From Rhynchobatus australiae (taxonomy: Eukaryota), in contig JAUZTB010000107.1 in NCBI GenBank assembly GCA_034780895.1, positions 33,580,790 to 33,644,789 of the forward strand: a stretch of DNA of 64,000 nucleotides, read 5' to 3'. The translations under genes were made by a program, and so were the position numbers. The notes under the pieces are model-generated. The model worked only from the letters and a program-made list of their open reading frames with translations. It had not been told where the DNA came from and did not search any database. How positions within the stretch are numbered: the stretch's first letter is position 1; every line of letters starts with the position of its first letter. Below are positions 1 through 64,000 of the stretch, piece after piece.

Positions 1-3000
1 CAACCCACTCGCTAAAAAGATATTCCAACAGTGGTGTCAGCCAATCTGTTTTCAATTGTCTGTGATGCAATTCTACACGTGTAAAGAAGCATGTGCAGAA
101 AACTGGATTAGGGTGACATGATCTTTTTATCCTTTCCCTGAGCCACCTAGCTTGCACTTGGTACCCTGCACTTCATTCCATAGCCCAGCTAAGTGGTGTA
201 GTTTTTCTTTAACAATAAAATTCATGGCCTCTTTCGATGCCTCTTCTCCACTGATGGATACAGTCCTCAAAATAGGAATAGGAAAGACTATTTACAGAAG
301 TCAGCCAAGTTTTAAATACTTTCTTCTGTCACACAAGGCACAAACACCATGTATTTTGGATATTTNNNNNNNNNNNNNNNNNNNNNNNNNNNNNNNNNNN
401 NNNNNNNNNNNNNNNNNNNNNNNNNNNNNNNNNNNNNNNNNNNNNNNNNNNNNNNNNNNNNNNNNNNNNNNNNNNNNNNNNNNNNNNNNNNNNNNNNNNN
501 NNNNNNNNNNNNNNNNNNNNNNNNNNNNNNNNNNNNNNNNNNNNNNNNNNNNNNNNNNNNNNNNNNNNNNNNNNNNNNNNNNNNNNNNNNNNNNNNNNNN
601 NNNNNNNNNNNNNNNNNNNNNNNNNNNNNNNNNNNNNNNNNNNNNNNNNNNNNNNNNNNNNNNNNNNNNNNNNNNNNNNNNNNNNNNNNNNNNNNNNNNN
701 NNNNNNNNNNNNNNNNNNNNNNNNNTTAACATACTAGAACCTATACTTATTAATACACCTCATTTCACTGAAAATCTTAATACTCCAAAGCAGTTCCACC
801 AAAGAAAATGAAAACATAGCTTGAATCTACTTTCTCAACAATTCCAACAATGATTTACCAGTTACAATCTTTCTCAGGCTACGAGGTTTCAATGTCTTTT
901 CAATTACATGGCATGAAATAAAAAAAAACACTTGAGCAATTATTTTTAATGTAGAAGCAAAATGAAAATGATGTAGACCATCAAGAGTGTTGTTATTCTG
1001 GAATCAATACTGTTAACAAGTATATTAAGGATGCAAGTTTCTTTTTGAATCAGGCATGTTTTTAATCATTAAAACACAAACAAGAAATGGCAAGGTTCTT
1101 CTATGATTGGGAATATTAAGGCATTTAATAATTTCTAATACAGTGGAAACCAGGAGATTATTTTCAGGTTTTTACTTAAATAACCTGCATTGATTCAAAT
1201 ATAAAAAATATTTACTAAGAGGATAAACTGAAAAACCATCATATTGAAATGGATTTATTATAAAAGGGAAAATGCAGCTTACATTCTTGACATTTGCAGA
1301 TCCTGTATAATGAAGCAAATGATATTTAGCTTGAAGGTTTGTTTTTAAAGAGAAAATATAAAATTCATTACTTAGATACATGTTCCAAATCATAGACTGC
1401 CCTGACTACACAATGCTTATTTGTTTTACCTGTTACTAAAAAATGTGGGCTCTTCATGTGATCCTAATACGTTCTGTTACAAGGATGATTAGTTATACAC
1501 ATGTGCTGATCAATCAATTTTTTTTGCAGAATACAGCTATCTATAAAAGACAAAATATAGATCATGAAAAAAATGACAGCATTAAAAGGTGAATGTGTGC
1601 CAAATGTTTTACTATGGCTGTAGAAAGTGCCCTTTCAGCAGCTTTTCACAAGTGATGAAGAAAATATTATTTAAATCTTTCAGCAAATTACATTAAAATA
1701 TTATAAAGTCCATGAAATCTTTAACCATTCAATGCAACCTTTAATATATTGGAAAGATTTTAACATAATCAGCTTTGGTATTAACTTTCAGTTTAACATT
1801 GTTACTAAAATTATGGTCTTGCAACTGGATCTAACTCAAATTGAGGTGTCCACACTGCACATGCCTAACAAGTTTAAAGCTACAACCAGAGCAAACTGGT
1901 CTACTAGCCTCATTGGAGAAGTACCGGCTGGCAGCAGGCATCAGGCATCAGGTATAGGCCTTGAGCTGGCTAGCTGAAGGCCTGGACACCTAGATCAGCA
2001 CGCTGGGGTACTGGTTAAGGACCTCAGAAGTTTTGAGCCAGGATGGGAAAGGGGAAATCAAGATGGGAAATCAAGTTGGGGGAAAGCAATAGCCAGAAAC
2101 CCAAAGTTATAATATAGTGCTCTTACTTTTTTTGTTCCCCTGTCTCTGCATTAAGCCAAGTACACAGACTTGCTTCTTTGGCTGGTATCCTCAGAGTTTC
2201 CTTTCAGGGCCTTTGACTTGGCTGCAGCACATCTAACGAACTGCTTGTGGTATGCAAACAGTCAGTTACAGACCATTTTCTCAAAGGGATCTGCAACAGG
2301 TATACTGTCCATTGCCCAAGGAAAGTAGAAGCCTAAAAGCAATTCAAACATGCATTCCGGTCCTGGAGAGGAACCTGATCTGATTTTGGCTGCCAGTGCA
2401 TTTATGAAGAAGAATGACTGTGCATATGATGCATGCTATATTGAATCCTTAAACTTTGGGCACTTACTAATTTGGCTATAGTGCCTATAGAAATATATGT
2501 AAAAATGGATTTAAATGCAATGATACTGAAACTATTGAAAAATTAATCTCTCCAGGAATGATTTCAGATTGTTTGTCCAGCTAGGTGGTTGCTTCATATA
2601 GGCCGGTTCACTTCATTCTCAGCTAGGATCACCACAGATAGGTGGCAGAACTATATACAAAGTCAATAGGACTGGCCAATTATAGTAAATACACTAAAAT
2701 TAAGTCTCATCACAAACGCAAAGTTGTTTTGAATTTAGAAAAATATATTACTTAAAAATAAAGTAAGAAGTGGACCGAATCTCTGGAATAATCATCGATA
2801 ACAAGTGTGCAATGGAATAACATTTTTTCCAAGAATGGTTACACACTACAGATTTTATTCAGTGATAGCACAAGATGCCATAATAAGAACATTGTATGTG
2901 TCCTAAAATGTCAGTGTAAGAATCATTTAAGAATATTAACCCAAGTACTAAAATCTAATTAATCTGCACCCACTTCCATTCTGCAGAATCACCATTATTC

Positions 3001-5449
3001 TACTGGAGTCAAAGTTCAGGCAGTTGTGAAAGCTGTATACTGCTACTTGATGAAGGAAAGTTTACCCCAGCTGTTCAATCAGTCTCTTAAATTTTTAATT
3101 TTCATTCAATCATCATTAAATGGAGAACAGTTAATGGGCCATGTACACAGCGGCCCGTATATGTGCCTTGCGTTGCTCAACATGCCTGCAGAAGATTTAA
3201 TTGAAAATAGCCTCTATTATAATAAAGAAAATGTATTATGTATACTTCTGAAGACAGGATAAATGATGTAATTAATAGAATATTCTGACAGTATTGATTT
3301 ACAAGTTATGCAACATAATCAATGGTTGGAAGCATATATAAGGTGCAATAATTTTTTTGTTAATTGGTTACAGCAACAGAAGCATGCATGCTTCTAGATG
3401 TTGCTTAATAAAAAAAAATGCTTTAATTTACTTTAAAGAACTGTATTGCAAAGAAATGGCCTGCCAACACATTATGTTGAGATGCCACTTTTAGTCTAAA
3501 GAAGTGTAAAAAAGTCCAAAATATTTTCTGAAAATTAGAAATGAACCCAAAAGACTCCTGGAGAATATCCTGGAATATTCCCACAGCACAAGGTACAAGA
3601 ATACTGACAATCAAATCAGTACTACCAGGGCATGCAGTCTAAAGTTATAAAACTAGAGATATGAATACATCTGAATTACTATATTCCACATATGATGATT
3701 TGCTCTTTTCAGGTTCTGTCCTTACAGGGTCTGAAACCAGGTGGTTTCTACTTAACAGTTTTAAACTTTTATTTAGTTTAAATACACAAGATGTGCACTA
3801 CGCAGCCTGAATCAGACAAATCCTCTGGGCAGAATTGGATATACATCAGAACAGCAAAAGGGTTCAAATTAGATTCTAATGAGAAAACATCAGTCGCTCC
3901 TCTGATGATTTCACCATTCACTGATTCACTCCTAATGAAGACACACTCTATCCAGAATGCTCTTGAACTGTCAGAGGTCAAAATGAATTCAAAAAGCCAA
4001 AAGCAAATCAAGACAAATCGGAAGCACTGAAAGAAACCTTTTTTCAGAGTGGTGTGGCAATTAAAGTAATTGCACAAAGAGACAACTTCTATCAATGGCA
4101 ACAGAAATTAAGCTGCCAATGTTGTAACAGGTTAGATGAAAATCAGATTTTAATGTATGCTTCCTCATGTCATCTTGTTTTGTCAGGACATCAAATAAAA
4201 TTGAAAAGTACAAAATAACAAGCCCCAGAGAAAACCAGAGAGGATGACCTTTCTGATATTGTTGGTTTACCATGTTCAGAAATATTTTAATAATAATGAA
4301 GTTGACTTCAGTAGCAAGGGTAAGTCATGCAAACAAATCATGCCTCATCCCTTTAAATATATCTTTCTCTTAAGTACAGGCATGCGTATAACTACTTGAG
4401 AAATTCCATGAATGCTGATGCACAGCCATTAAAATCATAAACCGGAAACAACTGACTCAAGTATCTTCATCTACAAATTCTTAATTTTAACAGCTCAGGA
4501 ATTATGATGATAACAATAACAAACTGCTTTTGTTAATAATAAAAAACAATTGCATTCATTTCTAAAATGCCATGCTCTTTTAACAGTTCTGGATGAAATG
4601 ACCAAAAATTAAATGATAAAGTATTTCTTTTTAACCACCTTCATTTTTTTTTATGAACTGAACATTAAACATGGCAAATGGCAATTTCAGAGCTTGAGAT
4701 AAGCAAAATGGGATGATTTCCAGGTAAATTTGGTTTACTTTACTAGAACCTTCTTTCGATTGGTTTACAAACAGAAAGTCNNNNNNNNNNNNNNNNNNNN
4801 NNNNNNNNNNNNNNNNNNNNNNNNNNNNNNNNNNNNNNNNNNNNNNNNNNNNNNNNNNNNNNNNNNNNNNNNNNNNNNNNAGAAAGTCCTGAGCATGGAT
4901 ATAGATGCAAGATTTGGATTTTAATTCCAGCCCAAATAAACAGAATATTGCAAGCAAGAGGTTTCAGTGTAAAGGCACATATGCATGCACTTAATAATCT
5001 CCCAAAACAAACAATAATCTTTCTCCCAAAGGTCATTTTTGTTTTCTTTTGAACAAACAAGCCACTAAAAGGAACCAGTTAAGCCTTTCACCTAAAAACA
5101 ACATATTTAGTTAGTGGTGTCAGGACTTTCCCACAGTCAGCTCTAGTTACCCACAGGTGTTTACAGCAATTTTGAAAGGGAAAACACAAGCTATATTTGA
5201 TTTAACATCTTATCTCAGCACTCAGATGTTTGGAGGCTTGAAAGTTGCAGACAAAATGTATACCAAAACTAACAAAACAAATGGCAACACTCCATCTTAT
5301 CCTCTTCTTTCCCACCCTTCTCCATTCATTCCCTTGTGCCATTTGTTTTAAATAACACCTCCCTTCACAGTTCAAGGCAGACTATTATATTGTGAATGAT
5401 GTTACACTGTGTGGCACTCACTTCAAACTACACCTAAAAATTAAAAAAG

Positions 5450-6050
5450 CATGTTCAACAGCACTTCTTCCTATCATGTGGGCAGATGATTTATGGTTTA
5501 CCCGTTCAGCAAGGTTATGCAACGCTGCATGCCTTCAGAAGTATTATTTGAGTCAGTTGAGATTTAATTAAGATCACAACCCTTAAAATCCCTGCCCCAT
5601 GAAAATTCACAGAAGACAATGCACAATACATCCTGGTGCAACACTACAGAACAGATTGTTTTCATTCCAATCTTTGTAACAACACAAGCTAATCCTAGTT
5701 TCCATGACGACAGACAAAAGTTGACAAATTTTGTTTTGTTTAACATTCTGTTGCTGTTGCTTACAGTCCATCAATTAAAATATGCACGCAAAACGACAGC
5801 CAAAGAAAATATCAGCCTCGGTCCTACTGTGCAGATGCACCACTCAGTAGTGTAATATATGGTTGCCTATGTCGTGGTAAAGAAATGACAGGTGCTAGCA
5901 GTCTCTTTGGTTGACAGGCCACTGCACAAATAACTGCCTTCCCTGAAAGGGCTAATGCACTACTAATGAACAATAAATCAACTTTGATTATAAACTGTCA
6001 GACAAATCAGTTCTCAGTTCAGCACTCTGAGATTCTATGCCAAGTCAGCT
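5450..6050. promoter_or_regulatory. Enhancer-like block with PBX-HOX and MEIS motifs
   Basis: TGATTTATGG at 5487-5496, CAATAAATCA (rc TGATTTATTG) at 5971-5980, TGACAG at 5886-5891 and 5912-5917, CTGTCA at 5995-6000. No repeat signature. Confidence 0.4.
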
Positions 6051-7059
6051 GCACATTGCTGGAATACATCATCCACATTTAGTTTTGTTCACACAACACC
6101 ATACTGAAATTTCAAAATGAAAGTTGAAACTGAAAATCAAAACAGGTCCCTTTATCCCACTGGCCAGCGGAATTCATCCATGGCAAAACAGCTGCGAATT
6201 TGGGGCTCAGGTAAATCCTTTAACCACAATCCTCCAATCATCAAAACAATGTATTTATTGTCTTAGCGGTGCTTTAAACTCTTCATATCAATAACAATTC
6301 ATTCTAGATAAGGTTAGTGCATACTGTAACCTGTAACTTGCACTGCAGTGGGTTTCAGACTTTTAAAAAAAATGATAGAAATTTGAAAGGGAAAGTTACT
6401 TCAAAAGACAAAAGAAAAACTTTGATCTAACAAAGCACACTGTACACATCAACGAAAAACAAACGTTTAGAAATATCTCCTGTAGATGGTGACAGCCATG
6501 ATAGGATCATCTATTTTCTTACAGTATGTACTGTAGAGACACTAGGGAACATTTGACTCATTTGTCAACTAGTCAATAGGTTTTCAAGTGATTTTTAAAC
6601 TATTGCGGACTCCTCAAGTTAAAACAATCTAAAATGTGGCATCTCCTTTTCATACAAATAGCGAAGAAGATTTCCTTTGCATTTAAAATGCAGCAACACC
6701 AAAACCATGTACAGTTTTCAAAATTACCACCCTCCCATTACTTCATTTCCTGAGGGCTTCCTTAACTATGACAACATCCCATTTGAATCTAAACACAGCA
6801 AGGTTGACGTTCAAGTTACTTGCATCTCACACGCCACTGGACTCTGCAGGAATGAGACTATTCAGTGACCAAGAAAAACTACTCGACGCTGCATATTCTA
6901 CACAAGAGAATGGATGACATATAAACTCTGCATTCAAATTAACTTGTTCATTTTCCCTGTTGCTTCATAATGCATGACCATATAAAAATATTGAAATATT
7001 TACAAAGGTTGTAGCCAGTATCAAAAATATTCTAGGATGTTCCTATTTTACAACTCTAA

Positions 7060-7480
7060 TATGTTATAAATTGCCATTAAATGCAGCATAAATTAATTCT
7101 TGCAAAATCTGTTCCTGCTGGTGAAAGACACAGTAAATGACAATGGGTTCAATGATGAAAGGAGCTTTTAAAGCAAGCTGATAAATAAAGTAGCAACAAT
7201 GATAAAATATTGCAGAAAGTAAGTTGTGCTGCTTTTCTCCCAGATAAATTAAATTGTCAGTTTTACAGAGGAAAGGTACTAAAATTGTGGAATCAATCAT
7301 ATTGACAAACCTGACAAACTCCATTTAACTGCCGCAGTAAACAGAGTGGTGGGCCATGAAACACTAATAAGCCTCCTGTACAAACTCAGCTTTCTGCAGA
7401 TACAGACAGATTACACCCGCAAGGGTGAGCACCGACTGACATGATAATAAAGTCAATCAGCCACACCCTGCCCACCAAGC
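7060..7480. promoter_or_regulatory. CNE-like block adjacent to the candidate alternative exon
   Basis: Dense TAAT/ATTA, GATAA, TGACA and GTAAACA motifs in repeat-free sequence. Conservation not tested. Confidence 0.35.
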
Positions 7481-7492
7481 CCAACTACTCAC

Positions 7493-7585
7493 CATCATCA
7501 ATCCATGAGATTCAGATGCCTCTTGCGGTGGCCCTCTTCTTTTGTGATGACAAATGAAATTAAGTCCTTGTCTAAGAGACTTCAT
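7493..7585 (-). CDS. Candidate alternative first coding exon of FOXP1 (MKSLRQGLNFICHHKRRGPPQEASESHGLMM)
   Basis: actATG (A at -3) opens 31 uninterrupted codons ending in phase 0 at ATG|GTGAGT, matching the phase of this intron. The flanks are repeat-free. A possible acceptor ttcttttag lies at 7599-7607 and an ETS/FOX motif at 7786-7797. Confidence 0.5.
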
Positions 7586-8367
7586 AGTCAATTGTTTGCT
7601 AAAAGAATTCTAGTTTATTTTTCACAAAGAAAAATGTGTTAATTCCTGCTTTGTAGTTTTGTCTATTGACAATCAGCTCTAGCTCATGCAAAGTTAATCT
7701 ATCAGCAGCAATGTACTGAGATCTGAACTATAAACATTTTTATTAAAAATAATTAATGCTGCAGATCTAATGTCATATTGTTCCCACTTCCTGTTTTCTA
7801 AACAAATTTGAGAATGAGCATTCGTTGAAAACAATTTGTTTTTTCCTATGCCAATTTCATCGTTTTGTATGCCCAACCTGCACCTAAAAATTAATATTCT
7901 AAGGAGGTCCACATGTGTATGCTTAAGTGGAATTTTAGAAGTGTACTCTGAATATTTCAACTGGTTCATATATAGCAATGGCTTTGAAGAAACATTTTTT
8001 TAATGCTACCTCTGTCCTATTTATCTGCTTTGCAAAGGATTGCTTAAATTATCATTTAAGACATTTACATAAGCAAAACATAAAGTATTGTTATCATTTT
8101 TTTTTGCTAACTTGGAGAGCTGACTTCTCTTTTCCTCCCACAGATCTCTCTGGGAACAAAATGTTGTCCCAGTGTTTGAACTTACTTTGGAATCTTGGTA
8201 AGTGCATAACTGATTTGGACACAGGAATCAAACAATAATTCCATCCCCTCAGGTTTTAAATAAGTTTGATTCAACAAATGCATTGCAAAACATGTTACTA
8301 GAATACATGTTTGTGTTCTTGATTCCTGTCTGAGCCAGGATTAAAGATTATGTCCTGATGGGCAGCT

Positions 8368-8386
8368 TGTAGCCACCTGCTGGCAA
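8368..8386 (-). promoter_or_regulatory. CTCF-like site
   Basis: Reverse complement TTGCCAGCAGGTGGCTACA matches the CTCF core CCASYAGRKGGC. Confidence 0.5.
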
Positions 8387-8649
8387 TAATGTCACTATCG
8401 GAGACCTAGAGGTCTCTCTTCATCCTCATCAGCATGAGTTGGTGTACAATACTGCGACTCCACAGGCATACTTACAGAAATAACGGCAGCCACAAATGGA
8501 CAATTTTTCCACTGCTGGCTCCTATACAAAATGAGTCTTTTATTTCAGAGAGCTAACAAAAGTTTAGACCTCTGAATATGAGAACGTGCTGACAGTACAG
8601 CATGGGAAGTCAGTCTACACGAATGCACTCTCTTCAATATAGTTGAGAA

Positions 8650-8940
8650 GCGAGTTCATTAGAACAGAGATGAGATGATTTTCTGTTTCGCTCAAATGGT
8701 CGTGAATCACTGGAACTCTCTTCCTCATAGGTCCACGGAAGCAGTCTTTGAATTATTTTTAAGGCAGAGGTAGACAAATAGTTGATAAGCAAGAAGTGAT
8801 AAAAAAAAGTGATAGATTACCACGAGTAGATGGAAATGCTGAGATGAAGTTATAAGCAGATCAGCCAAGATCTTATTAAATGGATAAGCATGCTTGAGGG
8901 GTTGAGTGGCCTACTCCTGCTCCTAATTAGCATATTTGTA
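8650..8940 (+). mobile_element. CR1 LINE 3' end fragment
   Basis: GTCGTGAATCACTGGAACTCTCTTCC (VVNxWNSLP), TTTAAGGCAGAGGTAGAC, and 3'UTR GATCAGCCA...GAGGGGTTGAGTGGCCTACTCCTGCTCCT. Confidence 0.8.
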
Positions 8941-11469
8941 TGTAGGTTTGTATGTTGACAAACTAGTTATTGGCCCAACCACTAGATCTGATTTTACCTT
9001 GAGGAAGACACCTAGAAATAACTACCTCAAGGAAATTAGCACAGTCTTAATGAGCAAGATCCTACAACCTTCCAAAGGTAAATCCCACAAAAATGCTTTG
9101 AATGTCTGTGACGGGATGCTCTTAGGCTGAAATGGTGAGAATGTTTCTGAACTTCACAACATTCAAAAACCATTTTAAAAATTACATACACTGTTAAAAT
9201 CTTTTTACAGTTTTAAAAGTCTAAATAATACTAGAAAATAATTAAAAATCAATTGTAAGGATGCAGTTTATCTGAAAAATTACATCTCTCCCTCTGACTG
9301 AATGGAGTTGATGAACCTCTGCTGACTTCAACAGGTGGTTTTCCCTAGCCTAACAGCTGGGAAATTGCCAAAATTCATGCCGGACTCCATGAGCAGTCTA
9401 GGATCGGAGTAAAGCAAACTTCACAGTGGCGAGCAGCTGCATAGAAATTTAGGGCATCAGTACTCGTGTATATCTGTCCAAAGCCCCAAACCTTTTCAGA
9501 AATAGGGCCAGGACTTTCATACTGGATGAAAGATTTTTTTGTGGAAATTCTGGGCCAAATCTGTAATTCTGAAAAGAATTTAACTGTTCAAAAAATATAC
9601 TTTTGTATACTTGAATGTGTTTTCAGGGGTAAAAAGAAACATACTGTATGCACACAGGTAATATAAATTTCTCTTCCATTGTATTTTGAAGAACCCTGAC
9701 TTTACTGGCCTCTTATGTTCAACGCTACAATGACTGTAGTCNNNNNNNNTCATTTGTACTATTTGATGTGTGATATGACTTTTAGGTTTTTTTGTGTAAG
9801 TTGTTGGTTGGTTTTATAATTTGTTGATGCTGCACATAATGTTTCTTCAGGTGTATGTACTAGTAAAATGGCTGGCTTTATCCTACCCTGATTGTATGCC
9901 AAAAGGAAAATTGATACCATTCATAAAGCAAGATTTTGCATCATCATCCATAAGCCCCTCAACTAAGCTTTCACAATCCCAGTTAGACCATTATAAACTC
10001 TGTTGAATAATAAAATAAAACTTTCTTTTGTCAAAAAGGAAGAAAATATCTAGAAATTATAGCTGAGTGTCACAGTGGGGTGTCAAAATAATTCATTGAT
10101 CACCATCACAAACTCCAGTGGGTGTGATAAGCATTTGGTTTTGAAATTCTGCTGCCCTGTGGACTCCATTCAGAGGGCAGCTTCAGGTTGGTTGGCTGCC
10201 ATAGATCCAATTGCTGAGCTTGGATGGTGTCAGGGCCAGGGTAGGGCAATTCTGGGATAAGACAATGGGAAATCTTGACAGTTGTGGCCTGAACCTTTGG
10301 GGATCTTGGGTCCCTGATGGAGAACTGTGAAGGGGATGGAATTGGATGCAGGTATGTAATGACTCACCTGACAGTCATCCCACTCCAGCAATGTGCTAGA
10401 TAGTCCAGATTTCAGAAGTGCTCAGCTTGATCTATGTTCCGCTGCAATACTTCAAAAAGAATGTTGCACGGGAAATAACATCATCCTTTGCACCCGACAT
10501 GAAAATGATCAGAGATGCAAGGGTGACTCATATCATAAACGATCTGATCAAAATTCCAAAGTGATACAAAATCACCTGTAAATCACTCATGAAAATAATT
10601 TTTCAACTGCATATTGCTGAGAAAAAATTCATTATGCAATTAGCTTTCTAGGCAACTGTTTTACCAATTTTAGTTACAAGACCTCATCTGTTTATACAAG
10701 GATGTTCTCTATTCCCTGGTGCTCAAGTAACCAAAAAGTTTCATCATTTTGCATCACTAATTAACTAACCAATTGTCTCGGATGTAAATTATGAGTATTA
10801 CAGGACAGTGAAACAGCACGCTTCGCTCAAGTTTCCTTTATTGGATTTTTATTTTGAGATTTGAATTAGGAGTGAAAGCATCCAAGATGAAGGATTTTGG
10901 AATCATTTTGCTTATGTCTAGACCATTAAGCAGTAACTCAAATATGTACTGTAAAACCNNNNNNNNNNNNNNNNNNNNNNNNNNNNNNNNNNNNNNNNNN
11001 NNNNNNNNNNNNNNNNNNNNNNNNNNNNNNNNNNNNNNNNNNNNNNNNNNNNNNNNNNNNNNNNNNNNNNNNNNNNNNNNNNNNNNNNNNNNNNNNNNNN
11101 NNNNNNNNNNNNNNNNNNNNNNNNNNNNNNNNNNNNNNNNNNNNNNNNNNNNNNNNNNNNNNNNNNNNNNNNNNNNNNNNNNNNNNNNNNNNNNNNNNNN
11201 NNNNNNNNNNNNNNNNNNNNNNNNNNNNNNNNNNNNNNNNNNNNNNNNNNNNNNNNNNNNNNNNNNNNNNNNNNNNNNNNNNCCTGTGCAAAAAGGCACC
11301 TGATATGACTGGAAGGTAGAACGCCTAACACTTGTTCCAACAGAGATCAAATCCTTGGCCTCAAAGGCATTATTACTAATTTTAAAAGCAACACAACCAA
11401 TGGTAGAATGGTCATTGTGGGCTACACATTTAGGGCAGGACACCTCCAATGAATTAAAATCAGTCCTGA

Positions 11470-11745
11470 TTTCCAGTGCTCACTCTGGAGTTTGCACATT
11501 CTCTGTGTGGCTGCTGGATTACCTCTAGGTACTCCAGTTTCTTCCCATGTCCCTAAGATATGCAAGTTGGAAGGCTAATTGGCCACTGTAAATTGCCTCA
11601 GCTTGTAGGCAAGTGGTAAAATCTTGGGGCAGTTGCTGGGATGTGGGGAGAATAAAATGTGATGAATGATCAGTGTAAATGGGTGTGCAATGGTTAGCAA
11701 GACCTCAGTGGGCTGAAGAGATTGTTTCTGTGGTGTATGACTCTA
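11470..11745 (+). mobile_element. V-SINE (HE1-like) copy
   Basis: V-domain GGAGTTTGCACATTCTC...ACTCCAGTTTCTTCCCATGTCCCTAAGATATGC...TAATTGGCCACTGTAAATTGCC with a CR1-like tail. Confidence 0.75.
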
Positions 11746-11862
11746 GGTGGTCTAGGCCAAGGGTTAGGGTCTGCAACCAGATGAGTTTCACAGCAGGATT
11801 TTTCTTCTTTTAAGGATGAGACCAAAGCCAGTCTCTAGACACAACACAGTAGGACACAAAAG

Positions 11863-12055
11863 TTTTTTTTTCATTCTTCAGAATCATGGTATTGCCAGCA
11901 AGGCCAAAAGTTGTCATCCACTCTAATTACCCTTGGGAAGGTAGTGGTAAGCTATTTTAAAATGCTGCATTCTTTCTGGTCAGCATATTCCCACAACACT
12001 GTTAGGTTGGGATTTCCAGGATACAGACCCAGTGGCAACGAAGGACCAGCAATAT
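11863..12055 (-). mobile_element. L2/Crack-like (CR1 group) LINE 3' end
   Basis: Same 3' block as the copies at ~34.9 kb and ~51.3 kb (CCCTTGGGAAGGTAGTGGTAAG...CCCACAACACTGTTAGG...TTCCAGGAT). Confidence 0.6.
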
Positions 12056-12250
12056 AATTTACAATAGCCAATTATCCTACCAACCAGCATGTCTTTGGGA
12101 TGTGGAAGGAAACTGGAGAACCCAGAGCAACTCATGTGGGCACTGAAAGAATGTGTAAAGTCCACATAGACAGCACCAGAGATCAGGATTGAACCTGCAA
12201 TGCTTGAGGTCTGAGGCAGCAGCACTGCCTTCCTGCTACTGTGCCACTCA
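12056..12250 (-). mobile_element. V-SINE (HE1-like) copy
   Basis: Reverse-complement V-domain GCATGTCTTTGGGATGTGGAAGGAAACTGGAG and B-box-like GGATTGAACCTG. Confidence 0.8.
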
Positions 12251-12789
12251 TGCAGCCCATACTCATGAGACTAACACCCACGTAATTGTGCAAAGCACTG
12301 ATCATGNNNNNNNNNNNNNNNNNNNNNNNNNNNNNNNNNNNNNNNNNNNNNNNNNNNNNNNNNNNNNNNNNNNNNNNNNNNNNNNNNNNNNNNNNNNNNN
12401 NNNNNNAGCACTGATCATGATCTCAGTCAGTGTACAGCACTGATTTGATGCAATCAAAGCCATTTTAAATCAATTATTTTTCTTAATCTTGTACAGCACA
12501 GCATGCATTCAGCAGCAGGCAGACCTCCATCCCACTCCACTCTCCCCCCTGGTCACCACCGCAACTTACAGATGAGATGCTGTTTGATTTCTTCCTTGCT
12601 TTGTGTGCACTAGTGCGTGGTGCTTTCCATAACCTTTTCAAGTAGTAGAAGTCTACAGGGAATGCTAGGCAAGTTCTAACAGACTTCTGTCTGAGGGCAG
12701 CTGTGTTAAAGTAAGGCTTATATCATTGAACTCTGTGCCATTCTGAAGTCACACCTTCAACCTCTCAGCAGGGCAGGTGTGCAATGCCC

Positions 12790-13300
12790 AAGGACATTAA
12801 TTAAGGTGACTGTAACAATGAAATTCAATATGACCAGTCCCTTCCATGATGTTTGCAATACCATACAGTAAGTGACATAAGGAAGCCACTGCTGCTCTCA
12901 GTTCAAAGAGAACCAAGTAAACTTTATTCACTGCCCCAAGACCAGCAGGCATCATTTAACTAAGATCAGACACCTCTTTGTGGTCCGCAATGTCATTTAC
13001 TGTACACATGATTTTTTGTTTGGAAGGTGAAAAACACAAGTTGACTGTCCCATGTCAGACTGGAAAGGATTTCACTCCTTCAATGCTCAACAAGGATTTG
13101 ACCATAAGCAGCAAAATATGTGGTCAACCTCCAATATCCAAGATTCATTCTTCAGCAATCTGCTATCTGCACTGGATTCACAAAGTATGGCATGCAAAGA
13201 TTGAATAGCATGACATCAATGCAAAAACAATGTTTCCACTATCTGTAATGCTCTTCAGTATACCAGCAATACTTGGCACAAATTTTTGCACCAGTTGTAA
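12790..13300 (+). mobile_element. Harbinger/PIF transposase (HARBI1-like) fossil
   Basis: Colinear degenerate motifs KVTVTMKF...SPFH, VRNVIYCTH (cf. VQGAIDCTH), WKGFHSFNAQQGFDHKQQNM at 13061-13120 (cf. RKGFHSLNVQLVCDH), FILQQS and ALQY. Confidence 0.7.
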
Positions 13301-13609
13301 CACATAGGGCTGCGAAGTAGAAGCATGAAGAGGTTGTAAAAGAGAATAAGGAGAAAGGAGCATATAAACTAGAAAGCGTCTTTCTTCCTGGGCTGTTTAT
13401 GAAGAACTCAAGTGCAGTACTAACTACAATCCCAATTCCCCATTCTCCAGTCCCACATCTCACTTGTCATTGCCCAAGGTTAGCATCCACTTGGGCAAGT
13501 GCAATTACAACAGCCGGGGTAGAATATTTTTTCCAGTCCAATTTATAAATGAAAACATGCTATGCTGCAAACAAGAGTCAACTAATGAACAGATAGCATT
13601 CACTTAATG

Positions 13610-14180
13610 CTTATCTTGAGTATGACATTGTTTGCCCTACTGCTCCTATGTAGAACTGCTCCAGGAGTTGTGGCATGGTTGAAGGAAGGCTGCTGACTTT
13701 CAGTGGAGGAGTCTTCAGATGGTGTTTGAGGATATTCTCCAGCACTCTTGGAATTAAAAGGCATGGTTGCAGTCTGTACCATCTCAGTAGAGGCCAAGTT
13801 CAGACAGGCTGGTTGACAAATAGCAGCAGGGCATTATGGGTGAGAGGGCAAATACCACTGTTCTAAGACAAAATTGTTGGCTTGTGCTTTAAAGCGTGTC
13901 TGCACTCCCCAGGGGCAGTACCTCAGCAACCTGGTAATTCATCAGATAAATAGTTGCAAAATTGCTGGGAGACCCTGCAAACTCTTTTGCACACTGTCAT
14001 CCATAGTCCTGATGGCAGCAGTGTGAGCTTGTATAGCAACAATCTGACCTTGCATAGCAACAATCTGACCTTGCATGTAAGCAGCCAGCATTTCCACTGC
14101 AGCACTCAGATATTGGGTGGCTACTGTTTACACTACAATGGAAGCTGTGACATTAGCATTCAATGGCTGCATCATAGTCA
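13610..14180 (-). mobile_element. Possible second Harbinger transposase fossil, opposite strand
   Basis: Weak motifs NVTASI, FAGSP and GEYP...ESQQ...NHATT...GQT...ILKI, in Harbinger order. Confidence 0.35.
14033..14076 (+). repeat. Perfect 21-bp tandem duplication
   Basis: ATAGCAACAATCTGACCTTGC occurs twice in tandem. Confidence 0.95.
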
Positions 14181-14299
14181 AGTCCAAGACTACAAGAGTG
14201 GTGTTAGTCACTTCTTGCACGTCAGAAAATTGTGCTCCCAAGTTCTGCATAAAACTTTGTACCTAGCTGGTGCTGATCTTATTCAACATTCATGGTTAC

Positions 14300-14750
14300 A
14301 ACATAGAAGGAGGTCACTTAGCCCATTGTGTCTATGCTGCCTCTCAAAACAATCCCATCCATTCTTTTTGTCCCACTTTTTTCCCTGTAACCTATTCTGC
14401 CACATGTCCATCATTTCCACCCTGATTCTCCAANNNNNNNNNNNNNNNNNNNNNNNNNNNNNNNNNNNNNNNNNNNNNNNNNNNNNNNNNNNNNNNNNNN
14501 NNNNNNNNNNNNNNNNNNNNNNNNNNNNNNNNNTGATTCTCCAACCACATCACCTACATTAGAGCTTATTTACAGCAGCCAATTAACCTACCAGCCAGCA
14601 CATCTTTGGAAGTATGGGAGGAAACAAGAGCAAATAGAAGAAACTCACACAATAAGCAGAACCAGAGGTCAAAAATCAAATCCAGGTCTCTGGTGCACGA
14701 CCTGGTGCACCACCGTGAGCTTATTGAGAATTTGAACCTGGGACCTCTCA
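14300..14750 (-). mobile_element. V-SINE (HE1-like) copy spanning a gap
   Basis: TTTACAGCAGCCAATTAACCTACCAGCCAGCACATCTTTGGAAGTATGGGAGGAAAC plus the reverse-complement CR1-like tail at 14300-14345. Confidence 0.7.
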
Positions 14751-15577
14751 CTAACATTCAGTACTTGATACTGAATGTCAACTTTCAGCAGGCTTTCATC
14801 TGCACAAAATATGTCATTTTGAATACCCACTACCTTTCTGCTGCAGTTCCAGAAATTTTTCACCAGCTTCCTTTTTCAGAAGAGATTGTGTATAATCTTG
14901 CCCTGTGATAAGCTAGACATGTGCTAACTCATGCCTGGAGTCTTACAACATATAGATCCTGCCTCCAAGTACATAAGAAAGGACAGCATCTCAGTATCTG
15001 AGATGTTGATTGCAAGTGCAAAGATGAGTGATAGTGCTTCTCCATCCTTGCTGTCACTCCAGAACGGCTCTTGGGTACATGAAAAATGAAAGTGACAAGA
15101 GTATGGTTGTGATATAGTAAGGTCATGAACATATGTGTTTGTGAACTTACATCATAAGCAGGTTCTAAATTACAGAGAATTTGGGTTGGGGGCAGGGGGA
15201 GGTTGGTTATGTAGAACAAGATGAGGAAAGAAGTTCCATCATCTTTTGGTGGGTTTTATCCCTGCTATTCAGCACACCCTTAATGAAGTTTGTTCTCACA
15301 GTGATCATCCCCTCCATGGGTGACATACATGCTCAACTGTTCACAACTATTTGGCTTCTGCTGCCACTAGTTTTGCACCATTTCTGTTCAGCAAAAGAGA
15401 GTAAAAGGTATCAGGGAGTGTCGCATCATCAGTCTGCACGATATGGATGTAATGACTAAATAATTGACAGGTCTTTAAGGTACTGTATGGGTGTGGGACC
15501 TGAGCAGAACTAAGTGGGTGAACATGCAGTGAACCTTAGAACTGTTAGCTGTAAGTCCTGATGATAGAGATTATTGA

Positions 15578-15795
15578 ATATAGAACATTACAGCATAGTA
15601 CAGGCCACTTGGCCCATGATGTGCCAACATTTTATTCTGCTCTGAGATCTATCTAACCCTTTCCTCCCATATTGACTTCCATTTTTCTATCACTGATGTG
15701 ACTACCTAAGAGTCTCTTAAATGTCCCTAATGTATCTGCTCCCACAACCTCTGCCGGCAGTGTGTTCCATGCACCCACCACTCTCTGTGTAGAAA
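15578..15795 (-). mobile_element. CR1 LINE 3' end
   Basis: ATAGAACATTACAGCATAGTACAGGCC tail and GGCAGTGTGTTCCATGCACCCACCACTCTCTGTGT (rc TQRVVGAWNTLP). Confidence 0.85.
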
Positions 15796-15799
15796 ACTG

Positions 15800-16100
15800 T
15801 GTAAGAATATTACTGGTGTGCAATTGATGGAGGTTTGGTTAATTGAAGGCAGTAGTGCATATGGCAATCTGGCCACGTGTACTCAGACCCTCATGGTTTC
15901 ACCCTGGCATCACCTTCCACAACAATCATCTTCTATTTCTTTCTGAACATGTGCCGACAGAGTCTCCTGCAAACACAAGGCACCAATCCTATGCTGCACT
16001 AGAGCCTGCTCACTTTTATATGTACCAGCTTCAATATTTTCCTGGTCCATTTTCCCTTTGTCCATGGTTGCCACAAGGCAAATCCTCATCAGGTGAAGCC
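15800..16100 (+). mobile_element. Possible Harbinger transposase fossil
   Basis: Degenerate CAIDG, HGF, HVPTESPANTRHQSY and FSLCPWLP motifs in transposase order. Confidence 0.35.
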
Positions 16101-16167
16101 TAGCTTTTGAAGGCAAACCTAGATCTAACCACTCATTCAATTACCCTTGCAGATGCATGCACCCAAA

Positions 16168-16957
16168 GTTGTCTACATGGACTTTAGTAAGGCCTTTGAC
16201 AAGGTCCAATATGGGAGGTTAGTTCAGAAGGTTCAGACACTAGGTATCCATGGAGAGTTTGTAAACTGGATCTGAAACTGGCTGTGTGGGAGGAGACAGA
16301 GAGTGGTAGTGGATGATTGTTTCTTAGACTAGAGGCCTGTGACTAGTGGTGTGCCTCAGGGATCTGTGCTGGGACCATTGTTGTTTGTTGTCTATATCAA
16401 TGATCTAGNNNNNNNNNNNNNNNNNNNNNNNNNNNNNNNNNNNNNNNNNNNNNNNNNNNNNNNNNNNNNNNNNNNNNNNNNNNNNNNNNNNNNNNNNNNN
16501 NNNNNNNNTACTAGAATGTTGCCAGGTCTTCAGGAGTTGAGTTACAGGGAAAGACTGAACAGGTTAGGACTTTATTCCTTGGAGCGTAGAAGAATGAGGG
16601 GGGATTTGATAGAGGTTTACAAAATTATGAAGGGTATAGACAGAGTAAATGTGAGTAGGCTCTTTCCATCTAGATTAGGAGAGATAAGTATGAGAGGACA
16701 TGGCCTTAGGGTAAAAGAGGAAAGGTTTAGGGGAGACTTCTTCATTCAGAGCGTGGGGGGAGTGTGGAACAGGCTGCCATCTGACATGGTAAATGCTGGC
16801 TCACTCTTAAATTATAAGAATAAATTGGATAGATACATGGACAGGAGAGGGCTGGAGGGTTATAGACTGGGTGCAGGTCAATGGGACTGGCAGAATAAAG
16901 TTTTGGCACAGACTAGGAGGGCCGAATGGCCTGTTTTCTGTGCTGTAGTGTTCTATG
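16168..16957 (+). mobile_element. CR1 LINE ORF2 reverse transcriptase and 3' end (5'-truncated, gap inside)
   Basis: VVYMDFSKAFDKV...TSGVPQGSVLGPLLFVVYINDL...LSYRERLNRLGLYSLERRRMRGDLIEVYKIMKG...WNRLP, with tail TTCTATG. Internal stops are present. Confidence 0.95.
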
Positions 16958-17144
16958 GACTGTGCACTACCTACAAAGCCAGCAATGGGTGCATAATTCT
17001 TGCACATCTTGATCCCTACACCCTCCTTTGCTGGGAGAAGGGTTTTTAATTTAGTCTCCACAATCCACAAAATTAATTTCTGCATGTAAAAAAAAATCCA
17101 CTAGTTATGTCCATTCACATTAAAACTACTAAAATTAACAGATT

Positions 17145-17455
17145 GCATGAAAAACAGCAGCACAATTAGGCCAACTGGCTATCCAGGCTTTCTACAACAT
17201 TCAATACGATCATCGTTAATCCTCTATCTCAATATTTTTTTGCTTGCTGTTCTCTTTAGGTCTTTTGTGTCTAGAAATCTATCTACCTCCTTCTTAAATA
17301 TATTCTCCTACTGGACCTCCACCACCTCCTGTAGTAGAGGTTTCACAGGTTCAGCACCCTCTGACTGAAGGAATTGTCAGTCTGGTGAGTCTTCATTGCA
17401 CTCCCTCTATAGCAAGTATATCCTTTCTCAGGTAAGGATGCTCTAAGAATTGGAG
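17145..17455 (-). mobile_element. CR1 LINE fragment
   Basis: PYLRKDILAIEGVQ on the minus strand plus CR1 3' sequence. Confidence 0.75.
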
Positions 17456-17864
17456 AAAACATTTCACCTTTGCATTACATATCCTTGGTGTATAAGTTTT
17501 TACACCAAAAGTCAAGAAAAATTTAAAACTTAAAACAATAAACAAACTATTGTTTTTCCTTCTCTGCCAAACACTCTTGCAAAAAATAACTAAATATTTG
17601 AAAGCCCCCAAATAAATGCTTACATTTACGGCATTTTCCCAAGCATGAATAATAGTGCAATCTTTCCGGAATTTCTACTGATGAAGCTGAAATGAGTCCC
17701 ATGTTAGAATTATTTTTCACGGTATATAGGTCAATCTCTGAGAAAACAATGATGACATGGGAAAAAAACAGATTAGTGTGAATGGTTCAGCATTGCCTGA
17801 CTTGGATTGGTAGATTTTCTTCATTAGTCATGCACAATGTGTAGCTTGGATGTATGTTTATTTG

Positions 17865-18225
17865 AGCCCTGGCTCACTCTTGCCTCTGAATCAGGAAGGT
17901 TGTAAAACCACCTCCCACTCCCAAAGCTTCCAAAATTCTAGTTAGACATTCCAGAGCAGTATTGAGGGAATGCTGTGTTTTCAGAAGTGGTATCTTTCAA
18001 GTAAGACATTAGGCTTGGTCTCTCAGGTGTACATAAATGATTTTACAGCATGATTTGAAGGACAGCAACATTATCCTCAGTGTTCTGGCCAATATTTATC
18101 CCTCAACCTACACTTCTGAAGCAGATTAGCTGATCATAATCACATTGCTATTTCCAAATTAGCTACTGTGTTACTTACACCGCAATCATGGCCACGTAGC
18201 ACAAGTAATTGCTATAAAGCATTTC
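17865..18225 (+). mobile_element. DeuSINE (SacSINE1/AmnSINE1-like)
   Basis: Deu domain GTGTTCTGGCCAATATTTATCCCTCAACC...CAGATTAGCTGATCATAATCACATTGCT, with a tRNA-like head. Confidence 0.8.
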
Positions 18226-19104
18226 AGATAAAATAACCACCTGTTCCTATTTGGCAGGACAATCCTCAACTAATTCTGTCCTGGTCATGAGCTGATTGAA
18301 ACTAGTACGTCTTCTGTCTCAGAATTCCCAGACCAACATAATGAACATGGTGGGGTTGCTGCTATTAAAAATAAATTCAAAATTGCATCAGAATGATCCT
18401 CCCAGCAGGACCTCACAAAAGTCACTTTGAGAAACACTTCACAACAAAGGAATACAAGCCCCATCAAAAAAAGTGAAAACCCTTTAACAGCTGGATAAGA
18501 CACACCCCAGAATTAGTCAGTGTCAAAGCATTAAGACACCTGGATGTTTCCAACTTATTTAAAATCTTTCAATCCATTTTAAAAAAATTGCACTGTTGTA
18601 CTCTTGGAACCACTGTCATAAGAAGAGTTTGCTTGCCTTTTTTAAGAAATACACAAATGACCAAGTTCACATACAATGAATCACAATGTATTTGGCTATC
18701 AAAGTTATAAACAAGAATGCAATTAGCCAGAGGTGCAAGTAGGAAAGTAATCAGGTGCAATAAGATAGCCAGCCTGATGTACCTTTTTATTATAATTACA
18801 GAGTCCTCTGAGGTGTTACTGAAAGTAACTTAAAGAAGGATGATGACATTAACAGGGTCTAAAGTTTAAGGGTGTGTTCCTTTAAGGCCACAATGCTCTT
18901 TTGTGTTAAGTAAACACTGGATGAGCTCAGGAACAAATCAAGTAAATGGCTGATGATAATTGGTTCTGATACATTTTGTTTCCAGAGAGCTTTTCTACTC
19001 TTACAAATCATTGCTCGGTTTTCCTTTTAAAGTAAATATGACACAGTAATTCACAGCATGTCACATCTGGAACTTGAGTGTTGATATTTCTCTCTCCTTG
19101 ATCT

Positions 19105-19568
19105 GGGTGGCACAATGGTGCAGCAGCTAGTGTTAGTGTGGCATCCCTCCAATGATCTGGGTTCAATTCTGACCTCCAGTGATGTCCCTGTGGAATTCAT
19201 ACATTGCTTCTGTAACCATGTGAATTTCCCGACGCTCCAGTTTCCTCCCACATCCCAAAGACATGCTGGATACCAGGTTAATAGGTCACTGTAAATTATC
19301 CGTAGTGTAAGTGAGTGGAAGGGGAGNNNNNNNNNNNNNNNNNNNNNNNNNNNNNNNNNNNNNNNNNNNNNNNNNNNNNNNNNNNNNNNNNNNNNNNNNN
19401 NNNNNNNNNNNNNNNNNNNNNNNNNNTAGTGAAAGGCAAGAGAATCAGGGTAGAATTGATGGGCATGAGAGAGAGAATAGGCAACGGGGCAAAAATGGGG
19501 GAAAAGGATTGATGGGGTTTCTCTGAGAGCCTGTATAGACCCAATGGGCTGAATGGCTTCCTATGTTG
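19105..19568 (+). mobile_element. V-SINE (HE1-like), near full length
   Basis: A-box-like GGTGGCACAATGGTGCAGC, B-box GGTTCAATTCT, V-domain CTCCAGTTTCCTCCCACATCCCAAAGACATGC, and tail ATGGGCTGAATGGCTTCCT. Confidence 0.85.
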
Positions 19569-20321
19569 TGAGAGAATATGAAGTATGAGATAATCTGATG
19601 TTCACCAGGCACAGCATAGCCAAGCAGTGATATGTTCATGCATGATCCTTGCTCTGAGAACTTCAAAAAGAGGAAGACAGCTATAGTCGGAGAGAGCCCA
19701 AAAGGCAGCAGCCAGAGGCCCCAGGGACCAAAGAATTTGCTGGAAGTAAACCAGACTGATCAGTCATACTAGTGTAATTCAAACCTGCCGTCAATCTCTT
19801 CTCACGTTTACCAGAGGCTGTTGCTCCTATAAGTAGTCTGGCCATGTTATTATCATGTGCGTTGACTCATATTGCTTAATGTCTACTTGTTCCACAGTAT
19901 TTCAACAGCTACAGCTGTTTACCTGTGTCTTTCACCCATGTAATGCTTCAATCTTTCCAAAGGTAGACTGAGTGGAGAGAAGTGACCAGTTAAGATATCA
20001 CTGAGCTGCTTCGCTTCATAGCATGTAGGTACAGAACACCAGCTGTAATGGCTGGCTTGGATATACTTTGCTTTCAATATTAATTAAAATAATGAATTAC
20101 GATATACTACATTGACACTATTTATTTATAATTGTAAGATTTTTGTACAACCATCTGATAAATCCCAGTCTTTGCATTCTGCGGTTCTTCAATCTCTAAT
20201 GTCAGCTTTTATACAAATTTACTACCCCTACCCAATTGCCTAATTTGGCAAAGTCCCTCCCTAGCAGAGGTCAAATGAGTAGAATCAATAAAGTAGCAAT
20301 TAGTAAAAATGATCAAAAGTA

Positions 20322-20521
20322 CAGTGGCATGCAAAAGTTTGCGCACCCCGGTCAAAATTTCTGTTACTGTGNNNNNNNNNNNNNNNNNNNNNNNNNNNNN
20401 NNNNNNNNNNNNNNNNNNNNNNNNNNNNNNNNNNNNNNNNNNNNNNNNNNNNNNNNNNNNNNNNNNNNNNNACAGTAACAGAAATTTTGACCAGGGGTGC
20501 CCAAACTTTTGCATGCCACTG
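20322..20521. mobile_element. Tc1/mariner DNA transposon ends with the interior lost in a 100-N gap
   Basis: TA|CAGTGGCATGCAAAAGTTTGCGCACCCCGGTCAAAATTTCTGTTACTGT ... ACAGTAACAGAAATTTTGACCAGGGGTGCCCAAACTTTTGCATGCCACTG|TA. About 50 bp of visible TIR differ by 1 substitution and 1 indel, with a TA target duplication. Confidence 0.92.
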
Positions 20522-22033
20522 TATATGCCACTATCTTTCACTGTCTGCTATATGCTGGTACAGAAACCTCATCTGAATGTTAATCCATGGGTTAGATCAT
20601 GCTGGCTGATCAGAACTGACTGTGTTCTGTCACTTGAACTGAAGTCCCAGACTTGTGTGCATTCTGGGATGCTGATGTCAGGCACATACTGACAGATACA
20701 TGGGGCCCAACCTGTAAATATGCCCCTACACTAGATAAACTATTTGATCCAACAGCAGGGCCCAGTCTCAGATCTTGTACTGGTTCAGACTTGTCAGGTA
20801 CAGATCTAGGAGGAAAAGGGTAAGCTACCTTTTAAGTTGTTCTTACATAAAATGCTTTCATTTTTGTGTGTTCATATGTTTGAATTTTTTTTTATAAAAT
20901 GCTTTTAATTCTTGACATCAATTTTAATAGTTTTTAAAACATCTCCAAATGTCAAAGACATTGAACATTTTGCATAACCTACAGGTTTCACAAATGGCAA
21001 AGCTCCGCCCTTAGTTCTGTGAGCTGTCAGGGCCTGTCAAGCTGTTCTGAAGGACAGACCTCTGCACCCGTGCTGCTTACAGTCTAAACGTCAGCCAGGC
21101 ATTAAGATGCAATGCACAGCACAACAGTTCTTCCACTTCTGGCCTAGGTAAACATAGGTGAGTGGAGACTGAAGGCAGTGCCTCCAGGAAAAAAGGCATG
21201 GTCTAGCACAGTTCGCCCATATCTCATTGCCTTGCCAGCTTGTGAACTTTCCTATGAAAACTAAGTTTATGCTATGAAAATGTTTACATTTTCAAATTTA
21301 TTAAGTATACTAATATTTGAAAATACCACAAACACTTGAGGCAGCATAATCATAAACCCAGAAATGTGGCACTACTTGTCAAGCTCTGTGGTACCCTTTA
21401 TACACTTTGGTCCACAATGGTCCCTGGCTTAAAGTTCAGTGCTTTCTTTGGGATCTTTCTAGAGAATGATGGAGTAAATTAAAGAGGGGGCATCACACAC
21501 CTGCTTCATTTCTGTAACAACAATGGGCCTGTGTCAATAACAGGATTATGATCAGGTCTGTATACTTAGGAAGTCCCTCCAAATCCAAGAAACACAGATA
21601 TGATATATCCATTGCTCCTTCTTCTCCCATTACTCGAGGGAACCAGGTGATCCCCAAGGCCTACAAAAAGCAAATTCAGCTCACTGAATGCCATGGACAG
21701 GGGATTTAAGCAGATATAAAATGTTATATTGCGAGCCAATCCCCCACTGTGTTGCAGGTGGTGAGTTCGATGGTATTGCAGTGTAGGGATAGAAATGCAC
21801 AAATATATATTAACATTACCAATCATATATAGATGCCCTAACGTTCTACAATAGGCAAAATGCCCAGAGTTTTATATGCATGGCTAGGGTCACCTTGATT
21901 TTTAGCAAAGGAAGAGTCCTGAGGTTTTACAGTGTGATTGGGTGAGTGTTGTGGCTTTAGCACCATGCCAGCCTGGGTTTAAAAGCACCACAGAAATGGC
22001 TTATTTGGGTTTGGGAGTACTTTCCTTCTTTAT

Positions 22034-22110
22034 AACACTTCAAAGGCACTCATTGCCTATAAAACATTTTGGGATATCCTGAGGTCATGAAAAGGTCCTA
22101 AATAAATCAG
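22034..22110 (+). mobile_element. DeuSINE/L2-type 3' tail fragment
   Basis: ACACTTCAAAGGCACTCATTGCCTATAAAACATTTTGGGATATCCTGAGGTCATGAAAAGG, the same tail as at 42270-42348. Confidence 0.6.
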
Positions 22111-25100
22111 AGTTATTTATTTTTTCTTTGAGTCTTTGTGTCACTTATTGCCACAGTTTAGCAGTATGGCAGGAGATGGGATTGATGGCACTGTCTCCTG
22201 TGCCTCAACAGCATTAAGAGGAACTTGTGATTTTGTTTGTGAGGTTGTGGAATTTCATTCACTGGAGGCCTTTTGTGATCCATCAGCATTGAAGGGAGAG
22301 GGTATAATTGCACTGGAATGGTGCCTGACTGTGATATTTTAGGTAAGTTGTCGAGGTCTGACAACTTCATGGAAAAATTCTTTGGATGGCTTTGGGAGGC
22401 GAAGCTGGAGTAGCTGGTAATTCACTTCAGCTGACAAGAGTGATCCAAAGTAACTCCAACCCTAGGCTTTCGAGAGGTGCTGAAGTTTTCATGTAAATAC
22501 AGTAATGGTGCTACTCAGAGACACCAAAGACAATTTCATTGTTTTAAGTTTAAATATGTTATGAGGGAAGGTGTTTTTTCTTTCCTATCCAATTATGTTA
22601 AAACCATACTTTGAACCTATACTTGATATGCTGAGAGAGAAATAATGGTACCAAGTACTTTAAGTAACTTGATTGGACTGCCTCATTTGTAAGAAATATG
22701 CAGATGAAATTACAATTAATATATTGTAAAGTAGCATATTAGCCTATCAGCTGGGATAAACTTGCATTGCGCTGAAACAACTTTAACACAGCAGAGAAGC
22801 AGCTGCATGAAAAAGCGATATAAAAATGGCAGTACAAGAAACAGTGATCAGTAACAGGAAGCATAAAGAAAGATCACACCAAACTTAGCATTTTGATAAA
22901 ATCTGCAGATCTCCTGTGATGTTGCACATGGTAATTTTGAGAATATGGTCATTATTTTAAATCTTTTACTTTAGTTTTGCTGCTTCTGTCCATCTTTTTT
23001 TGCTAGCTCTCTTCAAAATCTGTATCTCTAGCCATTCCATACCCCTCTATTTTTCTGTCATCTTTTTCCCCTTGAACAACCCAATTCATTTTAAAAATTA
23101 TTTCATCTTTGTCACTTTAACTATACCCTGTTACCCAATCCTCATTCTGTTTCTTTCCTTCTCCTGAACTCCTAAAACCCTGTGCCACCAATTCCTCCAG
23201 AATGGCTTTCGATCTTTCAACTTTCTATTGGGTACAGGGAGAGGAAGATTGTAAGGTGGCAAAAACACCATGACCAGGATTTTACAGAAGACTTTTGAAG
23301 TGAGGGCTAGAAAAATAAACAGATCTAGGAGATGAGAGCAGTGGGAAAACTGTGTGTGCATTTGGGTGGGTTGAGAGCTCCAATGTAGTCAAGGTAAATT
23401 AATTTCCCCTATTCACCAGGAATGTAGGAAAGCTTTCTGCAGAGTTATCTGAGAAGTATCAATCAATTAAAATATGTATTTCCAACTCTTGCACTATGAC
23501 AACCTCCAGAGAAAATACACACAAGACTAGTAGTTCTACTCAAATGCATTCTCATTGGTGTGGACAGTGGCATAAAACCAAATGAAGCAGGGAAATTACA
23601 TGGAAATAAAAAGACAACCAAACCTCTACTTTATAGTAGTGTAGTTGAGGACAAATTGGTGTGAGAGAAATATCATCTGGCTCTTTGACTTTTCTCTCTT
23701 GAATAAGTTCACTGCTTGTCCTTTAGTCAATACTTTTATCACACTTCCACAGAATTATAATACTCATCTATTGTCTGTGCCAGAAGGCAGCTGAGTATGG
23801 CACCAAACCAGGGAAGATAAACAAGCAACTTGTCCGGGTCTCTACTGAAAAGCAATGAACACATAATAAACAGACTCCTGGGTCAGGCTGTCCTTAAAAT
23901 CCCTAAAAATCTTTCATTCATACCGAGTGGAGGAAGGTGGCCCAAATACAAACTGCCAACTCCCTCAACACAGAACTGCAAAACAGCATGTATAAAAGCT
24001 CCACACTCTGTGTAAAACAGTCAAGATTGTACCACTGTGTCCCTCCTGTTTTTGCCAACTAAAAGCACATCTCCTCTTAAAACATAATTTACACAACCAA
24101 CCCTTCCCAAAACCATCGGAATTCCACAACCTAGGATCCCCTTCTCCGTTCAGGGCTAGAAATGGTAGTTTTTTTTTGCTACTTCAAATATCAACAAAAT
24201 CAGATTTTAAGTAACCCGATTATATGGCAGGGATTGCCTCAGCATATCTCCAGGGGTTGGGGATAATTGGCAGCTCCAAACTGGGCAAAGAAATATATTC
24301 AGCGACTTTAAGTCTAATTCTTGTTATTCTGCTGCAGACCAGGTAGAAATGTACACACAAAGGCTTCCTGAAGTATTTAGTATCATGACTAAACTTAATA
24401 TTACACATACTGTTCCAAGTTCCATGTTCAAAGAACTGCACTTTATTACTTTTGTGCACTGAAAGCTGCAAATTCCTTATCAAACAGTGGAACTTGCAAT
24501 GAAGATATTTTTTTCTAATACTACGTTTTTGATTTTCATAAAGCTGATTAGCAGACTATAACCTAAACCACACAACTTAATAGAATGATTGTTCAGAGGT
24601 CATTTGCAATGAGCTGATTAAAGAAACAAAGTGGTTCTGTCCTTTGCACCATCTCATTTGATATTGTGAAGTGTGAAGGATTGTTTATGTAAATTGACCT
24701 TGATGATACACAAGAGGAACACCTTAGGGGAACCCCAAGTTTGTAACAGCTGCATTTTCCCATAAGTGGTTTTCATTATAGAATATTCCTTTATCTATAA
24801 AACAATATATTAAAATAATGAGTAAATTGCAACAAGTAAATTACATCAGAAATCCCTGTGTTAGGCTCTGTCCAGTGCAAAATGTATCATAAGGTATCAA
24901 TATTTGCATGCATTATCTATTATACTCATCAACATTGCTGTGATGGGGATTTGAATATTAAATGTTGCTTGAACACATGCTGTTAAAACAATATCTACTA
25001 CATTGCGTAAAGAGGGCATAGAGTGAAATATAACTGAGGAAATTGACATGACCCTGAATGCATTTGCAACCTCACGATAAACTTCTGTTCTAGAACAATC

Positions 25101-25679
25101 CAAGATGGATTCAGAGTCACTGTTGTGCTAATCAAAAGCAATGCTGATATTGGTAAGAAAAGAAGCTGAGCAAGATTCTATAAAAGTACATTTAAAACTT
25201 ACATTTTGTCACTATTCCCCCTCCTTCACAACCATCACCAAACCTCACTACTGTGGCTTTCACTTTGGAGATTTTGTTGTGCTATAACCCATTAGATTTT
25301 AGGATAGCATTAATAATCCACTTTTTGCAACCAAACTATCTATTCCATTCTGTCGTGTATATAGGACAATGCCCCTCCTAACATGCCTAAATTCCCCTTT
25401 CTTTCAACATCAATTCAAAAATCAGGTGATAGCAGATCAGTTGTCTGCTCTACAATCTGCCTCCTTTGGGTTCCATGTCAGTTGGCAAGCAAAACTAAAA
25501 GGAAAGCACAAAAGGAAGCTTATCTGCTGCCACTTGTTTTGTGCCTTTGTTAAAGTTCAATTTTTGCCATTCCTCTACACATGGACTGCTGCAAGGGATA
25601 ACTATAATTTACACCTTGGGCATTTTATTGAATAAAGAATAAACCACATGTAGCAGATTGAAGTTAGGCATGATAAACA

Positions 25680-26620
25680 TAATGTAAGAAAGGAGCTGAG
25701 GTTGCCCAGTTGGCCCATTATGCCTGTTCTACCAATCAATAAGAAAACAGTCATCTCCCCTCTCAGAATCCTGTATGACTCAGTCAGATTCCCTGTTGTT
25801 ATTCTGAAATGCAAAATGTCTAGGTCCACACTACTTGATCTCTTCTAAAAGACACTCTGTCATGCCAGGAATTAATCAAGACGATCAGGATGTCCAATAC
25901 CAATTACTCTGGTGAATCTTGTTCACTCTACCTCTAAGGCAAGTGTATCTTTCCTTGGGTATGTAGACTGAAACTCCAAATGTGGTCACATCAAAGCCCT
26001 GCATAAATGCAGCAATATTTCCCTACTTTTCTGTGCCAACTACAATGCAATAAAGAGCAACATATCACTTGCTGCCTCTATATGCTCAAAGTAACTTTAT
26101 TTCAACTTACTGGATTTCCTTTAGGAAGACACCAAATTCCTCTCATTACAAATATTTACTAGNNNNNNNNNNNNNNNNNNNNNNNNNNNNNNNNNNNNNN
26201 NNNNNNNNNNNNNNNNNATACTACATTTTCTTGCATTTTACCTCATGTCCCACCTTCTTCCTCATTCACTTAACCTGTCTATTTATCCCTTTGCAAACTT
26301 TTCCTCTCAGATTACATTCCCATCCACATTTGCATCATCAGCAAACTTGCACATATTATTTTACTTTCATCTAAATATTAATAAAGATGTAAACAACTGA
26401 AACCTCACATTGATCCTTGTATCAACCCACTGTAAACAGGCTGTCTATTCCCAGACTGTTTTATTGTCCTTTAGCTAACTCTCCATTCACCAATACTCAA
26501 TCTTATAAGCAGTTATTTTAGTAAAAAAAACTTGTGTGCTATGACATCAAATGTCTTTTGAAAATCCAAAAATTAGACATCCATCAATTATCCCTTATCT
26601 GGTCTATTATCTTCATTAGT
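25680..26620 (-). mobile_element. CR1 LINE fossil (RT to 3' end)
   Basis: Minus strand KFADD at ~26330-26348 and DFQKTFD at ~26547-26568, plus CR1 3' motifs. Confidence 0.8.
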
Positions 26621-27064
26621 ATAGCCACAATCAAGATTAAACAGTTTCCTATTTGTGCAGTAGGTTAGCTATCCTCCAGAAGAAACTTGCTGGAGATGAG
26701 GTACAACAGAACAACAAAAAAGAGTAAAAGTATGTGCTGGAGTAAAGACATTGCCCTGCTTAGCACCAGTCTGCAATGAGATTGGATCTGCTGTGGACCA
26801 GTGGTTAAGATCACAGCTCACATGCCATCATGTATCAGGCATAAAATGAAAATGAATTTTTGTGGGCAAACAAATGTGGGAAGTTGCTCCACAGTCCCTT
26901 TTNNNNNNNNNNAAAAAGGTCATGTTTCTCTGCATTTCTCTGACACCTTCAATCTAGAACCAAGGTCACCCCAGCTTCAGTCATTTAGCTGCAGTATGTG
27001 GACAATGCCAGTAGATGGCTGAGTTCCAAGTCATTGTCAACTCTTTAACTGAAACATACTAAAG

Positions 27065-27880
27065 AATGGATCTTACATTTAATGTGTGCAAACCAAAGGT
27101 CCCCTACCAACTTGCCTCTGGTATACAACAAAATTTCTTACAACGAAGATACACAAGGAACTTCTGGAAAATGTGGATCACTGGCATATCTTGAGAGCCA
27201 CTTCTCAATGAAGGCAAATATTGCTGACCATTGCGCCAGCATTGTCTCTTGCCATCTGGCAGAGTGTTTGAAAAATCAGGAGTTCAAAGCCAACAGCAAT
27301 CCTTGCCCTCCTGTATGCCTCCAAGTCACAGTTAAAAACAGCAGGCACCTCAGAAGAAACAGAGGATTACCACCAATACCATCTCTGGAAAATCCTCCAA
27401 ATCCACTGGCAGGGTAAATAAACAAATATCAGGGTCATTTCCCAAAATATTATCCCTAGCATTGAGGCATTAATTACACAGAGTGGCTAGGCAACATTTT
27501 TCTCAAGCCCAACATCAGAATTCAAAAACATTCTGTTCATAGTTCTACCATGGCAAGTGGATAGAGGAAACAAGGTATACCATCTCCATTGTCTCATAGG
27601 AATTTTTGTTGCAAGACCACTCAAGATGAAAAAAAAGTATCTGAGATGGTATTGCAAACCTCATTCTTTTATCAGGATCGCACCACCTGCCAAACCACCC
27701 AGCTGCCTGCCTTGTCAAGCACTTCCTATTCCTCTTGTCGAAGAATCTACAGGTCCCACATTGGCCTCATCAGTCAAATCAGAACCCAGTCCCAGTGTAG
27801 AAGCAAGTCATCCTCAATCCCCAGGGATAGCCAAAGAGAGAAAGAGGGAGAGGGAATTATCCTCACAAACAACTAAATGA
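27065..27880 (+). mobile_element. RTE-clade LINE fossil inserted in the CR1
   Basis: YLESHFSMKANI, ILALLYAS, YHQYHLWKILQIHWQ, and C-terminal SCRRIYRSHIGLIS (RTE-type zinc-finger tail). Confidence 0.8.
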
Positions 27881-28830
27881 TTTATCAAATATGATTTCCC
27901 TTTCATTAGGCCATGGCCACTCTGCCTAACCATATTATGATTTTCTAAGTGCTCAGTTATGATTTCCTTAATTAATGGATTCCATCATTTTCTTGACAAA
28001 CAACGTCTGTAGTTCCCTCCTTTCCTGCACAGTGATGTTTCATTTGCTACTTTCCAATCTACTGGGACAGATTTTAGGGAATTTCAGATGACCACCACCA
28101 TGCATCTGTCATCTCTGCAACTATTCCTTTTAAAACCCTAGGATAAAAGCCATTAGGTTTCAGAGATTTTCCATTTTTAGTCTCATTATTTTCTCTACTA
28201 TTTTCTTTTTACTAACTATAATCATTTTAGCTCATTGCCTTCATTATATTATTTGTACTTCATATGACATAAACAAAATATTTATGTAAAATTTAAACTA
28301 CTTTCTTATTCCCAGTTACAACTTATCTTGCCTTAACTCCAAAGGCTCCTACATATACCTTTATTATTCTCTTTTTGCATACTTATAGAAACTATCACTT
28401 GCTAGCTTGTTTCCTTATTCTTTCTCCCCCTTTATTAAAATATTCCCGTTCATATACTGACTTCAAAACTTCCCAATCTTCACAATGAACAAACAACATT
28501 ATAATTTCTTCCTTTAATCTATCACTTTTGCCAATCTCTTTAACTACAGATGGATAATTTTCCCCATATGTTCTTTTATTTCTCAAAGTAATGTCTATTT
28601 GTTAAGAATTATGAAGCATTTCTTTAAATGTTTACCTCTCATCATATCTTTTAATCTAAGTTCCCACAGCTCAATCCAATGTAATTGGCTTTATTTAAAG
28701 TTAAGACTTCAGTTTTGGACTCATTGTAACAGTTGATCACATCATTCTTCCCATCAAATTAGTGATTACCCATGTCTCATTGTGCCAATTGACAAGCATT
28801 AAAATAAACTGTTCCCTTGAATTTCCATGA
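27881..28830 (-). mobile_element. Continuation of the CR1 fossil
   Basis: AAATATGATTTCCCTTTCATTAGGCCATG (rc HGLMKGKSYL, cf. HGFMKGKSCLTNL) and further degenerate CR1 ORF2. Confidence 0.7.
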
Positions 28831-30539
28831 CTTACTGTTCAAGAAAAAACTTTCAATTTCATTCTATTAACTCTTCTCCTAACTACTTTGAAGTACCTAA
28901 CAGTGAGCATGTATATAATAACAGCTAGGAGGAAGCTTGGCATTTGGTGAATTTCCAGATTCTGATTCATAACAACATTTTTGATAGCATGGGGGTGAAA
29001 TATTGTGTTTGAATAAGTGGATGACTTTAAGTTTATAATAGTGTTCCATCGATATATCACAATGGAAGATGTGTGTTTGAGATTATGTGAGAGGAAGAGT
29101 ACAGATGTCTATGAGCAATGAGGATGGAGTTTTTGGATCTACAAACAGACTTGATTTTTTTTCAACTAACAGGTTGTCAGTGGTGTGCTCGTGATAAGTC
29201 AGAGGTTAACACATTAGGGGATTGCCAACATAGTGTGACAGGGAAAGTTTCACAGGAAATAAAAGTGGCGTTTACAGGATGTTCACGTTATGTGCAAGGC
29301 TTCTAATGGATGATGGATTATAAACTAACAGTGCTGAAAATATAGTTAACATTTTGTTTTAAGAATAAATATTCCAATTCTAGTATTAGAAAATTTACTC
29401 TTTAGTGATCACTCATCCAGTAGCAAATGTCTCGAAACACGATGCCAACCAAGTTAATTTTGCAGGTTATTACACCATTAATGGTATTGTGTCAAAATCA
29501 AGAGTTTATTTTATAGCAGGACCATAGATCTTAACAAAGCATTGCTAGCAGTAGTTTTATCTTCTGCTATTCCTTTTAGGAATATCACTTTCAAATGCAT
29601 TCCCAATTTGGTTTTCTTGGCTAGATCCGAATACTTTAATATCAGCAGATAATTTTCAACCAACAATGCACTTTTAAAATTATACAGCAACCATTCTATT
29701 TCTAAAGTTTTAGTAAGATAGCTATTTCACATTGTTTGATTTGTTTTTTTGAACAATATTAAAGTTTTGACTTCTCGTATAACCAATTCTTTTCAGATGA
29801 AAACAATTACGCTTCTTTTTCAACAAACATTTGTGAAAAGGTTATGTTTTATATTAGCCACATGTTCATAACCCTATTCTGTCAGGTTACTTGAAATGTT
29901 GCCACTATTGAAAAAATAATGGTCTGGTTAAATTTTGTTTTGTATTTTGATGACTGGTTTCAGTTACAGATCAGTCACGTAATGGCACACCAAGTACATT
30001 TTTCACACTGCTTATTCAAAACACAGAAATGACATTAATTTAACTTGCAATGGAAAACAGAATACAATCAAGAAAATCCTAATTGANNNNNNNNNNNNNN
30101 NNNNNNNNNNNNNNNNNNNNNNNNNNNNNNNNNNNNNNNNNNNNNNNNNNNNNNNNNNNNNNNNNNNNNNNNNNNNNNNNNNNNNNTAATTGAACTGAAC
30201 TCCCTCACAGCTACAATAACGTAGATCCAAGTTATACAGACAAGGAATATCCCAAATTTTAAGTTCTCAGCTAGAACAATACCCGAAACACAAGATATTT
30301 CTTCCCTCCCCCATCCTAACAAGAGGGAAATGAGCCATGGTTCTAGCATCTTAAGATATCTGACAATCCTTGCTAAAAATATACCAGCGTAAATGCCAGA
30401 TGAATTTCAGTTAAGATTCCTTCAACAAATTTCCTTTGACCATTCTTTGTTGGGTTTCACACAAAAATGGAAGTAATGGCTTCAAACTGCCAGTGAGGAA
30501 CTTTTGAGGTATGTTTATTCTTTTGGGAAACTCTGATGT

Positions 30540-30862
30540 CATCTGCACACAGCAAGCTCCCATGAACGGCAAAATAATAAAAATAAACCGCTAATATGTC
30601 TTGAAAAAACTGATTCAGGGATAAATATTAATCAGAGCACTGGAAATAATTATCCTATTCTTCAGCATAGGTTTAATCACCAGGGAGCAAATGGGGCTTT
30701 GGTTTAATACTCATCCTAAAAATGGCAGCTCTGAGGATGCAGCACTTTCTCCGTACTGCATCGAAGCATCACCCTAGAGCTGTGTGCTCAGATTGGTCGA
30801 GCGGGACTGGAACCCACAGCTTACTGACTCACAGACTAGAGTGTTACCATCTGAGTCACAGC
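30540..30862 (-). mobile_element. DeuSINE (SacSINE1-like)
   Basis: Reverse-complement Deu domain GCACACAGCAAGCTCCCA...AGGGATAAATATT and tRNA head GGGACTGGAACCCACAG. Confidence 0.8.
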
Positions 30863-31541
30863 TTACCCATACCTGTGCAAGAACCATTGCTTTTATTACT
30901 GAAAAAAAATGGCACTAAGAATTGGGCAAATACAGAACTTCTGATAAAATTACTTGCACTCTACAGACAATTCCATTCCTATTTACAGAAACACAAATAA
31001 TTACACTGTTTTCTTTGACACATGATAAAATTATAATAAAAAAGCTTCTATTTAACAAAACAATTTCTCTGATTTATTTCCCATTGGGCTATGGCTTGTT
31101 ATAAGTTTAAAAATTAATTGATAGAAATGCATAATCCCTGTTTGCAGCACAATGAAGGATGTGGATGATTTTATAACAGGTAGAATGAAAAGGTGGTATA
31201 CTATTATCCCAATGCACTGTGAGAAGTTGTACAATATGGTCAGTACCAATGATTGCCAACACATGGAATCTCTTGCACTAATCAGGGTATCAGGATGAAA
31301 ATACTGAATCAACAGCTTCATTTTCAGAATCAAGGGAACCTGGGAGTTACTACCTGGAAGATACTGTCAGAAATAGCAAGAGGAAGCAAAAAAAATGACC
31401 AAGGTTTTTCTTTCAAGTCCAAGTGCCAAGTAGTTAATGGGTCATCTGAATAAGTTAAAATATGAAAAGACAAAAGAAAACGTCTTTGTTTCATCACAAC
31501 CTCAGGATGCCTCAAAGCCAATGAAGTACCTCTGAAGTGCC

Positions 31542-31599
31542 ATCAATTTTGTATTATTGGAAATATTAATATCAATTTTGTATTATTGGAAATATTAAT
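31542..31599 (+). repeat. Perfect 29-bp tandem duplication abutting a DeuSINE tail fragment (~31478-31541, minus)
   Basis: ATCAATTTTGTATTATTGGAAATATTAAT occurs twice in tandem. Confidence 0.95.
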
Positions 31600-34500
31600 G
31601 GACTGATTGCTGAAATCACCACAGCAGCTACAATTTTCTCTTCTCTGCCTTAGAAATAATGAAATAATTACTATTATTGCATGATTTATTATACTGGATG
31701 ATTGAAAGTGCTCTAAATGTCCTCAGAATGTTCTAAAGAATACTACAGTCACTAATACACAAAGGCAAAACATAATAACCAACCTGCCTCTAGCTAATGC
31801 AAACAGAAAAGGGGTGAGGTTTTTGTTGAGAGCCAAGTTACTAGAAGAGCTTCTCATTCTTCTTGAGAAGGACACCATGGACCTATTAAAAATTGTTGAA
31901 TTTAAAATTCTCAAAATGCCATGGTGTACATTCAATTCATATTCTCTGGATTATTAGTTCAATAGCTAAGTAACTACAGCACTGCATCCTGTCAAATGTA
32001 AATTGTGTTAAGTTACCAAATTCACCTGTAATATTTTTAGAAAACTAAAAAGATGTGGAGGGAACACTGAAGGCTGATGTAGCATGCCACTTGACTGCAG
32101 GTTTAGAGTAGCTTTGTGGAAGACCTAAACTCCATTCATTCAAAAGGGTAGAATGGAGAAAGAAAATAAAGGGTCCTTATGTAGAAGGTATGCCACAGAC
32201 CAAATAATCCAACACAATTGACCTTTGCTGGTATTTATAACCTACATATTGTTCCTCCCCACTCTGCTTATAATGACATCAAAATATCAGCAGAATTAAT
32301 TCGTCCATTTTATATTTTAAACTTCTTGTAAGATTAAGACCAAATTGGCACATACAGTAATAGTGCACTACCTTGATTGTATTACCAAATATCTTATCTG
32401 TGGAAGAACTTATTGTCTTATAATATTTTCAGACACACTTATTGTTGCACAAATTATTTCAGCAGATACCAAGTACCAGAGCACTGCAAAAATGGCAATT
32501 TTTGGCAATCTGATAAATCTCAAAAGCAAACACATCAAGTAGATTGTATATTTGATAAAGCCTTACATGCTAAATTCAACCTAATGCACCCAAAGAAAAG
32601 TATGTTCAGTTTGGACTTCTGATTTACACCCTGCTAAATATTAGGTACCACTGACTTCAACACAACCACAAATCAGATCCCTGAACCAAATAGAATAAAG
32701 CTCTACAACTCCTTGGGATCTACTTCTGAGCCACTGCAATTTGACCAAGGGTTTGTTCACCTTCTTAGCAGCTATTTCTTTAGCCTCACCTTTCTTTTAT
32801 CATGTGCTTCAGTGGAACACAGAGGTAATATTCCATATGGCAAGTGTTGCATAAAAGCAAGTTTCTGCTGCAAACACCACAAAAACAAAAATTACTTTCT
32901 GATTTCTGGGATAATCCTGAAAATGATTTCATCTGAATTATATCATTTTAATATCAAGGGAAATGTAGCAATTTTTGATTTATTGATAAATGACTGCAAG
33001 GAATAAACCATAAATATGCTTTTAAAATGGGTTTCAGAAACAAAGTGTTCAATTCTACAGAAAGTTGTATGGGCGCTGCCCAAGCTCTGAGAACCTGTAT
33101 ACAGTGCATGGTCAAGATCAGTAAAAGGAATGTCTCACATAATAGTCTACCAACTACACCGTTATCCTCAGCTACTGCTCAATTTACCACATTCACGACA
33201 GCCAACTACCAATAAACTGCTTAAATCGGTACTGATTTCTACCATTCAAGTATTTCACCACACCCTCATGCACTTAAAACTGGTACAAAATTTAAACACA
33301 GTCCAAGTTTTAAACCACAGTGGATGCACATTCCACCAGACTGCATGACACTCAAGGCTACACTACTCTCTTGGTTGCAGGATAGGGTGGCAAACAACTA
33401 GAGGCACCAGAAACTATCAGGGAGAGAAGAGGGATTCCTCCACATCCTACCCTCTATGCAGAAAACTGAAAATATTGGTTCTAAAATACCCAATCCCCTT
33501 TTCACATCTCAATTGTGCCTCAAACATGCCCCAAATCCAGATGCTGTAATTCCTTCATTCTGTCACAGTCTGCTGTGCCAGCTACATTAAAGAAGCCATT
33601 AAAAACAGTTAACAATGAGGGCCAATGATTCCAGCAACTGAAAGCATGCCATATTTTCAAACCATGTTATGAACAAAAGTCACAAACACATTAGTGCATT
33701 CAATGTGCCCTTTCCCCTCCTACTGCTCCAGGGCAGTGATATTCTACAACTGTAACATGGCTTGTATAGAAGGCTCTTACATTCAGTGAAGATGATTGCA
33801 AATGGTCTTGAAAGGCAAACTTAAACAGTTGTGGGCCTGGATTTCCCAAATGTGAAGTCTAACATATCAGCATGGGCAACTGCATTCTGACAGACAAAAA
33901 AAAAGCAGGGATACCAACAGAGTGGCAGAAAGAATGCATTCTTCCCAGAAAGGGACAATGCATGTGTGCCCAATAGAGCACTAACCTCTCTGCTGGAAGA
34001 CAAGCCACTGGATTGCAATGGCTGCACGGTGCTTGTGACCAATGTCTCATCACATGCAGATCAAGCCTCTATTCTACTCCCTAAATTACATTGTGATGGT
34101 ATTTCAGCTGATTGCTGCAAAAATAGAGCTGAGCGACTATATGTCCAATGGTCACACACCCACTGGACACTAAGGGGATGGAATGCCCTTAAGTTCCTGT
34201 ATAGGGCAGTGTTTATATGTAGCTCTCTGCACATTAACAATGCATATGCAAACTTATGTGCATACAATCAACAGCTGCTTGTACCATCAGAATCCTAGAA
34301 AAGTCTTGTGTTTCCTGTAAGGCTGTATCCCCTCTTGCTGGTCTTAAGCAAGAGAGAATAAAATGTAGTCAGCTCTTTTGAAATAAGTTTCAGTGATCTC
34401 ATCAACAGCACTTATAAACCAAACACACAAAAATTCAATGTCATGGAGACCTTGACAGCCATAAGCAGCTGTCTCCAACAGGAAGAGAGAAATGGCACAT

Positions 34501-34869
34501 GGGAACTGGTTTCTATTCTATATGGTCAGAGACATAAAGCCACCACCAGTTATCACAACCCTCTGCATTGTGAGCAGAGGCCTGATCAGATTGTACAGAA
34601 AGCTGACTCAGAGAAGTGTGAAGACAGACAGCAGGGACAAATAACCAAGGATTTGGAGTCAGTCAGCTGGCATAGCTCCAGGTCTGGAGGGTGAAATGTT
34701 GGTAAGAGAGATCTGAGGTCAGCAGATCATTGCACTGTTGTCTATCCAATCCCATAAGAGGTTGCCTGGTGGGCAGTTTCACCTCAAATTTCTCCTCATA
34801 TTAGTCCTAAATAGCTGGCGTTTTATTCTAAAGTCCATGCTCCCACAAGGTCAGCTTTTTATTGCCCAC

Positions 34870-35560
34870 ACCAAATTATCCAAGGGAATGTGGTGATGAG
34901 CTGCTTTACTGATTTGCTGCGGATTTGTGGTAAAGTTACACCCATAATGCTGTTAATGTAGCGAGTTCCAAGATTTTAACCATGCTACAAAGAATGAACT
35001 GTGTTACATTTCCAAAGCAATACGATGTCTAACTTGGAATTGAATCTAGAAGAGATGATATATTCATTTCCCACTCGCCAGGGTTTGGGAACCGTTGTCC
35101 AAGGAAGTGGCTTGGATGCATCTTGTAGATGGTTCTTACTATAACTATAGTACCCTGGTGGCAAGGAAATAAATGTTTATCAATGGAGTGCCAAACAAGT
35201 GGGTTTGCTCTGTCCTGAGTGATGCCATTGGAGCTTCATTCATTCTGACAAATGAGGAGTATTCCTTCCTGACTTGTGCCTTGAAGATGAAGGAGATACT
35301 TTGTAGAGTCACAAGGCGAGTCACTCAGCAGACATTAACCTGCCCCTAACCTGTTCAAAACTGCAGTGCATTACATGGCTGACCCAGTTACGTTCCTGAT
35401 CAACTCTGAGGCCAAGGATATTGATGGTGGGAATTTTAGTGTTAATACTGAGGTTCAATTTCAAGTGGCTGTGAGTTCCTGTTATTCATTTTCTGGTACT
35501 TGCAGTAGAATGAACCTCACTTGCTACTTATCTGCCCATGCTTGAATATTGTTCAAGTCT
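34870..35560 (-). mobile_element. L2/Crack-like LINE 3' region fossil
   Basis: GAGTATTCC...CCTGACTTGTGCCTTGAAGATG (rc IFKAQVRxEYS), shared with the copy at 51.2-51.7 kb. Confidence 0.7.
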
Positions 35561-35834
35561 TGNNNNNNNNNNTCAATTGCATAATGCTGGAAAACAAAAT
35601 GGCATTATGCAACTGAATTTCCAGACAGTTGTTGTTTTTATCATTAGGCTGGATCTCTTGATCATAAGTCTAGTCCCATAACTCCTATGCTATTTACAAA
35701 CTGTGCCATAAAATTGATGCAATGTTCTCACATGTGCACCTGAGCTATTGTTAGGTCTGCCAATGCCAAGAGCTATCCAATTGTTCGGTTAGAGTTGCAT
35801 TAATTTCGTTCTCACTTAGTTGTGTTCAATGCAA

Positions 35835-36050
35835 ATAAAACCTGCAGATGCTGGAAATCTGAATTTAAAACAGAAAATGCTGGAAATACTTTGCAGGTTA
35901 TGGAGTATAGCAGGGAGAGAGAAGTGGAGTTAACATTTCAGATAGTTGAAAATTTGTTTTAAGCTGAAACGTTATGAAGCATTAACCACGTTTCTCTCTC
36001 TGTGGATGCTGAATAATCTGTTGAGTATTTCCAGCATTTTCTGATCTTAC
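35835..36050. repeat. Fold-back (inverted) pair of Penelope-type terminal repeats
   Basis: CAGAAAATGCTGGAAATACT...GAGAGAGAAG...GTTAACATTTCAG, mirrored by CTGAAACGTTA...TTTCTCTCTCTG...AGTATTTCCAGCATTTTCTG. Confidence 0.8.
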
Positions 36051-36744
36051 TTGTATCATTTTAAATCTTCCTGCAATAATCAAAACTGAGCTGAGACGGT
36101 GCAGGAAAAATCGATAAAATAAAAACTATAAGAAAAGTGCAATTATTGAAAACCTCAACCAGCAAGTAAATAACACCATTTACTAATAGCCTACTGTAAA
36201 GTTGGACCACGAGAGAGACATAAGTCATGGAGTTCACTTACTGGGGCAGTTGACCACAAGTTTTGGATATTTAAATCCAACAGTATGGATTAGAAATTGC
36301 ATCATTATATATTAATGGATTTAATAATGCACCATGATCAGTTTAATAATGTTTGTGAAAGTTACAATAAGATCGAGAAGTTTAATTGCAAGTTCACAAA
36401 GCAATGTTTTCGGCTTCCCCTCCATAACGCTGCACTGCAATTGACATTGTTGCAGGTGCAATTTTTGCACCCAATTCTTAACGGGGGTGAGATAGTGCAG
36501 CCAAGGGTTCAGAGAGACTTATACGAGCTGGTGAAAAACTGCCCACAGGAGGCATGTTCTTTGAGTGAGTGGAAGAGACCTTAGGGCCACAGCCACACAC
36601 TTGTGGCAGGAGCTTGACAGCAAGGTCTCTTTAAGGATGAGTACAGTGCAGCCATCTGCAATGCAGGCAATTGCAAACTCTTCCTGCTGCTCTAGGCTGA
36701 AGGATGAAGATAATAGTGGATGAAATCTTCTTTCTTTGAAATAA

Positions 36745-36866
36745 AAAAGGCATTAGATGCTGGAAATCTGAAATAAAACAGAAAATGCTAGAAACACTCA
36801 GCAAGCCGGGCAGTATCTGTGGAAGGAGAAACAGAGTTGACATTTCAGGTCCAAGCCCTTTCACCT
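36745..36866 (-). mobile_element. Single Penelope-type terminal repeat
   Basis: AGATGCTGGAAATCTGAAATAAAACAGAAAATGCTAGAAACACTCAGC...GAGTTGACATTTCAGGTCC. Confidence 0.75.
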
Positions 36867-38289
36867 CCTCTCTATGAGCATGGAGTTTCAGTGACTTTCC
36901 TAATCCAGTAGTGAGCAGTAACCCTTGAGATGCAACAGCGTCAGCAGCAGCTGCATGAAAAAATCCTGAAGTTGAGAGTGACCGTGATCTTGAATTCCAT
37001 GAACNNNNNNNNNNNNNNNNNNNNNNNNNNNNNNNNNNNNNNNNNNNNNNNNNNNNNNNNNNNNNNNNNNNNNNNNNNNNNNNNNNNNNNNNNNNNNNNN
37101 NNNNGACCGTGATCTTGAATTCCATGAACAAAGCATTCCAGGCACATGTGTAAGACTGTATTAGGTTACTGGAGGTCAAGGATCTCAGTGAGGACAAAAA
37201 AATACAGTTTAAATAAATTTCTAGTTTACTCTAATTCAAGGCAATTTTTGTGAACCTTTTTTTAAAATTATTGTTCCAACATATATCTAGGCCCACCGCC
37301 TGGAAGTTCATCTTTCTTAAGTCGTGAAGCATTAGTGCCCAATCATGTGACTTTGAGAAAAACACTGTAACAAAAAAATCATCAGGTGGTTTTCACCCTG
37401 ATTCATGTGGTAAAACTCTATCTGGACAGTTCCCAATAATAGCTGCCAGGTTACTGCTGCAATGAACTATGGAACGCCAGTCAGATCCTTAAAAGATACT
37501 CTCTCCGTGATGACCGCAGAGCACTTATGGAAAAGGCTCCACAGAGGTGGGGGAAAACATCATGGAGGTTTGGGAAAGAAGAGAATACCTAACACCTGTC
37601 AGTCTCACCACCACCTCTAGTACCCCATGATTATGTACACTGATCTAATTCTCATACTGCTCAAGGCTCCACATCATTGCAAGGTAAGAGCTGATCAATT
37701 TGACAGAGATCACAGTACTGATTTCTGGTGTGAATTCTTTTCAAAGACAGGAATAAATAGTAGGAAGTATCAAAAATGCTGAGCAATAAAAACTGAAGTG
37801 AGTGATGCTGAGAGCAATCAATCAATGGAACAGAAGGGACCATTTAATTAGCATCTCTTTGCCAATCTGCTAGAGGTTCTCACCTAGTTTTACTGTGAGT
37901 AAGAAGTTCAGGTTGTATGCTGTCCCCATAAAGTCCCATCAGAAATTGCAGAAGTAATCATTAAACAAAGGATGTTTGATGCCAAGAGAACTTCATTCGG
38001 ACTAGCATGGATCACAAACAGAAGTATCTGGTCCAACTTCTTGATAGGTGGGATTTCAAATTCTGTTCCCAGGTAAACAGATTTCAGAGGTTGGGGGAAG
38101 TGGAGCAGGTTCAATACTACAAGCAGACATTTTTTGTTGAAAGAAGTATAATCAGTTAAAAATACTCAACATTAATGTACAAGATATGCAAAGATTGCTA
38201 ATGTTTTTAAATGCCAAGAAGCTAATTAATTAATCTATCATTGTTCATAGATCTATCATAGATGATCCTAACTAGTTGCAGGTTTTACA

Positions 38290-38760
38290 AATGTTTCCTT
38301 CCACTAATGGGTGCATGGTAGCTTGTGAGGTAGCCCACTCTTGCCATCACTTATGCAAGGCCTCCAGGTACACCCGATGCATAGTCTGGACATGGACCAA
38401 AAATCCCCCGGAATTGGTGCATTTCTTCAAGGAAGATGCAAGTACATCCTTGAATATTTTTCTCTGCCTGCCTAGATTTCTCTTCCAATTACAGAGCTTG
38501 TAATACAGTGTCTATTTTAAGACTCTGGTGTGTTTTCAGTGCATGAATGACATGGCCTTCCCCATGTAGCCATATTATAACCAGGGCTTCAATATGGTCT
38601 TGGCCTAGGAAAGCATACTGAAATTGGTTTCCTTGTCCTTTCAGTGATTTTAGAGGATTTTGTGGAAACAGTATCGATATTCCTTCCAGATCCTTTGCAA
38701 TATCTACTAAAGGTAGTCCAGGTCTCAGAAGAACACAGGAGAACAGCCATCACCATTGTA
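38290..38760 (-). mobile_element. RTE-clade LINE fossil
   Basis: Minus strand SETWTT, EGHVIH, and LYYKLCNWKRNLGRQRK...KDVLASSLKKC. Confidence 0.75.
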
Positions 38761-40424
38761 AATCCTTAAGGGATTTCATATACAATGTAGAAATTTCTTT
38801 ATTCAGAAAAAATCTGCAGCAGTGAGATTCTTCCAATTTAAATTATATTTATTATTATTATAACCTTACATTGAGTGGCATAATCACACAGAAGACTCAG
38901 GAACTCAAATCATACAGATGTGAACTACAACCTTTCCCCAGTCAAAATAACCAATGGACAAAGGCAGTTAACATTAAAATGCTTCAGAAAGAATAATAAA
39001 TCTACGCCTTCCATGAGACACAGAAGGTTGAGATGTGATGGTAAATTTTACATTTTCACAGATTGACTATAATTCAAAAGAGAAAATCCACAAAACAACA
39101 ACTACATAGTTTGGGCAGCAACACCAATCTGATTCTAATATCTCATATTCGAGTTAACTTTTTTTGATACGCAAAACATTTGTTAAAATCTTTAATCTTT
39201 GTTGAAATATTTTAACTGCAAATATATATATAGAGCATTTACAAAGAAATTCCACATCCATACAACCAATTTGAAGTGTTGGGGATATGCTCTATACTAT
39301 ATTTGTGAGAAACCATTACAAGTACATAATCACAGCCCAAATTCTGCTTTATACAAGCAAGAAATGGAACTGGCTGATGCTGACAATATTGTTTAAAATA
39401 AATTCTCTTTTCAAAACAAAATCAGCTTCATCCAAATATTGGTTACAAAACCCATATAGATGACAGCAATATTGCTGTCTTGCTATTTCAGCTAGTTTCC
39501 CTGACTGGGCATAATGCCAACAAGGGTAGACCGCCCCTCGTTGTCACTTCTATAGTGTGGCATTTGCACCAACTGCTGTTATTCTGGGCTTCAGGAAATA
39601 TTCTAACCACTGGATGGGCTCCAGTGCTGTGCAGTAATGAGTTGCAGATTTAAGCACTTTGGTGTGCATATGCAGGGACAATGCTATGGTGTGTACAGCA
39701 CAGTAGTTCAAATGCTGTTTCCACAAACTAAAGGAAAAAGACCTTGGCTCACAACACAAAAAGCTTCAGACTTTGAAGAAAGGTAAGTATTCATCTCCCA
39801 CCGTGATCCATATTCAGCCAGCTTTCAGAATGAGAGAAAACATGGCACTATTTGACCTTAGTAGGAAACCCTCTAAACCACACAATGACTTAGTTTAAGT
39901 CATTATTAGGATGTGAGTTATGCTTTTTATAACATGTGGATTTCTATTCAGAAAAGAAGAGTTAAGCAACTGCAAAATTATAATGTCTCTTGTTTTGAGT
40001 TCAGCCTACTTCTTAAGCCAGCTAATATTATACAGGAAATAATGAGTACTGTTTGCAAAGATCATGTCATAATGTTTTCATCGTCCCTTGTACAAATTTT
40101 TATGATACGAAGACATCAGACAAATTTCACCCCATAAGAAAATTACATGAATGGAGGGCACTTTGAACAGAGAACAGTTGGTTGTTCTGACAATTCTCAT
40201 GTACACTAATCCAAAACATTAAATTTAGTTCCACATCCTGCTACACAGTTTGGTTTGATAGCTTTTTTTTCACACAAATGAAAAAACCTCAGAGTACATA
40301 GTTCTTGCATTACCTCATGCCTACATGCAATATGTTGACTTCACTTGTTTAAACTACACATTAAGAAGTTCATTGTGGAACCATGTGGACATAACATCTT
40401 CAACACAGCTGCACATCACATAAA

Positions 40425-40443
40425 CCGCAATAGGTGGCAGCAG
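40425..40443 (+). promoter_or_regulatory. Weaker CTCF-like site
   Basis: CCGCAATAGGTGGCAGCAG: the 3' half AGGTGGCAGCA fits and the 5' half has two mismatches. Confidence 0.3.
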
Positions 40444-40569
40444 TCTTCCCATGATTCCAAACAGAGCAGAATATTATTTCCACAATTTTAATGCCCCTGC
40501 TTGTGGCAGTGTTACAAAATAAAACTATATTTTTCCACAGTATTAGTGGACTATCAGCAAGGGTCCAGC

Positions 40570-40900
40570 GCTGTAGTTCCTAATTACCTTCTTCTTCACT
40601 CTTGATCCTGTGGCTCTCATAATTAGTTACCTGGGGCTGCAATCCAATTTGAAGTGATGACAAGAAAGTGATCCATGAAAAGTAATAAGTTAAATCCAAT
40701 TTCAGTCTGCCTCTAATTAAATGCACATGGAACTAATGACTCAACCCTACCATTTCAGTGATAATGTTAATTAGCTAGGTGGGAGTCTCTTTTGCAGTAT
40801 TCTATGTGTAAACCAAGTAATAGGGGGAAGGGATGTCCATAATTACACGTGACATTTTTTGGAAAATTGTCAGCAATTTGCACGTTTATGATTAGTCAAA
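40570..40900. promoter_or_regulatory. Homeobox-site cluster, CNE-like
   Basis: Five TAATTA palindromes (40581, 40620, 40714, 40768, 40840) and an AP-1 site TGACTCA (40737-40743) in about 270 bp. Confidence 0.45.
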
Positions 40901-42050
40901 TATATTTAGTTTGTCTTTTGTATCTCCTGAAAAAAAACTGTTGTATGCTGTACTTCAGTTTGAAGAATTGATTTGCACTCCAGGCTATGTTTTGCATTCT
41001 AATACAAGAAGCTAATAATATTTTGTACAATATCTGACTCACATAACCCACAAACACAGAATTTAAAATCATTCTGTAAGCCCAATTTAACTGAAAACTA
41101 ATGATGGCTCAGGCAGAATAATACTTTAGTCACTTAAAGCAAAAGAGAGCAACAGCCAGGTGGGCCTAAACAGGATCAACACTCAGACCATTTTACAACA
41201 ATTGGCTTAATTCATACTCCAGAATCGATTCCCCTACATTTTGCAGCAATTATTATCTTTGCTAGTTTAAGGTCTATGAAGTTTTCGCAATACAACAGGA
41301 AAGCAATTTCTACATGTCCGGCAAGCTTGAGTACACAGAATTAAATTCAGTGAGTCTAATACCCCAACAATCTATGTGAGTGTGTTGGGGTGCGCGCACA
41401 CACACACACTTGCATGCACTTAAAAGAATACAATTGTTCATATCCAGTCACATTTGAGATGACAGTGGTGGATTGAAGAGGTATCCAAGTAGAATTTTAA
41501 TTGTCAANNNNNNNNNNACCTAATTACTCCCATGAAAGTCACTTATTTTACTTGGTGAGTTGGTGAAGTCGGACAATGGTCAGCAATACGAGCATCTTAT
41601 AATAGTCAGCTGAGTTACTCAGCTGATCATGAATTGCTTCAATATTAACCCTCCATCTGCAGTGACCCTGGTGCTTGAATCCTTCAAATTAAAAACATGA
41701 AATCACCAGAAAATCCTTCCCCCACGTGTTTTAATCACTATCAGATGTTTAAAGATCATTTATTTTTAAACCACTGCATCTATAGTTAGTCTTCAAAGAA
41801 GGTGCAGTGAAGAATTAATCCAGTGAGAATTTTAAATAGATCCTACGCAGAATTGCTGTTCAACACTAAATTATTTGAATTCATCAATTCCACAATTAGT
41901 TTGGGGTGGAGGTGTGGGAAGAACAGGATAAGGCTACCATTGGCCACTAAGATCTTGGGTTATTAATCAGAAAGTTAGCCAATTCCATGACTCATACACA
42001 AATTCTCTGTCTTAGGATGTTACTGGAGGACAGGGCATTCATCCATCTAT

Positions 42051-42348
42051 TGGACGAGACATTAAACTGAAACCCTGTCTGCTCTTGAACATAACATGAC
42101 ACCATTTCGAAGAAGAGCATGGGAATTAGCCCTGGTGTTCTGGCCAATATTTATCTTTCAACCAACATCACAGAAACAGTCATAAGAAAATGATCACATT
42201 GCTATTTCTGGAAGACTGCTGTACATAAAGTGGCAGCTGCATTTCCTATATAACAGCAGTAACCACCCTTTAAGGTACTTCATTGGTTGTAAAGTGCTTT
42301 GGGATGTCCTGTAAGGAGCATGAAAGGCACTATACAAACACAAGTCTT
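42051..42348 (+). mobile_element. DeuSINE (SacSINE1/AmnSINE1-like) with well-preserved Deu domain and tail
   Basis: CCATTTCGAAGAAGAGCATGGGAATTAGCCCTGGTGTTCTGGCCAATATTTATCTTTCAACCAACATCAC...GTACTTCATTGGTTGTAAAGTGCTTTGGGATGTCCTG...TGAAAGGCACTATACAAA. Confidence 0.9.
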
Positions 42349-43294
42349 ATAGTGTTTCTTTTAGGACTGGAGTTCAGAGAGGCACACCGTACTAAGTTGA
42401 TAATAAATTTTCAACAAAAATCTCATAACTATCATATTTTTGTTTCTTATACTTTTAGTTTGAAATTGTCCTTACTCATATAAATCTTCCCCTGCTATAA
42501 ACATTTTGCAATCCTAGTTCAATGCAATTATATTTAAAACTGTTTAAGGAAATGCAGAAGCTTACTTCTCTCATGTACAGTTTTATTGTGTCATTAAAAA
42601 AGGCAACAATGCACATTACTGAATTACATTTAATATAACATCAATGAGAACAACAGAACACAGACCGGAGATATCAATCATTAAATAGAGGGTGTATACA
42701 TTTAAATATAAATGTTAAATATCCAAGTTAGCATCACAATGATGGAAAGGTGCACTTAATTCAAATGACTTCATAAAATATTAATAATGACATTCNNNNN
42801 NNNNNNNNNNNNNNNNNNNNNNNNNNNNNNNNNNNNNNNNNNNNNNNNNNNNNNNNNNNNNNNNNNNNNNNNNNNNNNNNNNNNNNNNNNNNNNNTGACA
42901 TTCAGTTTGATCATCAAGCTTTCATAAGAATCAACAGTTAACTTAAAAAAAATCTTCCACTTGGTGGCTACTGTTGATCTCTGTAACAAAAGTTCCTAGC
43001 TTGGGTATAAAAAGTGATTAGTTTTGGTCCTTTCAAATTATTTGCATCCTCACCAACATACTGAAGGAAGTTATTTTTAATTTTCCTTGGGAATTTTCAA
43101 AAACATTAGCACAACAAAGCAATTCTTTGGTGTCTAATGTCCAACCTATTAAACGATAGCTCATTAAGTGATGACTATATTGTCATTCCATTAAATATGG
43201 CACATGACAGTTAGGCCAAGCTGTACATGGGTTCCATCCAAAAAAGAACTAAGTACACACATTATGCATCATCTATATAAAATAATACACTTAC

Positions 43295-43384
43295 CTGTAG
43301 GGTTGGTTGCTTGTCATTTCCCTTGGGAGACTTCAACCCACTAGCTTGTTGCTGTAGCAGAAGCTGCCGTGCAACTTGAAGAGC
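43295..43384 (-). CDS. FOXP1: Internal coding exon (90 nt, phase 0/0) of forkhead box protein P1, N-terminal Q-rich region
   Basis: Minus strand reads ttctctttttatgtag|GCT CTT CAA GTT GCA CGG CAG CTT CTG CTA CAG CAA CAA GCT AGT GGG TTG AAG TCT CCC AAG GGA AAT GAC AAG CAA CCA ACC CTA CAG|gtaagt = [30 protein letters not shown]. Human FOXP1 has [34 protein letters not shown] and FOXP2 has [31 protein letters not shown] at position 4 and NDKQPxLQ favour FOXP1. Confidence 0.93.
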
Positions 43385-44704
43385 CTACATAAAAAGAGAA
43401 TAACATTCACCTTTTAACCATAAATACACCCAATGGGACAGTTTACTACTCCATAATACAAAGAAGAATAACAGCAAATAGTGTTGCATACCATTTGTTT
43501 TATCATCAAAAACTACAAGTTAATAACATTTAAACAGATAAACCAAATTTATTTCCATTGATGGCAGTGCCACATATAATTCTGCAGCATTAAATTCTGC
43601 AAGTCTCTTTAAAGCTAACAGTGCTTTTATTGAACATAAATGTGCATCAACAAAAAAAAATCTGCATTTCAATGTCTCTTTTTCCACTAATATTTCAGGC
43701 TATATTGATGGATGGTTGTCATTTGATATGAAATTTTCAAAGGGAACAATACATTATGAAAAGCTGGCTAGCACGTTCCAGAACAGCTAAGCCAAAGAAT
43801 CCCTTGTGGCTGTGAGTGGGAGAAAAATAAAATGGGACATTGCAAAATGTTCTACAAACTAAAAGAAAAACAAAAATTGTAAGAACAATCCTAATACTAT
43901 GAAAAGTTAGATCCAGATAAAATTATTGGCCAAATCATATGTGTTCACAAATACAATGCACTCTGGGGTACATCAGAAATGAATTAAAAAAATTATGACA
44001 TAATATCAAAACCAAAATCATACCCTAGATTGTTGGCTTTAAAAGAGTTCAGATGCACTAAAACATAGACTGGCTGCTGGAAAGTAAAACCCGGCACAGT
44101 TGTTTTATGCCCAAGCTACTCCCTTTTCCTTCTGATAAATAATCAAACAGAGACTGTCCAGAATAAACAAAACCAATAAGCTGGGAAATTTGATGGCCAT
44201 CAGAACTATGAAGATACCAACAGAAAGCAACTCATAGTTCCCACAGTGACTTAGTTCCACACCTACATCAGCATAACATCTGAGTAAATAAATTCAGTCA
44301 CTCTTTCCATTCCCCTCCCCCATGTGATTACTCCTACTAGAAAACAGTTCAGATCAGTTTCAAATATCGGACCACTGTTAAGCACAAAAGACAATTTTAA
44401 TGCAGTTGGATTTTATTTTGCCAATATGTTTTGTGCATGCTTTAACAGACTGCATATTCTTTGTTACCATCTGTTATTTGACTCTATTTATCATGACTTT
44501 TTAGTTATACACTCATATACAACACAAATTGATCAAATATAAACTAATTCTTCGTAACATTTTCCTTACTCCTCAGCATGACCTAATTTACCACCAATTT
44601 AAGGTTAAATCGTAACATTTGCATCTTTCGACAACTCCCTTATTCAGCTCATCAGTATTGTTTCATGTGATAGATTTAATTCTGGATATGACACAAACAA
44701 TTAC

Positions 44705-44900
44705 AGAGAAAGTGGGGAAGTTTACCGAAAGAGCTTAGTGCCTCTAAATTTCCGTCGGCTTGCAGTTGTTCTTTGGCTGTTGCTGTAGAGCGGGGGTTGA
44801 AGAATGGTGTAAAGATGTTGAATAAACAGGAAGTGCTGTGCAGCTGAAACACACTGAAATGAAAATATACTGGAAGGCTGCCCTTTCTGGCCAGCTAAAA
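44705..44900 (-). other. FOXP1: Probable homolog of the FOXP1 alternative first exon/internal promoter, non-coding here
   Basis: Three minus-strand frames give FQCV, HSTSCLF and HHSSTPALQQQPKNNCKPTEI*...TFS|gtaatt. These are colinear with the remembered human FOXP1 isoform N-terminus MFQCVFSSSVLQPHSTSCLFKHLFYHSATPASQKQPEPIYSKKTEIQRQTVRAPFAKLFIFS, which splices to ALQVARQ. A GT donor sits at the equivalent point (44703-44704). Confidence 0.7.
44821..44835 (+). promoter_or_regulatory. FOX:ETS composite motif AATAAACAGGAAGTG
   Basis: Forkhead core TAAACA overlaps ETS core CAGGAAGT. E-box CAGCTG at 44841-44846 and a further forkhead site ATAAACAA at 44945-44952. Confidence 0.6.
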
Positions 44901-45752
44901 AGGCCCGTTTCCACAGTAGCAATACCCACATAAGTAAATGAGAAATAAACAAAAAAGTACAATACCCATCTTGACTTTGCTCTCAAATTTATCCTTGATT
45001 CTACTCATGATAATGCTCCCTTCTGTCAGGTGTGTGCCTCTATACAAACATCTTCCAGCATAGAAAACTAGTGCTGCTTTGCAACACTCCAAGGCTAGAC
45101 AGCTTGTAAAAAGATGAGCTGCCACACAAACGTTTACAATATAACTGGAACAAAATTCCTTTAGAAATCTTAGTTCTGTTGTGGCAACTGCCTGCTGGCT
45201 CACAGGGACTGATTTGTTATTTTGCACAGTCTCAGCCTGTCTGTCATCCTGGGTGCTAATGCTCCAGTAAAATAACTCATTGGGAGCTGTCATAGGGATG
45301 TTTACACAAGACTATTCCTTTCTTCATACAAGGAAATTTTTTTCTGGAACTCATCTTCTTTTGATCTCACATTCAAAGCAACACCACCGTGATAGACATA
45401 CAAGTCTTAAAGCAAATCCAGACACCAGAGATAAACTACCAAAGGCTGACAGACAGCAGCAACTAAAGCTCACAAATGTGGGTAACAGCATGTTGTCTGA
45501 GTATGTATTATGACAAACCCAAGACGTATATTAGGTGGAGTTGACTGTTCGTATATTAATGTTCAGAAAGGCAGGATCATATGACCAATATGCTGCTTAG
45601 TAAAGCACAGGGAGCATAAGTCATAGTGACTATATCACAATATTAGAAGTTTTTATGGTTTTAAACTGATAATCTACAAAAACTGGATTCTGAAAATATT
45701 AAAGAGAGGTTGCAGTGCACATGTGCCAAAATGTAAATATTAGAGACAACTA

Positions 45753-47640
45753 AGAAACATAAGAAATAGAATCAGGAGTGGACCATTTGGCCCCTCAATG
45801 CTGATCTCCCTATCCAATGAATTTGTTACTGATCCTTTACCTCAGCACCACTTTTGTGTACTAATCCCTTTTCACTTGATTCCATTAATATCTAAAAATC
45901 CACCTCAACCTCTATCTCAAATGTACTCAACAACTGGGTCCTCTGGGATACAGAATTCCAAAAATTCGCTGCCCTCTAGGTGAAGAAATGTTTGTCTCAT
46001 CTCAGTCCTGAGTCACCAAACCCCTCTGCTGAGCCAGTGACTTCCAATTCTAAAGGCACCTAGCCAGGCAAAGCATTATTCCTGCATCTATCCTGTCAAG
46101 CCCTGTAAGAATATTACACATTTCAATGAGGTCACCTCTCATTTTTCTACACTAAAGAGAGAATAGGGAGTGGTCTGCTTAATCTCTCTTCATGGGGCAA
46201 ACATCCCAGCCCAGGAATCAATCTGGTGAACCCTCCTTGTAGTTCCTCTCTGCATGTTCTCCCTCATCAGATAGAGAAGATCAGACTTTAATATAATATT
46301 CCAGTTGTAGCCTAGTACTCAAATCCAACATATAATTTGCCTTTCTAATTGCTTGCTGAAGCTGCACGTTAACTTTCAGTGATTTGTGTACAAGAATACA
46401 AAGTGTGTTGTTTTGCGCTCGTTACTATATATTGTTCTGTTTATTGCTACTTTATTTACTGTTTGCTCTGTGAGCTTCACGCAAGCAAGGAATTTCAATG
46501 CACCCTGACGTATATGACAATGTAATCTGAATCTGAATTGAAGTCCCTCTGAATATGAACATCTTTGTCTTTCATTATTTCAATAACCCTACTAGTCATA
46601 GCATCCCAAGTCAAAGACAACCCCATCTATTCTTCTGTTTTCTGCCTGTTAACCAATCCTCAATCTCAATGTTTTCCCTGATCACTAGGTGCTATAATTT
46701 TGTTCAGTAACCTCTTGCACGGCATCATATAGGTCTTCTGAAAGTCAAAATTTATCAAGCCACTGGTACTCCTCATCTGTTCTGCTAGTTACAGCTTCAA
46801 AATATTCCAACAAGATTTATCAAACAGGACATCCCTTTCATAAATCCATGATGACTCCATTCAATCCTATTTTTATTTTCCATGGGCCTTGCTAGCAGAG
46901 TCTTAATAATAGATTCCAGCAATTTCCCAACTACTAACGTCAGGCTAATTGGTCTGTGGTTCCAATTTTTCTCCTTTTCTTAGATAATGGGGTCACATTT
47001 GCTACTTTCAAACCTGAGAGAATCATATTAGGATCTTAGGAATTTTGGAAGTTGCCAAACAATGCATATTATCTCCATAGATATCTCTTTCAATACCTTG
47101 GTGTGCCAATTATCAGGTCCTGGGATTTATTGGCTGATTAGTTTCCATAATACTTTTTTTTAAATTGATGGCAATCTCTTTCAGCTCTTCTTTCACTCTA
47201 CAATGGTTGTCCTCCACTCCTTCTGGGAGTTTTTCCTGTGTTTTCTTCCATGAATACAGATACTTAATATTTGTGCCATTTCCTTAGTCCCCAATATATT
47301 TTTTCCTGTCACAGTCTGCAAGGGACCCACATTAACTTATGCTAATCTTTACCCTTTTCTACCCTATAGAAGCTTTTAAAGTCTGTTTTAGTGTTTCTCA
47401 CAAGAATATTGTATTTTACTTCCCTTTTGAATATCAATTTCTTGGACTTCCTTTACTGAAATATGAAATCTTCCCAATTCTCAAATTTATTGCTCTTTCT
47501 GCCAACATTATCAACTTTTTCCTTTGATGTAACTCTGTCTTTAACTTCCCTTGTTAGCCAAACCTAGAGCACTTTTCCTGTTGAGTGTTTGTGTGTTATA
47601 AGGATACATATTTGCTGTTAACAATGTTTTAATTCCTTAA
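45753..47640 (-). mobile_element. Long CR1 LINE fossil, with a short plus-strand LINE tail inserted at ~46400-46540
   Basis: Tail GAAACATAAGAAATAGAATCAGGAG, CCAGGAATCAATCTGGTGAACC (rc RFTRLIPG), TTTCATAAATCCATG (rc HGFMK), and CAGGCTAATTGGTCTGTGGTT (rc NHRPISL). Confidence 0.85.
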
Positions 47641-47779
47641 ATAAAAGCTGTATATAAACAGTTTATATCTATGTTGCTACATTTCAATAGTTTTGCAACA
47701 ATCTGGGAAAACATGTGAGAAGGCCATAGGCTTCTTCCCATAACATTTGATGCCAATATTGACTTTAAATTTGGAAGGA

Positions 47780-47797
47780 CGTGCCATCTAGTGGCTT
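47780..47797 (-). promoter_or_regulatory. CTCF site
   Basis: Reverse complement AAGCCACTAGATGGCACG is a full match to the core CCASYAGRKGGC. Confidence 0.6.
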
Positions 47798-49929
47798 GAG
47801 TGTGAATGAAAGAAGTAATACAGATCCATAATCTATATCTGAACTCTGTAATAAACTTGTACCAAAAAAGATGCAGAGTCAGAAAGTTCAGTTCCTTCAG
47901 TACTTTTCCTGAAAATGTAAAATCTTCATGACATATACTTCATGGATTCCAGCACCTTCGTTATTCAAACCATTATTCAATCAGCAGTGAGTGATAACAG
48001 CATGCTTATCTGTCTCAAGCATACTATTCTCATTCAATGTTCATATATGTATACTTCATAGCTGGGATAGCTGTATGGCAAATCAAGAGCAGGAACCTTG
48101 GTTGATATTTCCTCAGACTAACTTGGACTCATTCAGGTCAATTTGTAATGCTCTGTCTACTATTGCTGCTAATGTTAGCTAACTTAGCACATTTGAAGGA
48201 TCAGACTTGGGAGGCATTCTGCACTGAATGGTTTACTACCAAATCACACAGTGCACACATCCAGGTCCATCAAGGACAGNNNNNNNNNNNNNNNNNNNNN
48301 NNNNNNNNNNNNNNNNNNNNNNNNNNNNNNNNNNNNNNNNNNNNNNNNNNNNNNNNNNNNNNNNNNNNNNNNNNNNNNNAATGGTTTACTACCAAATCAC
48401 ACAGTGCACACATCCAGGTCCATCAAGGACAGCTCAGACAGAACATTCTTATTGGCCAAGGTGGTTATTTCATTTCATATTTAAAACTGAGTAATAACAT
48501 GCTGACAATAAATATATTCATGTGATTTTATATAGAAAGCAGGAGAAGCAGTTTCAATTCTATAGCCTGATGCCATCGTTTTTGTTGATGCTAGCATTTT
48601 AGTCTTTGGCTTTAAATTTGCTTTATTATTTTAAATAGATAATATACAAACAATGCAAGTCTAACTCTATAATTTGCTGTTGTGTAGATATTGACAGAAT
48701 TCCTTTACTCTTAGCTAGGTTACAACCTTGAATACATATTCAATGGCTATTCTCTATCAAACACTGTGTTACTTTATGATGATGCAAGCATCAGCAAAAT
48801 TAGAAGCTATCATAAAACAATCAATATTAAAATTTTTGCAATCTGGCTCAAAATTTAATTAAGCAGAACATTATTATTTTATAACAAAATAACCTCAAAA
48901 AATGTAACAACTTAATTTCCTGCACTATACAGTGGTTTTTCACCATTTTTTGTCCCAGGTTCAAATACATTCCTAAAAATAAGAAAAGTAAGACAAGGCA
49001 TGGGTACGTCACACCAGTTAAATGTAAGATGGTGAATTCCACTCTTTAGAGATAACCTAGGGCTTGAGACAGGCAAATCTGGAACACGCACTACCAAGGC
49101 TTTGGAGCCTGAACTTCGCCCTCAGTGGACTGTTTGAGGAGACTTGTACCTAGTGAAGTGTAAAAATAAAAACAGATGAAAAATGGAAGTAGGGATGTGA
49201 GGGGCTTGAAGTCAACACAGCTGTAGCACCAAGGCTGTGCTTTAAAAAGGTGCACACAAATGAGTGAAGTTACTTCCTAGAACAAAAGCCATTTAGTGTT
49301 CTTGGACAGTTCCTAGTGCCTGATTCAAAGGCAACATTTACAAATGAAAGGATGGACAAAAGAAGCAAATATAAAGGACTGAAGACATTTTTGCTTAAAA
49401 GGGAGTGGCAAAACCAAAATGTTAGTAAAGAAAATTAAAGAAAAAATTATGAACAATACAGCAATAAAATAGATGTCAGGCAAGACAAAGATAATAAAAG
49501 AATTACAAACCAAGATTGAAGAGGCAAATAAATGAATTCAGTTATCACGTGTTCTCAAGCCAAGATAGTACAAGGCTGATTAAATTTTGGATCTCAATTT
49601 TAAATTCCTGTATTTGATTCCATTCTTGGTTTTATCCTCCTTTACCTCCATAAGCTTCCCCAGTCCAGAAAGTACTTAAAATCTCTCTGCTCCTACCGTT
49701 CTGGCTATGTGCATCAATTCCTCTTTAATTATAAGCAAAGTCAAAATTTGTTACAAAGAGTAACTAACTACATGAAGCTCAGGGAGATGAGCATTTTACA
49801 GACTCCTTTTGTTTGCCATTTTTACAAAGACATACACAAGAGCTTCCAGGAGCATTGCAAATTAACAATCTTACTCATCTGACCGCATTGACTACTGCAG
49901 CAGTATTAATGTGGTGGACCACAGTTCAC

Positions 49930-50830
49930 ATCTCAGGACCCACTTCTCAAGGAAAGCAGACATCATAATGGAATGCACCATCATCTTCAGTATGCCAACA
50001 CAGTCTTTGATCAATTGAGGGAAAGGGGATTTCAAGATCCAGCCTCTGATTTGGCACAGTGCTCATGGCCTACTTGATCGCAGTGAGCCCTACCCTCTGA
50101 TATGCTTCATAGTCCTGGACTACCTCATGGAAAAATACTACCAATATATATTCACAAAATCCTCCAAATTCACTGGAAGTATAACTGAACCAACAACAGC
50201 ATCCTCTCCTAAGTCAACATCCCTAATATTGAGGCCCTAGTTACTTTCAGTCAGCTTTGTTGGGTTGGAGACACAAGAGACTGCAGATGCTGGAATCTGG
50301 AGCAACACACAAGATACTGGAGGAACTCAGCAGGTCAAGCAGCATTGATGGAGGGAAATGGACAGTTGACATTTCAGGTCGAGACCCTTCATCTGTACTG
50401 CTTTGTTGGGTTGACTATGTTGTTCACATGCCTGACTCCAGACTCCCAAAATAGACATTCCATTCCACGCTCTGTTGTGGGAGGAGATTACCAAACAGAC
50501 AGAAAAACATTTGAGGATGTGAACAAAGATACCTCCGAGAAGCGCAACATCCCTACTGGCTCCTCGGAACCTCTGATCTATGACCAAAGTGAGAGGAGCC
50601 TTTGGGATNNNNNNNNNNNNNGAATTGAGAACCTCAGGGCCTTGCATCAGGAGAACAAAGAAGCTCCACCTCACAAACTACTCACCCACCCACTTCGTCA
50701 TGCACCTCCTGCCCCATCTGTGGAAGAGTCTGTGGTTCCCATATTGGTTTCATTAGCCACCCCAGAACCCACAAAGCCAGAGTGGAAACACGTCATGCTT
50801 GATCCTAAGGAACTGCCTAAGAAGTGAAGT
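49930..50830 (+). mobile_element. RTE-clade LINE fossil
   Basis: HFSRKADI, KILQIHWK, LCWVDYVVHMPDSRLPK and ICGRVCGSHIGFISH. Confidence 0.8.
50268..50400 (-). mobile_element. Short Penelope-terminus insertion starting with a degenerate hammerhead motif, with a 13-14 bp target-site duplication
   Basis: Flanked by GCTTTGTTGGGTTG at 50254-50267 and 50400-50413. The minus strand begins CAGTA CAGATGA AGGGTC TC GACCT GAAA T GTC AACTG. Confidence 0.8.
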
Positions 50831-51239
50831 TATAGATCTCTTTACATGGTTCCCTTCAAAAAAAAGTTCTATGTTTAATTAAAACAAACAACATCACAAC
50901 AGACATTATTAAAGTGCATAGTCCTTCAATCACACTGCTGGCTGCTTCCAAATCTATGATCATTAACTAGTATTTGTCACAGGGGATTCCCACTGCTGTT
51001 TAATTATTCCATCTTACTTTGGAGAATACAGACGGTTCACTGCACCAAAGGGGACCTGCATTACAGTGCAGTCCTCAATACTCTGATCTGTGGACAAGTC
51101 TCTTCTTTCAGTTCTCTTCAGAAGGAAGCTGCATCGTGCTTCCAATCATCTCTCTGCAGAACTAGTTTTTATTCCTTCATTTCATGCCAATGTAACGATA
51201 CTAAAATTTCAGATTTATGAGACTCTGTGAGAAGGTTTC

Positions 51240-51660
51240 ATTTGTCAGGATCTGGACATTGTAGGCAAAGGCACGATATGTTACCCACACCTAATGGACA
51301 TCAGAAAGTGATCGTGAGACACCTTCTTGAACCACTACTGCCTGAAGGCACTCCCACAATGCTCTTAAACTGGGAATTTCAGGATTTAGATTCAGTGCAT
51401 CTCCACGTGCTTATTTACCTTATCCTGCTTGCACAGACTGCAGATGAGACACACTGCAATCACAGAGCACCAGCGATGAAAGGAGTGAATGTTTAGGATA
51501 GTGGATATGGTGCCAATCAAGTAGGCTGTTTTGTCCTGGATGGTGTCAACTTTCTTTGTTGAAGCTGCAGTCATCCAAGCAGACAGAGTATTCCATCATG
51601 CTCCTGATTTGTGCCTTGCAGATGGCACAAACACTTTTACTGTGTCGAGAGATGAGACTC
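51240..51660 (-). mobile_element. L2/Crack-like LINE ORF2 3' fossil
   Basis: ICKAQIRSMMEYS...MTAASTKKVDTIQDKTAYLIGTISTILNIHSFHR. Confidence 0.8.
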
Positions 51661-51974
51661 TCATCCCTTGAGTCCCTATGTCTCCCTTTACTGAGGTTCT
51701 AGCATAATTTTATTCCTTGCTGAAAACTCATCTAAAGTACTCATGTATATCTGGACCAAGAACAATGGCTCTGACCTCATGTTCTAGCCACAGAATGAGT
51801 GTGGCTAGTGCAGTTGAGTTTCTGTTCAATAATGCTTTTCAGATTGCTTAACAGTTTTGGAAGCATAAATTTCACTTGCCACGTAACAGTATTTAAAAAA
51901 CACACACACCTAAGGGATATCTAGGATTTACACAATTCAGAAATGGACTTCTAAACCTGTTGGGGTGTTGCAGA

Positions 51975-52200
51975 TGCATGGAAAGTGGTCACTTGGCTCA
52001 TTAAGTCTGTCTGTACCAGCTCTATGTTAGAGCAATCCTTTGCCTTCTTTCCAGAGCCCTGTAAATCCTTTCTGGTATGTATCCAGCTCCCTATTGAATC
52101 CTATAAGTGAATCTTGCTTCACCACTACTACTGGCAACGTATTCCAGATCCTAGCCATATGTTGTGTAAAAGTATCTTTCCTCATTTCACTTTTGATTCT
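51975..52200 (-). mobile_element. CR1 LINE 3' end
   Basis: KSEMRKDTFTQHMARIWNTLPVVVVKQDSLIGFNRELDTY. Confidence 0.85.
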
Positions 52201-52499
52201 TTTGGAACATAGAACAGTACAGCACAATACAGTTTTTTTTAAACTACAGATGCTGGTTGTGTTAACAACCTGGCAACTGTCATTTGTTCCTATTTCCTGC
52301 TCTATTTTTCTTCCTAGTCTTCCATAAAACCCTGGTTTTAATTTTCTTCCCCTTCTCCTTCATGGAATGTACCAAGACTGTAGCTGAAACATCTCCACTT
52401 TAAAGGTCTCCCATAATTCAAATGAATAGAACTGAACATTATACAGTCATCAGCAAACATCCTCTCTTCCAACATTTTGATGGACATTGATGAATATCA

Positions 52500-52725
52500 A
52501 GAAAAAAAAACTGCAGATGCTGGAAATCTGAAACAAAAACAGGACGACGCTGGAAGCACTCACAAGGTCAGGCAGCATCTAGAGAAGGAGGAAGAGAGTT
52601 AATATTGAAGTCTGAAATGTTAACCCTGATTGTTTTTCCACAGATGTTGTCTGGCCTGCTTAGAGTTTCCAGCATTTTCTGCTTTTATTTCAGATTTCCA
52701 GCATCTGCAATATTTATGATTTTTA
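52500..52725. repeat. Fold-back (inverted) pair of Penelope-type terminal repeats
   Basis: Perfect 22-bp outer arms TGCAGATGCTGGAAATCTGAAA (52512-52533) and its reverse complement (52688-52709). Imperfect pairing continues about 95 bp inward. Confidence 0.9.
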
Positions 52726-53199
52726 TTTGCTGTGGGTCTGAACTGTTAAATATAACAATTCTGTTACATTCACAGCTTTACTATTTAATTGTGGTGGTAT
52801 AGGTGATGCTGTCGATTGTCAAAAATATCATGTTTCAGCAAACACTGCAAATTCTATAGATGTAAAGTCCATTATGACTAATTAGGATATTCAGTTATTT
52901 CAAAATACCACTGACAGTAGTTGAAGCAATTCAACTCACTTCAATAAAGTTATAATAATCACTTACACAATGTGACCATTTAACTCACAGAAGTCAGCAC
53001 CAACCTTTGCCCATTGCCTTGCCACAATGGTAATTGAAATAAAAGTCCGCTAACTCGCAATTTTCACTGTACCAAATGAATAGTACTATTTGAAAGACAT
53101 TGCTTAAGCGCAGTCATTATCCATAGCCACGACAATCTTGGACTCCCTAACTGCAGTCTTCTATGCTGACATATGTTGAAAGAGTAACCACCCTTAATG

Positions 53200-55800
53200 T
53201 TTTATATAGGACAGCTGGTACAATTTGTTGTTCCTGACTATTATATTTCCTTATGCAGTTAATTTATCTTGAAAATCAATGGATGGAAACACTCAGGCAA
53301 GTCTGACATGACCCCAAGACATTACTGCTGAATGATAACTTTGTTGTTTTTGAACTGGATGATTAAACCATTCCCAACTTGTTTCATGGTGATCAGTTTC
53401 TTTCAACTCACATGTAAAATCACAGATACTAACTTCTGACAATTATGCTTTTGCTCTCTGAATCTGCTAATACCATCTCTTCCTCTTTTTCAAATGCTAC
53501 TTCACTGAAAACTTTTGACAAAATTCACTTAATTCTTCTAGGTGGAAAAACAATTGTTTCCAATGTATTCTTTTCAACATCTATCACATATACCTATCCA
53601 GAGATATTCTGTTCAAACTGGTCACAGCAAACAAAATTTCTAAGAGCTCCATCTCCATTTGTACATATTTCATCTCTGCTTCTGTTACAACCCTTATTCC
53701 ACAGGCAAATCATTCTCCAATGTGCATCATTGTTATCCAAATCCAATTTGAGGAGCATTAGATTATAAAGTTACCTCTTCTGTAAGATAATAATGTCTAT
53801 TAATTAGTGACCACTACCTTGTCTCTTCAGCACCACTTTGTGGGATTTTCCCCAGAACCACTCTATATCTTTCCATTCTAAATGTCTGAGGGACTTTACC
53901 ATAGCTGATAGATTAGGGAAAATTGCACATGTCCCAAAAAACCATTGGACAAGCCCTACATCTGTCAGTACTGGCATTTCCAAAAGTGCTTCAACTTCTG
54001 CTGGATCTGGACAAAATCCTTGGTCCATGGCAACAGCTCCAATGAAAGCAACATTTTGTTTCTATGACTTTATTTAGCACTCGTCAATGATCACTGCACT
54101 TTTGAAGTAATCATGATCTTAAATCACTTATTCTAATTTTTCTCTAAATCCTAGAGCCACAAATTCATCAGCAATTGATTGAAGTCCTTTCACCAATTCA
54201 TGTATTTTCCTTTGAAAAAGTTCAATCATAAATGTGACCCTGCATTACCTATGCTTCACACGGTACTCTCAAACGGTACATGGAAAGGAGTTACATATGA
54301 CAATTAGCCATCTAAACTTATGTACCAAAAGTCATTTCAAACATCATATAGGTGTGTGGCTCCATCTGCTATTGATAATAAAGCTCTGTTAGTAGGTTTA
54401 TTCAATATTTTAGGATATAAACATGTGTTGTGATTGATTGTTCTTAGATATTGCCACCACTGAATTGATCCAAGCTGTCAGTACTATGACTGGAACTAGA
54501 ATATCAAGTCTAAGACATCTAGCAGTTCGTTCTGCCTACTTTCTCAGCCATTAGCAACCTATGAGGTGCAAGTTGATGCTAAATTATTCTACTGCTTAAA
54601 TATTCTCCTTTAAGTTGTCAAATTCCATCACATTACAGCAGAGTGTACTTCTGCATTAAACATTCTTTAGTTACTGCCTTATAGCCAATTAACATATATA
54701 CCCCGATTCCAGTGGATGGTGCTCTATTATTATTGAATTATATACACTGTACATGCCTTTTGGCCCAGCAAATCCTAAAGTCACATTATCTACTTGTTTT
54801 CATTCAAACTTACATTTCTTGTTTATTACCATACTGGACTAACAGTTACACTTGCCCTNNNNNNNNNNNNNNNNNNNNNNNNNNNNNNNNNNNNNNNNNN
54901 NNNNNNNNNNNNNNNNNNNNNNNNNNNNNNNNNNNNNNNNNNNNNNNNNNNNNNNNNNCCCTTAAACAGGAAGGCAAGATTTACCAATAAGCTATAAGCA
55001 TAGATTCAAGTGGTTCCACTTTTATAAGTTTAAAATCAATGGATTTTTTCTCACATAAGTGATCCAGAATTATATTTCATTGGGCTCCTTTACTTATTGG
55101 AAATCTCAGATGCCACCTGACTCTAACTTAAGTGTAGCACACAACTCATCATGAAAACAAGCACTCATCTCACAGACAACAAAAACTATTGCTCTTAGCT
55201 CCTCATCAATTCTTCAGCCTGGGTGTTTACATGTTTGTTCCCATAGCAATTCCTTGCAAAATACTTGCTCCTTCTGTGCCCATTATACACTAAACTAAAA
55301 ACAGGGTGTAATTTCTCCAGTGGAACTCATTTTCTCCCATAGTTTCAACACTTGTGTCCTTGAATTTTATTTTAGCCTTAGTTCGTAGCTTTTCTCTGTC
55401 ATCCCCAGAGGTTTCTTTGAGTTTACATGCTGTTCACTTTCTGTCCTGTTGACTCACTAAATTACTTAATGTTGAATCTCCATGCTCTCTGTTTTCTCTG
55501 AGATCAGGTTATTTCTCAAAGCAATCTTTCTCACAGCTTTGAGTCTACAATTCCAAACACAAGTCTGTCTCTAAGTATTTCTCCCAGCATTTCTATATGA
55601 AACTCACAACCTTCCATGAGTTTTCACAAAGTTGATCTGTATTGATCATATGATTCACCAGCATCTTGTCTTCTCCTGTTATACTTATGCCTCTCAAAGG
55701 GAATGTCTCTTCACGATACTCAGAAAATTTCCTCAACACAGGGACAATCTTGCATTTATCCTCCTCTTAGGTCCAGTCCGTCCAAGTGGAATAAACTTCA
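53200..55800 (-). mobile_element. Gypsy/Ty3 LTR retrotransposon gag-pol fossil
   Basis: Gag IPFERHKYNRRRQDAGESYDQYRSTL*KLMEGCEF...EILRDRLVFGI (~55510-55710). Decayed protease RFPISKGAQ*NII (55069-55107). RT IADEF and GFCPDPAEVEALLEMP...FPNLSAMVKSLRHLEWKDIEWFWG. LTRs not identified. Confidence 0.85.
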
Positions 55801-57571
55801 ACCACTTCTATATCTAGCATAGACAATAACTGAACTCATTTGATCCTCTGTTCCAAATTCATCACTGCAGCAGAATTCTGCCGAGCTAACTCCCATACCC
55901 TGCACTTCACTGCAACATTTCCATCATGTATTTCAAGAGCTTGCGGTGGTGATAAAGCACTTCCCACAACCAACAGGTATACCATTAGGTCTTTGAGAAG
56001 CTTTCAAAACAATTGGCTAGCTCCAAGCTATTCACCAAAGCAAAGTGAGAGTAGCTTTAAAAAAACTATCCACCACCTCTGCCAGCATGTATTGGTTCCT
56101 CTTTGATTTTAATCATAGTCAAGATTGTTTACAAAGAGAAATTAAGAAAGATAATGTAACTGCATTAAACGCAGGAAGGCAAGCATTTTACAGACTGCTT
56201 TGTTAGCTACTTTCATAGAGAAACTCTACAGAACTCTACAACAATGTAAATAAACAAGACTACATTGAAAACAGCAACAATGCTTAATTAATGAGATCAT
56301 ACATCTGCTTTTTGTACATTTTAGTCACTCAATCACTAATTGCTGGGTTTCAACTGCCTTAGTTTCTAGACTCTTCCCCCCAAACCGTCAGGGCACTCTT
56401 CTCTCCATTGCAATGTTCTCTTAAAACCTCTCTTTGACCAAACCTTTGATCATTTATACCAATACCTCTACCTCCAACTTGTAATTATTGACAACACTTT
56501 GTTACATGTTTTGACATATTTTGCTGTTTTAAAAGGTGCTGGGTGAATCAAAACTGGATGGATTCAAGATCGCAGTTCATTGGCAGTCGAAAGCATGTTT
56601 TAATTGAGGTCCTGCTGCTTCCATTGCTCAAGCCATGAAGGTTTAATGCAGACAAGGGCCTTTCCTCTGCCACTCTACAGGAAGATTATGTGTAATTGCT
56701 TGGAGGAGAACTGGAGAGGTGACAGTAATGAGAGACCCAAGTGGAAGGACAGAGGATGCTAGCAACATAAATGCATAAGGAAAGTTAAGTTTTTAACTAA
56801 AAGAATGCCTGACTGCAGCTGATTCCCAGTACAGGGAACCTGTGTGTTGCCAATGCATCTTTCATATTCATAATGAAGGCCTAGACTGACCACCTTAATA
56901 TTGCATATCAACTGTTGAGACATGAAGTTCTTAACCAGTTTATCAGAACTTAAACACATACTTCCAAATAATTTGATGGTGAAATGAGCAAATGCATTGC
57001 AGAGCCAGCAGAAAAGTATTAAAGGATATCATCAGAGAATAAGAATGTACATGATGCCATAAATTCAGATGAGCACAAACATAAACTATGAAGTTAATAC
57101 AGCTNNNNNNNNNNNCACACTATCTCTGTATTACTGAAAAGTTAAACATGCATTATTAATAATTTAGATCCATTATCTATCACTAAACATTCAATGGAAA
57201 TGGTAACAAACAAAATAAACCAACCAAATGTTAAATCAGCACTCATAAAAATAGACACTCATTGTTGTATTAGCTGGACCCACTATTATAATGCAAGTAC
57301 AAACACCTAATCACAAGAGTGAGAATAATGCTACGCATGTGTATCAGGACTACATTACAGCGCCTGAACCCCAGATAGTCTGAATTATGTCACATTCCTA
57401 ACTGGTTGAAAACTGGTGGTCTTTCTCATAAAGTGGAATATTTTCACACAGTCCTGATTTAAACACATAGGAAATGATTTTTTTTTCCCTGGAATGCCTT
57501 TTATTTCCCATAGAGCAAATACTTGGTCCGCTGTGTAATTAACCATACCCTAATGTATGTTCGATGCCACT

Positions 57572-57860
57572 GAATCATAGAATGGTCATGGCATTGTGTC
57601 TAGGCTGGTTCTCATAGAATGGTGGAAACATACAGTACAGAAACAGGCACTTGTAGCTCACCTTGTCCATGCCAACTGTAATGCCTACCTACGCTGACCA
57701 GATTTGCCCTCATTTATTCCTCTACTTCTTTCCCGTCCAAGTATACGTCCCCATGCCTTTTAAACATTGTAATTGTACACCTCAACCACCTACTCTGGCA
57801 GTTCGTTCCAACTATTCACCACACCCTACGTAAACAAAAAAATACCCATTAGATCTTCTT
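57572..57860 (-). mobile_element. CR1 LINE 3' end(s)
   Basis: GAATCATAGAAT and GAAACATACAGTACAGAAACAGGC tails; CTGGCAGTTCGTTCCA (rc WNELP). Confidence 0.75.
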
Positions 57861-58479
57861 TCTTCACAAGAGCAATTTAGCTGGTCCCATTTCTTAACTT
57901 TCACCTCATAGCAATGCAAAATTCTTTCTTTTTAGATACTTGCCAAGCTCTCNNNNNNNNNNNNNNNNNNNNNNNNNNNNNNNNNNNNNNNNNNNNNNNN
58001 NNNNNNNNNNNNNNNNNNNNNNNNNNNNNNNNNNNNNNNNNNNNNNNNNNNNNNNNNNNNNNNNNNNNNNNNNNNNNNNNNNNNNNNNNNNNNNNNNNNN
58101 NNNNNNNNNNNNNNNNNNNNNNNNNNNNNNNNNNNNNNNNNNNNNNNNNNNNNNNNNNNNNNNNNNNNNNNNNNNNNNNNNNNNNNNNNNNNNNNNNNNN
58201 NNNNNNNNNNNNNNNNNNNNNNNNNNNNNNNNNNNNNNNNNNNNNNNNNNNNNNNNNNNNNNNNNNNNNNNNNNNNNNNNNNNNNNNNNNNNNNNNNNNN
58301 NNNNNNNNNNNNNNNNNNNNNNNNNNNNNNNNNNNNNNNNNNNNNNNNNNNNNNNNNNNNNNNNNNNNNNNNNNNNNNNNNNNNNNNNNNNNNNNNNNNN
58401 NNNNNNNNNNNNNNNNNNNNNNNNNNNNNNNNNNNNNNNNNNNNNNTTCTTTTTAGATACTTGCCCAGCTCTCTTTTAA

Positions 58480-58880
58480 TCCACTACAATTGAATCTGCT
58501 ATTCCAAACAGTGCATTACATACCTAACCACTTGCTGTGTAACAAAAATCCTTATATCACTTTTGCCAATCACCTTCATTCTGTATTCCATCGATCTTGA
58601 TCCCTTCATCAACTGGAACAGTTCCTAACTCTTTTGCCTAGACCCTTCAAGAACTTAAGTACCTCTATGAGATTTCCTCATAGCCCCAGCTTCTCCAGTC
58701 TATCCACATAACTAAAATCCTAGAATTACTTTGGTAAATATCTTCTGCATCTACTCTAAAACATTCACAACTTTTCTAAAGGCAGTTCCCAGAAGTGGAC
58801 TCAGTACTCAGTTATGACCAAACTAATGTTTTCTAAAGGTTCATCATGATTTGCTTACTCATGCATTCTGTGTTGCTATT
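58480..58880 (-). mobile_element. CR1 LINE fossil
   Basis: CCCCAGCTTCTCCAGTCTATCC (rc DRLEKLG), TGGTAAATATCTTCTGCA (rc QKIFT), and CCCAGAAGTGGACTCAGTACTC. Confidence 0.75.
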
Positions 58881-59884
58881 TAGCACTGTTCTTACTTTAA
58901 AAGAACCGTACACACAGGTACAATCAGAAATGGAAATGTTGCCATAATTTCTCTTTCCTATCCTTCTGCAGCTACATCATTAATTTATAACAAATTAAGG
59001 TCTAACACCAGCAACACTCTGGTGCTTACATGTCTGTAGCAGTGATCACAGTGCATTGAATCACTAAGCCATTGCAAGGGAAAATGATAACATTTCCATA
59101 AGCAAAATAAAATTTTGAACATTGAAGTGAAATGACCTTCATATAAGAAAAAATATTCAAAAATGCCACCTTGGATTCCATTGTAGGCTCTAATTTTGAT
59201 ATATGAAGAGTTCACAGGTGTGTATTAAACATTGTGCAATTAAAAACAAGCTATTTATTATGTCCTCTAATTATTTACTTGAACATGATTTTAGAATTAT
59301 CTGGACATTAAAATATATCTGGCACTCAAAAGTTAATTTAGCTCACTCTGTCAGTACGTATAGCCTTCATAATTTGTAACACCTCAGGATATGTACCACC
59401 ATTTTTCTAATAAGATTATAAATGAGTAGCAACATTCATTGTCAAAGTAGGCTTTGAAAATAAATAACTCACCAAAAATCATTTGTTAAAACTGTAGCTG
59501 ATACAGTTATTCAAACTAAAAATACCTGTGGGCAGATGTTGTTTGCAATGCAGAAATGTTTGTCAATCATGTCAATGTGCTTGTTTTCATTGAAGCAGAC
59601 CAATGGATTGGCATATCCTATGAGTGAGTCACTGATAATTTAGCTGTTCATCTGCATTATGTTTTCATCTCTAAGCAGCCTCTGATAATGATCACAAAAA
59701 TGCTAATGAGCAATGGCACAGGTCTTGATGTGAGCATATTCCAGTCCCTGAAAAAAAATCAACTAAATTTGGGTGATCCAAATAATTTTGCTCTCCTCCT
59801 TTATACAGAGTTAATGTTTTGACAGATCACCTATCAAAAGGTAGCAGAGGAAAAAGGTTTTACAGGAGTGCCAAAAAAACAGTT

Positions 59885-61135
59885 GCTCATCTATCAACAC
59901 AATGGGTCAGGCAGCATCTGTGGAAGCAAAAGTGCAAGTTGATGTTTTGGGACAAGACCTTGATTCAGGACTGAGCAGGAAGAGGAAATATAGTCAGTAT
60001 ATAGTAGTACAAGGGAGGGGTGGGACAAAAGTCAGTAGGTCATAGGTGGAACCAATAAAGAGGAGAGACGGGCAGATGCAACCAGGTGAGGAAGGGGTAA
60101 GGCATGGGAAAGGTGAACAAAGGGAGTAGGAAGCCAGGTGGACAGGTGACTGGATGTGGGCTACTGAAATTGGAAAATTCAATGTTCATACCATAGGGTT
60201 GTAAGTTATGCAAGTGAAATATGAGATGTTGTTCTTCCAATTTATGTTAAGCCTCTCCATAGCAGTGAGAATGCACAGGAGTGGGAAGGAGACCTAAAAT
60301 GGAATGCTAGAGAAACAAAGGACTGCAGATGCTAGAATCTAGATGAAAACCAGGATGATGCTGGAGGAACTCAGCAGGCCGGGCAGCATCCATGGAGAAA
60401 AGCAGGCGATCAACATTTCAGGTTAGGATGCTTCTTCAGGACTGAAGTTGGGAAAAGGGGAAGTCCAATATATAGGACGGAAAGCAGAGCAGTGATAGGT
60501 GGACAAAAGAGGGGAGGCATGGTAGGTATGTGGTGGTGATATCTATCTTCAATCCTGAAGAAGGATCCTGACCCGAAACACTGACCACCTGCTTTTTTCC
60601 ATGGATGCTGCCTGGCCTGCTGAGCTTCTCCAGCATCATCATGTTTCTCATTGAACTGGAGAGAGCACTGGTGCTCCGCAAAATGGTTGCCTAGTCAATG
60701 CTTGGTTTCTCCAATGTAGAGGAGGTCACATCAGCACAGAATACAGGAGACCAGGTTGGAAGAGGTGCAGGTGAACCTCTGCCTCACTTGGAAGGGCTGT
60801 TTATGTCACTGGACGGCGCTGAGGGAGGATGTGAAGGGACAGGTGTTACACCTCTACAGTTGCAGGGGAAAGTGTCAGGGGATAGGGAAGGTGAGTGAGG
60901 TGGGATGCATGTACTAGTGTGTAATGAAGAGAGTAGTCCCTGCAGAAAGCAGAAAAAGAGGGGGTAGAGGAGAAGATGCAACTTGTGGTGGATCACGCTG
61001 GAGCTGGCAAAAATGGGCAAGGACGATATGTTGGGTGCAGAGGCTGGTGAGATGAAAAGTGATGACCAAGGGAGCTCTATCACTGTTCTGTCTGGAGGTG
61101 AGAGCGCAATGCAGAAAATACTTGTGCTCATTAAC
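59885..61135 (-). mobile_element. Penelope-like element fossil (RT thumb/linker, GIY-YIG endonuclease, 3' terminal repeat), interrupted at ~60311-60650
   Basis: DRAPLVITFHLTSL...QRDP, DTFPCNC, FQVRQRFTCTSSNLVSCILC*CDLLYIGETKH*LGNHFAEH, HFRSPSHS and EEQHLIFHLHNLQPYGMNIEFSNF. Confidence 0.9.
60311..60650. mobile_element. Inverted pair of Penelope terminal repeats nested inside the Penelope ORF
   Basis: GATGATGCTGGAGGAACTCAGCAGGCCGGGCAGCATCCATGGAGAAAAGCAGG, mirrored by CCTGCTTTTTTCCATGGATGCTGCCTGGCCTGCTGAGCTTCTCCAGCATCATC. Each arm carries CTGAAGA...GAAA. Confidence 0.85.
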
Positions 61136-61899
61136 CAAACTAGGTAATCAAAAAAATGAGTGGAGAAGAATTGGTTATCTACTAATCAGGATTTCAGTCA
61201 GGTGTCTGGTGCAAGAAGAAATGTAAGGGCATTGTTACGGTGGAGGTTGGAAAGATGGTGAGAACATGTAAAAAAAACTGAATTACATTTTTTATATTTC
61301 CAATGATTCAAAAAAATCACTAAAATATTACANNNNNNNNNNNNNNNNNNNNNNNNNNNNNNNNNNNNNNNNNNNNNNNNNNNNNNNNNNNNNNNNNNNN
61401 NNNNNNNNNNNNNNNNNNNNNNNNNNNNNNNNATATTTCCAATGATTCAAAAAAAGCACTAAAATATTCCACTTCGAAACAGCTTTTACAAAATCTGCAT
61501 CAGTTGCATTAACACAACCGATCATATCATACTAAAGTACTTCTATATGTAACAGCTAACACTACCATGCAACCCAAGCACCAACTGAGCTGTTTTTAAT
61601 CACACTTCACTTATCCAACCTAATCACTACTTTACAAAAACAAATGAGGCAGTTTGCTTATGTTGTGAGATATTTTCTCTACTTACTGATGCAAGTAAAA
61701 AATTTGACACATATCAGGTGGATTTCCCTTCCTTACAGCCTTGCTAACTTTTAAATTATTACAGAAAAAATATCACCAATGGCAAAGTGTCTCACAAAAG
61801 AATTTAGAAAAATTCAGGTGTCCAGTCTCAGAAGTACAGTATGTAAGAGCATGTATTGGATACCAGTTGGTGGACTAAGAAATAAGCAGTGTAGGTTCA

Positions 61900-62422
61900 T
61901 GAGTATTGCCAATATATAGCAGTGCAAAGTGCGGCGGGACAGAGGCTGGTAGGTTTGAGGGGGAGCCAGACAGGGAGGGGTTGATGGACATTATGGAACC
62001 AGGTGAAGGGAAGGGTGAACAAAGGTACCAGAAAACTGGATGTGGGAGAAGAACACCGTTTTTGTGGGTTACCTGAAATTGGAAAATTCAACATTTATAC
62101 CATTGGTTATAGGCTGCTCAAGCAGAATACAAGATGTTCTTCCAATGTGTGTTTGGCCTCTCACTCCCCATTTGCTTCCACCTGTCACCTACCAGTTATA
62201 ATAGCTAGGCAGACTTTGCTGTGGAGGGAAATTATTTCCCGACCCCCTTCGTACTGCTAATATACTAGCTACCTTTTCTGTTCCCTCTCAGTCCTGATGC
62301 AAGATCTCGACCCGAAATGCTGACTTACACCTTCTGCCTCCGCAGATGCTGATTGACCCGCTGAGTTCTTCTAGTGTTCTGTTTTCGTTCTAGATTCCAG
62401 CATTTGCAGTCTTTTTTGTCTT
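61900..62422. mobile_element. Penelope-like remnant with inverted halves
   Basis: Minus-strand endonuclease C-terminus (LEEHLVFCLSSL*P) to ~62160, then a plus-strand terminal repeat ending GATTCCAGCATTTGCAGTC. Confidence 0.8.
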
Positions 62423-64000
62423 CTGCTCACTAATGTCTCACTTTGTTCCCATACGCAACATGGTTCCAACAAGTTTTTTCAGAAGGCTTATTCTCATTTT
62501 CACCCTTTCCCTAGGAAATCATTTCCTCCCACAGCAAAAACCACCTAGCTATTATAACCCTAACACCCCATCATTCACTCCAAACCTGTACCTTGCTGGG
62601 ACTTCTGACATGCACATCAGTCAACTTTCACTTCTGATATTGAACATCAAATCTTATGTCTAAAACAACATGTTATTTAGAATGTTATACTCAACATGAA
62701 AAAGCACCTAACCTACAAATATTGCACAGAATATATACCTTGGTCAATAGCAGAGTCTTAAAAACATCCTGGAGAATACCTCAGAAATGGTAACTGTAAT
62801 AAAGGAGCTCTACTGCTGAAAATCCTCATCAATTTTTGGAACAAGGCAGCTGGAAGCACAGACTTGATCCATTCAAGAGACAAAACCTGGCTGCTCCTTC
62901 TGCGCCCTGGGGATCCCAACCAATACTAAAGGGTCCACCCACAGTTTGTGCAAATTCATCTTGACCCAGTATCAAAAATGCCAAAGGAAGGTAAATCCAT
63001 ATAGTGTTTATCGTTATAGAAGGTGAAAAAGTGGTTGAATTAGGCATGATTTATCGAAAATTCACCTTGGGTGAAAAGATAGCCTGGCTTGAATAGCTTT
63101 TCACATACATCTACCAAAGCACAAAAGGGCCAAAGGAACAGAAGCAAATTAAAGACAATACCCTGCTAAAACCAGGATAACTAACCAGTGGCTGATTATC
63201 TTGTTATCAATTGCAACTGATTTAATGGAGAGGGTGCTTCTGACCCGAGACTCTCCTGTCATTGACAAATTATCATCATAACCCCCACCGCCGCCCCCAA
63301 CAACAATCTTCACAGATGTTTCAGGCAGCAGCTACCATGACCAGGTGCTAACCTTTCATCAAAGATGTCCAAAGCTAGAAGAATGTTAGCAGCATTTTCT
63401 CAATAGTGAGGTGATAGGATTGATGTTTGAAGTTTCAACGATCACCTCATGCTAACATACACTACGTCTCACCTCAACAATAAATTTCCAACTGCCAATT
63501 CTACATCCATTTTTAGACCTCAAGCAAGCTGGGTCCCTGTGGTTAACAATAGATTTCCACAGGGATTGATCTCAGCACACTTCAACGTTTGTGTAATTGA
63601 CATTCCTGACATCCACACACATCTGTGTGATTGCCATTCATGCATGTTGTTAACATGACAGGCACCCACCATTGTCTTAGCCAACACTATACTGAACAAA
63701 GATTTTGAGAGAGTGAAGAATTACTTTTTTCTATCCAAAACTTCAGCAACAATGTTCTGCCTGGATAATAAAGCCATTAATAAGAAGTTAGACAACTATC
63801 TCTTGTGGAAAAGGACATAAGATGCGGGTTTTGTTAAGTATCTCGGTGTTAGGCTAGATTAGTAGGTTAGTGCAAGCAGAATGTTAGTTATCCTCTGAAT
63901 CCATCTTCACGTTGCATGTCTTTGTGTATTTAAAATAAACGTAAGGTCATTTCATGAACCTTAAACTTAAACATACATTTAAAATATTTACTGCAGACTA

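Follow-up and report, generated by a model that had tools for sequence, protein, structure and literature searches.

In the FOXP1 gene of Rhynchobatus australiae, a 31-codon open frame on the reverse strand runs into a strong candidate splice donor, and we tentatively favor the view that this donor belongs to an alternative first exon feeding an N-truncated FOXP1, the frame itself being incidental. Transcription would begin at a predicted internal promoter within the long FOXP1 intron, the donor at position 7492 would end the first exon, and this exon would be spliced in frame to the exon encoding VPVSVAMM. The predicted product is an N-truncated FOXP1 that would lack the first 87 residues and keep the zinc finger, the leucine zipper and the forkhead domain. 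Most of the exon might be 5' leader, its 31 codons an incidental frame limited to the lineage, which would be translated only if transcription started upstream of 7585; otherwise, the ribosome might start at one of the terminal ATGs, or on the Met-Met pair of the following exon as it does in mammals. A pseudo-exon, produced by chance in a long AT-rich intron, is nearly as likely.

Results

The gene and its intron

The window, that is, the whole 64-kb stretch of DNA that was analyzed, holds one FoxP coding exon, at 43384-43295 on the reverse strand. This exon of 90 nt (phase 0 at both ends) is FOXP1's second coding exon, equivalent to human exon 7, and forms the upstream boundary of the intron studied here. 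A search with it returned 109 proteins with cartilaginous-fish FOXP1 models at the top, and its 30 residues recur unchanged in the Pristis pectinata and Callorhinchus milii models. Because of this residue-for-residue agreement, the gene is identified by its sequence as FOXP1, in accordance with the initial annotation. Neither the first coding exon nor the VPVSVAMM exon was found within the 64 kb; since the latter lies outside, the intron is longer than 43 kb, with its 3' end beyond the window. In primate FOXP1 models, VPVSVAMM has its first Met at residue 101, which is the exon-8 start of the human short isoform (PMC5394978), so that the intron is the counterpart of human intron 7. The candidate exon lies inside FOXP1, downstream of the first coding exon, between exon 43384-43295 and the end of the window. 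The GC content of the window is 27-43% per 2-kb bin. There are 22 N gaps, and the many gaps of 100 nt suggest a scaffolded short-read assembly. On the forward strand, a frame at 16333-17049 resembles the decayed end of a CR1-type LINE reverse transcriptase.

Anatomy of the candidate exon

The start codon at 7585-7583, with an A at -3 (7588) and another at +4, opens a frame of 31 codons, MKSLRQGLNFICHHKRRGPPQEASESHGLMM (7585-7493, reverse strand), whose last two codons are ATG ATG and which reaches the candidate 5' splice site ATG/GTGAGT (GTGAGT at 7492-7487) in phase 0. The initial annotation had described this ATG, its A at -3, the frame and the phase-0 donor correctly to the base, and was equally right that the phase suits the VPVSVAMM exon. 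When splice sites were scored with a simple frequency model based on textbook frequencies, the donor ranked 5th among 2344 GT sites (4th without the real exon's donor at 43294, itself 2nd), three other intronic GTs scoring higher; the donor is strong. Directly 3' of the donor, three G-runs (7486-7462, reverse strand) form a candidate intronic splicing enhancer, intronic G-runs being known to act in this way. The 15 other intronic GTRAGT sites are followed by 0-2 such runs, and at least three runs occur in 0.5% of 44-nt intron windows, although the feature was selected after looking. The same limit applies to the local GC content of 48% (95th percentile) and to an ETS-type motif, ACAGGAAGT (7794-7786, reverse strand), which is found some 200 nt upstream of the start codon and is one of two in the 43.3-kb intron. 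It is a possible internal-promoter element. Singly, the motif, the GC content and the G-runs carry little weight; jointly, they fit a first exon more than a cassette. The candidate is unlikely to be a repeat, since a single record covers it in each sequencing run and no second copy was found within the window.

The acceptor side is much weaker. The TTTTAG that ends at 7599, within TTCTTTTAG (7607-7599, reverse strand), would create a cassette of 106 nt (7598-7493) and, when this is joined in phase 0, an in-frame TAG appears at codon 9, exactly as had been annotated. This acceptor ranks 894th among 2663 intronic AGs, where the real exon's acceptor would be 6th; pyrimidines make up 53% of its tract, compared with 76% at the real exon, and a competing AG lies 11 nt upstream. 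The frame is in fact open from 7609, which the initial annotation had missed, and a TAG at 7612-7610 bounds it, giving a stop-free cassette of 117 nt and 39 codons (7609-7493). The AG of this second site (7611-7610) follows a very poor pyrimidine tract and ranks 2555th of 2663. A donor ranked 5/2344 paired with an acceptor ranked 894/2663 suggests the anatomy of a first exon.

Chance expectation

Among the 16 GTRAGT sites of the intron, the donor at 7492 is the only one with a phase-0 ATG frame of at least 30 codons and also the only one directly preceded by ATG; under a looser pattern, three ATG/GT donor-like sites occur in the visible intron, the candidate included. When the 43.3-kb intron was shuffled 200 times with its dinucleotides preserved, the mean number of sites combining ATG, frame and donor was 0.43, with at least one in 35% of the shuffles, and an ATG/GTRAGT donor arose in 38%. 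Moreover, the antisense strand of the intron holds one equivalent site. The combination of ATG, frame and donor is not above chance. The best-scoring donor-like site of the intron is CAG/GTGAGT at 10367 on the reverse strand, which scores above the real exon's donor; it has no phase-0 ATG frame and may be the end of another candidate non-coding exon.

Protein comparisons

In two library searches, which covered cluster representatives only, no homologue of the peptide came up: phmmer with the 31 residues against 1.84 billion representatives found no homologue, its sole hit (P0003, a tandem-repeat product of 1132 residues) being rejected as a repeat artefact with a score summed across repeats, and a weak search of proteins 89-2000 residues long with the 50-residue stop-to-stop frame yielded no candidate. 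Pfam assigned 0 families to the two peptides. The peptide was found in 0 of 359 FoxP proteins carrying the exon-8 motif (best phmmer E 3.5) and in 0 of 80 cartilaginous-fish FOXP1 models; the FoxP sample included the best 120 of 933 hits in one search and 15 of the 44 members of the largest shark/ray cluster. A bat FOXP1 model that also starts with MKS (P0358) showed no alignment to the peptide, and inserts in FOXP2 and gar proteins do not map onto the candidate exon.

Full-length proteins with no insert at the junction make up 55 of the 80 cartilaginous-fish models, and 11 begin at the Met-Met of the next exon. The others start as M/AFQ (5), as M/VPVSVAMM (2) or with other short N-termini (6), and one skips the second coding exon. 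M/VPVSVAMM models were found in the chimaera Callorhinchus milii (XP_007893422.1, P0155), in the sawshark Pristiophorus japonicus (isoform X3, UniRef100_UPI00398E7331, P0214) and in the bullfrog Aquarana catesbeiana (XP_073448172.1, P0306). Such models imply an upstream exon that ends in ATG and joins the VPVSVAMM exon in phase 0. The candidate has the only strong ATG/GT donor in the visible intron, and we infer that it may be the exon behind these three models. Of the support from outside the window for the exon being real, these models are the strongest. They count at the same time against the 31-residue tip, because a single Met precedes VPV. Thus, of the proposal that the exon gives FOXP1 a new N-terminus, the ATG-ending exon spliced to VPVSVAMM found an echo in three jawed-vertebrate models, and the peptide itself, absent from all 359 FoxP proteins, did not. 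A start as MM/VPV was not seen among the FoxP models compared, though the candidate has two terminal ATGs.

The M/AFQ starts of five shark models imply another ATG-ending exon, upstream of the second coding exon. With the second coding exon left out, as it is in P0216 and P0232, the M/VPV models may use that upstream exon instead. Unrelated short N-termini are also joined to the VPVSVAMM exon in newts, two bats and the chimaera, and this is the variety that leader exons would produce if their ATGs were incidental. In several shark models (P0009-P0013, P0133, P0134, P0141, P0146, P0322), the second coding exon is preceded by a short alternative N-terminus, with a lone Met in five species and an 11-residue start common to Cetorhinus, Carcharodon and Scyliorhinus; the exons encoding them were not found within the window. 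Amphibian FOXP1 models (P0205, P0212, P0234 and related frog models) treat the same junction differently: two newts have a 17-residue start in common, and two ranid frogs carry an in-frame insert of 20 residues.

Other elements in and near the intron

The same intron contains an exon that is, by sequence comparison, better supported than the candidate. At 40620-40588 on the reverse strand, an ATG-initiated frame of 11 codons, MRATGSRVKKK, ends at AAG/GTAATT in phase 0, and 9 of its 11 residues are identical to the N-terminus of a Callorhinchus FOXP1 model (XP_007893421.1, P0158; E 2.7e-4 within the window). Protein comparison can therefore detect conserved alternative exons of this intron; it gave no such match for the 31-codon frame. 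A second strong donor-like site, CAG/GTAACT, lies at 40630, just upstream of the ATG at 40620. Outside the intron, a block at about 44890-44703 (reverse strand), 1.3 kb upstream of exon 43384-43295, resembles the mammalian alternative N-terminus that starts with MFQCVFSS (P0064), a start that would correspond to exon 6b, and also the Dromiciops model P0232. The matches (E 1e-6 to 1e-3 within the window) do not share a reading frame; the DNA of the block is conserved from cartilaginous fish to mammals, but its frame is not.

The one match of an Rfam scan of 6000-9000, snoR64 on the opposite strand, reached 22 bits where the threshold is 45 (E 0.8); we attribute it to chance, as we do the 20 loci found in a metagenome scan with a 20-nt donor pattern, whose similarity was confined to the pattern. 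A literature search without most subscription papers retrieved no paper on the candidate exon or on shark FOXP1 isoforms; the string '3a and 3b' in PMC4452790 is a figure reference.

Variation in close relatives

Five sequencing runs of unrecorded kind, none of them listed as RNA, cover the stretch, and four of them were compared over 6600-8600, two relatives, organisms B and C, being about 1-3% diverged. Organism C, about 2.7% diverged, has 54-55 substitution places in 2001 nt, and none falls at 7480-7600 among the 40 of 66 substitution rows listed. About 2.9 substitutions would be expected in 106 nt, which gives their absence a P of about 0.04-0.06; other stretches of 96-136 nt in the neighborhood are likewise unchanged among the rows listed. 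The 12 of 24 indel rows listed place no indel inside the candidate exon, and the listed rows contain no difference at the donor in organisms B or C. Over the 93 nt of the frame, these rows hold no change, so that there is no pattern of silent and replacing changes to score. Just outside the frame, organism C has a T>C change at 7601, position -3 of the acceptor, which turns TAG into CAG and keeps the YAG consensus; in the 117-nt frame the same change is a silent third position. A further change in organism C, at 7614, creates a competing AG just upstream of the AG at 7610.

In run X3, two contigs end within the T4 run at 7540-7543, each retaining three Ts, a pattern that matches a possible heterozygous one-base deletion in the frame of organism C. 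In run X4 of the same sample, the T4 run is crossed unbroken, with no indel among the rows listed, so that the X3 break is a hint only. No joint at 7492 was seen in any of the four runs, although contigs of unrecorded kind cannot decide splicing.

Discussion

For the alternative first exon, which remains our tentative preference, count the G-runs behind the donor, the M/VPVSVAMM models, the common Met-Met starts (11/80) and the pattern of organism C. The 35% and 38% shuffle rates count against it, as do the weak conservation test, the possibility that another exon lies behind the M/VPV models and, according to PMC5394978, the scarcity of human exon 7c transcripts and their failure to track the short protein. 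The splice-like signals of a pseudo-exon would never be used, or only noisily. Such an origin would agree with the equivalent sites in the shuffles and on the antisense strand, with the three intronic GTs that outscore the donor and the weak acceptor, and with a peptide that has neither a homologue nor a Pfam family. The break of the X3 contigs would fit as well, if it reflects a heterozygous deletion, but X4 runs unbroken over the same Ts. The G-runs directly behind the donor, the lack of listed substitutions in the exon of organism C and the M/VPV models in three lineages argue the other way.

The readings in which the sequence also serves as a cassette are less probable. The initial annotation had put forward a dual-use exon, included as a stop-carrying 106-nt cassette in the long transcript and used as a coding first exon elsewhere, thereby switching between long and short FOXP1; inclusion would lead to decay of the transcript or to restart downstream. 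The cassette and its stop are indeed present in the sequence, the -3 change of organism C respects the acceptor consensus, and the paralogous intron of FOXP2 has its stop-carrying exon 3a. Nevertheless, the acceptor that the switch needs ranks far below that of the real exon, with a short pyrimidine tract and a competing AG nearby, and protein collections, which cannot reveal a poison cassette, lend the switch no positive support. Such a switch seems unlikely to us. More unlikely still is an ancient jawed-vertebrate internal exon, its ATG/GT donor kept from chimaera to frog, that has gained in this lineage a translated basic N-terminus of 31 residues and serves as a stop-carrying cassette of the long transcript as well, so that a single exon would turn off the long form and initiate a new short one. 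As for the 117-nt cassette, which would add 39 residues to full-length FOXP1, it is stop-free from 7609 with a length that is a multiple of 3, the only listed change of organism C inside it (7601) is silent, and in-frame inserts occur at the same junction in FOXP2 (P0224, P0226, P0227, P0230) and in a frog FOXP1 (P0234). However, its AG is among the poorest of the intron, the change at 7614 gives organism C a rival AG just upstream, none of the 55 full-length cartilaginous-fish models carries an insert, and the frame has no similarity to known inserts; we regard this reading as extremely improbable.

If the alternative first exon is real, it would suggest that making short FOXP1 from internal promoters, a route studied in B and T cells of mammals, goes back as far as the jawed vertebrates, and the exon would offer a place to test this route in cartilaginous fishes such as sharks and rays. 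What is gained is modest, since internal starts in the intron are already known and short isoforms are already annotated in many cartilaginous fishes (11 of 80 models). It would be a surprise only if the 31-residue tip were conserved and functional, or if the exon were a true dual-use switch, two possibilities that the evidence tends to speak against.

Internal promoters are known to give N-truncated FOXP1, on which the initial annotation relied. According to PMC5394978, the main human short isoform, delta-N100, starts at Met101 in exon 8 and lacks 100 residues, short and long human FOXP1 regulated genes similarly, and transcripts of exon 7c were detected in lymphoma lines, but at very low abundance and without following the level of the short protein. 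Transcripts of exon 6b are described as common in lymphomas in PMC3887110, and PMC9576946 reports that short FOXP1 isoforms rise upon lymphocyte activation. The human short forms (alternative 5' exons 6b and 7c) and mouse Foxp1S come from the same gene as the candidate and, according to PMC5394978, PMC7145990 and PMC3887110, have the product predicted for it: the N-terminus is lost and the folded domains are kept. Judging from its name and from the position of Met101 within VPVSVAMM, human exon 7c would lie in the same intron as the candidate. In mammals, the start of the short protein is within exon 8, whereas the candidate exon has in-frame ATGs of its own.

The M/VPVSVAMM models are like the candidate in pointing to an ATG-ending exon in phase 0 with the same acceptor exon, and unlike it in having one Met and no 31-residue extension; they may derive from another exon. 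The alternative exons of FOXP2 in the paralogous intron, which we take to be those named 3a and 3b, sit at the same junction as the candidate. Exon 3a carries a stop, and three FOXP2 models (P0224, P0226, P0227) contain a 25-residue in-frame insert. These FOXP2 exons are internal cassettes, whereas the candidate has a dissimilar frame and a weak acceptor.

Follow-up and report, generated by a model that had tools for sequence, protein, structure and literature searches.

Activated B cells and lymphoma show prominent short FOXP1 isoforms that derive from internal promoters (PMC7145990, PMC3887110), and alternate 5′ exons and short FOXP1 proteins are reportedly conserved in a mouse lymphoma line (PMC7145990). 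Human exon 6b was common in 5′RACE and is common to the 573-residue and 76 kDa isoforms (PMC3887110), with further related material in PMC5394978, PMC11171328, and bioRxiv 2023.02.02.526696. Both exon 6b and short FOXP1 are already known in human. FOXP genes also harbor 61 to 66 ultraconserved elements (PMC11276968) and paralogous conserved elements (PMC3595034), and a FOX:ETS endothelial enhancer, FOXP1+138, lies 138 kb from the gene start (PMC10952167, PMC5295818, PMC11896612).

Here we describe an element in a 64-kb stretch of Rhynchobatus australiae DNA (the whole stretch analyzed, hereafter the window). It shares with human FOXP1 exon 6b (Ensembl FOXP1-009 and -011; the leader of Q9H334-3) its position just 5′ of exon 7, its sequence, and a GT at the donor position, and it differs in lacking both an ATG and an open frame, in its weaker donor, and in being known here from DNA alone. 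Like FOX:ETS composite elements, it contains an exact match to a composite 13-mer, the FOXO1:ELK3 reference sequence (PMC6949242), within FOXP1, and this putative site is a sequence match only. Unlike FOX:ETS enhancers, the fish site would fall within a first exon, and its placental counterpart within codons. Given the position of exon 6b, it is likely another element than FOXP1+138. Coding extensions can arise de novo over regulatory DNA, and codons can then be in dual use. As in such extensions, the peptide considered here would be read from older noncoding sequence, with residues fixed by constraint at the DNA level; unlike de novo genes, it is an alternative N terminus of an old gene and not a new gene, and the leader is known as annotated sequence. 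With conserved noncoding elements of FOXP genes (PMC11276968, PMC3595034), the element has in common an intronic place in a developmental transcription factor gene, alignability between cartilaginous fish and mammal, and indels that ignore codons. It differs from them in overlapping an annotated mammalian coding exon and in its inferred identity of about 86% over 66 determinable bases.

Our literature search, with most subscription journals outside its coverage, found no report on a fish exon 6b orthologue, on a marsupial frame difference, or on a FOX:ETS site there, and it found no paper naming a driver of the exon 6b promoter. Brown 2016 reportedly may already discuss exon 6b conservation.

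Orthology to the mammalian alternative leader exon

The sole constitutive FOXP1 coding exon in the window is exon 7, the second coding exon, whose 30 residues are identical to those of FOXP1 from Callorhinchus milii and Pristis pectinata and unlike those of FOXP2 (Table 1). The element, 216 bases long, lies about 1.3 kb upstream, on the same strand as FOXP1 and in the intron 5′ of exon 7.

Table 1. Coordinates of features in the window
Feature	Position	Strand	Basis or remark
Conserved element, orthologue of the mammalian FOXP1 alternative leader exon (likely exon 6b), noncoding here	44705..44920	-	Leader alignments
GCC at the therian start codon position	44876..44878	-	All 4 leaders align there
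TAG in the frame of exon 7	44744..44746	-	Alignment, frame check
TAA in the frame of exon 7	44735..44737	-	Alignment, frame check
69-codon ORF, out-of-frame ATG at 44931, ending at 44722 before the donor	44722..44931	-	ORF reading
Putative overlapping forkhead and ETS composite motif, best-conserved core	44822..44834	+	Motif scan
Second ETS-like core	44749..44754	-	Inside block matched by placental (TEI) and marsupial (DGNL) leaders; motif count at background
GT donor at the mammalian position	44699..44704	-	Weak: no -1 G, no +5 G
Putative alternative donor, 21 bases upstream	44720..44725	-	-1 G
Horn shark FOXP1 model isoform X6 leader match	43949..44021	-	One frameshift; ends at GT
FOXP1 exon 7	43295..43384	-	Intact, strong donor
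Intact 11-codon alternative exon, intron 7	40588..40620	-	Match to C. milii isoform X9 leader; ATG and GT

In 21 of 286 proteins, exon 7 is preceded by a leader with FS as its last residues, and 20 of these are from named therian mammals, including the human entry that served as the source of the human leader (P0132, listed as UniProt Q9H334-3, human FOXP1 isoform 3). In a frameshift-aware alignment the human leader scored 92 at positions 44875 to 44747, and the next best score was 47 (256 bins, both strands). For all nine leader-type queries, the observed score was unreached by 150 shuffles each (z = 5.6 to 19.0). The earlier note on this DNA had made a significant alignment to the human exon a test of its claim, and such an alignment was found for the leader that this exon encodes. 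Detectable homology extends from 44920 to 44705; of the interval 44705 to 44960 proposed earlier, the portion beyond 44920, where the out-of-frame ATG lies, falls outside it. With the end left unforced, the alignment stopped precisely at 44705, next to the GT, for two of the three placental leaders; the human leader overran this position, and the marsupial leader stopped one base short. From these alignments, we identify the element as orthologous to the exon from which the 62-residue alternative leader of placentals is read, and we hold this orthology, together with the conservation at the DNA level considered below, with high confidence. Judged by its position and product size, the leader exon is likely exon 6b.

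Pattern scans of metagenomes for vertebrate host DNA gave no direct vertebrate DNA match with a 23-base pattern, and the 87 matches obtained with a 17-base pattern were all due to chance, with a longest alignment of 33 bases. An HMMER search with a 72-residue stop-free frame against 1.84 billion representatives returned a single hit (E = 4.4e-4), an unrelated repeat protein.

Other alternative 5′ exons are represented nearby. The 11-codon exon in intron 7 has 9 of 11 residues in common with the C. milii isoform X9 leader, which joins exon 8, and we take it to be the likely positional counterpart of human 7b/7c-type starts. The match to the 23-residue horn shark X6 leader scored 46, compared with a maximum of 33 in 60 shuffles; with its ATG present and a weak GT donor, it represents another 5′ exon of this intron that is broken here, 0.7 kb further downstream than the element. 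No match in the window was obtained for the remaining shark leaders, of 11 and 15 residues, or for canonical exon 6. In models from shark, paddlefish, and sheep (P0006-P0009, P0190, P0117, and P0246), a single M precedes exon 7, which implies an upstream exon ending in ATG; no unique place for this exon was found in the window, where there are 10 candidate ATG-GT sites. A strong donor-like site with 8 of 9 consensus bases is present at 43410 (minus strand), 26 bases 5′ of the exon 7 acceptor.

A broken reading frame

On the minus strand, leader-like pieces are readable as HSTSCLF (44840-44820), HSSTPALQQQP (44806-44774), TEI (44755-44747), and FS (44710-44705, followed by GT). As the earlier note had described, they are spread over three frames, with a TAG and a TAA before the donor. 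One further piece that it listed, FQCV, proved to be an off-register look-alike at about 44859, the true counterpart reading FQYIF. The absence of an ATG at the start-equivalent position, also remarked on earlier, is borne out, as all three bases of the start codon differ (GCC versus ATG). Three single-base shifts occur at about 44860, 44819, and 44808, and they cancel, so that 174 bases, a multiple of three, separate the start-equivalent position from the donor; the net lengths in marsupials and placentals, 183 and 186 bases, are multiples of three as well. A coding long alternative leader is absent, with no open frame in the element and, for all three candidate donors, no ATG in frame with exon 7. 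The evidence for ATG depletion is mixed: only 0.7% of 2,828 segments share the block's lack of a sense ATG, but one-third of the block's own dinucleotide shuffles lack one too. Should transcription begin above its ATG, the 69-codon ORF would be an upstream ORF.

The shared multiple of three could be taken as the trace of an exon that was ancestrally coding, with selection acting on an open frame into exon 7 and not on residues, and whose start was lost and stops gained in the lineage of this fish. Marsupials and placentals also share the ATG position, the first three residues, and the last residue, and the direction of the ATG change is not polarizable with one outgroup. We nevertheless consider this history improbable. 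The fish length amounts to a one-in-three coincidence, and the annotated mammalian leaders are in frame by the annotator's selection; three start bases differ and two stops are present; several mammalian models have a broken frame or start; and the leader occurs in none of 128 non-therian FOXP1 proteins (0 of 79 from cartilaginous fish and 0 of 49 others, in a set with at most 15 members per cluster and almost no birds). The gappy assembly, with 22 N runs, might raise the suspicion that the breaks are errors of assembly and that this fish in fact has an intact ORF, but this would require six separate lesions, the spacing near 44808 is common to the marsupial model, and two nearby coding exons are intact, which makes such errors an exceedingly improbable explanation.

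Conservation of the DNA and not of the peptide

The leader in the marsupial Dromiciops models P0149 and P0150 has the same start and end as the human leader, yet only 17 of 62 residues are identical, compared with 96 of the next 100 residues in the placental-marsupial pair. The window in turn matches these leaders about equally in different frames, with identities of 27/45 (placental), 26/45 (marsupial), and 34/61 (Galemys). When window bases were compared with mammalian bases inferred from two frames, 18 of 20 first, 19 of 23 second, and 20 of 23 third codon positions matched, as did 15 of 17 synonymous third sites; the comparison covered 23 of the first 27 codons (the 4 at frameshifts were left out), and the third-position bases came from one shifted gene model (Galemys), possibly with a sequence error of its own. 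The element thus displays conservation without a codon pattern in this small sample of 23 codons. For the human exon 7 primer, compared with the window by eye, 3 of 6 synonymous third sites match versus the 15 of 17 in the element, a number too small to count. In simulations, alternative-frame identity of at least 55% arose in 0 of 3,000 saturated-coding runs but in 39% of half-saturated runs, and the simulation is thus partly discriminating, excluding fully saturated coding evolution only.

At about 44808, the marsupial spacing equals that of the window and placentals have an extra base, and there is likely a second placental-type extra base near 44860. Because these extra bases are placental only, the middle of the placental peptide is likely no older than the placentals. 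Within the group comprising P0047 and P0125-P0128, the leader frame is shifted inside the exon in the Galemys (desman) model, the bowhead model, and one further ORF, and two further ORFs have L instead of the start M; these breaks may be real losses or sequence errors.

The marsupial frame difference, the lack of codon-position bias, and the forkhead-ETS motif described below support the view that the element has been kept at the DNA level and that the mammalian peptide overlies it. The part of the earlier proposal by which this peptide overlies conserved DNA is thereby strengthened; for the part by which the element would be an exon or promoter in this species, the matching donor is weak.

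A forkhead-ETS composite motif and other signals

The composite motif occurs once in the 64 kb, with 0.02 matches expected (2 of 100 shuffles), under a strict pattern that was chosen after the site was seen, whereas a looser FOX:ETS pattern was not significant (5 matches versus 2.42 expected; 9 of 100 shuffles). In FOXP1 introns there are four further FOX:ETS-type matches of the loose kind, at 7787-7796, 22852-22861, 26645-26654, and 54964-54973, a number within chance. The weight of the motif appears to lie in its coinciding with the best-conserved block. Residues of the motif site are present in one of three frames in all 27 leader-type proteins (23, 3, and 1), which are not all independent, and the conservation of the motif across species was inferred from these peptides in three frames and not from DNA. 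The CpG ratio of the 400-base segment 44401-44800, over the 3′ half of the element, is the highest of 523, with only 7 CpG. No TATA match was found, and a scan for structured RNA gave 0 Rfam matches and a fold z score of +1.56, no better than shuffles.

Donor sites and exon use

At the mammalian donor position, the window has a GT that 72% of its 3,533 GT sites equal or surpass in U1 pairing, and the +5 position, G in mammals, is T. Donors that lack both the -1 G and the +5 G are rare among used donors. The candidate donor 21 bases upstream, or the end of the horn shark-type exon at 43949, might serve instead.

A weak donor and the lack of a TATA match would suit an intronic enhancer that serves only as such in this species, promoter or exon use having arisen or survived only in other lineages. 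FOXP1 introns are rich in conserved noncoding enhancers (PMC11276968, PMC3595034), and FOX:ETS motifs are a mark of endothelial enhancers, including one in FOXP1 (PMC10952167, PMC5295818, PMC11896612). This reading does not account for homology that stops exactly at the mammalian donor with the GT kept, and the second candidate donor with its -1 G and the nearby 5′ exon in a shark model also speak against it; we regard it as rather unlikely. Two mammalian models, P0055 and P0128, place an upstream exon in front of the leader exon and join the two, so that the leader exon is possibly also an internal exon in mammals, and the window has a pyrimidine run and an AG at 44896-44895, as might be expected of a cassette (poison-type) exon spliced internally, after upstream exons and before exon 7. 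The mammalian junction region is unaligned to the window, however, with local alignments beginning at 44920; the AG of the window is at a different place, and the weak donor counts here too, so that a cassette exon is very improbable.

If the element is spliced to exon 7 as a first exon, translation would start at exon 8 methionines, because there is no ATG in the reading frame of exon 7. These methionines are the annotated start in 11 of the 79 cartilaginous fish FOXP1 proteins. The expectation in the earlier note that transcripts from the element would yield N-truncated FOXP1 is correct in this conditional sense, for all three candidate donors. Such a product is no peculiarity of this species, as the 573-residue exon 6b product is already annotated in human (PMC3887110).

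Proposed origin and significance of the element

The best reading of the element, in our view, is that it would be an ancient internal promoter or enhancer, with the placental peptide as a later overlay. In its specific form, we consider it probable, if far from assured, that a noncoding orthologue has been kept around the forkhead-ETS motif, likely as an internal promoter, and that splicing of its transcripts would lead to an N-truncated FOXP1. The composite site would be bound jointly by an ETS factor and a forkhead factor, which may be FOXP1 itself, and this joint binding would drive transcription about 1.3 kb 5′ of exon 7. Feedback by FOXP1 would be possible because FOXP1 is a forkhead protein (PF00250). 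In therian mammals, an ATG at the 5′ end of the block would provide the start, and one or two placental-private single-base insertions would set the frame of the 62-residue leader; since the frame would be set in this way, residues such as TSCL would simply be a reading of the binding site.

We speculate further, and only tentatively, that all jawed vertebrates make short FOXP1 from a forkhead-ETS promoter that predates the divergence of cartilaginous fish from bony fish, with FOXP1 feedback, and that marsupials and placentals later came to read two different leaders from it. The conservation of the placental leader above 90% might then reflect binding sites and not protein function.

Overall, the element is real, ancient, and noncoding; its human orthologue is a known alternative exon, and its core is plausibly regulatory. 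The result is modest in that it adds one more ancient element to the dozens already known in this gene. The forkhead-ETS site, 13 bases long and kept between cartilaginous fish and mammals, would constitute one small mutation target. For annotation, the comparison carries a warning, as the placental leader is more than 90% conserved yet lies in other frames in the marsupial, so that amino acid effect scores may mislead. If the promoter reading is true across jawed vertebrates, variants in the human leader would have to be read as regulatory.

Follow-up and report, generated by a model that had tools for sequence, protein, structure and literature searches.

Penelope-like elements (PLEs) of the Neptune clade carry a minimal type I hammerhead near their 3' end, in which A9 is followed by an extra base (PMC8557442; PMC4209133), and an ORF with a C-terminal GIY-YIG and an upstream cysteine linker (PMC8557442). 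A cysteine linker before the GIY-YIG marks Neptune and Nematis elements (PMC8557442). Their copies show heavy 5' truncation, head-to-head inverted ends and duplications of variable length, and head-to-head arms are described as the usual PLE arrangement (PMC8557442). The thousands of solo minimal hammerheads found per genome are probably truncated PLEs (PMC4209133). In the parts of the literature consulted, the role of the PLE hammerhead is called unclear (PMC8557442) and cleavage is unnecessary in vitro (PMC11167929). Penelope-like repeats have been reported in the whale shark (10.1101/443036). Our search of the literature, mostly of open papers, found none that takes elasmobranch PLE hammerheads as its subject and none that treats a 'strong-stop' model for these elements.

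We have analysed a short insert in a 64-kb stretch of the Rhynchobatus australiae genome (the window). It resembles the Neptune-clade elements in several respects: the hammerhead, with its extra base, lies in the insert, the endonuclease and a linker motif read by eye in remnants linked to it, and the truncation, inverted ends and variable duplication in its family. It differs from them in having neither ORF nor UTR and in its core, which reads CAGAUGA; the 5' ends of its family also differ, being clustered in the ribozyme.

Three other systems offer a comparison. Poseidon of Anolis carolinensis (PAc) has a 3' end that is fixed, about 110-120 nt after stem II begins, and an apparently uncleaved template, as here (PMC11167929). 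It belongs to another clade and prefers AT-rich targets (PMC11167929), whereas the target of the insert has 50% GC, and the consulted parts of PMC11167929 make no mention of run-off at stem I. The solo pLTRs of Adineta vaga Penelope are ORF-less pieces with palindromic junctions, again as here, and have 8-10 bp duplications (PMC3846280). They measure 180-220 bp and include a TATA-like, promoter-like box with a downstream initiator-like sequence, similar to the longer copies in our window, whereas the insert begins after the box (PMC3846280). Finally, metazoan non-LTR retrozymes are, like the insert, short, non-coding, PLE-related and equipped with a type I hammerhead; their defining traits are working ribozymes arranged in head-to-tail repeats, and circular RNAs (PMC7229834; bioRxiv 10.64898/2026.07.22.740005), whereas copies of the insert's family are solo or head-to-head and their ends ignore the cleavage site.

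The family shows the traits of endonuclease-bearing PLEs (EN+), namely a common 3' end, a variable 5' end and an inverted 5' partner. The junction of a terminal repeat with a GIY-YIG ORF is found in the family and is absent from the insert copy. The head-to-tail arrays of retrozymes, in which two or more hammerheads are complete, were not found in the window; the insert has neither a canonical type I hammerhead with an intact core nor the tRNA-like head of tRNA-derived SINEs. It is one of the PLE terminal repeats and works as they do, and its repeat may well already be catalogued in Repbase or Dfam.

The insert and its host sequence

The insert lies on the minus strand between two copies of an exact 14-bp direct repeat, GCTTTGTTGGGTTG, with a spacing of 146 (Table 1). 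The G at 50400 is common to the repeat and to stem I of the element, so that readings of 132+14 and 133+13 both fit. As C1 of stem I is common to the duplication, the first certain base of the element is A2; the junction between insert and target has one base in common. When a 132-bp unit was placed at random 2658 times, allowing 5 nt of slack at each end, no placement gave a flanking repeat of at least 10 nt (the longest was 9). The repeat is a true target-site duplication, as had been proposed in an initial annotation of this DNA, which gave its length as 13-14 bp.

If the insert and one copy of the repeat are excised, the host frame is open across the junction (…IEALVTFSQLCWVDYVVHMPDSRLPK…). 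The empty site is spanned without insert by two paralogous fossils, 38679-38444 (67%, E 8e-24) and 27368-27528 (65%, E 2e-13). The two regions 27250-27560 and 38444-38700 are further fossils of the host LINE, about 65-67% identical to it. From its protein motif we take the host to resemble the C-terminal part of an RTE ORF; Pfam and PDB searches of the fossil gave no match supporting this label. Of the initial statement that the insert splits an RTE fossil, the split LINE and its empty site are thus confirmed while the name RTE lacks such a match. The host LINE fossil is likely older than the insert.

Other repeats are present in the window. Copies of another short repeat, 74-83% alike and presumably SINE-like, lie at 11460-11594, 12054-12195, 14298-14625 and 19160-19569, and a LINE remnant broken by a gap, with what we take to be a CR1-like protein motif, at 16333-17049. 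There are 22 N runs in the window, of which many have a length of exactly 100 and some have duplicated flanks (48227-48432, 61294-61471); the assembly is a fragmented short-read one.

Table 1. Coordinates of the insert, its host and the related copies in the window
Feature	Position	Strand	Remarks
Target-site duplication, left copy	50254..50267	+	Host sequence; adjoins 3' end of element
Target-site duplication, right copy	50400..50413	+	First base is C1 of stem I (1-nt overlap)
132-bp insert	50268..50399	-	3'-terminal piece (hammerhead and tail) of Penelope-like element
Conserved tail of insert	50268..50362	-	End is the putative reverse-transcription start
Decayed minimal type I hammerhead	50363..50400	-	Core motifs; layout as in PMC4209133
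Stem I	50400-50396 with 50367-50363	-	4/5 pairs, A-A mismatch
Hammerhead core CAGAUGA	50395-50389	-	U4 to A
Stem II	50387-50376	-	4 pairs and 4-nt loop
GAAA	50375-50372	-	Followed by U-GUC
Predicted cleavage site	between 50368 and 50367	-	Element position 34
Host LINE fossil, split by insert	50136..50520	+	Alignment to paralogous fossils
Longer copy	59890..60309	-	ORF C-terminus 60154-60309, ~190 nt UTR rich in pyrimidines, hammerhead starting at 59973, tail shortened
Head-to-head pair of related ends	60310..60655	.	60310-60444 minus with ~100 nt UTR; 60550-60655 plus
GIY-YIG endonuclease remnant	60662..60904	-	Upstream cysteine linker, Neptune-like; several stops
Copy with ~130 nt UTR before hammerhead	62160..62422	+	Joined to inverted ORF end 61900-62160
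Palindromic pair of ends	52499..52720	.	Both arms begin near element position 24-27
Palindromic pair of ends	35833..36055	.	Arms begin near position 24; spacer ~22 nt
Solo copy	36738..36866	-	Begins inside first core strand, ~position 8-10

Related copies and the link to a Penelope ORF

A profile search identified ten copies of the element end in the window. The insert matches a profile built without it at E 1e-27 and is 67-77% identical to the other nine. The 3' ends of the seven full-tailed copies agree within a few bases. In the insert the distance to this end from the first base of stem II is 120 nt; in its place the end resembles the internal site where reverse transcription begins in Anolis Poseidon. 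The longer copy joins ribozyme, UTR and ORF C-terminus, and its ORF end matches the protein P0004 (E 2e-11). The endonuclease remnant matches P0004 and a skate gene model, P0003, both of which carry the Pfam GIY-YIG domain. The cysteine linker, partly decayed in the remnant, is clearer in these two proteins. RT-like motifs are visible by eye in P0004, the only relative in which RT was seen, and no RT remnant of the insert's element was identified in the window. Because the homologous end is continuous with a UTR and a GIY-YIG-type ORF, the insert is, on homology, the 3' end of a PLE, which bears out the Penelope link of the initial annotation; the linker motif, read by eye, makes the Neptune clade likely.

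Several of the copies are arranged in pairs. The head-to-head pair at 60310-60655 sits between two ORF remnants, and 59890-61120 appears to be a decayed Penelope-like copy interrupted by it, with no clear duplication. At 61900-62422 a minus-strand ORF end is joined to a plus-strand UTR and ribozyme, the inverted 5' end typical of PLEs. The two palindromic units (52499-52720 and 35833-36055), of about 220 bp each, may have arisen as fold-back products, repeatedly, or may form a MITE-like palindromic subfamily. In the window, short units that are solo or palindromic are more numerous than those linked to an ORF, and the insert's closest subfamily was not seen there joined to an ORF. A search for duplications at six other units gave repeats of 6-7 nt in three (chance level) and none in three. 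No second copy with both ends of the insert was found (one in ten of the window copies, the insert, has them), nor was any tandem array, either at 49000-52000 or in a self-comparison of the window. No tRNA was found in the window and no Rfam match was obtained; the head of the insert is the ribozyme.

Homologues elsewhere were recognised in translation. Removing three of 15 matches and adding five new ones out of nine gave 17 proteins at 16 loci, the near-identical P0022 and P0023 being counted as one locus; the three removed (P0006, P0008 and P0014) are repetitive proteins and were judged chance. A translated copy of the insert's end is found in the stingray gene model P0024. The named sources of the relatives, a skate and a stingray, are both batoids, in agreement with the elasmobranch distribution suggested initially. 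P0003 (endonuclease end) and P0024 (antisense terminal repeat) are gene models that include pieces of the element, probably as annotation artefacts or by exonisation. A head-to-head arm is significant in four of the 17 homologues (0-6 of 500 shuffles) and borderline in two. The inverted arm that P0007 seems by eye to contain is of borderline significance (28 of 500 shuffles, no BLASTP alignment) and is therefore not counted as a second CAGAUG copy. Three loci (P0024, P0022/23 and the first copy in P0011) continue, by eye, into UTR-like sequence, and P0011 has two ends in the same direction with UTR-like sequence between them, that is, a PLE partial tandem. In bacterial and archaeal genomes the search returned a 21-nt match in a Bifidobacterium contig, judged chance since it has no further similarity; plasmids gave no match. 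A word-indexed search of longer proteins with the 44-aa frame of the insert gave two candidates, neither of which held.

The hammerhead motif

The minus strand of the insert has, at element positions 1-38, the layout of a minimal type I hammerhead starting at stem I, as written in the initial annotation, with an extra A after A9. The identification rests on core motifs, spacing and PLE context, since Rfam, folding and covariation gave no support. Rfam returned no hammerhead at gathering or E-value thresholds (four chance matches only), and the MFE fold does not surpass that of shuffles (z -0.16 and 0.10). In a count of pairs over the ten window copies 68.5% of stem cells are paired, against 2-52% in slid controls, and no pair covaries or shows compensatory change. 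None of the ten passes a strict minimal-hammerhead descriptor. The lack of support from Rfam, folding and covariation is as expected for a decayed minimal motif. Two matches to the strict pattern, at 54171 and 13258 (minus), were judged chance and unrelated to the insert's family.

Three positions of the insert's hammerhead look, by comparison with the other copies, like CpG decay. CUGA is kept in four of the five window copies covering that core strand. The core is readable at ten homologous loci: seven read as intact, one is ambiguous and two (P0007 and P0016) read H-L-D, which implies CAGAUG, the same core as in the insert. The core had been reported initially as mutated, and the CAGAUGA is indeed present; given its recurrence at two of ten informative loci it may not be private decay. 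It may be a subfamily trait, and independent changes in two old copies could also account for the recurrence. The natural variants that the consulted parts of PMC3088659 name do not include U4 to A, so that loss of self-cleavage is likely. With no upstream box and a damaged core, the insert copy is probably inert, in line with the initial view of it as dead.

Ends of the copies and origin of the insert

Three of the ten copies extend upstream of the ribozyme, by about 100 nt, by about 130 nt and into the ORF. The insert begins at position 1-2. Of the other six, one begins 3-5 nt earlier and another at about 8-10, while the two palindromic pairs account for four that begin near position 24-27. 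Seven of the ten starts fall in positions -5 to +27, a span of 32 nt (P is about 5e-4 if the most favourable geometric model of truncation is assumed, and 0.003-0.046 when the starts are counted as five of seven insertion events). This span was chosen after looking, so that the clustering is suggestive only; the sample is ten old copies from one window, and where copies are decayed their ends were located by eye. Tail-only profiles revealed no extra shorter copy (next match E 0.16-0.69; best E 0.8 in a reversed-window control): copies of less than about 105 nt at the 5' side, which these profiles would detect, are absent from the window. Because none of the copies begins at the cleavage site (position 34), cleavage-defined ends are rejected. 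The data suggest 5' ends that are neither fixed nor random. The initial annotation had proposed a separate family of about 133 bp with a common 5' end, for which the window gives no support, three of its copies extending upstream, one of them into the ORF; nor do the ends look random, the outcome it had set against its own proposal, as seven of ten gather at the ribozyme.

We consider it fairly probable that the insert is a PLE end placed in an older LINE by a nick, an internal start of reverse transcription and a stop at the start of the ribozyme. A Penelope protein would nick the target, and reverse transcription would begin inside the element's own RNA, about 130 nt downstream. The cDNA would end at the ribozyme start, probably because the transcript begins there (a run-off of 'strong-stop' type). 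In the usual cycle a jump between templates at the ribozyme start would lead on to copying of the ORF; here the cDNA would have been joined to the target instead. Against this scheme, none of the six other units has a duplication longer than 7 nt.

That the 5' end was set by run-off at the transcript start is a tentative reading, favoured by predicted promoter motifs. In all three upstream-bearing copies a TATA-like box (1-2 mismatches to TATAWAWR) begins 28-32 nt before C1 of stem I, and TCAGTC at stem I fits both initiator consensuses without mismatch; its predicted +1 A is A2, the first non-duplicated base of the insert. The three copies being homologous, these motifs are not independent. 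Only the insert starts exactly at the predicted +1, however, and five copies begin further inside the ribozyme, which a start site does not explain. For this one step, a stall where the stem I hairpin is closed comes close to run-off in probability and is just as tentative. Fold-back at the stems of the ribozyme, a kind of self-priming such as PMC3846280 proposes, accounts better for the palindromic pairs.

The stretch before stem I reads equally well as a splice acceptor, with a branch point, a pyrimidine tract (17-18/20) and a CAG. The Penelope intron of D. virilis ends at helix I (PMC4209133), and the promoter there, an internal one that is TATA-less, lies upstream of the intron (PMC2377424). 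At 62068-62088 (minus) the stop region of the ORF resembles a splice donor (CAG/GTAA), and at 59973-60000 (minus) the UTR ends in a branch point, pyrimidine tract and CAG. Splicing of the UTR stretch of about 190 nt would restore the same stem I start.

The insert is unlikely to represent a dedicated SINE-like non-autonomous family of about 130 bp, derived from short master copies via PLE proteins and possibly with a fixed CAGAUGA. Its clean ends and perfect duplication would fit such a family, as would the excess of solo and palindromic units over ORF-linked ones and the CAGAUG core of P0007 and P0016; moreover, rotifer pLTR sequences suffice for mobilisation in trans (PMC3846280) and non-autonomous PLE derivatives are known (PMC8557442; bioRxiv 10.64898/2026.07.22.740005). 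However, the window holds no second copy with the same two ends, homologues including that of stingray continue into UTR-like sequence, the insert is without the TATA-like box that lies upstream in longer copies, a head of tRNA origin was not found, and seven of the ten informative homologous loci read an intact core. Random 5' truncation of a PLE, with a coincidental match to stem I aided by the 1-nt microhomology, is rather improbable. PLEs are indeed heavily 5'-truncated (PMC8557442; PMC8969392), the starts in the window span from the ORF interior to position 27 and the junction shares a base with its target, whereas the gathering of starts within 32 nt and the lack of detectable copies below about 105 nt speak against it.

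A ribozyme-cleaved monomer of a non-LTR retrozyme, spread via circular RNA, is very improbable. The type I hammerhead, the lack of an ORF and a duplication of more than 4 bp are all compatible with it; monomers are known and one chondrichthyan genome has retrozymes (PMC7229834; bioRxiv 10.64898/2026.07.22.740005), and the chondrichthyan retrozyme families of the latter source could include the insert's sequence. The retrozyme comparison made initially fails, however, because there is no tandem array and no copy starts at the cleavage site; the hammerhead is minimal rather than canonical, with a damaged core, and the unit is below the 150-450 bp range given in PMC7229834. That direct repeat and hammerhead arose by chance or as an assembly artefact is scarcely credible in spite of the 22 N gaps and the Rfam, folding and covariation results, given a repeat exactly at both homology ends that exceeds all 2658 controls, an empty site confirmed by two paralogues and a nearest gap more than 190 bp from the insert.

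Taken singly, the insert is ordinary: a clean, short Penelope copy of a known element class. What makes it worth following is the gathering of 5' ends at the stems of the ribozyme, with none at the cleavage site, together with the recurrence of the core variant. One speculative extension, which we think improbable as a whole, is that transcripts of shark and ray pLTRs start at stem I, that a strong-stop cDNA of about 130 nt in many cases integrates by itself or folds back on hairpins of the ribozyme, and that a sub-lineage with a catalytically crippled CAGAUGA core then spread as the smallest Penelope-dependent SINE-like family, in which the fold is kept over cleavage. If the pattern were true genome-wide, elasmobranch genomes would be a large natural read-out of PLE RT stops and template switches, and would allow the need for cleavage in vivo to be tested directly.
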